From the NCBI GenBank assembly GCA_964394645.1, contig CAYMYC010000002.1, positions 28,105 through 92,104 of the forward strand: a stretch of DNA of 64,000 bases, given 5' to 3'. A model generated the notes under the pieces. That model saw only the letters and a program-made list of their open reading frames with translations. It was not told the origin of the DNA and made no database searches. A program made the translations under genes and the position numbers. Shown in pieces: positions 1 to 64,000 of the stretch (within the stretch, counting starts at the first letter, position 1; every line of letters starts with the position of its first letter). The stretch comes from an uncultured Gammaproteobacteria bacterium. GTDB taxonomy: Bacteria > Patescibacteriota > Microgenomatia > Levybacterales > GWA1-39-11.

Positions 1-981
1 AGAAATCAAAGAATCTTTTTGATCTATAGTTTTTTTAAAAGGAACTAGCTCTTTTTCCTTATCAGAAATATTCTGCCTTGTCTCGCGCAGGTTTGACTCT
101 ACGTCCTTTCTTATACTTAGACTTGTACTATTCGCCTCTTCCTCAAGTCTTGCTTTGTCTTTTCTCAAGTCCGCAAGCTCGTTCTCTATTCGCTCCCTAT
201 CTGGTCCTTCCTCCCGAACCTTCTGCTCTACATCTTTCAATTCTTTACCCGCACCGTTTTGCGTATCAGAAAAAGATTCTTTTCTTACTCTATTCTCCTC
301 AGCTTTTCTTACACTTGCCTCAAACTGATCATTTAATGCGTCTGCTTTTGCCTTCTGCCTGTCAAGCCTTCTTTGAATCACCGTTTCGTCTTCCGATACC
401 TCTCTGTCCTTTTCCATAAATGATTTGTACTTTGCCTGAAGAGCTTCCACAAACCTGTTGTCCCCCGGCTTACGCCCTGCGTCTAACTGCTCTGTCACGA
501 AGCGAACCCATTCATTTAAAGAATTAGGACTTGCGTCAATAGCATCCGCGAGATCTTTAAAAACTGGATCTCTCCCCATCATTTCACGAATAGGAGCTAT
601 TAATGAATCGCTTGTCAAATTCGCATGTGCTTCAAGATACGTTTTATCTCCTGAAAATACTGCCCGCAAGACTGCGTCTATCTTCTTTGCTGTATCTTTG
701 TCTTCAGGGGTTACAGTAGCTGATTCAATTACCTTCCCTGCCTTGTCTTCCGTTGGCACTTGCGCTCCTTCATTTTTTTCGCCCCTCATTCCTTCCATAA
801 AAGCATGGTCGTCTCCACCTAATGCTTCACGTCTTTTTTCAAGACTTTTTTTCGCAACATCTGCAGCCTTTTGTTTTTCTTTATTTTGCTGTTCTTGTGG
901 GGTTAGCTCCGTTCTATTTGTAATAGCACGCGCAGTTGCTTCTGCTTGTATTTTTTTTGAGATGTCGGGTGTTGCTATCAT
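1..981 (-). CDS. Hypothetical K/E-rich coiled-coil protein. The start codon (read on the minus strand, at 979..981) and about 325 N-terminal codons lie in the window, and the ORF continues past the window edge.
   Basis: Hand translation of the minus strand gives an uninterrupted ORF from the ATG at 979..981 to position 1. An AAGGAG ribosome-binding site precedes the ATG. It is missing from the ORF track because it has no stop inside the window. The plus-strand ORFs 78..419 and 458..988 are its low-complexity antisense frames. Confidence 0.5.
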   Translation of the reverse strand, partial: MIATPDISKKIQAEATARAITNRTELTPQEQQNKEKQKAADVAKKSLEKRREALGGDDHAFMEGMRGEKNEGAQVPTEDKAGKVIESATVTPEDKDTAKKIDAVLRAVFSGDKTYLEAHANLTSDSLIAPIREMMGRDPVFKDLADAIDASPNSLNEWVRFVTEQLDAGRKPGDNRFVEALQAKYKSFMEKDREVSEDETVIQRRLDRQKAKADALNDQFEASVRKAEENRVRKESFSDTQNGAGKELKDVEQKVREEGPDRERIENELADLRKDKARLEEEANSTSLSIRKDVESNLRETRQNISDKEKELVPFKKTIDQKDSLIS

Positions 982-982
982 A

Positions 983-1324
983 TTATGATACTCCTTCTGC
1001 TGCTTTTAAAACCTGCAGCGCCTGATCTATTTGTCCATTCTTTATAAGATTCTCTGCTTTGTCTACTGACTTTTTATCCTCTGCCTCTTTTGCTTCCCCC
1101 TCAATGAATCGCTCAATCGGCAAGAAAAATGACCATTTTTGAGATAATTCAATTAGAAAAGTCACTAATTCTTCCTCTGTTTTTATGGCATCTATTCTAT
1201 TTAAAATAAAATCAGAAACAACGGTAAGCTCCTCTTCTGAAATAATTCCTGCTCCTACTGCATCTATCATTGAGTCAACCATCATCTTTTCGACTGATTT
1301 TTTCTTGTCAATTGTAAATTCCAT
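983..1324 (-). CDS. Hypothetical small acidic protein (113 aa), first gene of a two-gene minus-strand operon with the downstream coiled-coil protein
   Basis: The ORF track entry is a clean ORF whose stop sits 1 nt before the RBS and start of the next minus-strand gene. No recognisable motif. Confidence 0.4.
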   Translation of the reverse strand: MEFTIDKKKSVEKMMVDSMIDAVGAGIISEEELTVVSDFILNRIDAIKTEEELVTFLIELSQKWSFFLPIERFIEGEAKEAEDKKSVDKAENLIKNGQIDQALQVLKAAEGVS

Positions 1325-1401
1325 ACTTAATTAAACGATTCTAAAACGTAATCTCTTTATCATTCTTATACTCATATTATGGGCTTTTTATTTTATTTTC
1401 C

Positions 1402-1428
1402 TTGACAACAAAATAACAGATATATTAC
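1402..1428 (+). promoter_or_regulatory. Candidate sigma70-like promoter (TTGACA then a TATATT/TTACAA -10 region) in the divergent intergenic region upstream of the T4SS-like block
   Basis: A perfect TTGACA hexamer lies at 1402..1407 with AT-rich -10-like hexamers 13-17 nt downstream. Spacing is not ideal. Confidence 0.25.
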
Positions 1429-1572
1429 AACTATCTTCTTATTCATGGTACGGCAAAACATAAGTGCATGTCAAGAAAACACAGCGCTTTTCACGCTACG
1501 CACAGAATACCTTTATTTTGACCTATTTTGATAATCTTGAAAGCATATGTTTCACGTTATACCCTGTATTAT

Positions 1573-2655
1573 ATGGAAAATCACCCAATCCCGCAGGATG
1601 TTACAGGATTTAAATTTAGGCTTATAGGATCTGTTACGGTAAAACAGTTTTTATATCTTTTAGGTGGCGGAGTGTTTGCGCTTTTGTTTTATTTTTTCCC
1701 AATTCCATTTTTGCTAAAACTTCCATTTATGTTTCTTTCAGGAGGTGTAGGGCTTTGTCTTGCGTTTGTGCCTATTGATGGAAGACCTATGGATAAGATG
1801 CTTGTTAACTTCTTTAAGGCAATTCCTGCGGAAAATCAATATATTTACAAAAAACATGGCGCACAAATGCCATATTTCACGTTTACTCCCCGGTCTCACG
1901 CTACCATTACAAGCTCTGCCTCAGAAGACAGCGCAGCCGTACAAAAAGCAAAGCTTTTTAATCAGCTTGCAAGTTCTTATTTTAAGCCTGATCCTGATGA
2001 AAAATCTCAAGTTGAAAACGTGAGCAATCTCTTTAAAGACGGCACAGCTCAACAGGGCGGATTTACGAATAGAGTTATTAAGGCAGATGAAAACGCTCCA
2101 GTAATACCCGCTTCCGCTAGCTTCACTCACCACCAACCGGAAGCAAAAATAGAAGGAATGTCTACTCCCCATGCGAAAGCTCCTGCGCTTCCTGTTCAGG
2201 AGAATAAAAGTCAAATAGTTACCCCACCTGCTGGCTTATCCCAAGTTATTTCTCCTGTGGTGCCCCCAACAACTCCTATTCAATCTGCAACACCACCTCC
2301 AGCAATGCCTCCGCAAGCATCCGTAGGGGGAATAGACATGGCAAACATCTTACAAGGCAAAATACTTGACCCCAGAGGAAAACCGCTACCTCATATCATT
2401 GTGGAAGTGCTTGACACTCAAAACGTTCCACTCCGAACCTTCCGGACTGACGCAAATGGGTTTTTTAGAGCAGCAACTCCACTCCCAAACGGTATGTATA
2501 CACTACATCTGGAGGACACGTTAAAAAAACAAGACTTTCAAGACAAGAGAATAACGCTTGACGGATCCGTAGCTCAACCTATTCAGGTAATATCTGTTGA
2601 TCAACGTGAGAAATTAAGACGCGAGCTATTTGGAGTTGCTCAAAACACTCCATAA
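1573..2655 (+). CDS. PrgI/VirB3-like T4SS membrane protein: an N-terminal TM hairpin, a Pro/Ala/Gln-rich linker and a C-terminal carboxypeptidase-regulatory-like (transthyretin-fold) domain
   Basis: The N-terminus (FKFRLIGSVTVKQFLYLLGGGVFALLFYFFPIPFLL...) matches the charged-then-two-TM pattern of PrgI-family VirB3 analogues. The C-terminal GKPLPHIIVEVLDTQNVPLRTFRTDANGFFRAATPLPNGMYTL resembles CarboxypepD_reg domains. The ORF track starts at a TTG at 1528, and the first ATG is at 1573. Confidence 0.45.
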   Translation: MENHPIPQDVTGFKFRLIGSVTVKQFLYLLGGGVFALLFYFFPIPFLLKLPFMFLSGGVGLCLAFVPIDGRPMDKMLVNFFKAIPAENQYIYKKHGAQMPYFTFTPRSHATITSSASEDSAAVQKAKLFNQLASSYFKPDPDEKSQVENVSNLFKDGTAQQGGFTNRVIKADENAPVIPASASFTHHQPEAKIEGMSTPHAKAPALPVQENKSQIVTPPAGLSQVISPVVPPTTPIQSATPPPAMPPQASVGGIDMANILQGKILDPRGKPLPHIIVEVLDTQNVPLRTFRTDANGFFRAATPLPNGMYTLHLEDTLKKQDFQDKRITLDGSVAQPIQVISVDQREKLRRELFGVAQNTP

Positions 2656-2664
2656 AATCTGCCC

Positions 2665-3279
2665 ATGGCTAAAATTAAATCGAGCACACAATCATTTATT
2701 GAAATCGAAGATATCCGGGATGACACGGTATTTTTGAAAGGGAAAAATGCATGCTCCATTCTGGAGGTATCATCTGTTAATTTTTTTCTTCTTTCCCAAG
2801 ATGAGCAAAACGCCCGCATATATGGGTATATGTCGCTCTTAAATTCCCTCTCTTTTGCTATCCAAATCGTGATAGTTTCAAAAAGGATCGATCTTTCATC
2901 CTATATCTCATCTCTTGATCACAAAATTACCGTCACTCAAAACGCACGAGTTGCTGAACATTTAAGACTTTATAAGGACTTTATCCAAGAGCTTATAAAA
3001 GAAGATGGTTTGCTAGATAAAAAAACATATGTGGTAATCCCGTTTAACGCGTTAGAGTTAGGACCAACATCAGGAGGAGGAAAGAAAGTGTACGAAACAC
3101 GAATTACCGAGGCGATCAAAAGCAAACGAACAAATGTTATGACGCAAATAGAGCGGATTGGTCTTTCCAGTAGAGTTATTAAGGCAGAGGAATTGGGTCG
3201 GGTATTTTTTGAGCTTTTTAACCAAGCGACCATGAACGTGGACTTCTCAACAAGTGACGTAAAAAATATTATTGTGTAA
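2665..3279 (+). CDS. Stand-alone protein resembling the extreme N-terminal domain of long VirB4/TrbE/PrgJ-type ATPases
   Basis: The pattern FIEIEDIRDDTVFLKGKNACSILEVSSVNFFLLSQDEQNARIYGYMSLLNSLSFAIQIVIVSKRIDLSSY follows the CagE/TrbE/VirB4 N-terminal motif: a DG...a..l.g.d...l.s.eeq block, then a loose LnsL...Qi.v.s.r.d pattern. It stops 36 nt before the VirB4 gene, which has its own AAGGAG RBS. Confidence 0.45.
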   Translation: MAKIKSSTQSFIEIEDIRDDTVFLKGKNACSILEVSSVNFFLLSQDEQNARIYGYMSLLNSLSFAIQIVIVSKRIDLSSYISSLDHKITVTQNARVAEHLRLYKDFIQELIKEDGLLDKKTYVVIPFNALELGPTSGGGKKVYETRITEAIKSKRTNVMTQIERIGLSSRVIKAEELGRVFFELFNQATMNVDFSTSDVKNIIV

Positions 3280-3315
3280 ACATATGCTAAAAAAACAAAG
3301 GAGTAATTTTATATC

Positions 3316-5406
3316 ATGCTAGGACTAGGAAAGAAAAAACAAATAGAAAAAGGTGCACCTGCACAAACGACTCAGGCGGCACCACAAAACGCGCAGGCGC
3401 AAACTACACACGAGGTTGAAAAACTGAAGAACGGATCAGTGTCCCTTATAGATCTTCTTGCTCCCTCATCAGTTGAGGTAGATTTTAAATATATACGCGT
3501 AGGAGACGCATTTTACAGAACCTTTATAGTTATTGACTATCCACGTGAAGTTTCTCCCAATTGGCTTTCAATACTCATAGACTACAAGGAGACCATGAAT
3601 GTGTCTATGTTTATATATCCTGTTGAAAGTCGGGATATTCTCTCCAATTTGAAGCGCAAAATTGGAGAAATGGAGGCAACGATTGAATCTGACATGAAAA
3701 ACGGGATAGAACCTGATCCTAAGGTCAGGGCGTCTCTTGAAGACGCGATAGCGCTGCGTGAAGAATTAGCCCGCGGACTTGAACGATTCTTTCAGTTTGG
3801 ACTCTACGTTACGCTTTCCGCAAAAACGGTTGATGAGCTTGATAAAAAAACGAATGAACTTACTTCCCTACTTGCCTCAAACCTACTTGTCATAAAACCT
3901 GCAACACTCCAGATGGAAGACGGCTTTAAAACAACGCTCCCTCTGGGGGAAGATAAATTATTTATCACCCGAAATATGGATACTACATCCGTTGCCTCAA
4001 CGTTCCCCTTCACATCCTATGAAATATCTCAACCAAATGGTATTTTTTATGGAGTAAACACACTGAATAATTCGCTTATCATAGTGGATCGTTTCTCATT
4101 TGAAAACGCAAATTCTGTTGTCTTTGGAAAATCTGGATCTGGAAAATCTTTCCTGGTTAAGCTTGAGGTACTGCGCCAAATGATGTTTGATACAGAAATT
4201 CTCATCATAGACCCTGAAGATGAATATAGAGCCCTCTGCCACGCCCTAGATGGAGAATATATATCCTTCTCAAAGGACTCTGAAGTAAAAATTAACCCGT
4301 TTGCCCTTCTTTCAGATGACAGAACAGAAGCACAGCTTGGAATAAAATTCCTTGCCCTTCACTCACTTCTTAAAATTATGCTTGGTGAATTTTCCCCAAC
4401 ACAGGAAGCGCTTTTGGACCGCGCGCTCGTGTTGTGCTACAAGCAAAAAGGGATAATTCCTGACCCATCAACTTTTGGACGGGAACCTCCTATTCTTGAG
4501 GATCTATATAAAACTCTTCTAAATATGGAAGAGCCAGACGCAAAGGATCTCGCATTTCGGCTAGAAAAATACATCAAGGGAGGGTTTGCAGGACTCTTAA
4601 ACTCACAAACCAATTATGATGTGAAAAATCAGTTAACTATTTTTTCAATAAAACAACTTGAGGAGTCTCTTCGACCCGTAGCCATGCAGGTGATATTAGA
4701 TTTTATCTGGAATAGAGTGAGAACTAAGTTGAAAAAACGCATTTTAATAGTCGATGAGGCATGGTATCTTATGAAAAATCCTGATTCCGCAGCATTTTTA
4801 CAAGGAATTGCAAAACGGGCAAGAAAATACTATTTGGGAGTTACAACGCTTACCCAGGACATTGAAGACTTTTTATCCTCTGATTACGGGAAGGCAATTT
4901 TATCTAATTCTTCAATGCAGATCCTGTTAAAACAAAATTCTTCGGAGGTAGAAACACTTGCCTCAACACTTAACCTATCAGAGGGAGAAAAGCAATTTTT
5001 ACTAACTGCACAGGTTGGAGAGGGACTTTTTTTTGCAGGGCAAAATCACTTAACAGCTCAATTTCTGGCATCAAATTTTGAGTATCAATTGGTCACCTCT
5101 AAACCACAAGACATTTTAGATGAGGCACAAAGAACAAACACGGGAGCGGCAGAACAATTCATAAAAGAAGCAGACGCGCAGGCAAAAGCATCTTCTGAAA
5201 CAATAGCGACCTCTGAAACTCATACCCCTGTTCCACCCCCATCACAACAGCCTGGCGTTCAACCAATAACACAACAGCCCATTTCCCAACCTACTATGCC
5301 GCCGACTAGTCCTGCGGTCCCTACCCCACCGGCAGCTCAAAACCCACAACAAAATACACCAACAGCACAAGCAGAGATTACGCAAACAAAGATAAATAAT
5401 GGATGA
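3316..5406 (+). CDS. virB4: VirB4/TraE-family type IV secretion ATPase (Gram-positive type) with a Pro/Gln-rich low-complexity C-terminal tail
   Basis: Walker A VVFGKSGSGKSF, Walker B RILIVDEAWYLM and GVTTLTQDIEDF are present. The N-terminal block LIDLLAPSSVEVDFKYIRVGDAFYRTFIVIDYPREVSPNWLS is typical of TraE/PrgJ/TcpF-type VirB4. Confidence 0.8.
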   Translation: MLGLGKKKQIEKGAPAQTTQAAPQNAQAQTTHEVEKLKNGSVSLIDLLAPSSVEVDFKYIRVGDAFYRTFIVIDYPREVSPNWLSILIDYKETMNVSMFIYPVESRDILSNLKRKIGEMEATIESDMKNGIEPDPKVRASLEDAIALREELARGLERFFQFGLYVTLSAKTVDELDKKTNELTSLLASNLLVIKPATLQMEDGFKTTLPLGEDKLFITRNMDTTSVASTFPFTSYEISQPNGIFYGVNTLNNSLIIVDRFSFENANSVVFGKSGSGKSFLVKLEVLRQMMFDTEILIIDPEDEYRALCHALDGEYISFSKDSEVKINPFALLSDDRTEAQLGIKFLALHSLLKIMLGEFSPTQEALLDRALVLCYKQKGIIPDPSTFGREPPILEDLYKTLLNMEEPDAKDLAFRLEKYIKGGFAGLLNSQTNYDVKNQLTIFSIKQLEESLRPVAMQVILDFIWNRVRTKLKKRILIVDEAWYLMKNPDSAAFLQGIAKRARKYYLGVTTLTQDIEDFLSSDYGKAILSNSSMQILLKQNSSEVETLASTLNLSEGEKQFLLTAQVGEGLFFAGQNHLTAQFLASNFEYQLVTSKPQDILDEAQRTNTGAAEQFIKEADAQAKASSETIATSETHTPVPPPSQQPGVQPITQQPISQPTMPPTSPAVPTPPAAQNPQQNTPTAQAEITQTKINNG

Positions 5407-5424
5407 ATATTGTAAAACTATCAT

Positions 5425-8016
5425 ATGGCAAATAATTCTGGCACATACACCACTTCTGAGGATCAGATAAAAAATATTGAATCCTCAATAACACAACTGG
5501 TAAATGATCAGAAGGGTCTGGAAGAATTAGTTACAAATGGCACCATTTCACAGGAAGAAGGGGACACAAGAAAAGTTGAAATACGCAAAAAAATAAATAT
5601 TCTTCAAAACGAAAAGGCTGAAGCCGCAAGTGATCTTACTTTAAACCCAAACACTACTACAGAAAAAGCTAAGGAAGTAAACGACCAGGAAAACACGAAC
5701 GATCACAAAAAAGAGGAGCACAAAAGTACACACTCCACAGAGCACAGCCTTCATTTGGCACATAATAAATCTACCAGTAAAAACGAGAGTGAACCTTCAC
5801 TAGTAGACAGCGCATCTTCCGATGTACCGTCGGACCCATCAGAAAATAAAGAAAGAGGAATGGGTAAAAGCTCATCTATATCCTTTGAGAAGGATAGCTC
5901 ATTCAGGGTAAACGAAAACCGAAACTATGAAGATCAAATAGATAAAACGGCTCAAGCTATTGAAAACACTACAAAGCAGGAAACGCCTCCGTCAACACCT
6001 ACACCTTCTGAAGCAAAGCCGGAAGAATATCAGACAAATTCCCCACAAAAAATTGTACCCTCTCAGGAAGCTTCTACAAACGGTGCGCCTACAGCTACTG
6101 TTTCACAAACGACTTCCCCTATAGAACAATCAGATCAAAACATTCCTTCGCAGGAATCTATAAAAGAGTCATCCCCACACAAACCTACGACACCCCAAAA
6201 AGCTCCTTCTAAAACAAAACAGATAGTTAAAACTGCTGCGAAAAAGGGGGCAAAGGGATATGTGGATATATATAAATACACCCCACTAGGTTTTCTGCTA
6301 GGAAGACTAAGCCCACGCTTAAAAGAATGGGAATTTGGCAAAAAAATTGCGACAAGGATTTCAGAAAAAAGACCCAAAAATAAAGAAAAGCCTGAAGGTA
6401 ACGATGAAAAAAACACCCAACCTGAACCTAAAAAAATACAAAAAAAATCAAAAACACTAACCGCTACTAAAAAGGCGACCTCAATAACGCTTACCTGGTA
6501 CAAAAACGTGTATAAAAATTCGCCTCTTGGAATTTTATATAACAATACTAAGCACTTAATTCCCCCCTCTATTACTGCAGGAATTAAAAAAATATTACCC
6601 CGAAAAAAAATTCCTCCAAGTAAACCTCCTGCTGAGATAGGAAAACCAAAAACAGCAAAGGATTACCAAAGAATAGGAATCAATAGAATATTAACAAAGG
6701 CGATTGCGAATGGGTTTGACAGATTTGAACTTCTAAGAAAAGTTAGAGATGCAAAAGTTTGGCAAAGCAAAGCATGGAAATACGGAAGATATGCAGTTTC
6801 CCCTCTTGGAGCCACAGGCTACGCACTCTATAAACGTCGGAGGGAACAAAGACAAAAACAGGAGGAAAAAACCAATCCATCTTCTCATCAGTCACATATG
6901 CAACCAAGAGTGCTTAGAAGTGGGATACAGAACAGAAGCTCCTTTCCTGCAATGTCAAACCTGAATAAGCACCTAGGAAGAAGTTTAAGAAACAAAAGCG
7001 CGCAAAAAGCACTCTCTGCTGCAGGTAAAAAAGGAGGGCAACAAATCGCAAAAAAAGCGCTAAGTCAAATCACTCTGACTTTTCTTAAAACACCTGCTGG
7101 ATGGGTAACTGTTGGAGTTTCCTGTGTAATTTTACTCTTCATTGTGTTTGTAATGACAGTTATCACAATAGCATCTGATAGCTCAAGTGGTTCCGCACTG
7201 GGTGGCGGGGCAGGAGACGTAGGAGGTGGGGGACAGCCACCAACACAAAACCCCATCCCAAACTTTACGCTACAAAAAACAGTTTCACAAACCGAATTAG
7301 CTGAGATGGGCGAAATTACCTACACCATTTCCTATTCCTTTACTTCTGGCTCAACCGTTAAAAAGGAAGATATTATTATTTTTGATCAAATTCCAGAAAA
7401 CACAAAATTGGTTGATAATAAAACTTCGGGGAATTATACACTTGATACAACAGACCGCACCCTATCATGGAATCTTTCAGATTCAGGAAACGCCGCCGCA
7501 TCAACATTCTCCTTTACTGTTCTTCCTGTAAAAACTGATATAAACGTGGTAAACTCCGCGTGGGCACAGGCAAACGCATCTACCGCAGGACCAGGAGGAG
7601 CGCAATCACCAAATGCATGTACGAGACCCACAGAAGGAACAGGATATTGTTCATATGAACATCTCCTCCCTTATTTTAATAACCAACCCGACCTAGCACT
7701 AACCGCCTCACTGATTTGCAACCTTGAGAGCGGAAGCGATCCTTTTGCCACCAATAAGGTATGTCCAGATTACAGCATAGGACTGTTCCAGATCAATCTA
7801 ATTGCTCACTGTGGAGAAGCGTTTGATCCTCCACCAACCTGTACGGTCCTTAATTCTTCGCTTAGAAACGCGTGCGAACAGAGATTTCTGGATCCTTTAG
7901 AAAACATCCGGTATGCATATCAGCTTTATTTAAGCGGAGGAACTGGTTGGACCGCAAACAAGTGGTCCACATACCCTGCAGCAAAAAGCATTTTAGATTC
8001 CTGTGGTAATATATAG
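5425..8016 (+). CDS. Large membrane-anchored cell-wall hydrolase. It has an approximately 550-aa basic/disordered cytoplasmic N-terminal region, one TM helix, a DUF11-like beta-domain and a C-terminal SLT lytic transglycosylase domain (VirB1-like).
   Basis: The C-terminus (ESGSDPFATNKVCPDYSIGLFQIN ... YAYQLY) matches the family-1 lytic transglycosylase catalytic E-S ... G-L-(M/F)-Q-I motif. The TM helix is WVTVGVSCVILLFIVFVMTVITIA. The N-terminal half is coiled-coil and K/E/S/T/P-rich. Confidence 0.6.
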   Translation: MANNSGTYTTSEDQIKNIESSITQLVNDQKGLEELVTNGTISQEEGDTRKVEIRKKINILQNEKAEAASDLTLNPNTTTEKAKEVNDQENTNDHKKEEHKSTHSTEHSLHLAHNKSTSKNESEPSLVDSASSDVPSDPSENKERGMGKSSSISFEKDSSFRVNENRNYEDQIDKTAQAIENTTKQETPPSTPTPSEAKPEEYQTNSPQKIVPSQEASTNGAPTATVSQTTSPIEQSDQNIPSQESIKESSPHKPTTPQKAPSKTKQIVKTAAKKGAKGYVDIYKYTPLGFLLGRLSPRLKEWEFGKKIATRISEKRPKNKEKPEGNDEKNTQPEPKKIQKKSKTLTATKKATSITLTWYKNVYKNSPLGILYNNTKHLIPPSITAGIKKILPRKKIPPSKPPAEIGKPKTAKDYQRIGINRILTKAIANGFDRFELLRKVRDAKVWQSKAWKYGRYAVSPLGATGYALYKRRREQRQKQEEKTNPSSHQSHMQPRVLRSGIQNRSSFPAMSNLNKHLGRSLRNKSAQKALSAAGKKGGQQIAKKALSQITLTFLKTPAGWVTVGVSCVILLFIVFVMTVITIASDSSSGSALGGGAGDVGGGGQPPTQNPIPNFTLQKTVSQTELAEMGEITYTISYSFTSGSTVKKEDIIIFDQIPENTKLVDNKTSGNYTLDTTDRTLSWNLSDSGNAAASTFSFTVLPVKTDINVVNSAWAQANASTAGPGGAQSPNACTRPTEGTGYCSYEHLLPYFNNQPDLALTASLICNLESGSDPFATNKVCPDYSIGLFQINLIAHCGEAFDPPPTCTVLNSSLRNACEQRFLDPLENIRYAYQLYLSGGTGWTANKWSTYPAAKSILDSCGNI

Positions 8017-8018
8017 CT

Positions 8019-8486
8019 ATGAATAAAGTAAGAATAGTAATTTTTTCTGTATTAGTTACAATCATTGTTATTGTGTCAACAATTATCTTCCTTTTGTCAT
8101 CCGCACCACAAAAAACCACCCCACAAGAACTGATTGTCCCTACAAAAATCCCACCAGTCCTTTCAACAACTGATAAAATTATAATATCCGGAATTCCTAT
8201 TAAAAATCCCTACATTTCCCCGGTCCAACTAGATACACAGGGAGATTCACTCATGACGAGCACCGAGACATATAATCTTGTCTACCTAAAGCCGTTTAAT
8301 GAATTTCTTATATCAATAACCGGTGCTCCATTTGAAGTAAATAGACAACTTGCGGAAAAGGCTTTTCTTGAAAGGGTTGGCATAACACAGGAACAAGCTT
8401 GCCAAATAAAGGTAACTATTACTACTCCTGCCTCCGTCAACCCGACAGAAGCAGGTCAAAAGTATCCATTAAGTTTTTGTCCTTAG
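8019..8486 (+). CDS. Small single-pass membrane protein of the T4SS-like block
   Basis: The N-terminal TM helix is VRIVIFSVLVTIIVIVSTIIFLL. It is tightly coupled to flanking genes with 2-3 nt spacers. Confidence 0.4.
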   Translation: MNKVRIVIFSVLVTIIVIVSTIIFLLSSAPQKTTPQELIVPTKIPPVLSTTDKIIISGIPIKNPYISPVQLDTQGDSLMTSTETYNLVYLKPFNEFLISITGAPFEVNRQLAEKAFLERVGITQEQACQIKVTITTPASVNPTEAGQKYPLSFCP

Positions 8487-8489
8487 CCT

Positions 8490-9134
8490 ATGAAAAAATT
8501 ATTATTCATTTCAGCCATGCTAATTCTTGCCCCTATCTCACAAAGTGCTTTTGCCCAATTTAGAACTGATAGTAACACAGTTGCAACAAAGGTGGGAAAT
8601 CCCTCCAGTGTCAGTTCTAGCATAGGAGCTGTTGCGTCAGAACTGGCTAGTGTTGTAAGCGCTGCCTGTGAGGGCGCTGTTACTAGCAAAAACATTTCCT
8701 GCATGCAGGGCTTGTCTTTACCAAATATTCCGCATAAGCACCTGGCGATAAATGAGATAGTTAGATCTGCGACAGCAAATTATTGCGATGACAATAAAAA
8801 ATCTCTAGGAACGTGTCTACAGTGTGTGGGGTTTGTACAGGGAGCAGTAGGTGGCGCTCTAGGCGCATATTTAAACAATGGAGGGAACGCAAAGGATTTT
8901 GCAACAAATGTTCCATCAGGCTATCAATACATACAAGCTTCAAGTGGAACACTAGTTGCGGAAGGTGATATTATAATAAAAACTGGTGGCGGTTTTGGAC
9001 ATATCGCGGTTGTTACAAAAGTTTACGATTCAAGCTTAATACAAGTAGCTGAGGCTAATTTTAATTACGGAGGACAGATAGGACTTAACAACACTGCTCT
9101 TTCTTTATGGAATGGATGGTTGAGGAAACAATGA
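8490..9134 (+). CDS. Secreted CHAP-domain peptidoglycan hydrolase (amidase/endopeptidase)
   Basis: The signal peptide is MKKLLFISAMLILAPISQSAFA. The CHAP signature has a Cys in CLQCVGFVQGAVGGALGAY and a His in GGGFGHIAVVTKVYD. Confidence 0.65.
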   Translation: MKKLLFISAMLILAPISQSAFAQFRTDSNTVATKVGNPSSVSSSIGAVASELASVVSAACEGAVTSKNISCMQGLSLPNIPHKHLAINEIVRSATANYCDDNKKSLGTCLQCVGFVQGAVGGALGAYLNNGGNAKDFATNVPSGYQYIQASSGTLVAEGDIIIKTGGGFGHIAVVTKVYDSSLIQVAEANFNYGGQIGLNNTALSLWNGWLRKQ

Positions 9135-9832
9135 ATACACGAAAACTACTTTTTATAGGAATTAGTATAACAGCGGTTATTATCATACTGTTTTTGTTTT
9201 TAATCTTCTCCTTTAAGGGAAACTCTCCTGTAACAAACCTGCCCACCCCTTCCATAGGGGTGACAGGAGTAACAACTCCAAGTGTCTTGGGATTTCAACT
9301 AACTTCAAGCACTCCTCAAAACAAAGCAGTGGGTGTACAACTAAACACTCCAATATCTTTTTTGTTTAATAAAGAGGTAGGAAATGCAACCGCAACCATA
9401 ACACCAACCACTAATATTTCTACTACCTTTTCCGGAAGAGCTGTTATCATTAAGCCCAGTACAAATCTTTCACCCTCCACACAGTATGTAGTAGTTCTTG
9501 AGGTAAATTCTCAATCCTTCTTTTTAACTTTTACAACCCAGGGACCTACTCCCACCATAGGACAAAACACGAGACCCATTGACCAGGTAGATACGGAACA
9601 AGAAATTCTCAAACAAACCCATCCCGATGTATTCTTATCTAACTACACGCCCCATACTAGTAGTACCATTTCTATTACTAGCGCATACATCTCAGGTAAT
9701 CCAGGGCACTTCCAATTTACTGTTTCTTCGAGGGGAAATGCAGTGTCTGCAACTGCTGAGTTTCAATCTTGGGCACAGCAAAAAGGATTAAATAACTCCC
9801 AGGTGGCATCACTCGACGTTGTCTACAAATAA
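9131..9832 (+). CDS. Membrane-anchored Ig-like (Big/SbsA-like) domain protein
   Basis: There is an ATGA start/stop overlap with the CHAP gene. The N-terminal TM helix is followed by a beta-rich Ig-like region (VGVQLNTPISFLFNKEVGNATATITPTTN...YVVVLEV). Confidence 0.4.
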   Translation: MNTRKLLFIGISITAVIIILFLFLIFSFKGNSPVTNLPTPSIGVTGVTTPSVLGFQLTSSTPQNKAVGVQLNTPISFLFNKEVGNATATITPTTNISTTFSGRAVIIKPSTNLSPSTQYVVVLEVNSQSFFLTFTTQGPTPTIGQNTRPIDQVDTEQEILKQTHPDVFLSNYTPHTSSTISITSAYISGNPGHFQFTVSSRGNAVSATAEFQSWAQQKGLNNSQVASLDVVYK

Positions 9833-9834
9833 AC

Positions 9835-10935
9835 CTACTCCTGAACGCGGACTGGCATAATAACGTGGAAAAAGTCCGGATCATCATCTGTTGTAAAAAG
9901 CGCAGGCTCAAATGGACTATTTATTTGAAGTGTTATTGTTTTTCCTTCTACGGCACGCAGAAAATCAAGTAAAAATTTGACGTTAAACGCAATGTGATTA
10001 TCATCTCCTACTTGTTCACCGTCAATTTTTGATTCTGCTTCTCCCAAACTTGAGGAGTCAACCTGTAGATGAAGTGCTCCTAGCGCAATGTTGCAGTTTA
10101 TAATGTTTGCGTTTTCTCGGGCAAAAACGGATGTTACCTTCAACAATCGTAATAATTCTTCCCTATCGAGTCTTATACTGGTCTTAAGCTCCTTCGGAAT
10201 AACTTTTTCATAATCAGGGTATTGCCCTTCAATCAGTCTCCCAACCAGCAGCGCTCCTCCTGATTCCAAAATCGCCTGGTTCCCTGTTTTATGAATATAT
10301 AAAAAAATGTTTTGCCCCTTAAGACTTAGACCTTCACTTATCAGTCTTTCCGAAACAATCATTCCCTCAGCCATCTGCGTAACGCCGGTGTCCTTTACTC
10401 TTTTTAGTGAAAGCCTATATCCATCAGTTGCAACATAATCAATGCTTCCTTCTTTTTTAACCACATAAATCCCCGTCAGGTGCGGGCGAGATTCGTCTTG
10501 GGACACTGCAAAAATGAGCTTGCTGAAGACGTTTTTAAATTGAGAGTAGGTATATTCCCCCACTTTATCCCCTTTTTCTTCATATAGTCTTGGGAACTCA
10601 TCACGAGGCAGTGCTTGAAACTTAAATGACCCGCTTCCCGCGGTTAAAACCACTTGATCCTTCTGCTGTTTTATCTTCGCCTTCTCATGTGTGAGAGAGG
10701 AAAGTATTTCAACAAACTGCCGACCTGGAACGAGTACTCCTCCGACCCCCTCTATCTTAGAGGGAATACTTATGCGCACACCAAACTCCAAGTCTGTTGC
10801 TGATAGTGCAAATTCCGATGTTGTAGTCTCCAGAAGAACACTGGATAATATGGGTATCTGTGAATGGGCTGGAACGATCTTTCCTAAAAGAGATAAATAC
10901 TCCGTTATGTTTTCAGTTAAAAAATCTACTTCCAT
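9835..10935 (-). CDS. dnaN: DNA polymerase III beta sliding clamp
   Basis: It is 366 aa, the N-terminus is MEVDFLT...ILSSVLLE...LSATDLEF, and the three-domain length and position downstream of dnaA fit. Confidence 0.9.
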   Translation of the reverse strand: MEVDFLTENITEYLSLLGKIVPAHSQIPILSSVLLETTTSEFALSATDLEFGVRISIPSKIEGVGGVLVPGRQFVEILSSLTHEKAKIKQQKDQVVLTAGSGSFKFQALPRDEFPRLYEEKGDKVGEYTYSQFKNVFSKLIFAVSQDESRPHLTGIYVVKKEGSIDYVATDGYRLSLKRVKDTGVTQMAEGMIVSERLISEGLSLKGQNIFLYIHKTGNQAILESGGALLVGRLIEGQYPDYEKVIPKELKTSIRLDREELLRLLKVTSVFARENANIINCNIALGALHLQVDSSSLGEAESKIDGEQVGDDNHIAFNVKFLLDFLRAVEGKTITLQINSPFEPALFTTDDDPDFFHVIMPVRVQE

Positions 10936-11113
10936 AATATGTTTTTAAATAGTAGTAGCAGTAGTATAGTAGGACAAGTGTAAAAAAGCAAACAGACGTG
11001 CGTAAGAAAATGTGGATAACTTATGGATTACTTTGTGCACAGAATGTTTATATCTTAGAAAAACGTTTTTTGTTATAGTTATCCCCCACCTTTTTCCCAT
11101 CCGACACCACCAC
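10936..11113. promoter_or_regulatory. dnaA-dnaN intergenic oriC-like region with DnaA boxes
   Basis: A perfect TGTGGATAA (reverse complement of TTATCCACA) lies at 11011..11019. An adjacent TTATGGATTA sits at 11021..11030 and TTATCCCCCA at 11079..11088. AT-rich stretches and a TAGTAG-type microrepeat lie at 10950..10973. Confidence 0.5.
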
Positions 11114-12436
11114 TTATCCCGCAAGTAGCTTTCTTAAATGCATTACTTCTTCTTTGAGGCGATCTTCGCGGGTCATTCCTTCCGCCATTTTATCCACACC
11201 GTGCATAACGGTTGTATGGTCCCGCCCGCCCAACAAATTTCCAATCTCTTTAAATGAAAGCCGCAAGTCTTGTTTTAATAGATACATGCAGATTTGTCTT
11301 GGTTTAACGAATATTGCGTCTCTTCGGTCTCCCTTGAGTTGAGTCGACTTAATATTGTAAAAGTTGCACACTGCGTCAACAACCGTGTCTGGATGGAGAA
11401 ATTTTTCTTTCTCCTGTTTTTCTCCTAGCAAGCGAAATACATCAGACCTTGTAATAGGTCCTGATTTTGCTATCTCTACGGTTGCGAGCTTTAATAAAAA
11501 CCCTTCAAGCGCCCGAGTGTTTTCTATTCTTTCGGCAATCATTTTTGCAAGCTCAGGGTCTAGTTCATTTCCTCTCTTCCTACTTTTAAGCATAAGGATT
11601 GCGGTTCTTAACTCAAAATCAGGGGGTTGTATGTCTACCGTTAGTCCCCCTTCAAACCGCGATGCAAGTCTGGCTTCTATTTTTTTTATTTCAGAAGGGG
11701 GTCTGTCTGAGGAGAAAACAATTTGTCCCCCCCCATCAATAAGTGCGTTAAAGGTGTGGAACAATTCTTCTTGGACCTTTTCTTTTCCCGCCAGAAATTG
11801 AATATCGTCAAGAAGCAGAAGATTTGTGTGTCTAAATTTTTTCCGAATATTTTGCGTTGACTTATTCATAATAGCCTCGACCACTTCATTTGTGAACTCT
11901 TCGGTTGTGAGGTATAAGATGTGTGCTTGTGGGTTTTTTTCAAGAACAGTGTTTGCTATAGCATGCATAAGATGCGTTTTTCCAACACCTACATCTCCGT
12001 AGATAAAGAGAGGGTTATATTTTTTCCCAGGGTTTTCAGCTACTGTCATTGATGCAGTGTAGGCAAGTTGGTTTGAGTCAGAAACAGCAAGGGATGAGAA
12101 TTGGTATTCTTTTTTTATCCTTGGGTTGACTACTCTTTCTAGCTCTGGTTGTCTGATTGTGAAAAGTGGACCCTCATCTTTTTTTATCAGGTTTTTAGCT
12201 TTCGTATATGTGAAGATAATACTTGTGCTTGCTCCTGCTCTTTTATCAAAAATAGATTTTATGAGAGGTAAGTATTTCTTTTCAAGTTGGTCAGCTATTA
12301 TGAAAGTGGGAACAGAAATTGTTGCGACATTGTTTTCAAACGAAACAAGCTCTGTATGTTTGAAGAATGTTAAAAACGTTCCTTTAGATACATCAATTTG
12401 TATTTCAGAAAGAATTTGTGTCCATAAGTCATCCAT
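11114..12436 (-). CDS. dnaA: Chromosomal replication initiator DnaA
   Basis: Walker A GDVGVGKTHLMHAIAN, the AAA+ box and the C-terminal DNA-binding helix (DHTTVMH) are present. The ORF track start at 12454 is a TTG, and the first ATG at 12436 gives MDDLW. Confidence 0.9.
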   Translation of the reverse strand: MDDLWTQILSEIQIDVSKGTFLTFFKHTELVSFENNVATISVPTFIIADQLEKKYLPLIKSIFDKRAGASTSIIFTYTKAKNLIKKDEGPLFTIRQPELERVVNPRIKKEYQFSSLAVSDSNQLAYTASMTVAENPGKKYNPLFIYGDVGVGKTHLMHAIANTVLEKNPQAHILYLTTEEFTNEVVEAIMNKSTQNIRKKFRHTNLLLLDDIQFLAGKEKVQEELFHTFNALIDGGGQIVFSSDRPPSEIKKIEARLASRFEGGLTVDIQPPDFELRTAILMLKSRKRGNELDPELAKMIAERIENTRALEGFLLKLATVEIAKSGPITRSDVFRLLGEKQEKEKFLHPDTVVDAVCNFYNIKSTQLKGDRRDAIFVKPRQICMYLLKQDLRLSFKEIGNLLGGRDHTTVMHGVDKMAEGMTREDRLKEEVMHLRKLLAG

Positions 12437-12472
12437 ATTTATATAAGGCAACAAGAGTTAAAAGTATAGTTA

Positions 12473-12481
12473 TGTGGATAA
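12473..12481. promoter_or_regulatory. Consensus DnaA box (TGTGGATAA) 37 nt upstream of the dnaA start. It probably marks the autoregulatory, upstream half of a bipartite origin.
   Basis: Exact 9-mer seen in the sequence. Confidence 0.5.
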
Positions 12482-12589
12482 CTTTCTGTCAAGGGTTAAT
12501 TTATGTTGATTTATGAATATAATGTAAGAGTTCTTCTTTTGCACAAAATCCTATTGACTCGGGATGGCATTTTTGGTTTACTAGTAACC

Positions 12590-13348
12590 ATGCCGGCACG
12601 CAAGAAAACATCCAAAGAGAAACTTTCAAAAAAGCTTCCCCGTAAATTTACTCAGCAGCAAATTCTTTACGCGCTTCTTTTAGTTGCTACATTTTTAGTG
12701 GGTTATCTTTTTGCGACAGTACAGGCATTAAAAGATGCTCCTCAGAAAACAGCAGCAGTTGAGACTCAACAGCCTGGCGCTCAACCGACAACTGATCCAA
12801 ATAAGAAATTTGATGTAGCGGTTGGTCACTTTCCAATTTTGGGAGATGAGAAGGCAAAAGTGACAATTGTTGCATTCGCAGACTTCAGATGTCCTTTCTG
12901 TGAGCGCTTCTTTACCGAAGTAGAGCCTCAAATAATGAAAGACTATGTTGATACGGGAAAAGTAAAATTTGCCTTTCGCCATTATGCATTCTTAGGCTCC
13001 GCATCTACAATTGCGTCTCATGCTGTAGAATGTGCAAATGAACAAGGTAAATTTTGGGATATGTATAAATACCTCTACGAGAATCAACCCCCAGAAACAG
13101 ATACTACTATGTATAATTCTGATACACTGTCTCAAGCAGCCGGTAATTTGGGGATGAATGCTGAGCAATTCAAGGGCTGCATAGACACCGCAAAGTATCA
13201 GAAGAATATAGAAGAGGATATGGCGGATGGTCAAAAAGCCGAAGTGTCTGCTACCCCAACATTTTTTGTTAATGGAAAGATGATTTTGGGAGCACAACCT
13301 TACGAGAATTTTAAGACTGCTATTGAGGAAGCACTAGCAGGAAAGTAG
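12590..13348 (+). CDS. DsbA-family thiol:disulfide oxidoreductase, membrane-anchored
   Basis: It has the CPFC active site (DFRCPFCERF), a thioredoxin-fold length and an N-terminal TM helix. The ORF track's 12503 start adds an unlikely 29-aa extension. Confidence 0.7.
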   Translation: MPARKKTSKEKLSKKLPRKFTQQQILYALLLVATFLVGYLFATVQALKDAPQKTAAVETQQPGAQPTTDPNKKFDVAVGHFPILGDEKAKVTIVAFADFRCPFCERFFTEVEPQIMKDYVDTGKVKFAFRHYAFLGSASTIASHAVECANEQGKFWDMYKYLYENQPPETDTTMYNSDTLSQAAGNLGMNAEQFKGCIDTAKYQKNIEEDMADGQKAEVSATPTFFVNGKMILGAQPYENFKTAIEEALAGK

Positions 13349-13360
13349 TTTTTCTATTCC

Positions 13361-14203
13361 TCAACTCTGGCAGTTCTCACATAAAAACGTTCCCCTTCCA
13401 GCGATTGTAATTCTTTTAATGACCGCTTTACACATGGGACATTTTTCTCCAGTTTTTCCATACACGAGCGTATGTCTTTGGTAGTTTCCCTCCTGTCCAA
13501 GTGCGTTTACAAAAGAAAGCTCTGATGCGCCTCCCTCCTTAAAGCTTTTTTCCATGACTGAAATAATGGCCCTATAAAGAGTTGTTGTTTCAGTTGAAGT
13601 TAGACTCTTTGCCTGTCTTTTTGGGTTAATTTTGGCTTTGAAAAGTGCATCATTTGCATAAATGTTGCCTATCCCTCCTATTTTTGTTTGATCCATGAGG
13701 AGGGGTTTAATTTTGGTTGTTTTGTTTTTTAAAATATTCTCAAAGCGTGCAAGAGTGAGATCTTTAAACGGTTCGGGACCCATATTTTTAAAAAATGAAA
13801 GCTCCATGATGTCTTCCGTTTTTAAAATTTTAATCCACCCGAATCGTCTTTGGTCGTTATAGTACAGTTTTGCTTGTCTATCCAGATCAAAAATTATATG
13901 CGTGAACTTATTTGGAACTGTTCCTACTTTATATTTTGATATTGGCATATTGTGTGTTTCTATCCCTTGGTAGATAAGCTGTCCTGTGAGTTTGATGTGA
14001 ATTGCAAGCGAATAATTATTTGAAAGATCAATTATTAGTCCCTTTCCTATTCTCCGAACCGTTATAACTTTTTGTTTCAGTATTGCTTTTGTATCCCCAA
14101 AGAGAACGCCAGAATGCAAAATTTCAACATTATTTATTGTATGTCCTACTAGATACTTCTCTAGTCCTCGTCTTATGGTTTCAACTTCTGGAAGCTCTGG
14201 CAT
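13361..14203 (-). CDS. mutM: Formamidopyrimidine-DNA glycosylase (Fpg/MutM/Nei family)
   Basis: The N-terminal MPELPEVE catalytic Pro2/Glu3 motif and the C-terminal zinc finger CPMC...CENC are present. Confidence 0.8.
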   Translation of the reverse strand: MPELPEVETIRRGLEKYLVGHTINNVEILHSGVLFGDTKAILKQKVITVRRIGKGLIIDLSNNYSLAIHIKLTGQLIYQGIETHNMPISKYKVGTVPNKFTHIIFDLDRQAKLYYNDQRRFGWIKILKTEDIMELSFFKNMGPEPFKDLTLARFENILKNKTTKIKPLLMDQTKIGGIGNIYANDALFKAKINPKRQAKSLTSTETTTLYRAIISVMEKSFKEGGASELSFVNALGQEGNYQRHTLVYGKTGEKCPMCKAVIKRITIAGRGTFLCENCQS

Positions 14204-14218
14204 GGTATATATTAAGAT

Positions 14219-15352
14219 TCAAGAATGAACAGCTTTTTGAATAAGTGTTTTTATTTTTGAATCAAAAATTGAAGGCATGAATTTCTTTGCTTGAGTTATG
14301 CAAGAACTGGCGCTTATGTTGATCTTTTCAAATTTCAATAAAGCAGAGTTTAAGGCATCAGGCGTGTTTGATTCATAGAACACTCCAGTTTTTCGATCAA
14401 TAACGGTTTCCTGCACCCCCCCGGACCTATATGCTATAACTGGTGTTCCCTGTCCCATTGCCTCAACAGGCGTGATTCCGAAATCCTCATCAAAAGAAGC
14501 AAATATAAACGCCCGGGCATTTTTCATAAGATTTAATTTTTCCTCGTCCGTTACTTCTCCTACAAACTCTATGTTGAGCGTTCCACCCTCCGTCCGCGCA
14601 CTGTTTAGTAATTCTTCCTCAAAGCCCGCAAACCCTTTCCCAAATATCTTAAGAGGCTTTTTGTTTTTTAGAAAAGCTTTAATGATGATATCAGTACCTT
14701 TGGCGCGCGCTAGTCTTCCTCCGGTAAGATAGTAGTCTTTTTTAGCCTGCTTTTTTTGGGGTTTTAGTGTTGTGCTAAGTGGAGTTGCTACTGGCGGGTA
14801 GACAACAATTGCGTCTTTTCTGTAAAACTTTTTAATGCGTGACGCCACTTCTTGCGAGTTTGCTATAAATTGGTCGACATTTTTTGATGAGTTGAAATCA
14901 AATATTCGTAGAAAATGATTTAGAACACTTCCTACGATGAGTTTAAATCTATTGTTTCTCCAATTCCTGGCTGTCATATAGCCATATAAATATCTGGGTG
15001 GCGTATGTGTATAGCAGATAATTTTCGCATTACCTTTTTGGACTAAATTTGGAAAATAGGCGCCTGTTTGGGAGACAAGTATGACATCATAAGATGAAAG
15101 GTTCATTCCCATAAAAACAAAGGGTGCGAGTAGACGAAACGGTGAGATTAATTTTTCTTTAAAAGGAAAGTATTGAAGGACAGACGTATGAATTTTATAG
15201 CTTTTAAAGCGGTTTTTATGTGGACCTAAATATTTAGGCAAGTAGACTGAAGTATAGATTTCAGCGCTTGGAAAAATGTTTAAAAACTCCTCTAATACCC
15301 GCTCTGCTCCACCGAATTCTTTTATGTAGTCATGAACAATTGCGATCTTCAT
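14219..15352 (-). CDS. Glycosyltransferase family 4 (GT-B, group 1)
   Basis: There is an EFGGAERV-type N-terminus, and the C-terminal GT1 region (GTPVIAYRSGG...E) carries the EX7E-like motif. Confidence 0.65.
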   Translation of the reverse strand: MKIAIVHDYIKEFGGAERVLEEFLNIFPSAEIYTSVYLPKYLGPHKNRFKSYKIHTSVLQYFPFKEKLISPFRLLAPFVFMGMNLSSYDVILVSQTGAYFPNLVQKGNAKIICYTHTPPRYLYGYMTARNWRNNRFKLIVGSVLNHFLRIFDFNSSKNVDQFIANSQEVASRIKKFYRKDAIVVYPPVATPLSTTLKPQKKQAKKDYYLTGGRLARAKGTDIIIKAFLKNKKPLKIFGKGFAGFEEELLNSARTEGGTLNIEFVGEVTDEEKLNLMKNARAFIFASFDEDFGITPVEAMGQGTPVIAYRSGGVQETVIDRKTGVFYESNTPDALNSALLKFEKINISASSCITQAKKFMPSIFDSKIKTLIQKAVHS

Positions 15353-15372
15353 TAATAAATATGCTTAAGTAT

Positions 15373-16344
15373 CTATATTAATTTCATTTGAGAGTTATTA
15401 TTTTTTTCATTTCTTCCTTTGCTTTTTTTAGATCCTGAGTCTGTCGAATCTATCCCAAAAGCCTCGTTTAATCTTTTTGGAAGAGTTTTGAAGCTATAAG
15501 ATTCAAATGCTTTTCGCCAATCTTCAAGGGAGATATTCTCTGCCCTACAATCGTTATAATTATACTCAAATGGTACATTTTTAAGAATAGTTGCTAGCTG
15601 ATGTGCGAGAATTGCATGATTGTGACCTGCTGTTAACTTATCGGCAAGCTTTGGGTTTTTGGTTCTGATAGCCTCTAGATTTTTATATATGTTTTCAACG
15701 CTTTTATATGATTGAATGAGTCCTGCTGCAGTTTTAGGTCCAACTCCTGAAACTCCGGGGTAATTATCTGACGCATCTCCCTGAAGTGCTTTTAATTCTA
15801 CGATTTGAGTAGGAAGTACCCCAAATTGTTCCACGACGCGATCTTCGTCAAAGAGTTTCATTTCTGAAATTCCCTTAATAGGTACAAGTACTTTTGTTCT
15901 CTTGTCTACTAATTGCATCATGTCTCTGTCTCCTGTCACAATATACGAGATATCTCCTGCCTGTTCTGCCTTGTCTGCTAATGTTCCAATAATATCATCC
16001 GCTTCAAATCCATCCATGAAATACACGGGTATGCGCGCAATTGTTAGAATATTCTGGATTATTTCAAATTGTGGTGAAAGATCAGATTCCATGCTAGGGC
16101 GTTGAGATTGATACTCTTTATAGAGTTCCTTTCTAAAGTTTGGTTTTGGTCTATCAAAGGCGACTGCTACGTGTGACGGATGCAATTCTTGCATAAGCTT
16201 TAAAAGCATTGAGAAGAATCCGTGAACTGCTCCTGTGGGTATTCCATCAGGCGTGGTAAGAGAAGGCATTGCGTGATAAGCACGATGTACGATAGCGGAA
16301 CCATCAATTACAAGGAAAATATTTTTTTTAAGATCTTTTTCCAT
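15373..16344 (-). CDS. Stand-alone 5'-3' exonuclease / flap endonuclease (Pol I N-terminal domain homologue)
   Basis: LVIDGSAIVHRAYHA and the helix-hairpin-helix region GVSGVGPKTAAGLI are present. It is 323 aa with no polymerase domain. Confidence 0.75.
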   Translation of the reverse strand: MEKDLKKNIFLVIDGSAIVHRAYHAMPSLTTPDGIPTGAVHGFFSMLLKLMQELHPSHVAVAFDRPKPNFRKELYKEYQSQRPSMESDLSPQFEIIQNILTIARIPVYFMDGFEADDIIGTLADKAEQAGDISYIVTGDRDMMQLVDKRTKVLVPIKGISEMKLFDEDRVVEQFGVLPTQIVELKALQGDASDNYPGVSGVGPKTAAGLIQSYKSVENIYKNLEAIRTKNPKLADKLTAGHNHAILAHQLATILKNVPFEYNYNDCRAENISLEDWRKAFESYSFKTLPKRLNEAFGIDSTDSGSKKSKGRNEKNNNSQMKLI

Positions 16345-16391
16345 GTGGAATTATTCTAGTGTGATTTTTAAAAACATGCAAGACAGAATAA

Positions 16392-18278
16392 TTATTTTTT
16401 AGCCTTTGATATAGTCTTTTTTTTGGAGGGTGCGGGATTTTTTGCGGACATAATTTTTATAAACTCTTCTCCCTCAAGTGTTTCCTTTGTGAGGAGTGTT
16501 TTTGCTACTTCATCTAGTTTTTTCCTATTTTCCTTGAGAACCTTTAACGCTTTAGCATGAGCATCTGAAATTATTTTCGCAACCTCCCTATCAATTTTTC
16601 TTTGCATCTCCTCTGAGATTCCATAGTCTTCTCCATATGCGCGTGAACGTTCCCTGTCAAAGTTAATAGGTCCTAGCGCACTCATTCCATAATCTACCAC
16701 CATGGTACGTGCTAGCATTGATGCCTTTTCAATGTCATCAGATGCTCCTGTTGTGATCTCTCCGAATACAACTTCCTCTGCGGTTCTTCCTCCAAGCATG
16801 GTTGCGGCTTGCGCCAACAATCTGGATTTCGTTTCATGTACGCGATCCTGCATGGGCGGGATCATAGTGTGTCCTAGTGACAATCCGCGACCGACAATGG
16901 ATATTTTATGAACCGGGTCCATGTGCGGCATGGAGAATGAGACAATTGCATGACCGCCTTCATGGTATGCAGTGATTCTTCTGTCTTCATCTGACTGTAG
17001 CCGTTTTTTCTCTGGACCAAGTTTTACTTTAGTTGCTGCTTCCTCAAGATCATGCTCATCAATTATCTTTTTATTTAATCTAGCCGTAAGAATTGCTGCT
17101 TCGTTTAACATATTCTCAAGATCTGCTCCTGAGAATCCAACTGTTCGACGTGCTATTTTTTCCCAATCAACATTTTTTTCAAACGGTTTACCCTTCGCGT
17201 GAATAGATAAAATCTCTTTTCTTCCGACAATATCAGGTAGCGGAAGAACTACGCGTCTATCAAATCGTCCTGGACGAACAAGTGCAGGATCCAATACGTC
17301 TGATCTGTTTGTGGCTGCCATGACAACAAGTTGTTCATTTGGGGTAAATCCATCCATCTCTACTAATATTTGGTTTAATGTTTGCTCTCTCTCATCATGT
17401 CCTCCCATAATACCTGCTCCCCGCTGTCTTCCTATTGCGTCTATTTCATCTATAAAAATAATTGCGGGTTGAGACTTTTTGGCTGTCGCAAAAAGATCCC
17501 TGGCGCGCGCGGCTCCTACTCCCACAAGCATTTCCATAAATTCAGATCCTGCAATTGAAAAAAATGCAACCTGAGCTTCTCCCGCGACTGCGCGCGCTAA
17601 AAGTGTTTTTCCGGTTCCGGAAGGACCCACCAGAAGTACGCCTTTTGGTGCGCGAGCGCCAACAGCTTTATATTTTTCTGGATGCTTTAAAAAGTCAACA
17701 ATTTCTGACAGCTCTTGTTTTGCCTCATCTGCTCCTGCTACCTGATCAAATGTAACTTTAGGAAAGTCCTTGTTAAACGCTTTTGCTTTGCTTGAGCCGA
17801 AAGAGAAGATATTTTCTTGTGCTCCACGAGCCTGTCTGAAGATAAAGTAAAAAAACGCAATCATTAAAACTATAGGAAGTACACCTGATAGAATATTTAC
17901 CCATAAAGATACAGAGCTGCTGTCTTTTATGGTTATGTTAACGCTTTCAGGGTTAATGTTTGAGTTTTTTAACACCTCATATATAGAAGCTGAACTTTCT
18001 TTGTCTGCTTGAGCCTTGCGACCGTCTTTATAGATAATATCGAGTTTATTTGTGCTGACAGATATAGTAGATACTTCTTTTGCCCTAATATCTTTAAGAG
18101 CCCGAGTGAGCGAGATGCTCTTAGATTCTTGTCTTGCTGCAAAATCTCCAATTCCAATACTAATAAATATGAAAAACAAAAAAACAAATGAGTACAAGAT
18201 TATATCTTTCCAGGACAACCGTAGGGAGAACCTCCTTTTTTTGCCCTGTTTTTTATTAGATGCTGAGATTTGTTTCAT
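16392..18278 (-). CDS. ftsH: ATP-dependent zinc metalloprotease FtsH
   Basis: The AAA Walker A GPSGTGKTLLARAVAGEA, the SRH motif and the zinc-binding HEGGHA are present, with an N-terminal TM helix. Confidence 0.9.
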   Translation of the reverse strand: MKQISASNKKQGKKRRFSLRLSWKDIILYSFVFLFFIFISIGIGDFAARQESKSISLTRALKDIRAKEVSTISVSTNKLDIIYKDGRKAQADKESSASIYEVLKNSNINPESVNITIKDSSSVSLWVNILSGVLPIVLMIAFFYFIFRQARGAQENIFSFGSSKAKAFNKDFPKVTFDQVAGADEAKQELSEIVDFLKHPEKYKAVGARAPKGVLLVGPSGTGKTLLARAVAGEAQVAFFSIAGSEFMEMLVGVGAARARDLFATAKKSQPAIIFIDEIDAIGRQRGAGIMGGHDEREQTLNQILVEMDGFTPNEQLVVMAATNRSDVLDPALVRPGRFDRRVVLPLPDIVGRKEILSIHAKGKPFEKNVDWEKIARRTVGFSGADLENMLNEAAILTARLNKKIIDEHDLEEAATKVKLGPEKKRLQSDEDRRITAYHEGGHAIVSFSMPHMDPVHKISIVGRGLSLGHTMIPPMQDRVHETKSRLLAQAATMLGGRTAEEVVFGEITTGASDDIEKASMLARTMVVDYGMSALGPINFDRERSRAYGEDYGISEEMQRKIDREVAKIISDAHAKALKVLKENRKKLDEVAKTLLTKETLEGEEFIKIMSAKNPAPSKKKTISKAKK

Positions 18279-18348
18279 GTCGTGTAGAATAACGAATTAT
18301 ATCACAATTCTGCCTCAGTTTGTATGAACTTGTGATAATAGTTGAAAA

Positions 18349-18591
18349 TTACGAAAGTGGTTGATACCCTTTTCCTCCAAGGGGATTACAGGAGGCAATT
18401 CTTCTAAGTCCAATAAGAAGTCCCTTTAACGATCCATATTTTTCAATAGCCTGATATGTGTAGTCAGAACATGTAGGTGTGTATCTACAGGAGGAATAAA
18501 CGGGAAAGATTGTTCCTAGGATATTTGCACGGTAAGGCGCACTTTTCTGATAGATGAGAATAAGTTTTAAGAATACAGACTTCATAGACAA
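18349..18591 (-). CDS. yidD: Membrane protein insertion efficiency factor YidD
   Basis: 80 aa. CRYTPTCSDYTYQAIEKYG ... CNPLGGKGYQP matches the YidD pattern. Confidence 0.7.
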   Translation of the reverse strand: MSMKSVFLKLILIYQKSAPYRANILGTIFPVYSSCRYTPTCSDYTYQAIEKYGSLKGLLIGLRRIASCNPLGGKGYQPLS

Positions 18592-18604
18592 GAAAGTTTT
18601 TAAA

Positions 18605-19627
18605 TTAGAGGAGACCCATTTTTTCTTTTACTTCCCGTACAGTTTTATCCGCGTGCGTGCGAGCGTTTTCATTTCCCTGTTTAATAATTTGATCGACATA
18701 CTCAGGGTTTGCCTCAAGCTCTAGTCTTTTTCCCTGAAAGCCTGTCAGTTCCGCAAAGATAAGCTCTGATAATTCTTTTTTAATTTCTCCGTACCTAATG
18801 CCGGAGGTCTCGTATTGGGCTTCAAATTCCCGTCTTTTGTCTCCACCCATAAATAAATGCACAAAACTCATGAGTGCTCCTGTCCCGGGAGATGGTGTTC
18901 CCGCGTCACTCGTATAAATAGTATCTTTTCCCGCAGGATGCACAGTTCCTTTCCCTGAGTCAGTAGGGATTTTTGCAATTTTTGCTTTAATAATCTCCAG
19001 ATTGTCGCTCAGGTTAATATAGGATCCCTCAATAGATTTGCTCATCTTGCCCGCTCCCAACAATGAGGGTACATATTCTCCTTTGGTTGCAAAACGTTTT
19101 GGTTCCGGAAAGGATGTTTTATAGTCCTGGTTCATGCGGCGGGCAATTTCCCGTGCTATTTCCAAATGCGGTTCCTGGTCTATTCCAACAGGGACAAGTT
19201 CTGCTTTATAGGCTAAAATATCAGCAGCCATAAGGGCGGGATAATTTAAGAGTGCTAGCGTTGCGTGTTCAGGATACTGTTTTACCTTTTCCTTAAAGGT
19301 TGGAAGATGTTGCATTTTAGCAATAGTCGTAACGCTTTCAAGCAAAAACGCAAGTTCAGCGTGTTGGGGTACTTCAGACTGTTGGAAGATAACAGATTTT
19401 TCAGGATCAAGTCCTGCTGCCAGATAGTCCAATATTATTTCGCGTCTGTTTTGTCTTAACTCATCTGTGTTATACGGGGTTGTAATGGTATGAAGATCCG
19501 CAACCATATAAAATGTTTCATAGGTAGGATCGTCTTGTAGGGCTAACATGCCCTTTACTGCACCCAAATAATTTCCTAGGTGGAGTTTTCCTGTTGCTCT
19601 AATTCCTGACAGTACTCTTTTTTTCAT
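18605..19627 (-). CDS. trpS: Tryptophan--tRNA ligase
   Basis: Class I HIGH-region GIRATGKLHLGNYLGA and KMSKS are present, and the length is about 340 aa. Confidence 0.85.
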   Translation of the reverse strand: MKKRVLSGIRATGKLHLGNYLGAVKGMLALQDDPTYETFYMVADLHTITTPYNTDELRQNRREIILDYLAAGLDPEKSVIFQQSEVPQHAELAFLLESVTTIAKMQHLPTFKEKVKQYPEHATLALLNYPALMAADILAYKAELVPVGIDQEPHLEIAREIARRMNQDYKTSFPEPKRFATKGEYVPSLLGAGKMSKSIEGSYINLSDNLEIIKAKIAKIPTDSGKGTVHPAGKDTIYTSDAGTPSPGTGALMSFVHLFMGGDKRREFEAQYETSGIRYGEIKKELSELIFAELTGFQGKRLELEANPEYVDQIIKQGNENARTHADKTVREVKEKMGLL

Positions 19628-19750
19628 TTTTCTTTTAAAATACCTCAAAAGATAGGTAAGTAATTCCCTTTTTGACGGTAAATACCGTTAAGAGCGGTTT
19701 AGATCCGAACTCTGCCCCAAGAATTAACAGCATAGTGTATTGTACCAAAT

Positions 19751-21127
19751 CTAAAGCTTATTAACCTCTTTTTTAAACTGTTGACCACGGTCTTTGTAGC
19801 TTTTGAACATGTCAAAGCTGGCGCAGGCTGGTGAAAGAATCACTATATCCCCCAATGTGGCAAGTTTTGCCGTATTTTCTACAATCTCATGCATATTGCG
19901 ACTTCCCTCTATGACTTTAATTTTTGCGAGCGCCTGACTATTAATTTTCTCCTTAATTCTACTCCATTCCATTCCTCCCACCACAATTGCTTTTATATTT
20001 TTTGCGCTTGATATTGTATTTCCAAGCTCAGAAAAGTCAGAATTTTTAGATGATCCGCCTAAGATTATAACTTCAGGGTCAGAAAACGCTTCAATTGCAG
20101 CAATAGCGGTTTCAGGAGTAGTTGAGAAAGAATCGTCATAGTAGCGTACTCCGTTAACCGTTTTTACTAACTCTAGTCTGTGCTCAAGTCCCTTAAATGT
20201 TTTGAGAACCTCTGTGATAGCTTTCATTTTTACTCCTCCCAAAATAGCAGCCATAATTGCTGCGCATATGTTTTCCAAATTGTGCCGACCAGGAAGTAGG
20301 ATGTCTTTTGTATCCAGTACCTTTTCTTCTTTGCCAGTTATATTTATATAAATTGCATTATCCCTGACAAAGCAGCCCTGGTTTATATCCTGGATTCTGC
20401 TCACTTTATAAATTTTGGCTTCAGTATGCAGATCTGATTCATTGCTTGCGGGGTAGTCTTTATTTACTATCGCATAGTCTCCTTTTTCTTGAAATTTAAA
20501 TATATTTCGTTTTGCGTCTATATATTCATATACGTCTTTGTGGTAATCCAGATGTTCAGATGTAGTCATAAGCATGACTGCAATATGAGGGCTTGATGAT
20601 AAATCTTGAAGTTGGAAAGAAGACATCTCTAGAACCACTTTTGATGTGGGTGTTAGGTTATCCAAAAAAGAGATAGGTGGGGTTCCTATGTTTCCGCCTA
20701 AGTATGCATCATAACCCTCTTTTTTTAACATTTCGTAAATTAAAGAAGATGTGGTCCCCTTACCTTTCGTACCTGTCACGCCAATAATCGGACAAGGGCA
20801 TACATCAAAAAACAGTTGCGTTTGGGAGGTTATAATAGCGCCATTTTTTGAAGCATTAAGAATTGCTTCATGGTCGCCTTTAATTCCAGGGCTTCTGAAA
20901 ATAATATCAAATGATGAAAGATTGGGAAATGTTTTTGCTCCAAACAAAACAGGGATATTGAGGGATTTTATCTTTTGAATCGTGTCATTGTCATGATCTG
21001 TTTCTTTTTTCTGGTCGTAAATAGTAATTTCGCAATTGTATGTTTTTAGAATCTTTACCAATGCTTCTCCTTCTATTCCTATTCCTAAAACTGCTATTTT
21101 TTTATTTTTTAAATCATCAATTTTCAT
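19751..21127 (-). CDS. murD: UDP-N-acetylmuramoylalanine--D-glutamate ligase
   Basis: The N-terminal Rossmann KIAVLGIGIEG and the Mur ligase P-loop GVTGTKGKGTT are present. Confidence 0.85.
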   Translation of the reverse strand: MKIDDLKNKKIAVLGIGIEGEALVKILKTYNCEITIYDQKKETDHDNDTIQKIKSLNIPVLFGAKTFPNLSSFDIIFRSPGIKGDHEAILNASKNGAIITSQTQLFFDVCPCPIIGVTGTKGKGTTSSLIYEMLKKEGYDAYLGGNIGTPPISFLDNLTPTSKVVLEMSSFQLQDLSSSPHIAVMLMTTSEHLDYHKDVYEYIDAKRNIFKFQEKGDYAIVNKDYPASNESDLHTEAKIYKVSRIQDINQGCFVRDNAIYINITGKEEKVLDTKDILLPGRHNLENICAAIMAAILGGVKMKAITEVLKTFKGLEHRLELVKTVNGVRYYDDSFSTTPETAIAAIEAFSDPEVIILGGSSKNSDFSELGNTISSAKNIKAIVVGGMEWSRIKEKINSQALAKIKVIEGSRNMHEIVENTAKLATLGDIVILSPACASFDMFKSYKDRGQQFKKEVNKL

Positions 21128-21912
21128 AGTTTTGTATGCACTGCTTTAATTTGTTTTCCGGTAAGGTTTTTAACTTTATCTTGGAATTCTAGTGTTGCCC
21201 CTGTTGTATAATACCAATCTTCACCCCTTTTTGCAGTGGAAAGCAACTTTTCCTGTGTTAACACCAGTTTTACTTGCCGTGCAACCGCCCCTCCTGAGTC
21301 AAGAATTTGAATATTCTTGCCTGCTGCCTCCTGAAGTTTGTCTTTTAAAAATGGGTAATGAGTACACCCTAGCGCAATTGAGTCAACTCCAAGTTTTTTT
21401 AGCGGTTCCATGTGTTTTTTAAGAATTGTTGAAATTTTAGGATCTGATAGGTCGCCTTTTTCAATTATGCCCTCAAGTCCAGTATCCCCTACTTTATAAA
21501 CAGTTATATTCTGTCCAAACTCTGATATTAAAAGATCTAAGTAAATACTTTTAGTAGTAATGGGAGTGGCAAGAACTGCTGTTTTTTTTGTTTTTGAGAC
21601 TGAGGCAAGTGTTTTTATAACCGGTACGACTCCAATAAGAGGAATAGAGAAATTTTTGCGCAAATATTTAATGGAGCTTGTGCTGGCAGTGTTACAAGCT
21701 ACAACAATGAGTTTCACATTTTTTCCTATGAGAAACTCAGATACCTGTTTTGTTCTTTCTTGCAGTTCAGATATTGTGCGTTTTCCGTATGGAGCGAATG
21801 CTTGATCCGCAAGATATATAAAATTCTCCTGTGGCAATATTTTTTCTATTTCTGAGAGTATTGTTAAGCCTCCAACTCCTGAGTCAAAGATTCCAATTGG
21901 TCTATCCTGCAT
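21124..21912 (-). CDS. murI: Glutamate racemase
   Basis: IGIFDSGVGGLTIL and VVACNTAS are present. The ORF track start at 21981 would overlap the tRNA, so the ATG at 21912 (MQDRPIG) is preferred. Confidence 0.8.
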   Translation of the reverse strand: MQDRPIGIFDSGVGGLTILSEIEKILPQENFIYLADQAFAPYGKRTISELQERTKQVSEFLIGKNVKLIVVACNTASTSSIKYLRKNFSIPLIGVVPVIKTLASVSKTKKTAVLATPITTKSIYLDLLISEFGQNITVYKVGDTGLEGIIEKGDLSDPKISTILKKHMEPLKKLGVDSIALGCTHYPFLKDKLQEAAGKNIQILDSGGAVARQVKLVLTQEKLLSTAKRGEDWYYTTGATLEFQDKVKNLTGKQIKAVHTKL

Positions 21913-21923
21913 ATTATTCAAAG

Positions 21924-21995
21924 TGGCTGGGGTGGGGTTTGAACCCACGACCGCAGGGATATGAATCCTGTGCTCTACCACTGAGCTACCCAGCC
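21924..21995 (-). tRNA. tRNA-Met (anticodon CAU), elongator-type, or possibly the lysidine-modified tRNA-Ile2
   Basis: A cloverleaf was folded by hand. The acceptor GGCUGGG pairs with CCCAGCC, the anticodon loop is UUCAUAU and the T-loop is UUCAAAC. Confidence 0.75.
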
Positions 21996-22051
21996 AAACG
22001 TGTTCTTTATTGTACCAAAAATAGCCTCAAGAAGGAAATTGGGGTAATTTC

Positions 22052-22080
22052 TTGTCCGAAACGGTTGTATTCGTTATAAT
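22052..22080 (+). promoter_or_regulatory. Sigma70-like promoter (TTGTCC, 17-nt spacer, TATAAT) upstream of tRNA-Ser(GGA)
   Basis: There is a perfect -10 TATAAT at 22075..22080, a 17-nt spacer and a 4/6 match at -35. Confidence 0.5.
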
Positions 22081-22086
22081 ATGCAA

Positions 22087-22110
22087 GCTTGGGGGAGTCG
22101 GATAACAACC
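22087..22110 (+). repeat. Partial 5' copy (about 14 nt, 1 mismatch) of the downstream tRNA-Ser(GGA) gene, ending at GGAUA
   Basis: GGGGGAGUCGGAUA compared with the tRNA 5' end GGAGGAGUCGGAUA. It lies in the predicted leader of the tRNA transcript. Confidence 0.5.
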
Positions 22111-22153
22111 ATGATAGTAATCAGAACGTTGACCGATCCTCTGCGTTTTCACT

Positions 22154-22242
22154 GGAGGAGTCGGATAGTGGACCATTCCGATTGCTTGGAAAGCAATTGT
22201 GCTGAAAGGCACGCGCGAGTTCGAATCTCGCCTCCTCCGCCA
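22154..22242 (+). tRNA. tRNA-Ser (anticodon GGA), with a long variable arm and an encoded CCA
   Basis: In the manual fold the acceptor GGAGGAG pairs with CUCCUCC, the anticodon stem is AUUGC/GCAAU, the loop is UUGGAAA, the variable hairpin is GUGCU-GAAA-GGCAC and the T-loop is UUCGAAU. Confidence 0.8.
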
Positions 22243-22244
22243 AT

Positions 22245-22685
22245 CTAACTTTTTACAAGCCTTTCAATTATTGGCATGGCTTCTGTGAACACTTTTTTAT
22301 CTGATTTATAAGTTAATCTTTCCATTACTTTCTCTCTCGGAAGCCATTCTACATTTTCCATCTCATGATCGTGTTTTGTAATATCTCCTCCTGCGTAGCG
22401 CATGATAAAGTAATATACCGTTTTTTTTCTCTTAATTCCTTCCATCATATACCAGTACATGACTGGTTTTACTTCTGTAATAATTTCTCCATCCGCTCCC
22501 GTTTCCTCTTTCACTTCACGCACAGCTGTTTCTTTTTTGCTCTCTCCCTGTAGGTGTTCTTTATCCCCTATTAATCCTTTCGGAAACACCCATCCATGGT
22601 GGAATGAATGCTGTGAGACAAGAATAAAAACTGAGTCGCCTTCAACTTTAAATACTACCCCTCCTGCAGAATATTCAAATATCAT
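22245..22685 (-). CDS. NUDIX hydrolase
   Basis: The Nudix box GESKKETAVREVKEETG (GX5EX7REUXEEXGU) is present. Confidence 0.75.
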   Translation of the reverse strand: MIFEYSAGGVVFKVEGDSVFILVSQHSFHHGWVFPKGLIGDKEHLQGESKKETAVREVKEETGADGEIITEVKPVMYWYMMEGIKRKKTVYYFIMRYAGGDITKHDHEMENVEWLPREKVMERLTYKSDKKVFTEAMPIIERLVKS

Positions 22686-22796
22686 AATACTATTATATCA
22701 TTCTTTAGGCTCAAAAATTGATTTGGAGGTCAAAATACACTAAAATATCACCTACAGTCTGTCCCTTCGTGGTGAGGTAAGACGCGCTTATTGTAT

Positions 22797-22870
22797 GCAC
22801 CCGTAGCTCAATGGATAGAGCATTGGATTGCGGATCCAAAGGTTTGGTGGTTCGACCCCACTCGGGTGCG
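22797..22870 (+). tRNA. tRNA-Arg with an anticodon that reads as GCG (loop UUGCGGA) and is unusual. It is a paralogue of the tRNA-Arg(CCG) 250 nt downstream.
   Basis: In the manual fold the acceptor GCACCCG pairs with CGGGUGC, the D-arm is GCUC-AAUGGAUA-GAGC, the anticodon stem is UUGGA/UCCAA and the T-loop is UUCGACC. Confidence 0.65.
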
Positions 22871-22924
22871 CTTCGATTCTTTAGTGCAGATGTTTCCAGA
22901 TGAGAAAGGAAAGAGCTAGTGAAT

Positions 22925-23009
22925 GGAGGGTTCGCATAGTGGTCAATTGCACGAGTTTCGAAAACTCGATCCCGTAAGGGATTCACAGGTTCAAATCCTG
23001 TACCCTCCG
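22925..23009 (+). tRNA. tRNA-Ser (anticodon CGA), long variable arm
   Basis: The acceptor GGAGGGU pairs with ACCCUCC, the anticodon stem is CGAGU/ACUCG, the loop is UUCGAAA, the variable hairpin is GAUCCC-GUAA-GGGAUU and the T-loop is UUCAAAU. Confidence 0.8.
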
Positions 23010-23058
23010 CTTACATTTTGATTGAATTAAATTTATAAATCCCAAAAGTTGCGAATAT

Positions 23059-23115
23059 GCGCCTGTAGCTCAATGGATAAGGAAACCTTGTCCATTTCGC
23101 AACAAGTGAAAACAT
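23059..23115 (+). repeat. Exact 21-nt copy of the 5' end of tRNA-Arg(CCG) (GCGCCUGUAGCUCAAUGGAUA), then 36 nt of unrelated sequence, directly upstream of the intact gene
   Basis: A direct sequence comparison shows the copy ends after GGAUA, as the Ser(GGA) partial copy does. Confidence 0.6.
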
Positions 23116-23188
23116 GCGCCTGTAGCTCAATGGATAGAGTACAAGATTCCGGATCTTGCGGTTGGTGGTTCGACCCCACTCAGGCGCG
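23116..23188 (+). tRNA. tRNA-Arg (anticodon CCG)
   Basis: The acceptor GCGCCUG pairs with CAGGCGC, the anticodon stem is CAAGA/UCUUG, the loop is UUCCGGA and the T-loop is UUCGACC. Confidence 0.8.
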
Positions 23189-23189
23189 C

Positions 23190-23744
23190 TTAAGAGGACT
23201 TATCGAGTGGGAAATTTTTAGATAACCAATCTCCTGACTTTTCCATAAATGTTTGTTTTACAACCTCCCGATAAGGAAGAAAATTGATTAAAACCCGTCG
23301 CGTATGGTCTCGGGGTACATTACCTAATGTTAGTCTCAACTCTCCGGGGATAAGTGCTTCAGTCCGAATAATGAGAGTATCTACTTTATCAATTTTCTTA
23401 AAAAAGAAATCATACAGTTCCCCCCAAATATAAAAATGGTCTTCTACCTTAACTCCTTCTGTTGAAATCCTATAATGAAAATCTTTTGGAGGAACTAGAG
23501 ATAAGACAATTGATAGGAAGGTGATTGCTGCAACAGCTAGCATCAGTTGGTATTGGGCAAAAAGAAATACAATAACCTCAATAAAGAAAAATATAAGAAG
23601 CGCAGACGTGTAAAACTCTTTCCCTTTTTTTCTCCACGGTCGCCCGGGTGCAGTCCATGATAAAAGCGTTCTTACATCAGTGTAGTTTTGTGGGTAAGAA
23701 GAATCAGGTTGGTTAGCTTCATTCTCCATCTTTTTATCATGCAC
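23190..23744 (-). CDS. Hypothetical membrane protein (two TM helices followed by a possible bacterial PH-like domain)
   Basis: The hydrophobic segments are LLIFFFIEVIVFLFAQYQLMLAVAAITFLSIVLSLV. There is no catalytic motif. Confidence 0.35.
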   Translation of the reverse strand: MHDKKMENEANQPDSSYPQNYTDVRTLLSWTAPGRPWRKKGKEFYTSALLIFFFIEVIVFLFAQYQLMLAVAAITFLSIVLSLVPPKDFHYRISTEGVKVEDHFYIWGELYDFFFKKIDKVDTLIIRTEALIPGELRLTLGNVPRDHTRRVLINFLPYREVVKQTFMEKSGDWLSKNFPLDKSS

Positions 23745-23785
23745 TAAAATAGAGAATAAATCAATACAATACTCAGGAGCGTTGC

Positions 23786-24655
23786 CTAGAGTTCTATAAG
23801 AGTTGTGCTTTCTGTTGGTTTAGCGTCTTTAATGTATTGCAGGTAGCGTTCAGTTGAGGAAAGCCGTTTGTGTCCTAAGACTTTGGATAGGAAAGTAAGT
23901 GAAACACCATTTCTTAAATGATGAGCAACAAAGGTGTGTCTAAGATCATTTATTTTTGCATTTTCTATGCCTCCTTTTCTAAAGTACCGCTCTACTGCAT
24001 CTCTTATGTTGCGAACTAAAAATGGCTTTCCCGTTTTTGTAATAAATACATGGTTATCTGTTGTCTCAGGACGTATGGCAAGATATCTTTTAAGCGCGTC
24101 CTTTGCGCGTCTGTTTAGTTGAACATCACGCGCTGCATGCCCCTCATATGGTGCTATATGAAGCGCGTTTTCTTCAACATCATTCATCTTAAGCCCCGCT
24201 AACTCTCCAATTCTAATTCCAGTTTGTAGAAGAACTTCAATAATCGCATACAATCTTGGGTCAACAGAGGCAGCGTCTCTTAAGGCTCTGTATTCTAAGG
24301 GGGTTAATACTCTGGGAGGTGAAAGTTCATATTTTGGATGAGATACAAGCAAAGAAGGGTCATCAGTAACAAATTCATTAACCTTTAAAAATCTATAAAA
24401 TGTTCTGGTAGAGTTTAACTTTCTTGAAAGAGATTTAGGAGTATACCCTTTTTCTTGAAGGCTCGCCAAAAACGCCTGAATATCCTCTGATGTTACATCT
24501 TTAATATGTTCTTTTTTGAGTTCCTCAAGAAAGAACATTAGCTGGTCAATGTCTTTTCCGTATGCTAATATGGTTGCGGATGCACGTTTCTTTGACCTTA
24601 AGAAGTCGTGAAACTTTGCGTGTGCGTCTCTAGTTTTTACTGGATCAGTATTCAT
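23786..24655 (-). CDS. Tyrosine site-specific recombinase (XerC/XerD/phage-integrase family)
   Basis: C-terminal catalytic residues LRHTFVAHHL ... GHKRLSSTERYL (R-H-R-Y) and an N-terminal SAM-like core-binding domain are present, in 289 aa. Confidence 0.75.
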   Translation of the reverse strand: MNTDPVKTRDAHAKFHDFLRSKKRASATILAYGKDIDQLMFFLEELKKEHIKDVTSEDIQAFLASLQEKGYTPKSLSRKLNSTRTFYRFLKVNEFVTDDPSLLVSHPKYELSPPRVLTPLEYRALRDAASVDPRLYAIIEVLLQTGIRIGELAGLKMNDVEENALHIAPYEGHAARDVQLNRRAKDALKRYLAIRPETTDNHVFITKTGKPFLVRNIRDAVERYFRKGGIENAKINDLRHTFVAHHLRNGVSLTFLSKVLGHKRLSSTERYLQYIKDAKPTESTTLIEL

Positions 24656-24768
24656 AAAAAAGTATTGTATCCTATATGAAAGAATAAGAAAAGATATAAT
24701 TAAAAGCGGCAGAGAAGATTAGTCCCTTTTCTTAAAAGTAAAGCCTATAATATCAGGATCTACGCACA

Positions 24769-25128
24769 ATGTCAAGAACAAACATATTTTCTTACCTCAA
24801 AAAAGTGGCTATTGTAGGCGTATTAATTATTTTGGTAGTGATCATTAAAAACATTCTTACATCTATTCTTTCCACGCATGATAGAGCTCAAATCTTAAAA
24901 GAATTGCAAAACGAACTGTCTCAAAAAAAAGAGGAACAAGCGTTTCTGTCTCAAAAGTTATATTACGCAAAAACTGATGCATTTGTAGAGGAGGAAGCAA
25001 GGCAGAAGCTTGGAATGATCCGTGAGGGTGAAGTTGTAGTAATAGATGAGAAAGTTAAGCCTGTGAAACGACCAGTAGCTCCAAAAAATAAGCAAGTGTG
25101 GCAAATGTGGTGGGAGCTATTTTTCTAA
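24769..25128 (+). CDS. Septum formation initiator (FtsB/DivIC-like) bitopic coiled-coil protein
   Basis: An N-terminal TM helix, a coiled coil (ILKELQNELSQKKEEQAFLSQKL) and the FtsB-like ending GMIREGEVVV are present. Confidence 0.55.
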   Translation: MSRTNIFSYLKKVAIVGVLIILVVIIKNILTSILSTHDRAQILKELQNELSQKKEEQAFLSQKLYYAKTDAFVEEEARQKLGMIREGEVVVIDEKVKPVKRPVAPKNKQVWQMWWELFF

Positions 25129-25405
25129 AAATGGTATCTCTTGCATTTTTTTCTTAAGTTTTATATTATTGCGTAGTAATTTAAAAAATGAAGAAAGAAA
25201 ATTTTTTTGTAAGCCCCATAACTATGAGTCCAGTGGTTATTTCGCAGCCTCCCATGCGGGTTGAGCCATGTGGACAAGACAAAAAGACTGAAGCACTGCA
25301 AAGATATGCTTTCCCAGGCTTGTCTAGCCCAAATTCCCTTCAAAGAAAAGTAAATCCGATTTCGCGATCCAAGCACGGGAATTCCCGCTAAGTCCTCTTC
25401 TTGCT

Positions 25406-26590
25406 CTAGCTTTTTTGCTCTCTTGTTATGGGTAGTTTAACAATAAATTTTGTTCCACCATTTTCCTTACTAGATACATGTATAGTGCCTTTATGTGCTC
25501 GTATTATTTGTTCTGTAATATATAGTCCTACACCCAATCCTTTATAATCCTCAGATGAAACGCCTCGTTCAAAAAGTCCGAAAATATCTTTTTGCTTTTT
25601 CTTTGAGATCCCTATTCCATGGTCTTCTATTAATATTTCGGCAGTATTTCCATGTCTTTTTACCGTAACTTCAATAGGTTTTTTCTCTCCGTATTTTATT
25701 GCGTTTGAAATAAGATTAGATGCTGCTTGTTCAATTCTTATTTTATCCCAAAATCCAATAATAGATTTTTGCGCCTTAAACATAACCTGGTATCCTTCGC
25801 GATCAAATCGTGTTTCAAAATCATTTAAAACTCCCTGTACAATTTTCCCTAAATCACAATTTTCTCGTTCCAAAACTAGATTTCCAGTAGTCATGATGGA
25901 AATATTAAATAATTCAGAAATAATTTTTGATAAACGTTTTGTTTGGTGTTCGACACTCTCTAGCATTTTAAGTAGGCTTTCAATTGAGAAATGAGCTAAA
26001 GATACATTTCTGATATTGTGAAGTGCTGTTTGAGTCTGTAGAAGCATGGATGTAAGAGGAGTTTTTAGTTCATGGGATGCAATTGATAAGAATTCGTCTC
26101 TGAGTTTTATTTCTTTTTTTAAAGACTCGTTTGTTATTGTTAGTATTTCTATTTGTTTTTTTGTTTCTCTTGCCTGGTGCCTATATTTTGCTATGTGTTC
26201 CTGACGTTTCCCAAGATCTATTAAAATACTTAATAGTGCTCCTTCCACAATGAGAAGAATGGATCGTGTAATTATTGCGAAAAGATAAGCGGATGTATGT
26301 ATAGATCCTAAATATAATGTTGTAACTCCTAAGCCACAGGCTAAAAAAATGGAAGCAGCGATGCCTGTTTTATACCCTCCAACCCACGCTGACAGACCTA
26401 TTCCAAAAAGAGCAAGAAGTATTGCCATGGAGGCATCTATTAGCTGTGGGAATAATATATGAAGCAAGATAAGCGTAAAAGATATCGTTGGAGGCAAAAA
26501 AAAGTTTAAAATAACTCTCAGGTTCTTTGTGGGAGATGTTTTTTTCTTGAATAAAACTTCAAATGATCTCACAAGAGTATTATACCCCAC
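25406..26590 (-). CDS. Sensor histidine kinase (multi-TM sensor, HisKA and HATPase_c)
   Basis: The H-box is LSIASHELKTPLTS, and the N, G1 (DHGIGI) and G2 (GLGVGL) boxes are present. Confidence 0.8.
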   Translation of the reverse strand: MGYNTLVRSFEVLFKKKTSPTKNLRVILNFFLPPTISFTLILLHILFPQLIDASMAILLALFGIGLSAWVGGYKTGIAASIFLACGLGVTTLYLGSIHTSAYLFAIITRSILLIVEGALLSILIDLGKRQEHIAKYRHQARETKKQIEILTITNESLKKEIKLRDEFLSIASHELKTPLTSMLLQTQTALHNIRNVSLAHFSIESLLKMLESVEHQTKRLSKIISELFNISIMTTGNLVLERENCDLGKIVQGVLNDFETRFDREGYQVMFKAQKSIIGFWDKIRIEQAASNLISNAIKYGEKKPIEVTVKRHGNTAEILIEDHGIGISKKKQKDIFGLFERGVSSEDYKGLGVGLYITEQIIRAHKGTIHVSSKENGGTKFIVKLPITREQKS

Positions 26591-26674
26591 TTTTCTTTTT
26601 TTGATGATCTTAAGAGAATATTCTTGCCTTTTTCTTGCAAAATCATTACAGATACTATGTAAAATCTAGCTAGA

Positions 26675-27055
26675 ATGCGAACTATGGATAAGTCAGTTGT
26701 TCCAAAAAAAATTTTTGTTGTGGATGACGATGTATTTATAGGTAATATATTGAAAATAATTCTTGAGAGCGAGCGTTACCGGGTGTCCCCTTTTACTACA
26801 GGAAGATCCGCACTTCAACTTTGTTCTAAAAAAATACCTGACCTTTTAATACTTGACTACTTTCTTATGGGAGAAAATTTTAGTGAGATTATCCATGGGT
26901 TTAAGAGTAAAAGAGGGGAAAATTTTCCAATTATATTAATGTCAGCAAATAAAGTGCCGATAGATATTGTTAAGGAGTATAAAATAAGAGAGTTTGTTGA
27001 AAAGCCATTTCAAAGAGACACAATAGTAGCTGCTGTCATAAGAAATTTGAATTAA
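26675..27055 (+). CDS. Single-domain response regulator (CheY-like receiver only)
   Basis: Receiver acidic residues VVDDD and the phospho-acceptor-context D in LLILDYFL are present. It is 126 aa. Confidence 0.7.
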   Translation: MRTMDKSVVPKKIFVVDDDVFIGNILKIILESERYRVSPFTTGRSALQLCSKKIPDLLILDYFLMGENFSEIIHGFKSKRGENFPIILMSANKVPIDIVKEYKIREFVEKPFQRDTIVAAVIRNLN

Positions 27056-27068
27056 GACCTGCTATAAT

Positions 27069-27743
27069 TTGGCGATAATGAACAAAATATTAGTCGTTGA
27101 GGATGACGATGCAATACGGAATGGGATTTGTGATTTTTTGATTTCAAACAATTATCTAGTCGAGTCAGTATCTGATGGGGCATCAGCAATTGGTGCAGTT
27201 AAAAAAAATCTCCCAGACCTAATAATTTTAGATCTTACCCTCCCTAAGATCACAGGGGAATCTGTGTGTAAGGAAATAAAAAAAAGTAATCCTGAACTTC
27301 CAATAATTATTCTTACAGCAAAAAATAAGTCAACAGATGTCCTTGGAGGATTTTCCTTGGGAGCAGATGATTATATTAGTAAACCGTTTGAGCTAGAAGA
27401 GCTTATGGTAAGAATTCATGCTCGAATTAAAAAAAATTACCCAAGCACTAAATTAGAGGCTGGGGATTTGGTTCTTGATCCCCAAACAATGCTTGTAACA
27501 CGGGGAGGAAAAGAGATCATGCTTACTCCTCATGAGTTTAGATTGCTTGAATTTTTACTCATGAATAAAGGAAAGGTATTAACCCGCGATATGATTCTAA
27601 GTAGGGTATGGGAATACTCTTACGATGTAGATACGAGGGTGGTTGATGTTTATGTAGGGTATTTGAGAAAGAAAATAGATTTTGGTCACACAAAAAAACT
27701 CATATCATCCATGCGAGGATTTGGGTATGTCATCAAAGAATAG
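27069..27743 (+). CDS. OmpR/PhoB-family response regulator (receiver plus winged-helix DNA-binding domain)
   Basis: VVEDDD, DLIILDLTLP and the C-terminal LTPHEFRLLEFL...VDVYVGYLRKKID are present. Confidence 0.85.
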   Translation: MAIMNKILVVEDDDAIRNGICDFLISNNYLVESVSDGASAIGAVKKNLPDLIILDLTLPKITGESVCKEIKKSNPELPIIILTAKNKSTDVLGGFSLGADDYISKPFELEELMVRIHARIKKNYPSTKLEAGDLVLDPQTMLVTRGGKEIMLTPHEFRLLEFLLMNKGKVLTRDMILSRVWEYSYDVDTRVVDVYVGYLRKKIDFGHTKKLISSMRGFGYVIKE

Positions 27744-27914
27744 AAGGTTCCCTCTTACAGTCTTCTTTCATTTTTTTTATTTGCTTCTTAGATGCACGCA
27801 CTATACTTTCTATATGTTAATTTTACTTTCAGATATATTTAATTACACATTTTTCAGGTCGTTTTGGGATGTTTTAATGACGAGTCCATCAGAGGATCGG
27901 TACGTTTAATAAAT

Positions 27915-28181
27915 ATGAAAATTTCAATTTCAAACTCAACAGATATTGTGCAGAAAATTCAAAGTATTGACGAGCGGACGCGCGTGGAGATTGCCCGTGT
28001 GCAAGAAAAATTGCAACAAGACATACAATTAATAAAAGAGGCAGCGGAGGGGAAAATTATGACAATTCAAGAGCAAGCTGAAAAGGATAAAAAATTTGAA
28101 GTAGCCTCAGCAGCACAAGTTATAAGAGATGAGTCGCAAGAAATGGTTCAGGAAATAGAAAATCTGGCATACACTGGATAA
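27915..28181 (+). CDS. Hypothetical coiled-coil protein
   Basis: Its charged heptad-rich sequence suggests this, and an internal ATG at 27915 is preferred over the ORF track start. Confidence 0.3.
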   Translation: MKISISNSTDIVQKIQSIDERTRVEIARVQEKLQQDIQLIKEAAEGKIMTIQEQAEKDKKFEVASAAQVIRDESQEMVQEIENLAYTG

Positions 28182-28226
28182 ATGCGTTACGGATATTGTA
28201 GCTTCAAAACTTAAAAGAAAGACTTT

Positions 28227-28760
28227 ATGCAGGATATAATATTAAAACCAATGAGTACGTCTAGGCTTTTTCCTCAGAGAAATTCTGTTTCTGATAAAAC
28301 AGGATACCCACAGAAGGTGGATGAGGATCCGATAGTGCTTGTTGACAAATATCTTAAAAAACAGTTCCTTCCTGCGTCTCTTATCTCTCCCGAACTATTC
28401 AGATTAAAGAGTATTTGGCCGTTTGAACTGCTGCCTGATGTGCTTATCATTGAAGAGAAAAGGATAGTAATACATGAGAAAAGTTTTCCCTACTTTATAA
28501 CTACGCAGACTGTTCCTTTGGATAGGATTTTTGTTTTTCAAATCACTAAATCCTTATTCTTTTCATCAATATACATAAAGGCAGATTACTCAAGCAATGT
28601 TGATCACACCATCAACTGGGTGAAGCATGAAGACGCTAAGCGTGCGAAGGAAATTGTGGATGGATTAAAGTTAAAGCAGGCGGAAAGCGTTAAGGTTCCA
28701 GAAGCAAATTCTGACAAGTACATGCAGACTTTGCAGGTTTTAGGGAATATATATTCTTGA
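28227..28760 (+). CDS. Hypothetical protein, possibly a bacterial PH-domain-like fold
   Basis: A clean ORF with no catalytic motifs. Confidence 0.35.
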   Translation: MQDIILKPMSTSRLFPQRNSVSDKTGYPQKVDEDPIVLVDKYLKKQFLPASLISPELFRLKSIWPFELLPDVLIIEEKRIVIHEKSFPYFITTQTVPLDRIFVFQITKSLFFSSIYIKADYSSNVDHTINWVKHEDAKRAKEIVDGLKLKQAESVKVPEANSDKYMQTLQVLGNIYS

Positions 28761-28801
28761 AATCACAATTTGAAGCAAAATATGCCTCAAATTCAGCTGT
28801 G

Positions 28802-28871
28802 TTGCGGGGCCGGGAATCGCACCCGGCCTAGAAGATTATGAGCCTTCTGTGCGGCTTTACACTACCCCGCG
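28802..28871 (-). tRNA. tRNA-Met (anticodon CAU) with a C1:A72 mismatch at the top of the acceptor stem, suggesting initiator tRNA-fMet
   Basis: In the manual fold the acceptor is CGCGGGG/CCCCGCA with the first pair mismatched, followed by U8 A9. The anticodon stem is GAAGG/UCUUC, the loop is CUCAUAA and the T-stem is CCGGG/CCCGG. The exact ends are uncertain by 1-2 nt. Confidence 0.6.
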
Positions 28872-28957
28872 CGTTGGAGTTATTATAGCTTCTTTTGCGC
28901 CTGATAGCAAGCGTAGACGTTTGCTTTTTGATTTACTTCCTGTTAAAATCTTTTCTT

Positions 28958-29698
28958 ATGGCACAAAGAGAAAAGCTAAAGGCTGAGAAACGAGAGATAA
29001 CAGGTAAAAAGGTTAGGAAATTAAGACGAGAAGGAATTATCCCCGCAAATATTTACGGTGCTGATTTTGCTTCCATGGCAGTGCAACTTCCCATTAAAGA
29101 ATTTGACAAGGTTTTTAGTAAGGTTCATGAGACTGGTTTGGTAGATCTTACACTAGACGGATCAGTAATCCCTGTTCTTATTAAAAATGTTCAAATAAAT
29201 CCAGTCACAGAAATGACTCTTCATGCAGATTTCCATAAGGTTAACTTAAAAGAAAAGATAACTGCTAAAGTTCCGGTTGAAGCAATTGGTGAGGCAACGG
29301 CTCAAACTGACAAGGTTGGTCTATTAGAACAGCCAATAATGGAGCTTGAGGTTGAGGCGCTACCTACCGATCTTCCTGAAAAAATTGAAGTAAATATTAC
29401 TCATCTTGCCGCAGTCGATGAGCAGATTTTAGCGTCTGATATTACGATTCCAACAGGCGTTACTCTTGTAACAGACGGAGGTCAGGTAGTGTTCAAGATT
29501 GGTGAGTTAGTCACAAAGGAAATGGAAGAGCAAATGGCAGCTGATGAGGCAGCAACTGATGCGGCAGTAGAGGCTGAAGGAGAGGCAAAAGAAGGTACGA
29601 CGGAAGAAGTTGAGGGTGAAACAAAAGAAGAAGATGGTAAGAAAGAAGCTCCATCAGAGAACGCCGCAGGAGATTCAAAAGATAAACCCCAAGAGTAA
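28958..29698 (+). CDS. rplY: 50S ribosomal protein L25 / general stress protein Ctc, with an acidic C-terminal extension
   Basis: MAQREKLKAEKREITGKKVRKLRREGIIPANIYG is the typical L25 N-terminus. Confidence 0.8.
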   Translation: MAQREKLKAEKREITGKKVRKLRREGIIPANIYGADFASMAVQLPIKEFDKVFSKVHETGLVDLTLDGSVIPVLIKNVQINPVTEMTLHADFHKVNLKEKITAKVPVEAIGEATAQTDKVGLLEQPIMELEVEALPTDLPEKIEVNITHLAAVDEQILASDITIPTGVTLVTDGGQVVFKIGELVTKEMEEQMAADEAATDAAVEAEGEAKEGTTEEVEGETKEEDGKKEAPSENAAGDSKDKPQE

Positions 29699-29701
29699 CT
29701 C

Positions 29702-30079
29702 CTATAATCTTTGCAGTAGCTTTGTGCTTGGTTCAAAATTTGGATTTAACTGTAGGGACTTTTGTGCATATTCCCGTGCTTTTTCTGTATCCCCTACCCA
29801 CTTCGCGTATACTGCTGCGTTATAATACACTTCAGGGTAATCTTTATATTTTGTAAAATTTTTTTCCCAAAAAACAAGGCGTTGAAGCGTTATTATCCGT
29901 TCTTTCTGGACAGTTTTATATAAGAAGAATAAATACACAGTACAAGATAATAAAAATATGAAGAGCAAAATCGCAAAGCTAAAGGCATACGCAGAATACA
30001 TTTTTTTGTTTTGAGCAATGTGATTTTTGGTTGCGGTAATGATTCGGTAATTATGCGGTAATAACTGTTTTATATTCAT
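29702..30079 (-). CDS. Hypothetical single-pass membrane protein with a TPR-like C-terminus
   Basis: The ORF is convergent with rplY. Confidence 0.3.
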   Translation of the reverse strand: MNIKQLLPHNYRIITATKNHIAQNKKMYSAYAFSFAILLFIFLLSCTVYLFFLYKTVQKERIITLQRLVFWEKNFTKYKDYPEVYYNAAVYAKWVGDTEKAREYAQKSLQLNPNFEPSTKLLQRL

Positions 30080-30167
30080 TGATCTATTATCGCAAGGGGC
30101 AGATTATATGTCAAAGCTTGACAATGTAAGAGTTTATATATATACTATGGGCGGAATTGAGCTTGTT

Positions 30168-30332
30168 TTTTTGAATTAAGAGCGTGTAGATCCCATTTAT
30201 GGGATAACGAGGAGAAGGTCTTTTGCCAACGACGGTAAAAGAGATCGGACCCCACTCACATAAAAAGTGAGGGGAGGATTTGCGGAAACCTTCAGGTTGT
30301 AATGCCAACCTAAAGAATTTTTTAACACTCTT
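30168..30332 (+). ncRNA. Candidate glmS (GlcN6P-responsive) ribozyme in the 5' leader of glmS
   Basis: It lies on the plus strand about 100-260 nt upstream of glmS. An AG-CG(U)G cleavage-site-like start at about 30181 is followed by a P1 hairpin GAUCCCA-UUU-UGGGAUA. The highly conserved core ACGAGGAG, then GG..CGG..GAUCGGACC and a CCCCACUCAC/GUGAGGGG hairpin resemble the P2/P2.1 and P3 regions of Firmicute glmS ribozymes. It was not checked with a covariance model. Confidence 0.4.
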
Positions 30333-30432
30333 TAGTAATAAGGAGAATAAAGAAAAATTTATGCACTACTCGTCTCACTTCCCCAAGGTATTTTTTTTAT
30401 AAATAGCCTTTGTTTTTTTCAATTATTTTTAT

Positions 30433-32199
30433 ATGTGTGGAATATTAGGTTATATTGGACCAAAAAAGAACGCTGCAAATATAGTACTTGATGGTTTAAA
30501 AACTCTTGAATATAGAGGGTATGATTCATGGGGTGTTGCAGTAAACGGTGAAGAAAAAATAGCCATAGAGAAGCATGTAGGAAAGATCGGTGGAGCCTCT
30601 ACTACATTATCCGAAAGTTTCTTGGGAATTGGGCATACCCGATGGGCAACTCACGGCGGAGTTACTGTGGAAAATGCTCACCCTCACTTAGACTGCAATC
30701 ACAGAATTGCCTTAGTTCACAATGGAATCGTTGAGAATTACAAAGAGCTAAAGGAAGGTTTAATGAAGCGAAAACATGTCTTTGTTTCAGGGACAGACAC
30801 AGAAGTAATAGTGCATTTAATTGAGGAGGAATTAAAAAAAGATGATAATCTTTCCCATGCAGTATTTTCTGTATTTCAAAAGCTTCATGGACTTTCAGCA
30901 GTGGTTGTAATGGATCATAAGACACACGCGCTCGTTGTTGCAAAAAACGGATCACCCCTGGTTATTGGAGTTGGAAAAGCTGAATATTTTGTAGCTTCTG
31001 ATATGTCAGCAATTCTTCCTCACACAAAAAATATGATTTTTCTTGAAGATCATATGCTTGCTACCCTTTCAGATTCTATAGAGATTTTGTCATTGAAAAC
31101 CGGTAAAAAAGAAAAACCAAATATACAGGAAATTAATTGGCAGCAGGAATCAGCGCATCTTGGAGAATTTAAGCATTTTATGGTTAAGGAAATTGCTGAA
31201 CAGCCGATTGTTATTGAGCATTTAGCAAATGAGTGTTTACCTGAAATAAAAAAGCTATCAAATGTTGTGAAAAGTGCTCATGGAACATTCTTTATTGCGG
31301 CAGGAACAGCATATCATGCATGCTTATCCGGTATTTATCTTTTTTCAAGAATTGCAAAAATTCATGTGAACTCTGCTATTGCTTCAGAGTTTAATTATGT
31401 TGAAGATTTTTTGAAGAAAAAAAGTTTGGTTATGGCGTTTTCACAAAGTGGTGAAACTATAGATGTTGTTGAACCTTTAACACGAGCACAAGAAAAGGGT
31501 GCAACAATTGCGGCTGTTGTCAACGTTATAGGCTCAACCATTTACAGAATGGCGGATTATAAAATGTTGTTAGGCGCAGGTCCTGAGAAGGCTGTTGCGT
31601 CAACCAAGGCATATATCGCAAAACTTACTACCCTTTTACTGTTAGCATACTCCCTGGACAACAAGACACAGGAGATCCTTCCGTATGTGCACATGGCTGC
31701 AGATGAGATTAGGAGTATGCTGGACAAGAAAAAACTGCAAAAAATAAAACGTTTGGCAGGAAGTCTTGCAAGCACGCAAAGCATGTTTATTATTGGGCGT
31801 GGAATGTCTTACCCAAGTGCTCTTGAAGCAGCTTTAAAAATAAAAGAAGTAACTTATATTCATACTGAAGGGCTTGCTGGGGGAGAGTTAAAACATGGAA
31901 CAATAGCACTTATTCAAAAAGGAACTCCATGTATAGTTTTTGCGCCACTGGATGAGACATATGAGGCAATAATTTCAAATGCTATTGAAATACGGTCCCG
32001 TGGGGCACGAATTATTGGTATAAGTCCTAAGAACTCTGATGCATTTGATGACTTTATAGAAGTTAAGGATTTAAAAGACGCGACTATCCTTACGCAAATT
32101 GTGCCAGTCCAACTGTTATCCTATTACATTGCTCTTGCAAAAGGGATAACTGATCCAGACAAGCCAAGAAACCTTGCAAAGTCCGTTACCGTAAAGTAA
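30433..32199 (+). CDS. glmS: Glutamine--fructose-6-phosphate aminotransferase (isomerising)
   Basis: The N-terminal MCGILGY (Cys1 nucleophile) and two SIS domains are present, in 588 aa. Confidence 0.9.
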   Translation: MCGILGYIGPKKNAANIVLDGLKTLEYRGYDSWGVAVNGEEKIAIEKHVGKIGGASTTLSESFLGIGHTRWATHGGVTVENAHPHLDCNHRIALVHNGIVENYKELKEGLMKRKHVFVSGTDTEVIVHLIEEELKKDDNLSHAVFSVFQKLHGLSAVVVMDHKTHALVVAKNGSPLVIGVGKAEYFVASDMSAILPHTKNMIFLEDHMLATLSDSIEILSLKTGKKEKPNIQEINWQQESAHLGEFKHFMVKEIAEQPIVIEHLANECLPEIKKLSNVVKSAHGTFFIAAGTAYHACLSGIYLFSRIAKIHVNSAIASEFNYVEDFLKKKSLVMAFSQSGETIDVVEPLTRAQEKGATIAAVVNVIGSTIYRMADYKMLLGAGPEKAVASTKAYIAKLTTLLLLAYSLDNKTQEILPYVHMAADEIRSMLDKKKLQKIKRLAGSLASTQSMFIIGRGMSYPSALEAALKIKEVTYIHTEGLAGGELKHGTIALIQKGTPCIVFAPLDETYEAIISNAIEIRSRGARIIGISPKNSDAFDDFIEVKDLKDATILTQIVPVQLLSYYIALAKGITDPDKPRNLAKSVTVK

Positions 32200-32203
32200 G
32201 TAT

Positions 32204-34039
32204 CTAGTCTACCTTCCAGATTTCAGCATTTGCGTTTTGATATATCCTTTTTAGCCCCAAGTCTTGAGGTAAATATGGGAGCGATTCAATATAATCCTCA
32301 TATTTTGAAAGATAAATATATCTGATATTTTTTTTCTTCAGGATACTTTTTGCATTTATACTTGAGCGCGCGAGTAAAAACGATATATCAATCTGAACAG
32401 GCTTATTAGTAAATAGACTAATATAAGATTTCTTACCGGCAGCTGCAGCAGGCTTATATTGGCTCGTAAATGCGCATTTAATGCAGTCTCTATCAAAAGA
32501 GAGCACATTACCCATTTTTTGCTTTTTTAGTACTTGTAGCGCGTCATACTCTGATTGACTGATATAAAATGATTGAGGGACTATAAACGGAATGTTTCCA
32601 GAAAGAAACGGAAAGCGCCTTTTTATGGTAAAGGGAAAAGCAATAGATGCATCTTTGAATACCATACCGTTTTCGGGCACAGAATATTTTTTGCCGAAGG
32701 TAAATGTTTTAGTTGGTAAGGTTACAGAATTATCTCTGAATTCTACAGTTCCCTTTTCAAATACTAATGATTTGTTTGTTACCTTCAATAGTTCACCAAA
32801 ATTATAGTTTTCTTGAGTTCCTGGGTTAATTTCTGTATCTATTAAAAAAGGGAGCGTTATAGGTAGATTATTTTGCATATTTTTTTCACTATAAAATGGT
32901 TCTTTAAAGTTTGAGTAGTATTCCCTCAGGTCAATTATTTGTAGCCTCTTTGTTTTTGAGTCATATAAAAAGCCAATTCTATAATATGGTGTTTGCATCC
33001 AGATAGACTGAGCAGTAGTCTTTTCTAAAAGATCATGAGAATAAACAAGATGATTCGGAGAAATGGAAGGGAATGACACACGATACCACTTTGAAAACTC
33101 CGCCATGGTAAGAGGTTTTGTATTATTTGTTTGCGCGAATTGCTTTATCATATCTAGTTGTACTGCATAGTTAGTTTTATATGTTAAAGGATCTAAGTCT
33201 CCTTCAAGCCCCACCGTTATATGTCCAAATGAGTTTCTATATTGAGGAAGAGCAAACGTAGACAGCAGCTTTTCAAAATAGGAAGAGTTTATCTTTAGCG
33301 TTGAGTAGTCTTGCACGCTATACATGCTTGCCGCGTTGTGGCTTGGGCTGTGATACCCATAAATCGGGTCACGCGCCGCCCACCGTAAAGATACTATATC
33401 CAATTTTTCGCTTTTATTTTTTGCAGGTATAGCAGCATGTGTTTTATTAGGATAGTATGGTACTGACCACCAAGTTCCCCATACTGTGTAGTGGTCAAGG
33501 TCATATTGGTCTGAAACTCCAAGTACGCTTACAATGTTATATTTTTTCTTCATGTATTCGAGTGAATAGGAATCAACCCACCATGCTCCTACAGAAACTG
33601 GGTAATAGCCGAAGTTATCCTTAAAGGTATTAAAGACCGTATCTATCAGTTTCTTCCGGTCGTTTTGTGTGTATCCTGATAGAAATATTGAAGTAGCATA
33701 ATGCCATGATGAAGTGTTGTTATAGGCTACATTTGCCTTTTTTGAAAGTTCAGGAGTTACTTCCAAAAATATGCCGATTTCCTGATCGTGATTTAAGCTT
33801 TTTAATTCCTTCACGAAGTCGTTTTTAGTAAGAACGTTATACGTTACAAGCCAAGTAGCGGGTAAATTTCTGGATTCTACCTCATGCTTTTCCGCCTGAA
33901 AACTCGCAAGATAACTCTTTGTGTAGGAAGAGATTCTTAGTGGGTTAACAATAGTGATAAATGAGTTCTCACTTGCAAAAATTTGTGAGGGGAATAGGAG
34001 AAAAGCAACAAAAAAAAGACAGATGAGTAATTTATGCAT
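32204..34039 (-). CDS. Large secreted hypothetical protein (signal peptide, aromatic-rich, possibly carbohydrate-active)
   Basis: The signal peptide is MHKLLICLFFVAFLLFPSQIFA, and many W/Y-rich segments follow. The function was not recognised. Confidence 0.45.
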   Translation of the reverse strand: MHKLLICLFFVAFLLFPSQIFASENSFITIVNPLRISSYTKSYLASFQAEKHEVESRNLPATWLVTYNVLTKNDFVKELKSLNHDQEIGIFLEVTPELSKKANVAYNNTSSWHYATSIFLSGYTQNDRKKLIDTVFNTFKDNFGYYPVSVGAWWVDSYSLEYMKKKYNIVSVLGVSDQYDLDHYTVWGTWWSVPYYPNKTHAAIPAKNKSEKLDIVSLRWAARDPIYGYHSPSHNAASMYSVQDYSTLKINSSYFEKLLSTFALPQYRNSFGHITVGLEGDLDPLTYKTNYAVQLDMIKQFAQTNNTKPLTMAEFSKWYRVSFPSISPNHLVYSHDLLEKTTAQSIWMQTPYYRIGFLYDSKTKRLQIIDLREYYSNFKEPFYSEKNMQNNLPITLPFLIDTEINPGTQENYNFGELLKVTNKSLVFEKGTVEFRDNSVTLPTKTFTFGKKYSVPENGMVFKDASIAFPFTIKRRFPFLSGNIPFIVPQSFYISQSEYDALQVLKKQKMGNVLSFDRDCIKCAFTSQYKPAAAAGKKSYISLFTNKPVQIDISFLLARSSINAKSILKKKNIRYIYLSKYEDYIESLPYLPQDLGLKRIYQNANAEIWKVD

Positions 34040-36158
34040 ATGTACTTGGCCAAGGAGAAATAATAAGCATTTTGTTCTCAAGTTTTAATTCCTGATTTAT
34101 TTTTTCAGTAATAAATGGCATAAATGGATGGAGTAGAAGCAGGAGGTTTGTATAGAGTAAAATTAGTATGGAATAAGAGTCGTTGTCAATTCTGTTTTTA
34201 ACATCCTCTATATAAATATCTGCAAACTCATGCCAAATAAATTCATACAGTCTTTCCGCTGCTAAATTAAACTGATAGGAGTCAAGATATTTTGTAATTT
34301 CCAAATTTAAATTATTTACCTTTGTAACCCACTCTTGGTCTATTGTATTTTTAGCTTTTACGTTTGAAGTAGTTATTTTCATTTGTGATTTGCTTTCAGT
34401 GATTTTATCTTTTTGCATCTCTATAAAGCGTCCAATATTCCAAATTTTATTGGCAAATTTTCTTGCGGCTTCAAGCTTTGGATATGAAAGGGCTTGATCA
34501 TTTCCGGTTGCGTTTCCATAGATTAGAGCGAAGCGCACTGCGTCAGCACCATATTCATCCACCAATTCAAGTGGGTTGATAACATTTCCCCGGCTTTTAC
34601 TCATTTTTTTCCCATAGGGATCATTTACTATTCCATGGAATAAAACCCTTTTAAAGGGGATATCGTCTGTTATATAAAGTCCAAGCATGACCATTCTGGT
34701 TACCCAGGCTTTTAAGATGTCATACGCTGTTTCCATAACATCTGTAGGATAAAATTTATCAAAGTCGCCTGTCTTCCCAGTATTTAAAGTTAAATAAGGC
34801 CATTGTCCTGAGGAGAACCATGTATCAAAAGTATCTGGGTCCTGAGCTAGCTTTAAAGACTTACACTCATGGCACTGTTTGGGGATTTCACCCTCTGTTA
34901 TAACCCAAGCATCACAATCACTACATTTCCACGCAGGGATTCGTATTCCCCATGCTATTTGTCTGCTTATATTCCAATCGTGTAGATTATCTAACCATTG
35001 AAAGTAGATTGCCTCAAAATTTTTAGGGGTTATCGCAATTTTGCCTGTTTTAACAACAGCTATTGCGTTATCCGCAAGTGTTTTTACTTTTATAAACCAT
35101 TGTTCTCGTGGAAGAGGTTCAAGCTCATGCTTGCATTTATAGCAAGTTTTTCTAATTGTTGTATATGTCCGCTCTCCTTTTAGCAGGTTTTTCTTACGTA
35201 ATAACTGAAGCGTTTTTTCGCGTGCAGGTTTAACAAAAAGCCCGTCTACAAGTCCTGTATTTATCATCTTACCGTCAAAGCCAACCACTTGAACTCCTGT
35301 TAGTTGGTGTCTTATTGCGACTTCCCAATCATCAAAATTTTGCATAGGTGTAACTTTTACAGCTCCAGTACCAAACTCTTTATTTACAAAATTATCTTCA
35401 ATGATGGGAATTTCCCGGTTCGTTAGTGGGAGTAGTACGTTTTTCCCAATAAAATGTGAGTACCTTGTATCAGTTGGGTTTACCATAACTGCTACATCAC
35501 CAAATAACGTTTCTGGTCTACTTGTTGCAACAACAATCTCTCCTCCTCCATCAATTGGGTAAGAAATCTCATAGAGTAATCCTTGGGTCTCTTCAGTAAC
35601 TACCTCAAGATCTGAAAAGGAAGTTCCATCAAATGTACAATAGTTAACTAATTTGTACCCTCTATATATAAGATTATCATTATGCATTCGATGAAACGTT
35701 TTATAGACAAGTTTAATAATTTCTGGATCAAGTGTATATTTTTCTCTTGACCAATCAAGAGAAAACCCAAGTCTTTTTAGTTGTTTTTGAATTCCTCCCC
35801 TATTCTGCTCAACATATTCATGAATCATTGAATAAAGCGTTGTTTGGTCAAAATCTAGTCTGCTCCTTCCTTCTTCTTTCAATTTTTTCTCAAAAACAAA
35901 TTGAGTTTCTATTCCTGCGTGGTCTGTTCCTGGAAGCCATAGTGCTGCGTATCCTTTCATGCGATGGTATCTAATTAAAATATCCTCAACGGTAAACATG
36001 GCATGACCAAAATGAAGAGCGCCATTTGCGTTTGGAGGAGGGAGAATTATTGAATATGGTTTGCCATTTGGATGTACCTCAGGTTTAAAATAACCGTTAT
36101 CTTCCCATGATGCGTATATTTTCTCCTCTGAACCTATGTGGTTGTATGCTTTATCCAT
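34032..36158 (-). CDS. valS: Valine--tRNA ligase, a short form lacking the C-terminal coiled-coil
   Basis: HIGH region PNANGALHFGHA and KMSKS are present. At 708 aa it is shorter than the roughly 880 aa typical of ValS. Confidence 0.9.
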   Translation of the reverse strand: MDKAYNHIGSEEKIYASWEDNGYFKPEVHPNGKPYSIILPPPNANGALHFGHAMFTVEDILIRYHRMKGYAALWLPGTDHAGIETQFVFEKKLKEEGRSRLDFDQTTLYSMIHEYVEQNRGGIQKQLKRLGFSLDWSREKYTLDPEIIKLVYKTFHRMHNDNLIYRGYKLVNYCTFDGTSFSDLEVVTEETQGLLYEISYPIDGGGEIVVATSRPETLFGDVAVMVNPTDTRYSHFIGKNVLLPLTNREIPIIEDNFVNKEFGTGAVKVTPMQNFDDWEVAIRHQLTGVQVVGFDGKMINTGLVDGLFVKPAREKTLQLLRKKNLLKGERTYTTIRKTCYKCKHELEPLPREQWFIKVKTLADNAIAVVKTGKIAITPKNFEAIYFQWLDNLHDWNISRQIAWGIRIPAWKCSDCDAWVITEGEIPKQCHECKSLKLAQDPDTFDTWFSSGQWPYLTLNTGKTGDFDKFYPTDVMETAYDILKAWVTRMVMLGLYITDDIPFKRVLFHGIVNDPYGKKMSKSRGNVINPLELVDEYGADAVRFALIYGNATGNDQALSYPKLEAARKFANKIWNIGRFIEMQKDKITESKSQMKITTSNVKAKNTIDQEWVTKVNNLNLEITKYLDSYQFNLAAERLYEFIWHEFADIYIEDVKNRIDNDSYSILILLYTNLLLLLHPFMPFITEKINQELKLENKMLIISPWPSTYA

Positions 36159-36235
36159 ATTGAGGCTAATTGTAGCACAAAATAAATATTAGTAGTAGTA
36201 AAGTTTTTTAAACCTATCCATTTTAGAATGCTAGT

Positions 36236-36475
36236 TTATATAAAGAGGAAGAACAGAAGAGTAAAGACTCCTAAGAGCAAGAGAGATGCAATTACTTGAA
36301 TTGAAGCAGCTTCCTTAACTAGCAATGGAAGTGTAATATCCAGGCGTTTTGCAATCCTTAGTGTTTCCCTTTGGTGTAAATAATTTACTGCCAGGAGTAA
36401 AAGAAGCGTGACCAATATAATAATTTTTATAAAAAATGCAATTGTCATCATATTAATTATGTAGTTGTGTTCCAT
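36236..36475 (-). CDS. Small two-TM membrane protein
   Basis: Hydrophobic 79-aa ORF overlapping the upstream gene by 23 nt. Confidence 0.3.
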   Translation of the reverse strand: MEHNYIINMMTIAFFIKIIILVTLLLLLAVNYLHQRETLRIAKRLDITLPLLVKEAASIQVIASLLLLGVFTLLFFLFI

Positions 36476-37088
36476 ATTCGCTTATTTGGGATTTTTTTGG
36501 CATAACCCAAATTTGTTGAGATTTAAAGTCTGGCATAGTATGGAGATGGGAAGATAGGTAATTTGCGATTTTTCGGGGCGATCTTATTCCTCTGATAACA
36601 AATTCTTCTTGATGGGTAGGTCTGTCAAATGTTATTACAACATTGCCTAAATCTAAAAGCTCAGAGACAAATCCATAAAGCTCTGCGTCTATTTCAGTAC
36701 ATCTGATTTGATCAAGAAGAACGGAATTTGAAACTTCTGAAAAAAGAGGGTTATATTTTATCTCAATAACTTTTCTGCTTGTGATTATATATAAGTGAAA
36801 ATACCAGTGAATAACTTCCCTTATAATCGTGCCGCTTCCTACTAACGTAAATACAGAAAAAATAGCACAAGAAAGTAGTACATCTCTTAACAGAAAATAA
36901 GAAAGTCCGGTAAAAAGCGTATTTATCAGAAGCGCAAAAGTAGTCATTTGGAGGAGCCTTATAAATAATTCAGCTGCATGTTCACGTACTGCCAGAATTA
37001 GTTTTTCATCAGGAAAAGTTAAGAATTTTATAACCTCATCCTGTTCCAGGGTTTCTTTTAAGAAGGTTTTACTTAATATCTCATTCAT
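36453..37088 (-). CDS. Membrane protein with two TM helices and a PH-like (YdbS/YdbT-type) C-terminal region
   Basis: A TM hairpin (FALLINTLFTGLSYFLL ... LSCAIFSVFTLVGSG) is followed by a beta-rich region, and no motifs are present. Confidence 0.35.
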   Translation of the reverse strand: MNEILSKTFLKETLEQDEVIKFLTFPDEKLILAVREHAAELFIRLLQMTTFALLINTLFTGLSYFLLRDVLLSCAIFSVFTLVGSGTIIREVIHWYFHLYIITSRKVIEIKYNPLFSEVSNSVLLDQIRCTEIDAELYGFVSELLDLGNVVITFDRPTHQEEFVIRGIRSPRKIANYLSSHLHTMPDFKSQQIWVMPKKSQISEYGTQLHN

Positions 37089-37262
37089 GCATTCTATTGT
37101 ATTCCTTGATGAGCAAATCGTCTGTAATATAGATCACTAAATAAGTGTAAGATTAGGCACTTCACAAAAGCAGTATGTAAAAATTGAAGAAACAAATGAA
37201 TAAAATTGTTATAATACTGAAGGGATAGAAAGAATAGTTGGAAAAGTACTATATACGAATAT

Positions 37263-38828
37263 ATGCAGATGTCTATTAATCAATACACAAAAGAATTATT
37301 TAAGTATTTTATTAAGGAGGAAAAGAAGCTTCAAAAGCAAGGTTTAACCGTTAATCCTATTGTTTCAGAAATCGCATCATGGTATGAAAAATTAAGAAAC
37401 GCAATGGAATACCGGCAGGATGAGGTATTGCTTCAATCTACAATATTACGAATAATTAAACGAAGAATTTTATTGGGTGGTGGCAAAGGGGTTGCGGGAC
37501 CACTTGTTCGTGAATTGATATGGGCACGTTACCTTCCAGACGGAAGCGTTACGGAAGATTTAATTCATGCCGCGCAAGACAAAATAGACACATATCTTAA
37601 GTTGAGGCGCTATATTATAGATAATAAAATCCTAAAAGATGGTGAGGCAACAAAGCTAGTATACGATCTTCTTTCATCTGATCTTGAAAATCTTCTTAAT
37701 CCAAGACCTGACCGTGAGGCTATGGCAAACTATATTTTTCATTCGCTACATCCAAATATAACACTTGAGAATGAAACAGAAGATACACTTAATGTGCAAT
37801 TGTTTATTGCAATAAGACGATCTTACACGAAGGATAATTTAGCCCTCTTGCGATTTAACCTTTTCAAGCAATATTTTGGAGGGGTAACAAGTGATAGTTT
37901 TGAAAAAGTCTCAGTAGGTTTTTCAGAAGCGTTTGCGAGTATTGAGCGAGCAATTGAACACCCGCTTAGATATAAAATTGCAAATTATGTAAAAAAATAT
38001 ATCCCTCCTTTTTTAATTCTTGAAGATATTATAAGAACTCAGGAGGGGAATATTTACACACTTATTGAGAATGAAGAAGAATTTTCAAACGTGGTAATTT
38101 CAACATGCGAGAAGAAGTATAGTGGTATTGCATCAAAAGTCAGGCGGGCGATTGTAAGATCAGTTGTTTTTATATTAATATCTAAGGTTCTTTTCGCCTT
38201 TGTTATAGAAGGAACGTATGAGAAATATGCATATGGGCATATTCAGTGGTTGACTTTGGGTTTGAATATTGTAGCTCCTGTGTCTCTTATGATAATTGCA
38301 AGCTTTTTTATAACTACTCCAAACAGAAGTAATTCTTTAAGAATCCTTCATGCTATCCGTGAGTTGATGTTTTCCGTGGAGCCTAGGATTGGATACTCAA
38401 TTACTTTTCAGGATCCTTCAAAAAAGAAAAACACGCTTTCGGACATTATCTTTACCATATTGTGGTTTACCACGTTCCTTATCAGTTTTGGCTTTATTGT
38501 ATTTGTTTTAACAAAACTAGACTTTAATATCATAAGCCAGGGTATATTCCTGTTCTTTATTGCGATAGTATCTTTCCTGTCTTACCGTATAAGTCAAACT
38601 GCTCATATTTATACGCTTGAGGATAAACAAAGTATTAAAACTCTTGTTGCAGACTTCTTTTTCTTACCTGTTGCCCGAGTAGGTATGTATCTAACAGAGG
38701 GAATTTCGCAAGTGAATATAATTCTTTTCTTATTTGATTTTGTGATAGAGACTCCTTTTAAAGGGCTTTTTGGATTTTTTGATCAGTGGTTTTTATATCT
38801 TCATTCAAAGCGAGAGAATCTGGAGTAA
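37263..38828 (+). CDS. Hypothetical polytopic membrane protein (a soluble N-terminal half and about 6 C-terminal TM helices)
   Basis: Call based on hydrophobicity only. Confidence 0.4.
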   Translation: MQMSINQYTKELFKYFIKEEKKLQKQGLTVNPIVSEIASWYEKLRNAMEYRQDEVLLQSTILRIIKRRILLGGGKGVAGPLVRELIWARYLPDGSVTEDLIHAAQDKIDTYLKLRRYIIDNKILKDGEATKLVYDLLSSDLENLLNPRPDREAMANYIFHSLHPNITLENETEDTLNVQLFIAIRRSYTKDNLALLRFNLFKQYFGGVTSDSFEKVSVGFSEAFASIERAIEHPLRYKIANYVKKYIPPFLILEDIIRTQEGNIYTLIENEEEFSNVVISTCEKKYSGIASKVRRAIVRSVVFILISKVLFAFVIEGTYEKYAYGHIQWLTLGLNIVAPVSLMIIASFFITTPNRSNSLRILHAIRELMFSVEPRIGYSITFQDPSKKKNTLSDIIFTILWFTTFLISFGFIVFVLTKLDFNIISQGIFLFFIAIVSFLSYRISQTAHIYTLEDKQSIKTLVADFFFLPVARVGMYLTEGISQVNIILFLFDFVIETPFKGLFGFFDQWFLYLHSKRENLE

Positions 38829-38860
38829 TCCGCGGCATATTTTCGTATAATAAGAAGAGA

Positions 38861-40126
38861 ATGGTTGAGCGGTCTGAGTTAGTTCGAATTTTATTCAATA
38901 CTGTTTCACAGATTACTGTCCGTTTTTCAGGGACTATTACTACTTTTCTGACTACTCTACTTATACTTTCAGTTTTGGGAGTCTCAAGTTTGGGAAGTTT
39001 TGTGAAAATTACATCTTTTGTTGCTCTTTTTTATATTCTTATTGACTTTGGACTAAACACTATATACCTCAGAGATCATTTTGAGAAAACGGAAGATTTT
39101 TTTGGAAATCTAATATTTTTAAGGCTACTTCTTTCATTAGGTGTATTTTTACTTGTTTGCTGTGTTATAGTCTTTACTCCATCCGGTTTTTCTTTTGGGT
39201 TTTCGAATTCTGAGAAATTAGGAGTATTCATATACTCTCTTACTCTTTTTACTGAAGGCATACTTATTTCTTTTTCGGGGCTAACACAAAAAAAACTGCT
39301 TCAAAAAACATTAATTTTTCCAAGCATCATATCTTCAATAGTAGTTTTAATTTTAGTAGTGTTAGGTGTCATATCATCAAACATTTTTCTGATACTACTT
39401 GCATACCCAATTGGTGAGTTGGTGCAAATATTATTCCTTTTGTATTTTGTAAAGAAAAGTATTTTATTTACGATTTTACCAAGCTCGTTTTATTCTTTTT
39501 CAAAAAAAACACTTATAGCAAGTGTTCCGTTGGCTCTCATGTTATTTTTAAATGTTGTTTATTTTAGAGTTGATACTATTATCCTATCAATGTATAAATC
39601 AAATATAGATGTTGGCGTATACGGTTTTTCATATAAGATCTTTGAATTTTTATTAGTTATACCGACATTTCTATCATCGAGTGTTTTTCCAATACTTATT
39701 CTACATAAAAATAACGCATATGAATTTAAGAAAAGAGTAAGGTCATATTTTGCTATTCTGTTAGGAATTTCAGTATGCATGTCAACTCTTGTTTTCCTAT
39801 TAGCTCCTTTTTTAGTTTATTTTAAAAATGATATTGCAGCTTCCCAAACTACGCTTCAAATACTTTCATTTTCACTGCCGTTTTTTTTCTTGACAAGCCT
39901 TATGCAGTGGGTATTATTATTGAAAGGAAAAATATTGAGTTTAATTCTTATATATTTTCTAACAATGTTTGTGAATATAACATTGAATGTGGTGCTTGTT
40001 CCAACTTTTTCGTATAATGCATCAGCTGCAGTTACCGTAGTTACAGAAATTCTTGTTTTTTGCGGTATGATTCCCGCATTTACATTTGCGTGCATGGAAA
40101 AATCTACGAAACGTATGAGCAAATAG
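38861..40126 (+). CDS. MOP-superfamily flippase (Wzx/MurJ-like polysaccharide or lipid II flippase)
   Basis: About 12 predicted TM helices and the characteristic length. The start codon is uncertain, and the ORF track's 38786 start overlaps the upstream gene. Confidence 0.45.
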   Translation: MVERSELVRILFNTVSQITVRFSGTITTFLTTLLILSVLGVSSLGSFVKITSFVALFYILIDFGLNTIYLRDHFEKTEDFFGNLIFLRLLLSLGVFLLVCCVIVFTPSGFSFGFSNSEKLGVFIYSLTLFTEGILISFSGLTQKKLLQKTLIFPSIISSIVVLILVVLGVISSNIFLILLAYPIGELVQILFLLYFVKKSILFTILPSSFYSFSKKTLIASVPLALMLFLNVVYFRVDTIILSMYKSNIDVGVYGFSYKIFEFLLVIPTFLSSSVFPILILHKNNAYEFKKRVRSYFAILLGISVCMSTLVFLLAPFLVYFKNDIAASQTTLQILSFSLPFFFLTSLMQWVLLLKGKILSLILIYFLTMFVNITLNVVLVPTFSYNASAAVTVVTEILVFCGMIPAFTFACMEKSTKRMSK

Positions 40127-40127
40127 T

Positions 40128-40535
40128 ATGATACTTACAATTTTTTGCGATGGAGGTAGTCGAAATAATCCAGGAGATGCTGCGTATGGATTCGTGGTTT
40201 ATAAAGAGGGAAAAGAAATTTTTAAAAATGGAGAAAAGATAGGAATTGCAACAAATAATGTCGCTGAATATACAGCAATTGTAAAGGCATTAATTTGGGT
40301 AAAAGAAAACATGACTACCTCCACAGAAGTTCACTTTTTTTTAGACTCAGCGCTTGCGGTAAATCAAATGAAGGGGATTTTTAAGGTGAGAAATGAAGGT
40401 CTTAGGAGTTTATATTTTACCGTTAAGTCATTGGAGAAAATAATGGGTATTAAAACGGTGTATACAGCAATTCCTCGTGAAAAAAATAAAGAAGCAGATC
40501 GTATGGTTAACCTGGCGCTTGATGGTAAAATTTAA
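40128..40535 (+). CDS. rnhA: Ribonuclease HI
   Basis: FCDGGSRNNPG and ATNNVAEYTAI carry the RNase H catalytic D/E context. It is 135 aa. Confidence 0.7.
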   Translation: MILTIFCDGGSRNNPGDAAYGFVVYKEGKEIFKNGEKIGIATNNVAEYTAIVKALIWVKENMTTSTEVHFFLDSALAVNQMKGIFKVRNEGLRSLYFTVKSLEKIMGIKTVYTAIPREKNKEADRMVNLALDGKI

Positions 40536-40553
40536 TTCTTCTACAATAAGATC

Positions 40554-43190
40554 ATGTCCCACCATCTTGTAGTTGAAGAAGTGCAAAAAACTCTCCCCCC
40601 CATTTTATTAATTGATACGAATTCTGGTCTTAAGAATACACTATTAAATCTACTTGTAAAAAAGATAGGAGATAATAGCAAAATATATGTTTTGAGCTCA
40701 AAGAATGTAGAGGGAATATATGAACGAATATCTCCTTTAGGAGCATATTTTTTTGATCATCTTTCTGATGACCTAGGTCATTCAGTTATATTTCTTGATG
40801 ATATTTCTCAAAAGAAAAAAGTACTTGAAATAATTTCTAAGTTAGCAGTTCGGAAAACAAGGGTAGTAATTGTCATTCCTTACAGAGTAGTTGAGCACTT
40901 TATAGATGTAATGCTCGTTTTAAAGGATAATAAAAACGTAATTATTGCCCTTCTTGGTGATATTTATGGAAATAGTAACCAGAAAACTCCTCTTTCTCAA
41001 ATTATCAAGTCTGCTGTAGTTGATAAGGTGATAACGATTTCAGGGAATGACCTTATGAAAGTTTTTCCTATATCAGACGTTGATGCGGTTACATCAATTG
41101 AGTATTTACTTTTTGGCGTAAGAAATCCTGTTTTTATATACAATCTTTTTTATAAATCTCCTCAAACGTTCACTTCTCTAATTCATATATTAAAGCGACA
41201 AGAGCCCGAGCTTGCGGTAATTTATGATGAGAATTCAGAGAAAGATGCGCTTTTTGTAAAAAAAGACAAGGCGCAACTAATCAAAGAGAGACTTGCAGTT
41301 ACCCCTCAGTATGTAGAGTATGGGACTGGATTTGAGAAAAGTATAGAGCACTTAGATATAATAAAACAGCAGACCACAAAAGGGGAAAATAAAAAAAATC
41401 ATAATAATGTATATTTTTTAAAAAAGTTACTGAAGATATTTAAATTTTTACTTATCGGATTTTTTATTTACGCATTCCTAACGGCTTTTTTATTTTTAAT
41501 AAGTATAGTTACATTTAATATAGGAGCTAAAGAAGTAACAAAGGGAAATTTTTCTGATGCTAGTAAATACCTATCTGTAAGTAATATTTTGTACAATGCT
41601 ACAAATAAAAGTGTTTCAGTATTTGTTGTTTTACCTTCAGAGTTAACGCAAGGTAAAATTAGGGATCAGGTAGTTGTATTTGGAGATATAGTGCAGATTT
41701 CCAATGAAATAATTTTAGTACTTTCGGACTTTGAAAAGAATGACGAGACAATATCGCAGGAGAAATTAAAAAAAGCTTTTTCTACGTTTACTCAATTATA
41801 TTTTCTTCTTGAAAAGTCAGATATCCCCGAATATGGTAAAAGTACTATTCTCTCACTTCTCTCCAGCTCATCAAGTGTTCTTCCTCTTTTGCCAGTTATG
41901 CCATCTTTGCTGGGTTTTGAAGATGAAAAAACATATCTCTTGCTATTTCAAAACAATACAGAGCTTAGACCGACAGGTGGTTTTATTGGATCAGTTGGTA
42001 AATTAACCATTAAAAACGGAAAAATTAAAAACTTAAAAATTCAGGATGTATACGATTTAGACGGACAGTTAAGAGGACATATTGAACCCCATTTTATTGT
42101 TCGTAGGTATCTTCAGCCGCATTTGTATCTTAGGGACAGTAATTTTTCTCCGGATTTTTCTGCGTCAGCGAGTATGTCTGCTTTGTTATACAATTTGGAA
42201 GGTGGAGGAGAGGTGCACGGAGTTATAGCTGTAGATACAACTGTTCTTATAGAAGCATTAAAAATATCAGGACCAATAACTTTACCCTCAGGAGACAAGG
42301 TAACAAGTGAGAACGTTGTTAATCTACTAGACAAAACAATACATGAAGATTTTTTCCCAGGATCTAGCACTAAGAAAGATACGCTCAATACTCTTTTCAA
42401 TAAAATTACTGTTTTGTTTGAAAACGATAAACAAAAAAAAACTAAACTTGCTCGTGCACTCCTGCAGCTTGCATTCCAGAAGCATATACTATTTTCATTT
42501 ATTAATAACTCTACCCAAAAAGCTTTTGTAGGGGCAGGTCTTGCGGGAAGCATGTTAGACCCAAGAGATGAAAATGGGGCAGTAGCCGATTTCTTATCTA
42601 TAAATGAAGCTAATATAGGAGTCAATAAAGCAAACTCGCATATAAAAAGAAAGGTTTTGTATTCTGCATATGTTAAGCCTGGGGTTCTTGAATCTGATGT
42701 TCTTGTTGAATATGCAAACGAAGGGAGTCAGGAGTACAAAGTATATATACGTTTTCTTGTTCCTCAAGACGCACAAGAGATAAGCATATTTATTGATGGG
42801 GTAAAGCAGGAGATTATTCCTGCTGTGACTTCCTCTTCTCAGTATGAGAAGAAAGGGTTTCGACAGCCAGTAGGTCTTGAGGTCGATGAGGAAATTGATG
42901 CAAACAAACACAAAGCAATAGGCTTTATCACTACAATTCCACCACACAAGACAAGCCGGGTGAGGGTTTTGTATGGCAATACGAAGATAGTTCCAAAAAC
43001 AAAAAAGATCCCCTACTCTCTTCTTTATATAAAGCAACCTGGAACAGATAAATATCCGTTAACTATTCAATTGCAATCCGATCCGAGGTTTACAGTAAGT
43101 AGCAAGGGAAGCGAAGATGTTATATTGTTTAATGATTATATTTTAGGAGACAAAGAATTTACAAGAGAATTAATACAGGTAAAGGATTAA
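40554..43190 (+). CDS. Large membrane-anchored extracytoplasmic protein, DUF4012-like
   Basis: A single TM helix at about residue 300 follows a soluble N-terminus. The LLFQNNTELRPTGGFIGSVG motif is reminiscent of DUF4012. Confidence 0.45.
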   Translation: MSHHLVVEEVQKTLPPILLIDTNSGLKNTLLNLLVKKIGDNSKIYVLSSKNVEGIYERISPLGAYFFDHLSDDLGHSVIFLDDISQKKKVLEIISKLAVRKTRVVIVIPYRVVEHFIDVMLVLKDNKNVIIALLGDIYGNSNQKTPLSQIIKSAVVDKVITISGNDLMKVFPISDVDAVTSIEYLLFGVRNPVFIYNLFYKSPQTFTSLIHILKRQEPELAVIYDENSEKDALFVKKDKAQLIKERLAVTPQYVEYGTGFEKSIEHLDIIKQQTTKGENKKNHNNVYFLKKLLKIFKFLLIGFFIYAFLTAFLFLISIVTFNIGAKEVTKGNFSDASKYLSVSNILYNATNKSVSVFVVLPSELTQGKIRDQVVVFGDIVQISNEIILVLSDFEKNDETISQEKLKKAFSTFTQLYFLLEKSDIPEYGKSTILSLLSSSSSVLPLLPVMPSLLGFEDEKTYLLLFQNNTELRPTGGFIGSVGKLTIKNGKIKNLKIQDVYDLDGQLRGHIEPHFIVRRYLQPHLYLRDSNFSPDFSASASMSALLYNLEGGGEVHGVIAVDTTVLIEALKISGPITLPSGDKVTSENVVNLLDKTIHEDFFPGSSTKKDTLNTLFNKITVLFENDKQKKTKLARALLQLAFQKHILFSFINNSTQKAFVGAGLAGSMLDPRDENGAVADFLSINEANIGVNKANSHIKRKVLYSAYVKPGVLESDVLVEYANEGSQEYKVYIRFLVPQDAQEISIFIDGVKQEIIPAVTSSSQYEKKGFRQPVGLEVDEEIDANKHKAIGFITTIPPHKTSRVRVLYGNTKIVPKTKKIPYSLLYIKQPGTDKYPLTIQLQSDPRFTVSSKGSEDVILFNDYILGDKEFTRELIQVKD

Positions 43191-43216
43191 ACTATGGTTT
43201 GCTTGAATAGTACTTT

Positions 43217-44272
43217 TTAGTTGCTAAATTCTTGAACAAACATTTTTCCATATACTCCCGCATCAATAACTCCTACTCCAACTTTAATAAATGATGTATC
43301 CAAAATATTTTTTCTATGTCCATCACTTTTCATAAGCCCTGACATTGCCAGGTCCACCTCTGGTGCAAAAGCTAAGTTTTCAGCTGCGCTTGTGTATGAA
43401 ATTGAGTTATTTTCTAGCCTATCAAAAGGAGATAGGCCCTCAGGTGTATAATGTGAAAAATATCCCCGAACTAGCATATCTTTCGCGTGTGCGCGTGCGT
43501 CTTGTGTGAGTGCCCTATCAAATATGAGTGGGTCTATACCCTTCTTCTCTCTCTCTGCGTTTATAAGAGCAATCATTTTTTTTTCTGATGTACTATCAAC
43601 TGTCCCATTATTTGTTTTAAAATGGAGAGTAACTGTGCTGTCTGCATCAGGTTTTATTGTTAAAAAATTTAGGCTTTCGGATATTGCTCCTCCAAAAATT
43701 CGTCGTGTTGCAAGTTCAAAAGACAGAGTTCTTGTAAATATAAGCCGCCCCGTAAGGGAAGATTTAATTTGAGATTTTATTGCAATCGAAACAGGAAAGG
43801 ATAAAAGGACAGAGACGATAAAGGAGCAAATAAGTAAAAATGAAAGCACACCGAAAGCTCCTCCTAAAAGCCTCGAAGACATATTTGGAAATACCAACGA
43901 TGTTCTTCTGGTAAAGTATGCAATAACATTTGAGGTAACAGCGTATAGTGCTACAGCAATAAGTATAAACGAGAGAGCATCAGATATTCCTTTTGAAAGT
44001 GAAAATGCAGAAATTAATAAAGATGCAAGGTGCGGGTAGAATAACAATCCGCCAATAAACGCTGCTACGGTAGCTGCAAGATTTGTCAGGGCAGGTAGTG
44101 CTCCTAGTGAGGCCTCTTCAAACACATAAAAAATAAATGCGACAATCAGGATGATATCAAAAATATTTATAGGAAGTGAGAATAATAATGATACCAATGC
44201 GTGATAAACGTTTAAAAATTCCATAAAATTTGAATCTTGGTATAAAAACACATATAATTTATCTAAACACAT
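43217..44272 (-). CDS. CvpA-family membrane protein fused to a C-terminal CAP/SCP (PR-1-like) domain
   Basis: An N-terminal 4-TM CvpA-like region is followed by the C-terminal GYFSHYTPEG ... AENLAF ... GHRKNIL CAP-domain motifs. Confidence 0.5.
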   Translation of the reverse strand: MCLDKLYVFLYQDSNFMEFLNVYHALVSLLFSLPINIFDIILIVAFIFYVFEEASLGALPALTNLAATVAAFIGGLLFYPHLASLLISAFSLSKGISDALSFILIAVALYAVTSNVIAYFTRRTSLVFPNMSSRLLGGAFGVLSFLLICSFIVSVLLSFPVSIAIKSQIKSSLTGRLIFTRTLSFELATRRIFGGAISESLNFLTIKPDADSTVTLHFKTNNGTVDSTSEKKMIALINAEREKKGIDPLIFDRALTQDARAHAKDMLVRGYFSHYTPEGLSPFDRLENNSISYTSAAENLAFAPEVDLAMSGLMKSDGHRKNILDTSFIKVGVGVIDAGVYGKMFVQEFSN

Positions 44273-44340
44273 TAGGTGATGCGATATATATTATATACAG
44301 AATTTATATCCAACTCCACCGCGTACATAAGCTCCCTACC

Positions 44341-46503
44341 ATGAAAGAACGAATAAAGAAAACCTATATATATACGCACTGGAAAAGAATAGCAGTTATC
44401 GTTTTCGCTGTAGCGTTTATTATTTTTGCTTACTTTTATGTGTTAAAAGATATTCCAACGACCGCAACTATAGGGAATCGCAATTTCCCACAATCATCAA
44501 AAATTTATGACAGAAATGGAAAATTACTCTATACTATTTATACCTCTAAAAATCAAACATTTGTTCCGTTGTCAAAAATTCCCAAAAATTTACAGAAGGC
44601 AACTATTGCGATTGAAGATAAAGATTTCTATAATCACGGACCAGTAGATATTCGAGGGATAGTAAGAGCCGCATACTCTACTCTTGTAAAAAAACAAACA
44701 CAAGGAGGTTCTACTCTTACTCAACAGCTTGTAAAGACAACATTGCTTACTCCAGAGCAAACAATTCAGCGGAAAATTAAAGAAGTTATACTTTCTTTTA
44801 TTGTTGAGGAAACGCATTCTAAGGATTCAATTTTGGAGATGTATTTAAACCAGGTACCATATGGTGGTACTGCTTATGGAGTGCAGGCAGCAAGCCAAGT
44901 ATACTTTGATAAGCCAGTTTCAAAGCTTAATCTTGCTGAATCAGCATTTTTAGCAGGTCTTCCAGAAGCCCCTTCTCTATACTCGCCTTTTGGGTCACAC
45001 CCGGAGGCGGCAAAGCGACGTCAGGAGGAAATACTAAGAAAAATGTATGAGCAAAAGTATATTTCAAAGAAACAAATGGGAAATGCCCTAAAAGAGAATC
45101 TTAAATTTACAAAAATTAGAGATAGAATTCTTGCGCCCCATTTTGTTTTTTATGTGAAAGACTTGTTGGTGCAAAAATATGGACAAAAGATGGTCGAGCA
45201 AGGAGGGCTTCAAGTAACTACAACTTTAGATCTTGCACTTCAGGAATATGCTCAGGCATCTTTATCTGCTGAAATTGAGGATTCCTCACAGTACAAAATT
45301 ACAAACGGTGCAGCATTGGTAACGCAACCCGGAACAGGAGAGATACTGGCTATGATAGGTTCAAAAAATTATTTTGATACTGAGCAAGATGGGAATGTAA
45401 ATGTTGCTCTTTCAAAAAGGCAACCAGGTTCATCTATAAAGCCAATTAACTACGCAACTGGATTAGTAAAAGGATTTACAGCTGCAACACCATTTGTCGA
45501 TGAAAGGACTTGTTTCAATAATGTCGGACAGCCTGATTATTGTCCTGTTAATTATGATGGTAAATTTCATGGTGTGCAGCAGATGAGGTATTCATTGGGC
45601 AACTCGTATAATATTCCAGCAGTTAAGATGCTTAAGGCAAATGGAATTGATGCGATGATTGCTACAGCTTCTGCAATGGGAATAACAACTTTTACAGATC
45701 CGGAAAGGTATGGATTATCCCTTACTTTAGGAGGAGGAGAAGTTACGATGCTTAATTTGGCAGAGGCATTTGGTGTGTTTGCAAACGGGGGGTATAAAAT
45801 TCCTCTTACTCCAATTTTAAAGGTGACAAATGGCAGCGGGAAAGTATTGGAGCAGTACGTTCCACCAAGCAGTCCAATATTTGGTGAGAAAGTTCTTCCA
45901 AGTGGGGTTGCGTTCATCGTCTCCCACATGTTGCAAGACAATAGTGCAAGAACCGCAGCCTTTGGACCGTCGTCAGTATTAAAAGTTAAAAACTATCCGA
46001 TTTCAGTAAAGACAGGGACAACAAATGACTATAGAGATAATTGGACTATTGGATATTCTCCTTCCTATGTAGTTGCTGTCTGGGTTGGGAATAATGATAA
46101 TACTCCTATGAGTGGGATAGTCTCAGGCGTATCAGGTGCTGCTCCTATCTGGCGATCTGTAATGGACTATATGGTTGAAAAAAATCCTCCGAAGGCTCTT
46201 ATTCAGCCAGACAATGTTGTAGGTCTTACAGTTTGTGCAGATTCAGGTCTTTTACCCCCTCCTGATGGAACACCGGATAGGTGCCCCACTAGATATGAGT
46301 ATTTTGTAAAGGGTACACAGCCAAAACAAACTGATCCTGGAAAACAAAAGGTACAAGTTGATAAAGATACTCATGATCTTCCACCAAAAGGTAAAACTGA
46401 CAATCTAGTAGAGGAGGATCATAGAGTTATAACCGACGTTACTGGAGATAGATATTGCGTTGATTGTCCACATCCTCAACCATCTCCCTCTCCAAATCCT
46501 TAA
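44341..46503 (+). CDS. Class A penicillin-binding protein (PBP1A-type transglycosylase/transpeptidase)
   Basis: The GT51 motifs are EDKDFYNHGPVD and GGSTLTQQL. The transpeptidase motifs are SGSSIKP (SxxK) and KTGTT. The preferred start is the ATG at 44341. Confidence 0.85.
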   Translation: MKERIKKTYIYTHWKRIAVIVFAVAFIIFAYFYVLKDIPTTATIGNRNFPQSSKIYDRNGKLLYTIYTSKNQTFVPLSKIPKNLQKATIAIEDKDFYNHGPVDIRGIVRAAYSTLVKKQTQGGSTLTQQLVKTTLLTPEQTIQRKIKEVILSFIVEETHSKDSILEMYLNQVPYGGTAYGVQAASQVYFDKPVSKLNLAESAFLAGLPEAPSLYSPFGSHPEAAKRRQEEILRKMYEQKYISKKQMGNALKENLKFTKIRDRILAPHFVFYVKDLLVQKYGQKMVEQGGLQVTTTLDLALQEYAQASLSAEIEDSSQYKITNGAALVTQPGTGEILAMIGSKNYFDTEQDGNVNVALSKRQPGSSIKPINYATGLVKGFTAATPFVDERTCFNNVGQPDYCPVNYDGKFHGVQQMRYSLGNSYNIPAVKMLKANGIDAMIATASAMGITTFTDPERYGLSLTLGGGEVTMLNLAEAFGVFANGGYKIPLTPILKVTNGSGKVLEQYVPPSSPIFGEKVLPSGVAFIVSHMLQDNSARTAAFGPSSVLKVKNYPISVKTGTTNDYRDNWTIGYSPSYVVAVWVGNNDNTPMSGIVSGVSGAAPIWRSVMDYMVEKNPPKALIQPDNVVGLTVCADSGLLPPPDGTPDRCPTRYEYFVKGTQPKQTDPGKQKVQVDKDTHDLPPKGKTDNLVEEDHRVITDVTGDRYCVDCPHPQPSPSPNP

Positions 46504-46520
46504 AATTTTTACTGCTAAAA

Positions 46521-47819
46521 CTAATTGTTGTCTTGCACCTGATTTACATATGAAAGTCCCAAAACCATAGAGAAGAGTAACTGTCCTTGCTGAATAGTTA
46601 ATGGGTAATGGTCAAATAGCCCAACAAAAATAAATGAAAGAAGTAGCACAAGAGGTAGTTCATTAAATGAGAATAAATACTTTTCAGATTTTGCTTTTTC
46701 CCACGCTGTTGCTAATACAACGCTTAAAAAATACCCGAAAATGAATAACCCTAATAAACCAAGCTCACTTGCAATTAATAGAAAAATATTGTGAACGGGT
46801 TGCAAATACATGGTTGAAAAGCTCAATTGTTGATTTTCCTCAAAGGAATATGAATTTAATAATCCCACTCCTGTTAAAGGATTCGAGCTTAATGCATTTA
46901 TACTTACGCCTATTAATTTTTCTCTTGGCTTGATGCTGTCTATAAAACTAGTTGGATTAAAGCGCATGCCATAGAAAAAAAGATAGAAAACAGTAAAGAG
47001 AGTAAGCAAAGCAAGGAGTATATAATTTAATTTCCTCTTTTTTGTATCATGAAGAGTTACAAATCCAAATGCATACAGAAGAAACAAAAGATTAAGAAAA
47101 AGAATAACTCTTGAGAAAGTGAGAAATAACCCTGCTTGAATACATATAATTGCCGCAAAAAATAAATATCTTTTCAATTCTTTACTGTTATGCATTCCAT
47201 ATGTTGCAAAAACAGATGCAAGAAATAGAAAAAAACCTAAAACATTTGGATGGGGAAAAGTGCCATATGGGCGTACAAGAATGCCTTGGGGTAAGTTCAT
47301 GGTTGCGATTCCAATACTTAATATGTTGTAGTAACGTTCGCCAAAATAATATAAAAATCCGTTTATGGATTGTTGATTAATAAATTGGAAGACGGAAAGT
47401 GCTGATTCAAGTACCCCAGTAAGCGTAAAAAGAACGCATATTATTACTAGGTCTTTCTTTGACAGCATAGTTGCGGTAAACAATCCTAAATAGAGAAACT
47501 CAAAAAATTTGAGGATTCCAAAAAGCACTGCATATGGAGAACTTACATAAAATAATGAGACAACGCAAAGTGTAATTAATAGCAGAAATAATTTGTTTGA
47601 AAAAAATTTATAAAAAAGTGGCTTTTTTAGAACAAGAGTTATAGAAAATGTAAACAGAACAAATATTAAAATATCTGAGACGTAGAGAGCCGGGGAAAGA
47701 TAGTCAACCCTTATCCCATGTATGTATGAAAAATTTGGCCAAAAATGAGGACCAAATTGCTGGGGTAAAAAAATAATGAGAAGAAAAAAAATAAATTTGG
47801 AGATTCGTAGACGTTTCAA
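46521..47819 (-). CDS. O-antigen ligase/polymerase-like (Wzy_C) polytopic membrane protein
   Basis: About 10-12 TM helices with a large extracytoplasmic loop near the C-terminus. Confidence 0.45.
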   Translation of the reverse strand: MKRLRISKFIFFLLIIFLPQQFGPHFWPNFSYIHGIRVDYLSPALYVSDILIFVLFTFSITLVLKKPLFYKFFSNKLFLLLITLCVVSLFYVSSPYAVLFGILKFFEFLYLGLFTATMLSKKDLVIICVLFTLTGVLESALSVFQFINQQSINGFLYYFGERYYNILSIGIATMNLPQGILVRPYGTFPHPNVLGFFLFLASVFATYGMHNSKELKRYLFFAAIICIQAGLFLTFSRVILFLNLLFLLYAFGFVTLHDTKKRKLNYILLALLTLFTVFYLFFYGMRFNPTSFIDSIKPREKLIGVSINALSSNPLTGVGLLNSYSFEENQQLSFSTMYLQPVHNIFLLIASELGLLGLFIFGYFLSVVLATAWEKAKSEKYLFSFNELPLVLLLSFIFVGLFDHYPLTIQQGQLLFSMVLGLSYVNQVQDNN

Positions 47820-47834
47820 CTAGAACATTGTAGA

Positions 47835-48287
47835 TTACTTCTTTTTGATTATCAATACGCGATCACGTTCATCACCAGTAGATTCTGTCATAACCTCAGC
47901 ATCCTCAGCTAGCGTCATGTGCACATGTCTTCTCTCCCATGGCTTTAGACCTCTTACGGATTTTTCAATTCCAGTTTCAAGCACTTCTTCTTTAAGTCTT
48001 GCGGCAAGGTCTGTAAGGTATGCTTCTCGTTCTTCTCTGTATCCACCAATCTCAATAAGAATTCTTTTACCCTCAGGTAGATCTTTTGCAACCAGAATAT
48101 AAATTACATATTCAAGAGCGGATAATGTATTTCCATGTTTCCCTATAAGTAAAGCGTTATTATCTTTTGCATCTATACCTACGACAAGCGCCTCATCCCG
48201 CTCTGATACAGAGACTTCTGCCTCTATGTCCATAAGGTGCATCAGCTCTTCAATTTTTTCTGTTATTAGTTTAATGTTTTCTTCCAT
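47835..48287 (-). CDS. jag: Jag/KhpB RNA-binding protein (KH plus R3H)
   Basis: An R3H-like ending follows a KH-like core (LIGKHGNTLSALEYV), and it lies immediately downstream of yidC. Confidence 0.7.
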   Translation of the reverse strand: MEENIKLITEKIEELMHLMDIEAEVSVSERDEALVVGIDAKDNNALLIGKHGNTLSALEYVIYILVAKDLPEGKRILIEIGGYREEREAYLTDLAARLKEEVLETGIEKSVRGLKPWERRHVHMTLAEDAEVMTESTGDERDRVLIIKKK

Positions 48288-49131
48288 GTAAGTTTACTTT
48301 TTTGAACCAGGGGTGTGCGCCTCCTGCTCCGACAATCAAATATTGCTGAATTATACCAAAAATTGTGAACGTATTCCAATAGAGAGATAAGCCGAGCGGT
48401 AAATTATATGAAAAGAACGCTATCATAATTGGAAAAATAAATAATGATTGGTTTTGGAAAGCGGTTTGGAAGTCGTCACTTTTTGCGGTTTTTTTAGATG
48501 AATCTTTTCCTTTTTCTTTCTTTACGACATCATCCGGATGGGGAAGCATCATTTTAGAGAGTATAAATTGTAAAAGTCCGGTTATAAGAGGGATTAAAAG
48601 AAAAAGTGGATTTGATGGCATGAGCTTTGCCGGCGTTGAGGAAAGTAAAATACCAAAAAAGTAAACATTCCAATCTGCTTGATTAATATGTAGCCATGGG
48701 AAATATAATACCTTATTTATGCTTTTTAATGTGTTTGGGTCAGTATTTACTACGTGTGTCAAAACGTTATATAGACTCCAAATAATTGGAAGTTGAATGA
48801 GAAGAGGTAGACATCCTGCCATTGGATTTATTCCATGCTCTTTGTAAAGCTTCATAGTTTCTGCTTGTTGTTGCTTTGCGTCTCCTTTGTGCTTTTCTTT
48901 TAATGCGGCTACATGAGGAGCTATTTTCTGCATTTTGTGAGCTGATTTTATTTGTTGAGAAGTAAAAGGATACAGGACAAGTCGAATAAGAATAGTAAGA
49001 CCTATAATTGAAAAACCAAGTGGGTATGGGGCATGTACAAAAAGTAAGAGTTGGTAAATTCCGACTAGAATATTTGTGATCGGATTAATAAATAATATGT
49101 TAAAAAGTGATCCTATTGCCTGGAAGTCCAT
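48271..49131 (-). CDS. yidC: Membrane protein insertase YidC (short form)
   Basis: A 5-TM core, conserved QQ..KMQK.AP....LKEK and its position in the rnpA-yidC operon support this. Confidence 0.85.
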   Translation of the reverse strand: MDFQAIGSLFNILFINPITNILVGIYQLLLFVHAPYPLGFSIIGLTILIRLVLYPFTSQQIKSAHKMQKIAPHVAALKEKHKGDAKQQQAETMKLYKEHGINPMAGCLPLLIQLPIIWSLYNVLTHVVNTDPNTLKSINKVLYFPWLHINQADWNVYFFGILLSSTPAKLMPSNPLFLLIPLITGLLQFILSKMMLPHPDDVVKKEKGKDSSKKTAKSDDFQTAFQNQSLFIFPIMIAFFSYNLPLGLSLYWNTFTIFGIIQQYLIVGAGGAHPWFKKVNLHGRKH

Positions 49132-49133
49132 AA

Positions 49134-49448
49134 TTATTTGTTTAGTCGTGCAACAATGTGTTCCACCTCATCTATTATAGCTGATTTTTTGTACTCTTGG
49201 AAGGGTAATCTTAAAAACACAACAATCGTGTATGAGTTATGTGTATTTTTACATGTATTTATGATAGCTTCACGAACCATGCGCTTAGCCTTATTTCGTA
49301 GTACAGCTTTTTTAGATACTTTTTTCCCCGCGATTACTCCAAAGGTTGGAGTATCAGATTTCTGATATCGAAAAACAAAGAAGGGGGTAATAATTTTTTG
49401 TTTTGGGGCACCACTTTTAAAAGAAAATCTTTGAGATTTTTTAAACAT
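49134..49448 (-). CDS. rnpA: Ribonuclease P protein component
   Basis: A basic 104-aa protein with the RNR-like KAVLRNKAKR motif, between rpmH and yidC. Confidence 0.75.
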   Translation of the reverse strand: MFKKSQRFSFKSGAPKQKIITPFFVFRYQKSDTPTFGVIAGKKVSKKAVLRNKAKRMVREAIINTCKNTHNSYTIVVFLRLPFQEYKKSAIIDEVEHIVARLNK

Positions 49449-49459
49449 GAAGTAGTAAG

Positions 49460-49603
49460 TTAGTTTGAGGGAGCTAATTTCTTTCTTCCCTTAAGTCTTC
49501 TTCTTTTTAAAACCGCTTTTCCGCTGTGGGTTTTATTTCGGGACATAAATCCATGTTTTTTTATCCCCTTCACCTTTTTGTGCTTCATCCGTTTTTCAGA
49601 CAT
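49460..49603 (-). CDS. rpmH: 50S ribosomal protein L34
   Basis: Hand translation of the minus strand gives MSEKRMKHKKVKGIKKHGFMSRNKTHSGKAVLKRRRLKGRKKLAPSN (47 aa). It is absent from the ORF track because it is under 60 aa. Confidence 0.8.
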   Translation of the reverse strand: MSEKRMKHKKVKGIKKHGFMSRNKTHSGKAVLKRRRLKGRKKLAPSN

Positions 49604-49752
49604 ATGTGTATTGTACTAAATTGTAAGTCAGTTGACAATAAGCAGCCTCGGGAGTATGCAGATGAAATATAGTAACCAACTAATCCTGAGATTTTCTTAT
49701 TTCAACAATCTTTCCTCTTTTCATATAGCCTTTTTTTTGTTACTCTGAATAT

Positions 49753-50829
49753 ATGATAAAAGTAGCAATCAACGGATACGGTAGGATTGGTAGAGTAGCT
49801 CACAGAATAATTATTGAAAAACATTCAGATGAAATAGAAGTGGTTGCTATAAATGCAGGATCAAGTACTGACATGCAAGGATGGATGTATTTACTCAAGT
49901 ATGATACCACTTATGGTCCGCTTTCTCATCACGCATTATTTATACAAAAACCTGAAGAGGTAACTATCAAAACATCAACTCCCACAATAGGAGCATTGGT
50001 AGTAGACGACAAGATAATTCCATTTTTTTCCGAAAAAGATCCGACCAAACTTCCATGGAAAGAGTTAGATGTGGATGTGGTAATAGAGTCAACTGGAGCA
50101 TTTACAACACCAGAAAAAATTCAACCCCATCTTGATTCCGGTGCAAAGTCTATTGTCTTGTCAGCTCCCTTTAAGGATGAGGCGGCTTCTGCCACCTATG
50201 TATTAGGGGTAAACTTAGACCCTGATAAAACGGATAATTTGGAAAATGTAATAAGTAATGCATCATGTACGACAAATTGCATAGCCCCCGTTGCAGCAGT
50301 TATGGAGCACGCATTTGGAATAGAGAAGGCGATGATGACAACTATTCACAGTTATACTTCAGATCAAAGAGTGCAAGACGGTGGACATAAGGATTATAGG
50401 CGGGCACGTGCAGCAGCTCAAAACATTATTCCTACATCAACCGGGGCAGCTAAGGCCGCAGCTAAGGCAATACCATCTCTTGAAGGGATATTTAATGGCC
50501 TTGCAGTACGAGTCCCGACAGTTGTAGGATCTTTATCAGATTTTACTTTTTTACTTAAAAAAAATGTTACCGTTGAGGAGGTAAACTCAGAATTTAAAAA
50601 TGCTGCCGATACGCCCAAATGGAAGGGAATATTAAGAGCTACAACTGACCCAATTGTTTCAAGCGATATTATTGGTGATTCACATTCATCAATTGTCGAT
50701 CTTTCATTGACACAAGTAGTAGGAGGCAATATGGTAAAGGTTATTGCTTGGTATGACAATGAATTTGGGTACGCAAACAGGCTTGTTGAAGAGACTGTTG
50801 TCCTCGGAAAAAAATATCAGACAAAATAA
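49753..50829 (+). CDS. gap: Glyceraldehyde-3-phosphate dehydrogenase
   Basis: NGYGRIGR and the catalytic SCTTNC are present. Confidence 0.9.
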   Translation: MIKVAINGYGRIGRVAHRIIIEKHSDEIEVVAINAGSSTDMQGWMYLLKYDTTYGPLSHHALFIQKPEEVTIKTSTPTIGALVVDDKIIPFFSEKDPTKLPWKELDVDVVIESTGAFTTPEKIQPHLDSGAKSIVLSAPFKDEAASATYVLGVNLDPDKTDNLENVISNASCTTNCIAPVAAVMEHAFGIEKAMMTTIHSYTSDQRVQDGGHKDYRRARAAAQNIIPTSTGAAKAAAKAIPSLEGIFNGLAVRVPTVVGSLSDFTFLLKKNVTVEEVNSEFKNAADTPKWKGILRATTDPIVSSDIIGDSHSSIVDLSLTQVVGGNMVKVIAWYDNEFGYANRLVEETVVLGKKYQTK

Positions 50830-50895
50830 TTACTAATTGACCTAATTACTAAATAATGATTTAATACCCAATTATCTCAAGCACTATTAAAAAAT

Positions 50896-51465
50896 ATGAA
50901 GGACACAAGAATAATTACTGTTTCAGGAAGAATTGGAGCAGGCTCAACAACTCTAGCAAATGGAATAGCACACCATTTGGGTTGGAAGCACATAGAAGGT
51001 GGAGAAATATTTTGGGAAGCGATACGTTCTAAAATGAATGTTGACGCGAAGGATACACATCTTCGTCCAGATGAGGAAGATGCGCTTTTTGATGAGCAGC
51101 TTAAAAAAATTCTTAAAGAAAATAGAAACATTGTATTGGAGACAAAACTTGCAGGTTATAATGCGCAAGGAGTTGACGGTGTTTTTAAAATACTGGTTAT
51201 ATGTGAAGATAGAGTGGGAGTAGACCAGACTCAAATGAGAATTGATAGATTAGTAAATCGTGAAGGAAAAGCTATGGAAGATGCAAAAAAAGAAGTTCTA
51301 GAAAGAGAGAAAAACGATTTAGCAAAGTGGAGGCATATGTATGCTCATGATGATCAGGACTGGGTATATTTTGATCCTAAATATTATGATTTTGTGATTA
51401 ACACCTTTGAGCATAGCAAGGAAGAGACTTTAAAAATTGTGCAAGACGTTCTTGAGAAAAAATAG
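50896..51465 (+). CDS. Cytidylate-kinase-like P-loop NMP kinase family protein
   Basis: ITVSGRIGAGSTTLANGIAHHLG is a P-loop in a CMP-kinase-like context. Confidence 0.5.
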   Translation: MKDTRIITVSGRIGAGSTTLANGIAHHLGWKHIEGGEIFWEAIRSKMNVDAKDTHLRPDEEDALFDEQLKKILKENRNIVLETKLAGYNAQGVDGVFKILVICEDRVGVDQTQMRIDRLVNREGKAMEDAKKEVLEREKNDLAKWRHMYAHDDQDWVYFDPKYYDFVINTFEHSKEETLKIVQDVLEKK

Positions 51466-51483
51466 GACCTTGGGGTTTTCGCC

Positions 51484-51945
51484 TTAGCTTCTTTGGTTTT
51501 TTATCCATTTTCTATAAAAATCTTCCCGTTTTATTTCTCTTTCAGATTTTCTTTTCCATGCTGCGTCCATTTGCCAGTTAACCTCTTCTCCTAGAGAAGG
51601 GTTATGTGTTTCGATATAATTCATAGACTCTACAACAAATTTCACACCAGAATCATTTCCCGGAAGTGTGTCGGCAAGACCATCTGCTAGTTGCTCTATT
51701 TTTGCATAAATTTTATCTGCAGCATTTCCTGAAATTACGGTTTTATACCTCCTCATTTCTTCTGTGAATATGACAAATATTTCTTCGCTTGAAGTGTTGG
51801 TAAGAATAGTTGAGGTTTGAATAGGTATGTCTTTAGTTGTTATTAAAGTTCTTCGTTCTCTTCTTATAGGTTCTGTTGCTTTTATAAGCCTTAGTTTTAG
51901 CTCTTTGACATTTGGCTCTATTTGCTTTGGCGGTTTCTCAGACAT
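51484..51945 (-). CDS. Hypothetical protein
   Basis: A clean 153-aa ORF with no recognised motif. Confidence 0.3.
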   Translation of the reverse strand: MSEKPPKQIEPNVKELKLRLIKATEPIRRERRTLITTKDIPIQTSTILTNTSSEEIFVIFTEEMRRYKTVISGNAADKIYAKIEQLADGLADTLPGNDSGVKFVVESMNYIETHNPSLGEEVNWQMDAAWKRKSEREIKREDFYRKWIKNQRS

Positions 51946-52265
51946 GGGTAGATTATATCATTTAGTTAGTTGTGTGTGAAAATTTGAAAGGGTATTTTAT
52001 TATCAATGTATGAGTGAAGTCTCATCTAAAGAAGCGCTATCTGTAAATGCATCAAAACCAGAAGATAAAAAAAATCCAACTGAGCCCAAGAGAGAGGGTT
52101 GACGTCCGCACTTGTACTATCAACTGTTGACAAAAGTGCATCGGGTAAATTATTTGCAAGGTCAACACCAATAACATTTTTATATAGTGGTGCGTTGGAT
52201 ATGAGTCAAAACCCTCTTTATGACTATACAAATACTCCTTTTGACACACCATAAAGTATTGAAAA

Positions 52266-53321
52266 TTACTCAAGTACGCTTATTCCCGGGAGTTTTTTGC
52301 CTGATAGAAATTCTAACATTGCACCTCCACCAGTTGAAATAAAAGAAAAACTACCCAACATGTTGTGCTCTCTTAGCAGTGTTAATGAGTCTCCTCCACC
52401 AACTACCGTATATGCATCTGATTCAGCAATTGCCTTAGCAATTTTTAGAGTATTTGCCTCTGTTTGAGAGTTGCCCATCTTGCCAACCGGTCCATTCCAT
52501 ACAATAGTTTTGGCAAGAGCGAGAATTTGTATAAAGTTTTCTGTGTCTTTTTCTGTGATGTCTTCACCGTTTGGAGTATTATCTGCTACCAATACAGCAG
52601 ATTTTTGACCACTAATTTTTTCATGTTGAACTTTGATTAGAGTTTTTGTTTCATCGGCAATTTTACCCCCTACTAGTACATAGTCTGCTGTGTGGTGCAT
52701 TTTTTCTACCATAGGAAGTTTTGTTTCAATTTTTGCTCCTCCAATAAGAACTGCAAGTGGGCGTTTTGGATTTTTCATAATATTCTCCAATGTTTTCACT
52801 TCTTTTTGAAAATGAAATCCTGCATATGAGGGGAGTAGTTTTGCTAAGCCAACGGTTGTTGCATGCGCCCTATGAGAAACTGCGAAAGCTTCATTTACAA
52901 AAATATCTCCAAGACCTGCCAATTTTTTTGCAAACGCTTTATCGTCTTTCTCCTCACCTTCGTAAAAGCGAACGTTCTCAAGAAGGAATAAGTTGTCTTT
53001 AATTTGCCAACAGGGAAATTCATTTAATGTTTCCTGTTTAATTTCCCCTCCAAAATGCTCCGCATACCACTTGGCTACGATTTCTAAGGTGAGTTTGAGA
53101 GTTACCTTTCCGTCCGGTCGTCCTAAGTGTCCAATAAGAACTGCAATTCCTCCGTGACTTATTATATATTTAATAGTTTCTAGTGAAGACAAAAGTCTTG
53201 TGTCGTCAAGGATGAAGTCATTTTTAATATCTACATCTGAATCAATTCTTACAAGTACAGTTTTATTCTGAAAATTGGATACATCTGAAATGCTTTTGAG
53301 TGTCATAGTACTTTTATACAC
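52266..53321 (-). CDS. pgk: Phosphoglycerate kinase
   Basis: The N-terminal domain is VLVRIDSDV, the hinge follows, and the C-terminal end is GGGAMLEFLSGKKLPGI. Confidence 0.85.
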   Translation of the reverse strand: MYKSTMTLKSISDVSNFQNKTVLVRIDSDVDIKNDFILDDTRLLSSLETIKYIISHGGIAVLIGHLGRPDGKVTLKLTLEIVAKWYAEHFGGEIKQETLNEFPCWQIKDNLFLLENVRFYEGEEKDDKAFAKKLAGLGDIFVNEAFAVSHRAHATTVGLAKLLPSYAGFHFQKEVKTLENIMKNPKRPLAVLIGGAKIETKLPMVEKMHHTADYVLVGGKIADETKTLIKVQHEKISGQKSAVLVADNTPNGEDITEKDTENFIQILALAKTIVWNGPVGKMGNSQTEANTLKIAKAIAESDAYTVVGGGDSLTLLREHNMLGSFSFISTGGGAMLEFLSGKKLPGISVLE

Positions 53322-53330
53322 AAATAATGT

Positions 53331-55745
53331 TTACTGGGCAAGTGCTGTTGCCGGTTTTGTGGGTGATGGGGTAATAGGGGTATATCTACATCCACCCTCT
53401 GTTCCTTTAAGAAAATACATCTCAAATCCGTAGCAAGATTTTTTGGTCAGACTGTCGGGGATAAGAAGTGGACCTTCATTTCTTGTTTCAAGGAGGCTGG
53501 TAATAATTCTGTTCCACATGGGAGCGGCTCCTGTTATTCCAGATGCTAATGCTTGGCTCATGGGAGAATTGTCATTGTTGCCTACCCAGGTTGCAACTAC
53601 TAGATTGGGAGTAAATCCTACGGTCCAATTGTCTCGTTTATTGTCTGTTGTCCCCGTTTTAACAGATACTCTGTGATTTGGTACATTTAACGGAGAATTG
53701 CTGCCAAACTCAATTGATCTTGCCCTGTTATCTGACAAGATGTCTGAAATAATAAATGCAACACCAGCGTCTAGTACTTGGGATCCTTGGGGTATTTTTT
53801 TATAAAGTTCGTTTCCGAACGAATCAGTAATTGAAAGAATCGGATCCATATCAACCCGTTTTCCAGAATTTGCAACTGTTCCGTAAACATTTGCAAGATT
53901 TAACATTGTAGTTTCAGCTCCGCCCAAAGTTATTGATAGACCATATTTTTCAGGTTCATTCCAGGTTTTTATACCCATCCGCTTTCCTTGTTCAATGATA
54001 TTTTCCACTCCCATTTTTTGAGCAACCCGTACTGCAGGAATATTGAGCGAATTTGCAAACGCTAAACGTAAGGGTACATTCCCTCTATAGCTTCCGTCGT
54101 AATTGACGGGAGTGTAAGCAGGACCCTGTGCGGGAGTTATGGTAAGAGGAGAGTCATCTAACATTGTCGCCTGTGTGTATCCTGATGAGAGAGCAAGAGC
54201 ATAGGTTACGATTTTAATCGTAGATCCTGGTTGACGCAGCGAGGTGACTAAATTTACATTTCCATCATGTTCCGTGTCAAAGTAATCTTTTGAGCCAACC
54301 ATAGCAAGCACATCACCGTTTCTTGGATCTGTAACTACTGATGCACCGTTTGATATGTTAAGCGCTGCGTTCCCATCTACTTCATTTTTTACAATTTCCT
54401 GTACCTTATTCTGCATTTTCATATCAAGAGATGTTTTTACCTGGAGTCCTCCATGTTCTACTTCAGATAGACCATATTTTTGAACGAGTAGATCTTTTAT
54501 GTACATTACAAAGTGTGGTGCTTTAATCCCTACGCGTGAACCTGCAAAAATAAGCTTTTTGTCATATGCTTCATCTGATTGTTTTTTACTAATTGCTCCC
54601 ATTCTTACCATTGCTGACAATACATCTTTCTGTCTCTTTTTCCACAGAGTGGGGGTTGTAGAGTAGGGAGAATATATACTGGGTGCCCTGGGAATACCTG
54701 CAAGAAAGGCAGATTCAGCAAGGTCTAACTTTTCTACTGATTTGCCAAAATATATTTCACTTGCAGCCTGAACTCCCCATGCTGTTCCTCCATAAGGCAC
54801 ATAATTGAAGTAAAGTCCTAATATCTGTTCCTTGCTGTAAACTCGTTCTGCCCAAAATGCCAAAAGAACTTCCTTCACTTTCCGCGTAATTGTTGGTTCA
54901 GGAGTAAGAAGGGATGACTTTATGAGCTGCTGTGTAATTGTTGATCCACCCTGAAGATCATTGTGTTTCAGGTTTGAAACGAGTGCGCGTAGCATGCCTC
55001 TCACATCAAAACCTGGGTGCGTATAAAAATCTCTATCCTCAATTGCGATTGTTGCTTGCTGGAGATGTTTGGGGATCTTGCCAAGTGGGACAATTGATCT
55101 GTTTTGATTTGCGAATATCTCATAAAGTAGTACTCCATTTCTGTCATAAATTTTTGTAGTTTTGGGTATGTACGTTGTTGAAATTCCAGACGGATTTGGA
55201 AGGTCAGAGAGAAAGACCAGAGCAACTAGTGGGAGGAAAATAAAAATTGATGCAAAAATTACTCCCCAGAAAAAAATTTTGAATCTGTACCAAAAGGAAG
55301 GGCGTCCCCTATGCGCTTTCCGTAATTTTTTCTCTTCTGATAAAATTTTTTGCTCCAAGATAAACTCATCGCGTTTTTGTTTTTCATATTCGTAAAGCAT
55401 TACAAATGGATACGTCACAAACTTAAAAAGCTTTTTCGTTTTTTTAATGACTTTTTTGGTGTAGTGTTTAATGTAATAGTTGTGTTTTCTTTTTGTTTTA
55501 AATAATATCTGCTTTTTTTTAAGTCGGTGATTTTTATTCTGTAACATTAGATGGGGAAGTCTTGAAGGGTTTTTGTAAATCTTTATTAATGTTCTGTGGC
55601 TTTTTATAAAAATTCTTCCCAAGTGAGATAAAAGGTAAAGCACGCTATCCCCAATTAAAATGAGGATCCAAATAAGAAGATAAAAAAGATCTACTATAAG
55701 TCTCATGGCGCTCCCAATTATCCGATTCATTCGGATAGAGTACAC
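53331..55745 (-). CDS. Second class A penicillin-binding protein with an approximately 170-aa basic N-terminal cytoplasmic extension
   Basis: The GT51 motifs are EDRDFYTHPGFD and GGSTITQQL. The transpeptidase motifs are PGSTIKI (SxxK) and KTGTT. Confidence 0.8.
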   Translation of the reverse strand: MYSIRMNRIIGSAMRLIVDLFYLLIWILILIGDSVLYLLSHLGRIFIKSHRTLIKIYKNPSRLPHLMLQNKNHRLKKKQILFKTKRKHNYYIKHYTKKVIKKTKKLFKFVTYPFVMLYEYEKQKRDEFILEQKILSEEKKLRKAHRGRPSFWYRFKIFFWGVIFASIFIFLPLVALVFLSDLPNPSGISTTYIPKTTKIYDRNGVLLYEIFANQNRSIVPLGKIPKHLQQATIAIEDRDFYTHPGFDVRGMLRALVSNLKHNDLQGGSTITQQLIKSSLLTPEPTITRKVKEVLLAFWAERVYSKEQILGLYFNYVPYGGTAWGVQAASEIYFGKSVEKLDLAESAFLAGIPRAPSIYSPYSTTPTLWKKRQKDVLSAMVRMGAISKKQSDEAYDKKLIFAGSRVGIKAPHFVMYIKDLLVQKYGLSEVEHGGLQVKTSLDMKMQNKVQEIVKNEVDGNAALNISNGASVVTDPRNGDVLAMVGSKDYFDTEHDGNVNLVTSLRQPGSTIKIVTYALALSSGYTQATMLDDSPLTITPAQGPAYTPVNYDGSYRGNVPLRLAFANSLNIPAVRVAQKMGVENIIEQGKRMGIKTWNEPEKYGLSITLGGAETTMLNLANVYGTVANSGKRVDMDPILSITDSFGNELYKKIPQGSQVLDAGVAFIISDILSDNRARSIEFGSNSPLNVPNHRVSVKTGTTDNKRDNWTVGFTPNLVVATWVGNNDNSPMSQALASGITGAAPMWNRIITSLLETRNEGPLLIPDSLTKKSCYGFEMYFLKGTEGGCRYTPITPSPTKPATALAQ

Positions 55746-55937
55746 CTATCGGATAAAACAGGGGAATTTGAATCAGATTATACTGAAGGGATAATATGGA
55801 CGCAAGTGGTAAAAATGTTTGAGCCATGGGTTCTTACGACCTCATACTAGAGGTTCAGTTTTAAAATGTACACAACAAGCATCAGTTGCAAAATTGCAAT
55901 CATACATATTAGAATAAAAGTGCCTCAAAAATATTAT

Positions 55938-56912
55938 ATGTGTACGCTTGTTGTCGGGTCATCTGATATAGACATATTTCTTTCACCAGAGTCAAACACT
56001 TCATATACTCAAACTGATAAAGAAGTTTCTTTTGGACTAGGGGATAAAATTCCCATAAAACTTTCAGAAATGAAACTAGGGGGGAACGGTTCAAATGTTT
56101 CAGTAGGACTTAAAAAGCTCGGTCTTGATGTATCCTTTTATACATATATGGGTGAAGATGTGTTGGGGCATCAGATGAGGGAGACTATTGAGCAGGCGGG
56201 GATAGATCTTATAGAGAGTAAATTAAAAACGAAAAGCTCTTCATTATCTCTTATTTTTGATTTTTCCAAAGACAGAGTTATATTCTCGCATCATGAGGTA
56301 CTTCCTTACGACTTTGACGCAACACGAGTGAGCGATATTCAATCTTTATATTTGACATCAATTGGGGAAGACTGGCAGAAGGCGTATAAAGACGTTTTAT
56401 TATATGTTCAGTCGCACCCCTTATTATTAGCATTTTCTCCAGGCTCACATCAGTTGAAGGACAGCAACGATGTTATTTTTGAGGTATTAGCAGCATCAAA
56501 AATTTTATTTGTAAATAAAGAAGAAGGTGAGAGATTGCTTGCCAAGAAAAAAGAAGTAGCAGGCGACATGCGCGAATTATTGTATAAGTTGTCTCAGTTT
56601 GGTCCAGACATAGTTTCTGTTACTGATGCTCAAAATGGAGCGTATAGTTACTCAGAAAACGCATATTACGCTATCCCCTCATATGACGAAAATCTACGCT
56701 CTATTGATAAAACAGGCGCAGGAGATTCATATGCATCTGCTTTTTTTGGCGCACTTTTACTAGGCAAAAATATAAAAACTGCAATGGCTTGGGGAGCAGT
56801 AAATGCGCAAGGTGTTATGAGTAAAGTTGGTGCTCAAGATGGACTCTTGACGAAAGATAAAATTGAAAGTATGCTAGTTGCGCGTTCAGATTTTCAGGTG
56901 ATGCAGATATAA
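55938..56912 (+). CDS. PfkB-family carbohydrate kinase (ribokinase-like)
   Basis: The C-terminal DKTGAGDSYASAF is the PfkB signature 2. Confidence 0.7.
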   Translation: MCTLVVGSSDIDIFLSPESNTSYTQTDKEVSFGLGDKIPIKLSEMKLGGNGSNVSVGLKKLGLDVSFYTYMGEDVLGHQMRETIEQAGIDLIESKLKTKSSSLSLIFDFSKDRVIFSHHEVLPYDFDATRVSDIQSLYLTSIGEDWQKAYKDVLLYVQSHPLLLAFSPGSHQLKDSNDVIFEVLAASKILFVNKEEGERLLAKKKEVAGDMRELLYKLSQFGPDIVSVTDAQNGAYSYSENAYYAIPSYDENLRSIDKTGAGDSYASAFFGALLLGKNIKTAMAWGAVNAQGVMSKVGAQDGLLTKDKIESMLVARSDFQVMQI

Positions 56913-56918
56913 AAAACC

Positions 56919-57806
56919 ATGACTAATCAAGACTTAGCCCGCTCTCTTTGGATTCGGACACGTCAAGAAAAATTTGCCGTTGGAGCGTTCAATATAGATA
57001 ATCAAGAAACACTTATTGCGATAGCCCGTGCTGCTAAAAATAAAAATTCCCCCGTCTTAGTTGAGGTTTCACATGGAGAGGTTGAGGCTATGGGGCTCAT
57101 AAATGTTCGTAGTCTAGTTGACAATTATAAAAAGGAATATGGTATAGAGATGTATATTAACTTAGATCATTCGCCTTCGGTTGAAGCAGCAAAAGCCGGA
57201 ATTGATGCCGGGTTTGAATTTATTCATATTGATCTATCTCAAGAAAAAAAAGGAGCAACACTTTCTGAAATTATTAAAGCAACAAAAGAAGTAGTTGAAT
57301 ATGCAAAAACTACAAAAGCCTTAGTTGAGAGTGAGCCTCATTATTTTGGTGGGAGCTCGAACGTGCATCATGATGAAATTAATTATGATGAGATTAAAAA
57401 AACGTTTAGTACTCCCACGGGTGCAAAAGAATTTGTAGAAGCAACGGGAATAGATACATTTGCTGCTGCAATTGGAAATCTCCACGGTAAATATCCAGTC
57501 CCTAAAGTACTTGATATTGATTTATTAAAGCAAATTAGGGCAGTGTTATCCTGCGCAATCAGCCTTCATGGGGGGTCAGGAACTCCACCAGAATATTTTA
57601 AGCAGGCTATTGAGGTTGGGGTAAGTAAGATTAATATAAACTCAGATATGCGTTATGCCTTTAGAACAGAATTGGAACGTCAATTAAAAGATAATCCAGA
57701 TGAATATGCCGTGGTAAAACTCATGAAGCCAGTTGAGGATGAGGTACAAAAAGTAGTAGAGGAGAGAATGGATGTATTTGGGTCTACAGGAAAAGCGGTA
57801 ATATGA
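56919..57806 (+). CDS. fba: Class II fructose-bisphosphate aldolase
   Basis: LDHSPS, the metal-ligand His in LHGGSG, and the length support this. Confidence 0.8.
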   Translation: MTNQDLARSLWIRTRQEKFAVGAFNIDNQETLIAIARAAKNKNSPVLVEVSHGEVEAMGLINVRSLVDNYKKEYGIEMYINLDHSPSVEAAKAGIDAGFEFIHIDLSQEKKGATLSEIIKATKEVVEYAKTTKALVESEPHYFGGSSNVHHDEINYDEIKKTFSTPTGAKEFVEATGIDTFAAAIGNLHGKYPVPKVLDIDLLKQIRAVLSCAISLHGGSGTPPEYFKQAIEVGVSKININSDMRYAFRTELERQLKDNPDEYAVVKLMKPVEDEVQKVVEERMDVFGSTGKAVI

Positions 57807-58255
57807 AAAAAGTATATTTGGGAGCGGATCATGCAGGATTTGCATACAAGGAGGAATTGAAGCCAATTATTAAAAAATTAGGATATGATCCAATAGATTG
57901 TGGAGCATTTTTCTATGATAAGGATGATGACTATCCAGACTTTTGTGCAGAAACAGCACGGCAAGTAGCTTCTGAGGCTGGATCTTTTGGTGTTGTTTTT
58001 GGGAAATCAGGTGCCGGAGAATGTATCGTTGCAAACAAAATCTATGGAGTTCGAGCATTTTTGGCAATAAATAAGCAAAATGTGCAGCTTGCAAGAGAGC
58101 ACAATGACGCAAACGTCATGTCAATTGGGTCCGCTTTTATAAAAGAAGATGATCTTGAGACGCTTCTTGCAACATTTCTCAAAACGCCTTTTTCCAATGA
58201 CGAACGCCATATAAGAAGAATCCAGAAGATCAAAGATCTTGAAAAGAGGGTATGA
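57803..58255 (+). CDS. rpiB: Ribose-5-phosphate isomerase B
   Basis: MKKVYLGADHAGF is the RpiB/LacAB N-terminus. It is 150 aa. Confidence 0.8.
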   Translation: MKKVYLGADHAGFAYKEELKPIIKKLGYDPIDCGAFFYDKDDDYPDFCAETARQVASEAGSFGVVFGKSGAGECIVANKIYGVRAFLAINKQNVQLAREHNDANVMSIGSAFIKEDDLETLLATFLKTPFSNDERHIRRIQKIKDLEKRV

Positions 58256-58931
58256 TATAAAAATGAAAGAATTAACAGTTGAAGAGTATGTTTATGAGAT
58301 AGTACCAGGAATTCTTGAAAAGGAATGGGATTCTATTGAGGAAAAACTTGAGCAGGCTAAAAAATTTGCAAAAACTGTTCACATAGACTTGATTGATGGA
58401 AAATTTGCAAGTAATACCACATTTATGGATCCTGCACCTTTTGCGAAGTACTCAAAGGATTTGATTTTGGAAGTTCACATGATGGTGGAAGATCCTAGAA
58501 AATATCTAAAACCCTTTGCAGAAGCAGGCTTTACAAGATTTTTAGGACACATAGAAAAGATGCCAAGCGTTTCCGATTTTGTTGCCGAAGCACAATTATA
58601 TGGCGAGGTAGGACTCGCATTAGACGGTCCAACTGATAAATCTATTGTTGATACAATCCCGCTTTCTGATTTAGATTGTGTGACTGTTTATACATGTCAG
58701 CAGGTTGGTTTTACTGGTGCTCAGTTTGACGAGAGAAAGCTTGATAAGGTAAGGTTAATTAAAACCCGCTCTCAAATCCCTGTTGAGGTAGACGGAGGAG
58801 TAAAGGATACAACTATCTTATTTGGGAAAAGTGCGGGTGCGGTACGATTTGTCGCAACTTCATTTATCTGGAATGCTCAAGATCCGAAGGTAGCATATGA
58901 AAGACTTCGCTCAATTGTAGCTGATCACTAA
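58239..58931 (+). CDS. rpe: Ribulose-phosphate 3-epimerase
   Basis: The HIDLIDG and HMMVEDP metal-ligand motifs are present. Confidence 0.8.
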   Translation: MKRGYDIKMKELTVEEYVYEIVPGILEKEWDSIEEKLEQAKKFAKTVHIDLIDGKFASNTTFMDPAPFAKYSKDLILEVHMMVEDPRKYLKPFAEAGFTRFLGHIEKMPSVSDFVAEAQLYGEVGLALDGPTDKSIVDTIPLSDLDCVTVYTCQQVGFTGAQFDERKLDKVRLIKTRSQIPVEVDGGVKDTTILFGKSAGAVRFVATSFIWNAQDPKVAYERLRSIVADH

Positions 58932-61237
58932 TGGAAGAATCCGCTAAGGTGAGTTGCCGCAAAATACTGAAGTAGGAGAGTGATTACGACTGATACGATT
59001 AAGAATCTATTAATGGGGAACATACCTCCTCTTACAATAAACACAATAATCATTTCTCCTACTACTAGGAGATTAAAGACGAGTGAATCAGGATAAAAAT
59101 TATATTGAAGTGCTAGCATAAAAAGCACGATTAATATCGTGGAGAAGATTCCGGTTATAGTAAGCGTAAACTTAAGTCTTTGTCTATTTAAAATTTGTTC
59201 AGATGCGGGTCTAGGACGCTTTTTTAATAAATTGCGGCGCTTGTTATCTATTGCCAGGGCAAAAGCTGGAAGCCCATCTCCAATAAGGTTTACCCACAAT
59301 ATTTGAGTGGGAGTAAGTGGAAGGGGGAGAGCGAAAACTACAGCAAAAAGTATAAGCGCAAATTCAGTAAGATTTGTCGCAAAAAGAAACATAACAACAC
59401 GAACAATATTTTCATAGATTCCGCGTCCTTCTTCTACTGCCTTTATGACGGTATATAAATTGTCATCTGTTATGATCATATCTGCCTCCTCTTTTGCAAC
59501 ATCAGTTCCTGACTTTCCCATGGCAATCCCAATATGTGCTTCTGAAAGCGCGAGTGCATCATTTACCCCATCCCCAGTTACTGCAACAATTAACCCTGCT
59601 TGTTTGTAGAGTCTCACCAGGCGAAGTTTATCTATTGGAATCATGCGTGCAAAAATTTTAATTCGGGGGAGAAGCTTCAAGAGTTCTTGATCACCCATTT
59701 TATCCAATTCGTCGTGAGTTACTATCAGCTCTCCATCTGTGATAAGACCAATTTCTTCAGCAATTGCCTTCGCTGTGACGGGATTGTCTCCCGTTACCAT
59801 AACAATACTAATCCCCGCATCTCGTGCTTCTTTTATCGCCTGTTCTGCTTCTTTTCGGGGTGCATCGTAAAGTGCTGTAATTCCAAGAAGGGTAAAATGT
59901 GTGCTTTTGGGTGCTTTCTCCGCGAAGGCAATTGCGCGGAGACCTTCGGCTTCATACTCGTTCAATAGTTTTTTTACATCCGCGTGTTCGTTAATTAATG
60001 TAAAGATTGTTTCAGGTGCGCCTCTGACTAAAATGTGCTGTTCACCATTGTTTTCCCAGGTAACTTCAATAGTTTTTGTTTCCGGATTAAAAGGTTTTTC
60101 CTCAGCTATTTTTCCTTCTTTCCGAAGACTTTCAATATCTTGGGATTGCTCATTGGCGAACGCAAGAAGCGCACCGTCTGTTCCGTCTCCTGTTATCTCA
60201 AAACTATTTCCATCCTCTTTTAGCACTAGGTTTGCTGTGTTTCCTAAGACCATGCATCGAAGAAAGAGACTTTCTTTCTCTTTATTGTGAAGATAGAACT
60301 TTTTTACCTTCATTTTGTTTTGCGTGAGCGTTCCGGTTTTGTCAGACAATATAACGTTTGTTGTTCCAAGTGTTTCAACTGCAGCCATTTTACGCATGAT
60401 AGTTTTTCTCTTAACCATTCTGTATGCGCCAACAGCAAGTCCGACCGTAACTATTAACGCAAGCCCTTCAGGGATAAGTGCAACCGCAACGCTTACTGAG
60501 ATAAGGACTGTTTGAGTTAAATCCCGTCCCTGGAGAAAGCCAATAGGGATAAGCGCAAAAGATAGAATAAGTGCTACTGCAGCAAGCCGTTTACTAAGGG
60601 TTGAAAGATTTTTTGTAAGTGGAATTTCTGGTTTTTTAGTTTTCTCCAACTCAGATGCTATTTCGCCTAATTTTGTTTTAAAACCAATCGTTTCAACTAA
60701 AAACATTCCGCGACCACGCACAACAAACGTTCCGGAAAATAAGTGTGAATCTACTTTTTTTTCCACAGGGATTGATTCTCCAGTAAGAATAGATTCATCA
60801 ACCTCCATTGATACATTTGTGATGAGCTTTCCATCAGCGGGTATCTTGTCTCCCTCACGAATTACTACAATATCTGAGGGGACAATATATCGCGCGTCTA
60901 TTTCAGTTTCCTGTCCATCCCGTATAACACGCGCAATCGGGGAAACTAGTTCTTTTAATTTTCCAATCGTGTCGTGAGCCCTATATTCTTGGATAAATCC
61001 AAAAATTCCATTGAAGACGAGCACCATAAAGATAAAGACCATGTCTATGGTATCGCCGATAAAGTATGAGAATATTCCAGCAAGAAAGAGTATGAGCGTT
61101 GTTATGTCTTTATATTGTGCAAGAAGGAGTTTTAGGAAAAAAAACGAGTCTTTTGTTTCAACCGAGTTTTTCCCAAATTGTTTTTGGAGAGCAGGGATTT
61201 GCGACGAGGACAATCCCCTCACATTGTCTATGGGCAT
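58928..61237 (-). CDS. P-type cation-transporting ATPase, probably Ca2+ (type II) given the PEGL motif in TM4
   Basis: The phosphorylation site DKTGTLT, the hinge TGDGVNDALAL, the PEGL motif in ALIPEGLALIV and TGES are present. Confidence 0.85.
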   Translation of the reverse strand: MPIDNVRGLSSSQIPALQKQFGKNSVETKDSFFFLKLLLAQYKDITTLILFLAGIFSYFIGDTIDMVFIFMVLVFNGIFGFIQEYRAHDTIGKLKELVSPIARVIRDGQETEIDARYIVPSDIVVIREGDKIPADGKLITNVSMEVDESILTGESIPVEKKVDSHLFSGTFVVRGRGMFLVETIGFKTKLGEIASELEKTKKPEIPLTKNLSTLSKRLAAVALILSFALIPIGFLQGRDLTQTVLISVSVAVALIPEGLALIVTVGLAVGAYRMVKRKTIMRKMAAVETLGTTNVILSDKTGTLTQNKMKVKKFYLHNKEKESLFLRCMVLGNTANLVLKEDGNSFEITGDGTDGALLAFANEQSQDIESLRKEGKIAEEKPFNPETKTIEVTWENNGEQHILVRGAPETIFTLINEHADVKKLLNEYEAEGLRAIAFAEKAPKSTHFTLLGITALYDAPRKEAEQAIKEARDAGISIVMVTGDNPVTAKAIAEEIGLITDGELIVTHDELDKMGDQELLKLLPRIKIFARMIPIDKLRLVRLYKQAGLIVAVTGDGVNDALALSEAHIGIAMGKSGTDVAKEEADMIITDDNLYTVIKAVEEGRGIYENIVRVVMFLFATNLTEFALILFAVVFALPLPLTPTQILWVNLIGDGLPAFALAIDNKRRNLLKKRPRPASEQILNRQRLKFTLTITGIFSTILIVLFMLALQYNFYPDSLVFNLLVVGEMIIVFIVRGGMFPINRFLIVSVVITLLLQYFAATHLSGFFH

Positions 61238-61267
61238 ACTTTAGTATACCAAATTGTTACAGCCCTA

Positions 61268-62809
61268 TTAGTCACTTGAGGTTTTTGGTCTATAATGAAG
61301 CGCTTCTAAGACATGCTCTTTTTTAATAGTTTCAGATTGCGAGAGGTCTGCAATTGTTTGTGCAACCTTTATGACTTTGTGATATGACCGTGCCGAAAGT
61401 GCGAATTTTGTAACTGCATTTCGCAAAACATCCTTAGCTGCTGCATCTATTTGTATAAATATTTTTATATCCTTGGCAGACATATCAGAGTTTGTGATAA
61501 TTTTTTTCCCTTGAAACCTCTTTAGTTGCCGCTTTCTTGCCTTCTCAACGCGATTTCTGACTACTTTTGACGTTTCTATACTTGTATCATCATCTTCTGT
61601 AATTTTAGAAATATTTACTGCTGGTACATCTATATGAATATCTATTCGGTCTAGCAATGGTCCTGATACACGCTTTTGGTATTTTAAAATTTGCAGCGTT
61701 GTGCAGTTGCACTCACGAGTGCGATCACCATAATACCCACATGGGCAAGGATTGGCTGCTGCAACAAGCATAAAACGACTTGGAAATTTTACCCTTTCAC
61801 GTGCGCGTGAAATAATAACATGTCCGTCTTCCATCGGTTGACGCATAGCCTCCAAAACATGTCTGGGATATTCCGGAAATTCATCTAAAAATAAAACTCC
61901 ACGATGCGCAAGTGATACTTCTCCGGGTTTTGGATTCGCGCTGCCTCCAATAAGTCCTATATGCGAAGTTGTATGATGAGGAGACCTGAATGGGCGTTTT
62001 TTTATAATTGCGTTTTCATTTAAAAGCCCTGAGATACTATAGATTTTGGTGACTTCTATTGCCTCATCGAAAGTGAGATTTGGGAGGATTGACGGGATGG
62101 TTCTGGCAAGAAGTGTTTTTCCTGCGCCTGGTGGACCTTTGAGTAGAATATTATGTCCACCGGAGACCGCTACTTCAACAGCACGTTTTACAAATTCCTG
62201 ACCTTTTATATCTTTTAAATCAAATTCATATAATTCTTCATCTTCTATTTTATCAAACGGGGTATGGATAAGTTTTTCTATAAATTTCACTCCTGATAAA
62301 TGAAGAAAAACATCCTTAAGTGTTTTCGCAGGGTATAAAGATACATCTTGGATCATGCTGGCTTCTGCCGCATTTGCGTGGGGGATAAAAATATGCTCAA
62401 TTTTCTTTTCTTTTGCGAGTAAAACCATGGGTAAAACTCCTTTTGTGTGTCGTAGGGATCCGTCCAGGGATAATTCACCTAAAAATATTGAATTTGAAAG
62501 ATGAGCCTCGTCATTTTTGATTGGGATCTGTTCTGAAGCTGTAAGAATAGAGATTGCAATCGGAAGGTCAAAAGATGGTCCTTCTTTTGGGAGATCTCCG
62601 GGTGCTAAGTTTACGGTGATTCTTTTAGGTGGAATGTCTGCTCCCGTGTTTTTCAGTGCCGATCTAACACGTTCCTTAGACTCCTCAACTGCCTTATCTG
62701 GAAGACCTACGATTGTAAATGTAGGTAGACCATTTAAAATGTCTGTTTCAACTTCAACTAAGACTCCGTCAAGACCAACGACAGCACTTGATAAAACCTT
62801 AGCAAACAT
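61268..62809 (-). CDS. YifB/ComM family Mg-chelatase-like AAA+ ATPase
   Basis: An N-terminal Lon-like domain is followed by Walker A LLKGPPGAGKTLLAR and a C-terminal ChlI-like region. Confidence 0.85.
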   Translation of the reverse strand: MFAKVLSSAVVGLDGVLVEVETDILNGLPTFTIVGLPDKAVEESKERVRSALKNTGADIPPKRITVNLAPGDLPKEGPSFDLPIAISILTASEQIPIKNDEAHLSNSIFLGELSLDGSLRHTKGVLPMVLLAKEKKIEHIFIPHANAAEASMIQDVSLYPAKTLKDVFLHLSGVKFIEKLIHTPFDKIEDEELYEFDLKDIKGQEFVKRAVEVAVSGGHNILLKGPPGAGKTLLARTIPSILPNLTFDEAIEVTKIYSISGLLNENAIIKKRPFRSPHHTTSHIGLIGGSANPKPGEVSLAHRGVLFLDEFPEYPRHVLEAMRQPMEDGHVIISRARERVKFPSRFMLVAAANPCPCGYYGDRTRECNCTTLQILKYQKRVSGPLLDRIDIHIDVPAVNISKITEDDDTSIETSKVVRNRVEKARKRQLKRFQGKKIITNSDMSAKDIKIFIQIDAAAKDVLRNAVTKFALSARSYHKVIKVAQTIADLSQSETIKKEHVLEALHYRPKTSSD

Positions 62810-62834
62810 AAATTTAGTATTAAGTATTACATAG

Positions 62835-62870
62835 TAAGTATCAAGTATGAGTTTAGCGCTATGAATATAA
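62835..62870. repeat. Five tandem heptads (TAGTATT AAGTATT ACATAGT AAGTATC AAGTATG) in the divergent yifB/dnaG promoter region
   Basis: The heptads were read directly, and four of the five match AAGTATN. Confidence 0.4.
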
Positions 62871-62915
62871 GACAGGCTTTGCGTTTGGGTTCAGGTTTGC
62901 TTCGTGTGCTACAAT

Positions 62916-64000
62916 ATGGGCGTGGATGATATTGCGAAAGTAAAACAAAAAATAGATATAGTAGAACTTATTGAAGCCTATATTCCGCTCAAAAAGGCAG
63001 GACGTAATTTCAAGTCTCCCTGCCCGTTTCATAGTGAAAAGTCCCCGTCTTTTGTTGTATCTCCTGATAGGCAGATCTGGCATTGTTTCGGGTGCAATAA
63101 AGGTGGGGATATATTCACGTTTGTGGAAGAATATGAGAAAACAACTTTTTCTGATGCATTAAAGTTTTTAGCACAGAAAGCAGGAATTAAATTAACTACC
63201 TCCGCTGCCCGTTCTGAAATTGAAAAGAAACGCGACCTTTTGTACTCACTAAATCACTTAGCAGCACAATACTATGAATATATCTTGTTTTCTCACACTG
63301 TAGGAAAACAGGCTTTGCAGTATGTGACAAAAGCAAGACATCAGAAAGAAGCACTTCTTAAAACTTTTCAGGTTGGATACGCGCCAAATACCGGGGATTC
63401 GCTAGTCAAATTTATTTTAAGTAAAAAAAAGTATCAACCTCAGGATTTGGTGGATGCGGGTCTCGCATTTAGGCAAGGGGCGCGTGTTGTAGATTTTTTT
63501 AGACACAGAATTATGTTTCCAATAACAGATCCAAGAGGCAACATTATTGCTTTTTCAGGGCGGGCGTTATCTTCTGATCAGATGCCAAAATATGTAAACA
63601 CGAAAGAAACAATATTGTACAAGAAAGGAGAAACTGTTTTTGGGTTGAATCTGGCCCGTGATGAAATAAAAAAACAGGGGAGTGTTATTATCATGGAAGG
63701 AGAGTTTGATGTTATATCAGCGCACAGAGAAGGAATTGGGAATGTGGTAGCAGTTAAGGGCACAGCACTGACGCCTGAACAAATAGATTTGTTAAAAAGG
63801 TATGGTCAAAAATTAGTTTTTTGCTTTGATACAGACCCTGCAGGAACGAGTGCGCAACGACGCTCTATTCAGATGATAGAAAATGCAGGAATAGTCGCTT
63901 CCGTTATCGTGCTCCCTGCTGGAAAAGATCCTGATGAGCTATTGTCCTCTGATCCCATTGCGTTTAAGCAAGCCTTAAAAAAAGACGTTCACATATATGA
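62916..64000 (+). CDS. dnaG: DNA primase, N-terminal zinc-binding and TOPRIM part (the ORF runs past the window end)
   Basis: Hand translation gives MGVDDIAKVKQKIDIVELIEAYIPLKKAGRNFKSPCPFHSEKSPSFVVSPDRQIWHCFGCNKGGD, a CHC2 zinc finger. The ORF is open to 64000 and has no stop, so it is missing from the ORF track. Confidence 0.8.
   Translation, partial: MGVDDIAKVKQKIDIVELIEAYIPLKKAGRNFKSPCPFHSEKSPSFVVSPDRQIWHCFGCNKGGDIFTFVEEYEKTTFSDALKFLAQKAGIKLTTSAARSEIEKKRDLLYSLNHLAAQYYEYILFSHTVGKQALQYVTKARHQKEALLKTFQVGYAPNTGDSLVKFILSKKKYQPQDLVDAGLAFRQGARVVDFFRHRIMFPITDPRGNIIAFSGRALSSDQMPKYVNTKETILYKKGETVFGLNLARDEIKKQGSVIIMEGEFDVISAHREGIGNVVAVKGTALTPEQIDLLKRYGQKLVFCFDTDPAGTSAQRRSIQMIENAGIVASVIVLPAGKDPDELLSSDPIAFKQALKKDVHIY

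Follow-up and report, generated by a model that had tools for sequence, protein, structure and literature searches.

A glmS ribozyme with two additional core hairpins in the glmS leader of a Candidatus Levyibacteriota bacterium

Within a 64-kb stretch of DNA (hereafter the window, i.e. the whole stretch of 64,000 nucleotides that was analysed), the glmS leader contains a glmS ribozyme, a member of a known family. The Rfam covariance model RF00234 (glmS) matched positions 30170..30370 of the + strand with a score of 57.1 bits (gathering score 37; E = 1.6e-10), and the alignment covers model positions 1-167 of 167, that is, the entire model. The original prediction had put forward a candidate glmS ribozyme at this location and had proposed both this covariance-model search and an examination of the double pseudoknot; the match is above threshold from end to end, both core pseudoknots are able to form, and all helices have covariation support among 42 distinct relatives. 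The GlmS protein shares 94-95% identity with its counterparts in two Candidatus Levyibacteriota MAGs (DAIQMY01 and JAGORM01), and the host is a Candidatus Levyibacteriota (CPR/Patescibacteria) bacterium. An identical copy of the locus was also found in the sequencing runs SRR34704514, SRR8893623 and ERR4682460. Based on comparative sequence analysis, the segment 30181-30365 (+) is very probably a functional, GlcN6P-dependent self-cleaving riboswitch with the canonical read-out, in which the nearby SD-like motif and 13-codon mini-ORF are structural. Features described below lie on the + strand unless otherwise stated.

The glmS coding sequence (30433..32199) encodes 588 amino acids with the N-terminus MCGILGY and carries Pfam GATase_6/7 and SIS domains. 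A sigma-70-type promoter for the glmS transcript was located at 30118..30146 (TTGACA at 30118-30123, a 17-nt spacer and TATACT at 30141-30146); it matches the consensus at 11 of 12 positions, and both the -35 and -10 hexamers are kept in four related leaders (loci L007, L008, L087 and L088; alignment A1). The transcript is predicted to start near G30153, 7 nt past the -10 box, and the leader, first given as 350 nt, would be shortened to ∼280 nt when counted from that point. The ribozyme is on the glmS strand with its 3' edge at 30360-30365, 72 nt upstream of the glmS ATG, and the same arrangement of ribozyme (5' UTR, coding strand) and then glmS was found in all 50 related loci. It had also been claimed that glmS lacks an SD, and indeed no purine-rich motif occurs within 20 nt before the ATG at 30433. 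This absence is real but not special, since SD-less starts are the rule in the window (across the 64 kb, large ORFs have an SD-like 4-mer at the first-ATG start in only 5 of 52 cases). Three other reading frames that overlap the ribozyme, a 40-aa TTG ORF at 30280-30402 and two minus-strand ORFs at 30111-30308 and 30197-30328, were rejected as mechanical. Closer to glmS, the minimum-energy fold contains a weak AU-rich hairpin (AAGGU...GCCUU, then UGUUUUUUU; 30385..30419), which is kept as AAGGUA...UACCUU in L007 and L008 and is absent from L087 and L088; a terminator scan made no call at this hairpin.

The predicted self-cleavage site, placed by its position in the RF00234 alignment, falls between A(-1) at 30181 and G1 at 30182, within the AG-CG motif (AG|CG) that had originally been noticed as resembling a cleavage site. 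The AGCG at this site is invariant in five Levyibacteria-clade leaders. Single mutants at G1, C2, G3, A27, C28, G56 and G57 do not cleave (PMC7125110), and all seven essential residues are present in the window (G30182, C30183, G30184, A30207, C30208, G30284 and G30285, respectively). Departures from the Rfam consensus include AA in place of the UG after CGGA, throughout the subclass, and A in place of the G before ACGAGG in the window, along with one extra nucleotide between P2.2 and P1.

The P1 hairpin (AUCCCA 30190-30195, loop UUUA, UGGGAU 30200-30205), described earlier as GAUCCCA/UGGGAUA, was recovered on the + strand at 30190..30205; each of its five counted pairs shows two-sided changes in the relatives, with CCCA/UGGG of the window replaced by CCCGC/GCGGG in L007 and L008. 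P2.2 pairs CGUG (30183..30186) with UGCG (30281-30284), its pairs being C-G in 40/42, G-C in 39/42 and U-G or C-G in 38/42 sequences, and A30188 pairs with U30280 (core positions 7-52), a pair that is G-C in 26 sequences and A-U in 9 and has thus changed on both sides. The core strand ACGAGGAGAAGG (30207..30218) holds A27, the P2.1 5' strand CGA (30208-30210) and the P2 5' strand GAAGG (30214-30218). Two further motifs singled out in the original prediction, the core ACGAGGAG and GAUCGGACC, are present at 30207-30214 and 30243-30251, respectively. The P2.1 3' strand UCG (30245..30247), inside the invariant AUCGGACC, pairs with CGA at 30208-30210; the assignment is based on a core map in which residues 28-30 pair with 43-45 (PMC7125110). 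P2.1 is complementary in all sequences, although its invariance and that of part of the core were fixed by the search pattern and therefore carry no evidential weight. The 3' strand of P2.2 is followed by G57 and AAA (30285-30288) and by the P2 3' strand CCUUC (30289-30293); P2 pairs in 100% of cells, with covariation at three of its five pairs. The P3 hairpin (AGGUUG, loop UAAUGC, CAACCU; 30294..30311) is paired in 98% of cells, and 6/6 pairs change on both sides.

In the set of 42 distinct sequences, pairing holds in 94.5% of cells, and two-sided changes occur at 30 of 40 pairs. The covariation score was 0.612, compared with 0.175 for shuffled and at most 0.138 for slid alignments, with the reservation that alignment A3 was fitted to the covariance model and favours that model's structure. 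The minimum-energy fold of the whole leader (z = -2.9) recovers P1, both extra hairpins (A and B, below), P3 and P4.1; it was not counted as evidence for the core because pseudoknots are not representable in it and P2 was mispaired.

Within the RF00234 alignment, 58 nt replace 10 consensus positions, and these correspond to a pair of extra hairpins within the core. The first, hairpin A, sits in the P2 loop (30219..30242; UCUUUUGCC, loop AACGAC, GGUAAAAGA), is not in the Rfam consensus, and forms in 42/42 distinct sequences even though the sequences are unrelated, with 9/9 counted pairs changing on both sides. Hairpin B occupies the loop joining P2.1 to P2.2 (30251..30274; CCC-A-CUCAC, loop AUAAAAA, GUGAG-GGG) and likewise forms in 42/42 distinct sequences, with 7/8 counted pairs changing on both sides; the region is much longer in locus L179, where 40 nt replace 11 model positions. 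The CCCCACUCAC/GUGAGGGG stem that had been likened to the P2.1-P3 regions is present at 30250-30274, but it is this extra hairpin B, which is missing from the Rfam consensus. Both hairpins were found in 43 distinct relatives, all upstream of glmS and with strong covariation, and by this comparison the two-hairpin form is a lineage-specific structural form. No paper describing such a form of the glmS ribozyme was found in the literature searched.

In the peripheral domain, P4 (GAAUUUU 30315-30321 with AAAAUUU 30354-30360) and P4.1 (CUCUUUA 30328-30334, GUAA loop, UAAGGAG 30339-30345) were taken from RF00234 alignments of the window, L007, L008, L087 and L088, in which the four relatives score 45.8-62.5 bits; both helices can be aligned with the model and show covariation across the five close relatives. 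The two arms of P4.1 change together, from U-A to C-G in L007 and L008 and to CUUGUA/UACAAG in L088. The P3.1 pseudoknot joins UGC (30303-30305) in the P3 loop to GCA (30363-30365) and comprises only three pairs in the window; its counterparts are UAC/GUA in L008, UACU/AGUA in L087 and AAGU/ACUU in L088. An unrestricted search for P3.1 that allowed G-U pairs was too noisy (4.86 for cognate versus 4.33 for non-cognate combinations) and was redone with Watson-Crick pairs only, upon which the P3 loop could form at least four pairs with the 26 nt that follow P4 in 88% of cognate versus 37% of non-cognate combinations.

A further helix, P0, is not part of the Rfam consensus structure and closes the leader. 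Its 5' strand GGAAUUGAG (30153..30161), where the transcript is predicted to begin, pairs with the 3' strand CUCACUUCC (30374..30382), which lies inside the mini-ORF and has the counterparts CUCAUUCC in L008 and CUCAGUCC in L007. P0 consists of eight pairs and one U/C mismatch in the window. An equivalent leader/tail helix was found in most of 41 relatives, where the energy of the cognate duplex had a median rank of 5 of 40 and z was below -2 in 13/41, whereas the window on its own gave z = -1.3, indistinguishable from shuffles.

The distribution of the element was explored using a metagenome scan with the core motifs, which produced 45 loci with a Met-Cys-Gly start 91-279 nt downstream. RF00234 at its gathering score was insufficient as a survey tool, since it found 11/20 members of the two-hairpin form and missed the other 9/20, and it was therefore replaced by a covariance model built here (R1). 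This model finds all 50 real copies, including the window and the four earlier relatives, at E ≤ 2.4e-9 and matched 0/35 pattern decoys. All named relatives belong to the CPR (Levyi-, Roizman-, Pace- and Wirthbacteria). The element is not universal among close relatives: locus L009 from Levyibacteriota, whose GlmS identity is 58%, gave no glmS ribozyme match even at E ≤ 10, and the element has been lost in L009, L089, L090, L177, L178 and L180.

The sequences themselves establish membership of the family, its helices and both added hairpins, along with the genomic setting and the distribution; the transcription start site, ligand-dependent cleavage, RNase J decay and any protection by P0 are inferred. 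The canonical read-out would proceed as follows. Transcription would start near 30153 from the promoter at 30118-30146, and the first nine bases of the transcript would pair with 30374-30382 (P0) and so enclose the ribozyme. The RNA would fold into the standard double-pseudoknot core (P1, P2, P2.1 and P2.2) together with P3, P3.1, P4 and P4.1, with the two lineage-specific hairpins seated in two core loops. When abundant, GlcN6P would bind a preformed pocket and act as the cofactor for cleavage between A30181 and G30182, which would leave a 2',3'-cyclic phosphate and a 5'-OH and would separate the glmS message from a 28-nt 5' fragment bearing the triphosphate end and one strand of P0. The resulting 5'-OH message would be degraded 5' to 3' by RNase J, leading to less GlmS synthesis. 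In Bacillus subtilis, RNase J degrades the 5'-OH glmS mRNA (PMC3997798), and at least 90% of CPR genomes have kept rnj (PMC12641178). No RNase J-like ORF (at least 150 aa with an HxHxDH motif) was found in the 64-kb window, and RNase J in this host thus rests on the CPR-wide statistic.

The same ribozyme could be coupled to a different read-out, in which cleavage mainly severs a 5' stabiliser (P0 in the window; a STAB-SD-like GAAAGGAGG in many relatives) rather than simply making a 5'-OH end; we regard this as rather less likely than not. P0 links the ribozyme tail with the predicted 5' end, with support across relatives, and AGGAG(G) is enriched 18-46 nt upstream of the cleavage site, occurring in 14/42 relatives versus 11.7% of random 69-nt windows. 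Both 5'-end sequestration and an SD without a start codon are element classes that block 5'-to-3' decay, and such 5'-terminal structures and start-codon-less SDs stabilise mRNAs in organisms with RNase J (PMC3997798). In this respect P0, which would sequester the predicted 5' end, and the start-codon-less GAAAGGAGG carried by relatives near the 5' end are comparable to Gram-positive 5' mRNA stabilisers (the ermC leader, the cryIIIA STAB-SD and 5'-terminal stem-loops), but unlike those, the CPR elements are upstream of a ribozyme cleavage site, so that cleavage would remove them. The resemblance is offered as a lead only. Against this read-out, the transcript start is a prediction and P0 is weak in the window, whose clade has no AGGAG upstream of the cleavage site. 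Furthermore, pairing in P0 could retain the 28-nt fragment after cleavage, and a flanking helix may merely insulate ribozyme folding from neighbouring sequence. A separate anti-anti-SD model, in which an upstream GGAGG would oppose a pyrimidine tract masking the glmS SD, was rejected, as the complementarity was unconvincing by eye and the window clade has neither GGAGG nor SD.

A far less probable reading is that of an inactive relic, in which a decaying ribozyme would keep its Rfam score after ceasing to cleave or regulate. The score of 57.1 bits is well below that of a canonical Clostridium copy with the same model (106.7 bits), the consensus deviations are joined by two large insertions inside the core, and the element has been lost entirely in the six close relatives listed above. 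However, 43 distinct sequences share this architecture even though their GlmS proteins have only 35-64% identity with that of the window. Every helix has compensatory changes while the catalytic residues are invariant, and loss of the element goes with collapse of the entire intergenic region to 5-101 nt, not with decay in place.

The remaining alternative concerns the leader downstream of the ribozyme core, where the original prediction described a strong SD driving a 13-codon ORF that might couple the state of the ribozyme to glmS translation. The letters of the supposed SD, UAAGGAGAAU, are present at 30339-30348, but the UAAGGAG within them forms the 3' side of P4.1 and changes in concert with the 5' arm, reading UGAGGAG in L007 and L008, UAAAGAC in L087 and UACAAG in L088. 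Likewise, the ORF (MHYSSHFPKVFFL*; 30361-30402) can be read in the window as a mechanical ORF only and is not a gene; the aligned start is ATG only in the window strain, GTG in L007 and AAG in L008 and L087, with none in L088, and roughly half of the stretch is missing from L087 and L088. The G of its ATG falls in the P3.1 pseudoknot strand. When the ORF was considered as a conserved small protein, neither start, frame nor ribosome-binding site was conserved in relatives, and by this comparison the 'SD', the ATG and the body of the ORF are structural parts of the ribozyme (P4.1 and P3.1) and of P0, not translation signals. A real leader peptide, with UAAGGAG at 30339 recruiting ribosomes and thereby linking the state of the ribozyme to how the SD-less glmS is translated, could draw on the good, correctly spaced SD-like hexamer of the window strain and on a glmS without its own SD, but with that hexamer base-paired in the folded ribozyme and replaced in step with the 5' arm of P4.1, no conserved start, and SD-less starts the rule in the window, it is scarcely credible here and, on the alignments, already refuted as a conserved feature. 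In this structured leader, the combination of a strong SD and a mini-ORF proved to be a false lead, which is now corrected.

Returning to the self-cleaving riboswitch, the element resembles the glmS ribozymes of Firmicutes (B. subtilis, B. anthracis and Thermoanaerobacter tengcongensis) in its location in the glmS 5' UTR, its A|GCG site, its helices P1, P2, P2.1, P2.2 and P3, its predicted P3.1, P4 and GNRA-capped P4.1, and its seven essential residues, and by analogy the expected read-out would also be cleavage to a 5'-OH end followed by RNase J. It differs from them in the extra core hairpins in the P2 loop and the P2.1-P2.2 loop, in the one extra nucleotide between P2.2 and P1 and the AA for UG after CGGA, in a P3.1 that is very short in the window clade, and in its CPR host. 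Deinococcus-Thermus variants with additional catalytic-core stems and altered peripheral substructures were reportedly described by McCown, Roth and Breaker (RNA, 2011). Such variants would deviate from the Firmicute consensus in the same way as the CPR form does, but the hosts here are Levyi-, Roizman-, Pace- and Wirthbacteria, CPR lineages which, to our knowledge, had not been sequenced in 2011. We tentatively suggest, as a proposal that is rather more likely to be wrong than right, that Microgenomates-type CPR and Wirthbacteria may possess their own glmS ribozyme subclass with two obligatory core hairpins, P0 and often an upstream GAAAGGAGG, in which the switch would cut off a 5' stabiliser; the subclass would be the ancestral state in this part of the CPR, with repeated losses.

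CPR bacteria have reduced genomes and few known regulators. The glmS ribozyme is usually described as a Gram-positive, mostly Firmicutes, feature (PMC5473149, PMC10099748). In the literature searched, no paper naming the glmS ribozyme also mentions Patescibacteria and none combines glmS, riboswitch and Candidate Phyla Radiation; ribozyme or riboswitch papers mentioning CPR or Microgenomates were, judging by their titles or abstracts, not on glmS. Riboswitch surveys would under-count CPR copies, since the standard Rfam threshold misses about half of them. The covarying hairpins A and B show where the double-pseudoknot core tolerates whole helices. Lastly, inducible expression tools are being sought for CPR bacteria (PMC11665869), and the conserved ribozyme would give these organisms a native ligand-controlled RNA switch.

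The leader of glmS, whose ORF starts at 30433 on the + strand and begins MCGILGY, contains every sequence motif listed in the original prediction (+ strand; 29700–30700 read). When the whole window was scanned with Rfam 15 at gathering thresholds, the glmS ribozyme family RF00234 was the sole non-tRNA match (30170–30370, + strand; model positions 1–167; E 1.6e-10). Its score of 57.1 bits lies above the gathering score of 37, and the proposed ribozyme therefore stands. All seven residues at which single mutants do not cleave (G1, C2, G3, A27, C28, G56 and G57) are present, and the element shows the defining features of the family as far as computation can check them, although its P3.1 pseudoknot has just three pairs. 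We consider it very likely that this is a real glmS ribozyme. The promoter TTGACA-17-TATACT (30118–30146, + strand) predicts a transcript start near 30153, which shortens the leader from the 350 nt first proposed to ~280 nt. This promoter, which drives glmS, is one of a back-to-back pair (30086–30146) with −35 boxes head to head inside one palindrome (TGTCAAAGCTTGACA); its − strand partner, TTGACA-17-GATAAT with an extended TG, drives the small TPR gene at 29702–30079. The window also holds a cluster of five tRNA genes at 21924–23188, one on the − strand and four on the +.

In the Rfam alignment, 58 nt of the window stand in for 10 consensus positions of RF00234. On a published map of the glmS core, P2.2 joins residues 2–5 to 53–56, P2.1 joins residues 28–30 to 43–45, and residues 47–50 form a mutation-tolerant loop separating the two helices (PMC7125110). 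By this map, the invariant AUCGGACC (30244–30251) contains the 3′ strand of P2.1, which pairs UCG (30245–30247) with CGA (30208–30210), and P2.2 pairs CGUG (30183–30186) with UGCG (30281–30284). Read from sequence in this way, the apparent insertion is two distinct predicted hairpins: hairpin A (30219–30242), between the P2 5′ strand and P2.1, and hairpin B (30251–30274), in the P2.1–P2.2 loop (all + strand).

At least 24 metagenome contigs encode the exact window GlmS protein amid unchanged neighbours (genes for ribosomal protein L25 and a small TPR protein, then glmS, then a DUF3863-like gene), and the ribozyme copies at comparison loci L001–L006 are identical to that of the window. The nearest species-representative loci belong to two Candidatus Levyibacteriota MAGs with GlmS identities of 95% and 94%, followed by a third at 58%, which places the window in a bacterium of the Candidate Phyla Radiation (CPR/Patescibacteria). 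Beyond Levyibacteriota, the best GlmS matches in species-representative genomes were archaeal at 42–45% identity (L010–L015 and others; uncultured archaea, Aenigmatarchaeota and Methanophagales), ranking above or equal to other CPR lineages; this could reflect an old transfer or an artefact of picking candidates by peptide words. Four close relatives (L007 and L008 at 94–95% GlmS identity, L087 and L088 at 79%) gave RF00234 matches of 45.8–62.5 bits and carry insertions of 51–57 nt at the same site; when they are aligned with the window (A1), P1, P4.1 and both extra hairpins, A and B, show compensatory changes.

Searching metagenomes for the pattern ACGAGG-N(8-38)-AUCGGACC-N(2-32)-GCGGAAACC returned 86 stretches, of which 80 were taken in; 45 of these had an ATG-TGY-GG (Met-Cys-Gly) start 91–279 nt downstream. 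Adding the window and the four relatives found earlier to these 45 loci gives 42 distinct ribozymes, and in 42 of 42 both inter-motif segments form a hairpin much more stable than shuffles. For the minority of downstream GlmS proteins with a source name, that source was CPR every time (Roizmanbacteria twice, Wirthbacteria twice, Pacebacteria, “Patescibacteria group” and Levyibacteriota). From the five close relatives we built a covariance model, R1, which recovered all 50 real copies, window and four earlier relatives included, at E ≤ 2.4e-9, and matched none of 35 pattern decoys. Pairs were counted on an alignment (A3) that is itself fitted to R1, with P2.1 and P2.2 added as pseudoknots; a further caution is that the search pattern had already fixed the P2.1 pairs and some of the core. 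On A3, standard pairs formed in 94.5% of cells (68.2% when shuffled), and 30 of 40 pairs changed on both sides. The covariation score was 0.612, compared with 0.175 for shuffled alignments (0 of 500 reached the observed value) and at most 0.138 for the slid control. Covariation in A3 extends to every one of the nine hairpin A pairs and to seven of the eight in hairpin B. At pair 7-52, which adjoins P2.2, 26 sequences have G-C and nine have A-U.

The leader had also been proposed to hold a strong SD driving a 13-codon mini-ORF (30361–30402) coupled to glmS. This SD, UAAGGAG (30339–30345), is the 3′ arm of P4.1 in the RF00234 alignment, pairing across a GUAA loop with CUCUUUA (30328–30334, + strand). 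The arms vary among the relatives (UGAGGAG with CUCUUCA in L007/L008, UACAAG with CUUGUA in L088; the UAAGGAG counterpart in L087 is UAAAGAC), as befits a helix strand and not a conserved ribosome-binding site. The start is no better kept: ATG at 30361 becomes GTG in L007 and AAG in L008/L087, and L088 has no aligned start. Coupling through the mini-ORF is thus refuted as a conserved feature. The G of its ATG begins a P3.1 strand, GCA (30363–30365), that pairs with UGC of the P3 loop (30303–30305, + strand); the equivalents are UAC/GUA in L008, UACU/AGUA in L087 and AAGU/ACUU in L088. Family-wide, at least four Watson-Crick pairs between the P3 loop and the 26 nt past P4 were found in 88% of cognate versus 37% of non-cognate combinations. 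Within the ORF body, CUCACUUCC (30374–30382) is complementary to GGAAUUGAG (30153–30161, + strand) at the predicted 5′ end, giving a helix, P0, that has a comparable leader/tail counterpart in most relatives. By duplex energy, the cognate pairing ranks 5 of 40 at the median, and z is below −2 in 13 of 41 sequences; striking examples are L154 (GGAAAGCGAUU with GAGUCGCUUUCC), L146, L139 and L118, and the window's own P0 is weak (z = −1.3). The P4.1 arm, the P3.1 strand and the P0 strand account for the bases conserved within the “ORF”, with no need to invoke translation. Between the ribozyme and the glmS start (30385–30419), a weak AU-rich hairpin (AAGGU...GCCUU) is followed by UGUUUUUUU; it is kept as AAGGUA...UACCUU in L007/L008 and absent from L087/L088. 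A terminator scan made no call at this hairpin, which could be a leaky terminator or mere structure.

That glmS itself lacks an SD was confirmed, with zero G in the 20 nt before its ATG and the same stretch G-free or nearly so in the four close relatives. Among window ORFs of at least 150 aa, an SD-like 4-mer precedes 5 of 52 first-ATG starts, or 17 of 51 ORFs when any early start candidate is allowed, rough counts on uncurated start codons. These counts suggest that initiation in this genome is largely SD-independent, so no special coupling device is required to explain a glmS without an SD. SD-like motifs, often just the 4-nt AAGG core, precede glmS in 19 of 42 relatives from other CPR lineages.

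In B. subtilis, GlcN6P-induced cleavage leaves a 5′-OH that serves as an RNase J1 entry site (PMC3997798), and a survey spanning over 30,000 genomes lists rnj with the genes that 90% or more of CPR genomes retain (PMC12641178). No RNase J gene was found within the 64-kb window, so it is by analogy that we infer the canonical read-out of cleavage, 5′-OH and RNase J decay in this organism. The uncleaved message would have its 5′ end held in P0, an extra layer of control. Among the relatives, 14 of 42 leaders (L096, L105, L108, L122, L125, L126, L132, L135 and others) carry an SD-like GAAAGGAGG or AGGAG(G), with no start codon, 18–46 nt ahead of the cleavage site, compared with a background of 11.7% for random 69-nt windows. 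This element, missing from the window clade, points in the same direction and resembles 5′ stabilisers of the STAB-SD type. Both P0-like 5′ helices and SD-like elements are stabiliser classes known from RNase J organisms (PMC3997798), and cleavage would strip P0, or AGGAG(G) in relatives, from the glmS message. We hold this removal of a 5′ stabiliser to be a speculative and rather doubtful added layer, on which the main conclusion does not depend.

Across 80 other glmS loci (Saccharibacteria, Paceibacterota, Moranbacteria, Nealsonbacteria, archaea and many Firmicutes among them), R1 matched nothing in 78; the remaining two gave a canonical Clostridium bornimense ribozyme (31.7 bits by R1, 106.7 bits by Rfam) and a weak match in Eubacteriales. 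Among seven Levyibacteria-like loci at 58–67% GlmS identity, the ribozyme is present in L179 (108 bits; its hairpin B region is longer, and it also has AUCGGACU) and absent from L009, L089, L090, L177, L178 and L180, so its distribution across this part of the CPR is broad yet patchy. In the last five of these, just 5–101 nt precede glmS. The L25-TPR-glmS synteny is kept in five of the seven. In L089, L090, L177 and L178 the order L25-TPR-glmS-DUF3863 persists with a ribozyme-free TPR-glmS spacer of just 9–101 nt; set against L179, at a similar GlmS distance, these loci together with L009 and L180 reveal a presence/absence polymorphism inside one candidate phylum. At its gathering score with default filters, RF00234 detected 11 of 20 variant CPR-type copies and missed nine (L099, L105, L110, L119, L124, L125, L126, L133 and L137) that R1 scores at 58–84 bits; standard annotation thus under-counts the CPR-type form.

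Relative to the Firmicute glmS consensus, the window element gains two hairpins in the core, the P0 helix and a single nucleotide 5′ of P1; after CGGA it reads AA where the consensus has UG, and its P3.1 is minimal. McCown et al., writing in RNA in 2011, reportedly described variants from Deinococcus-Thermus whose catalytic core carries extra stems. Our literature search found no paper treating the glmS ribozyme and Patescibacteria together, none combining glmS, riboswitch and Candidate Phyla Radiation, and, among papers pairing ribozymes or riboswitches with CPR or Microgenomates, none whose title or abstract concerns glmS. Elements of this kind, and the mechanism they likely use, are already known; the window element is a lineage-specific structural form of the known glmS ribozyme family, one that may deserve description as a subclass. 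It extends the range of a classic riboswitch to the CPR, lays bare a sensitivity gap of the standard model and shows sites where the glmS core takes in whole helices.
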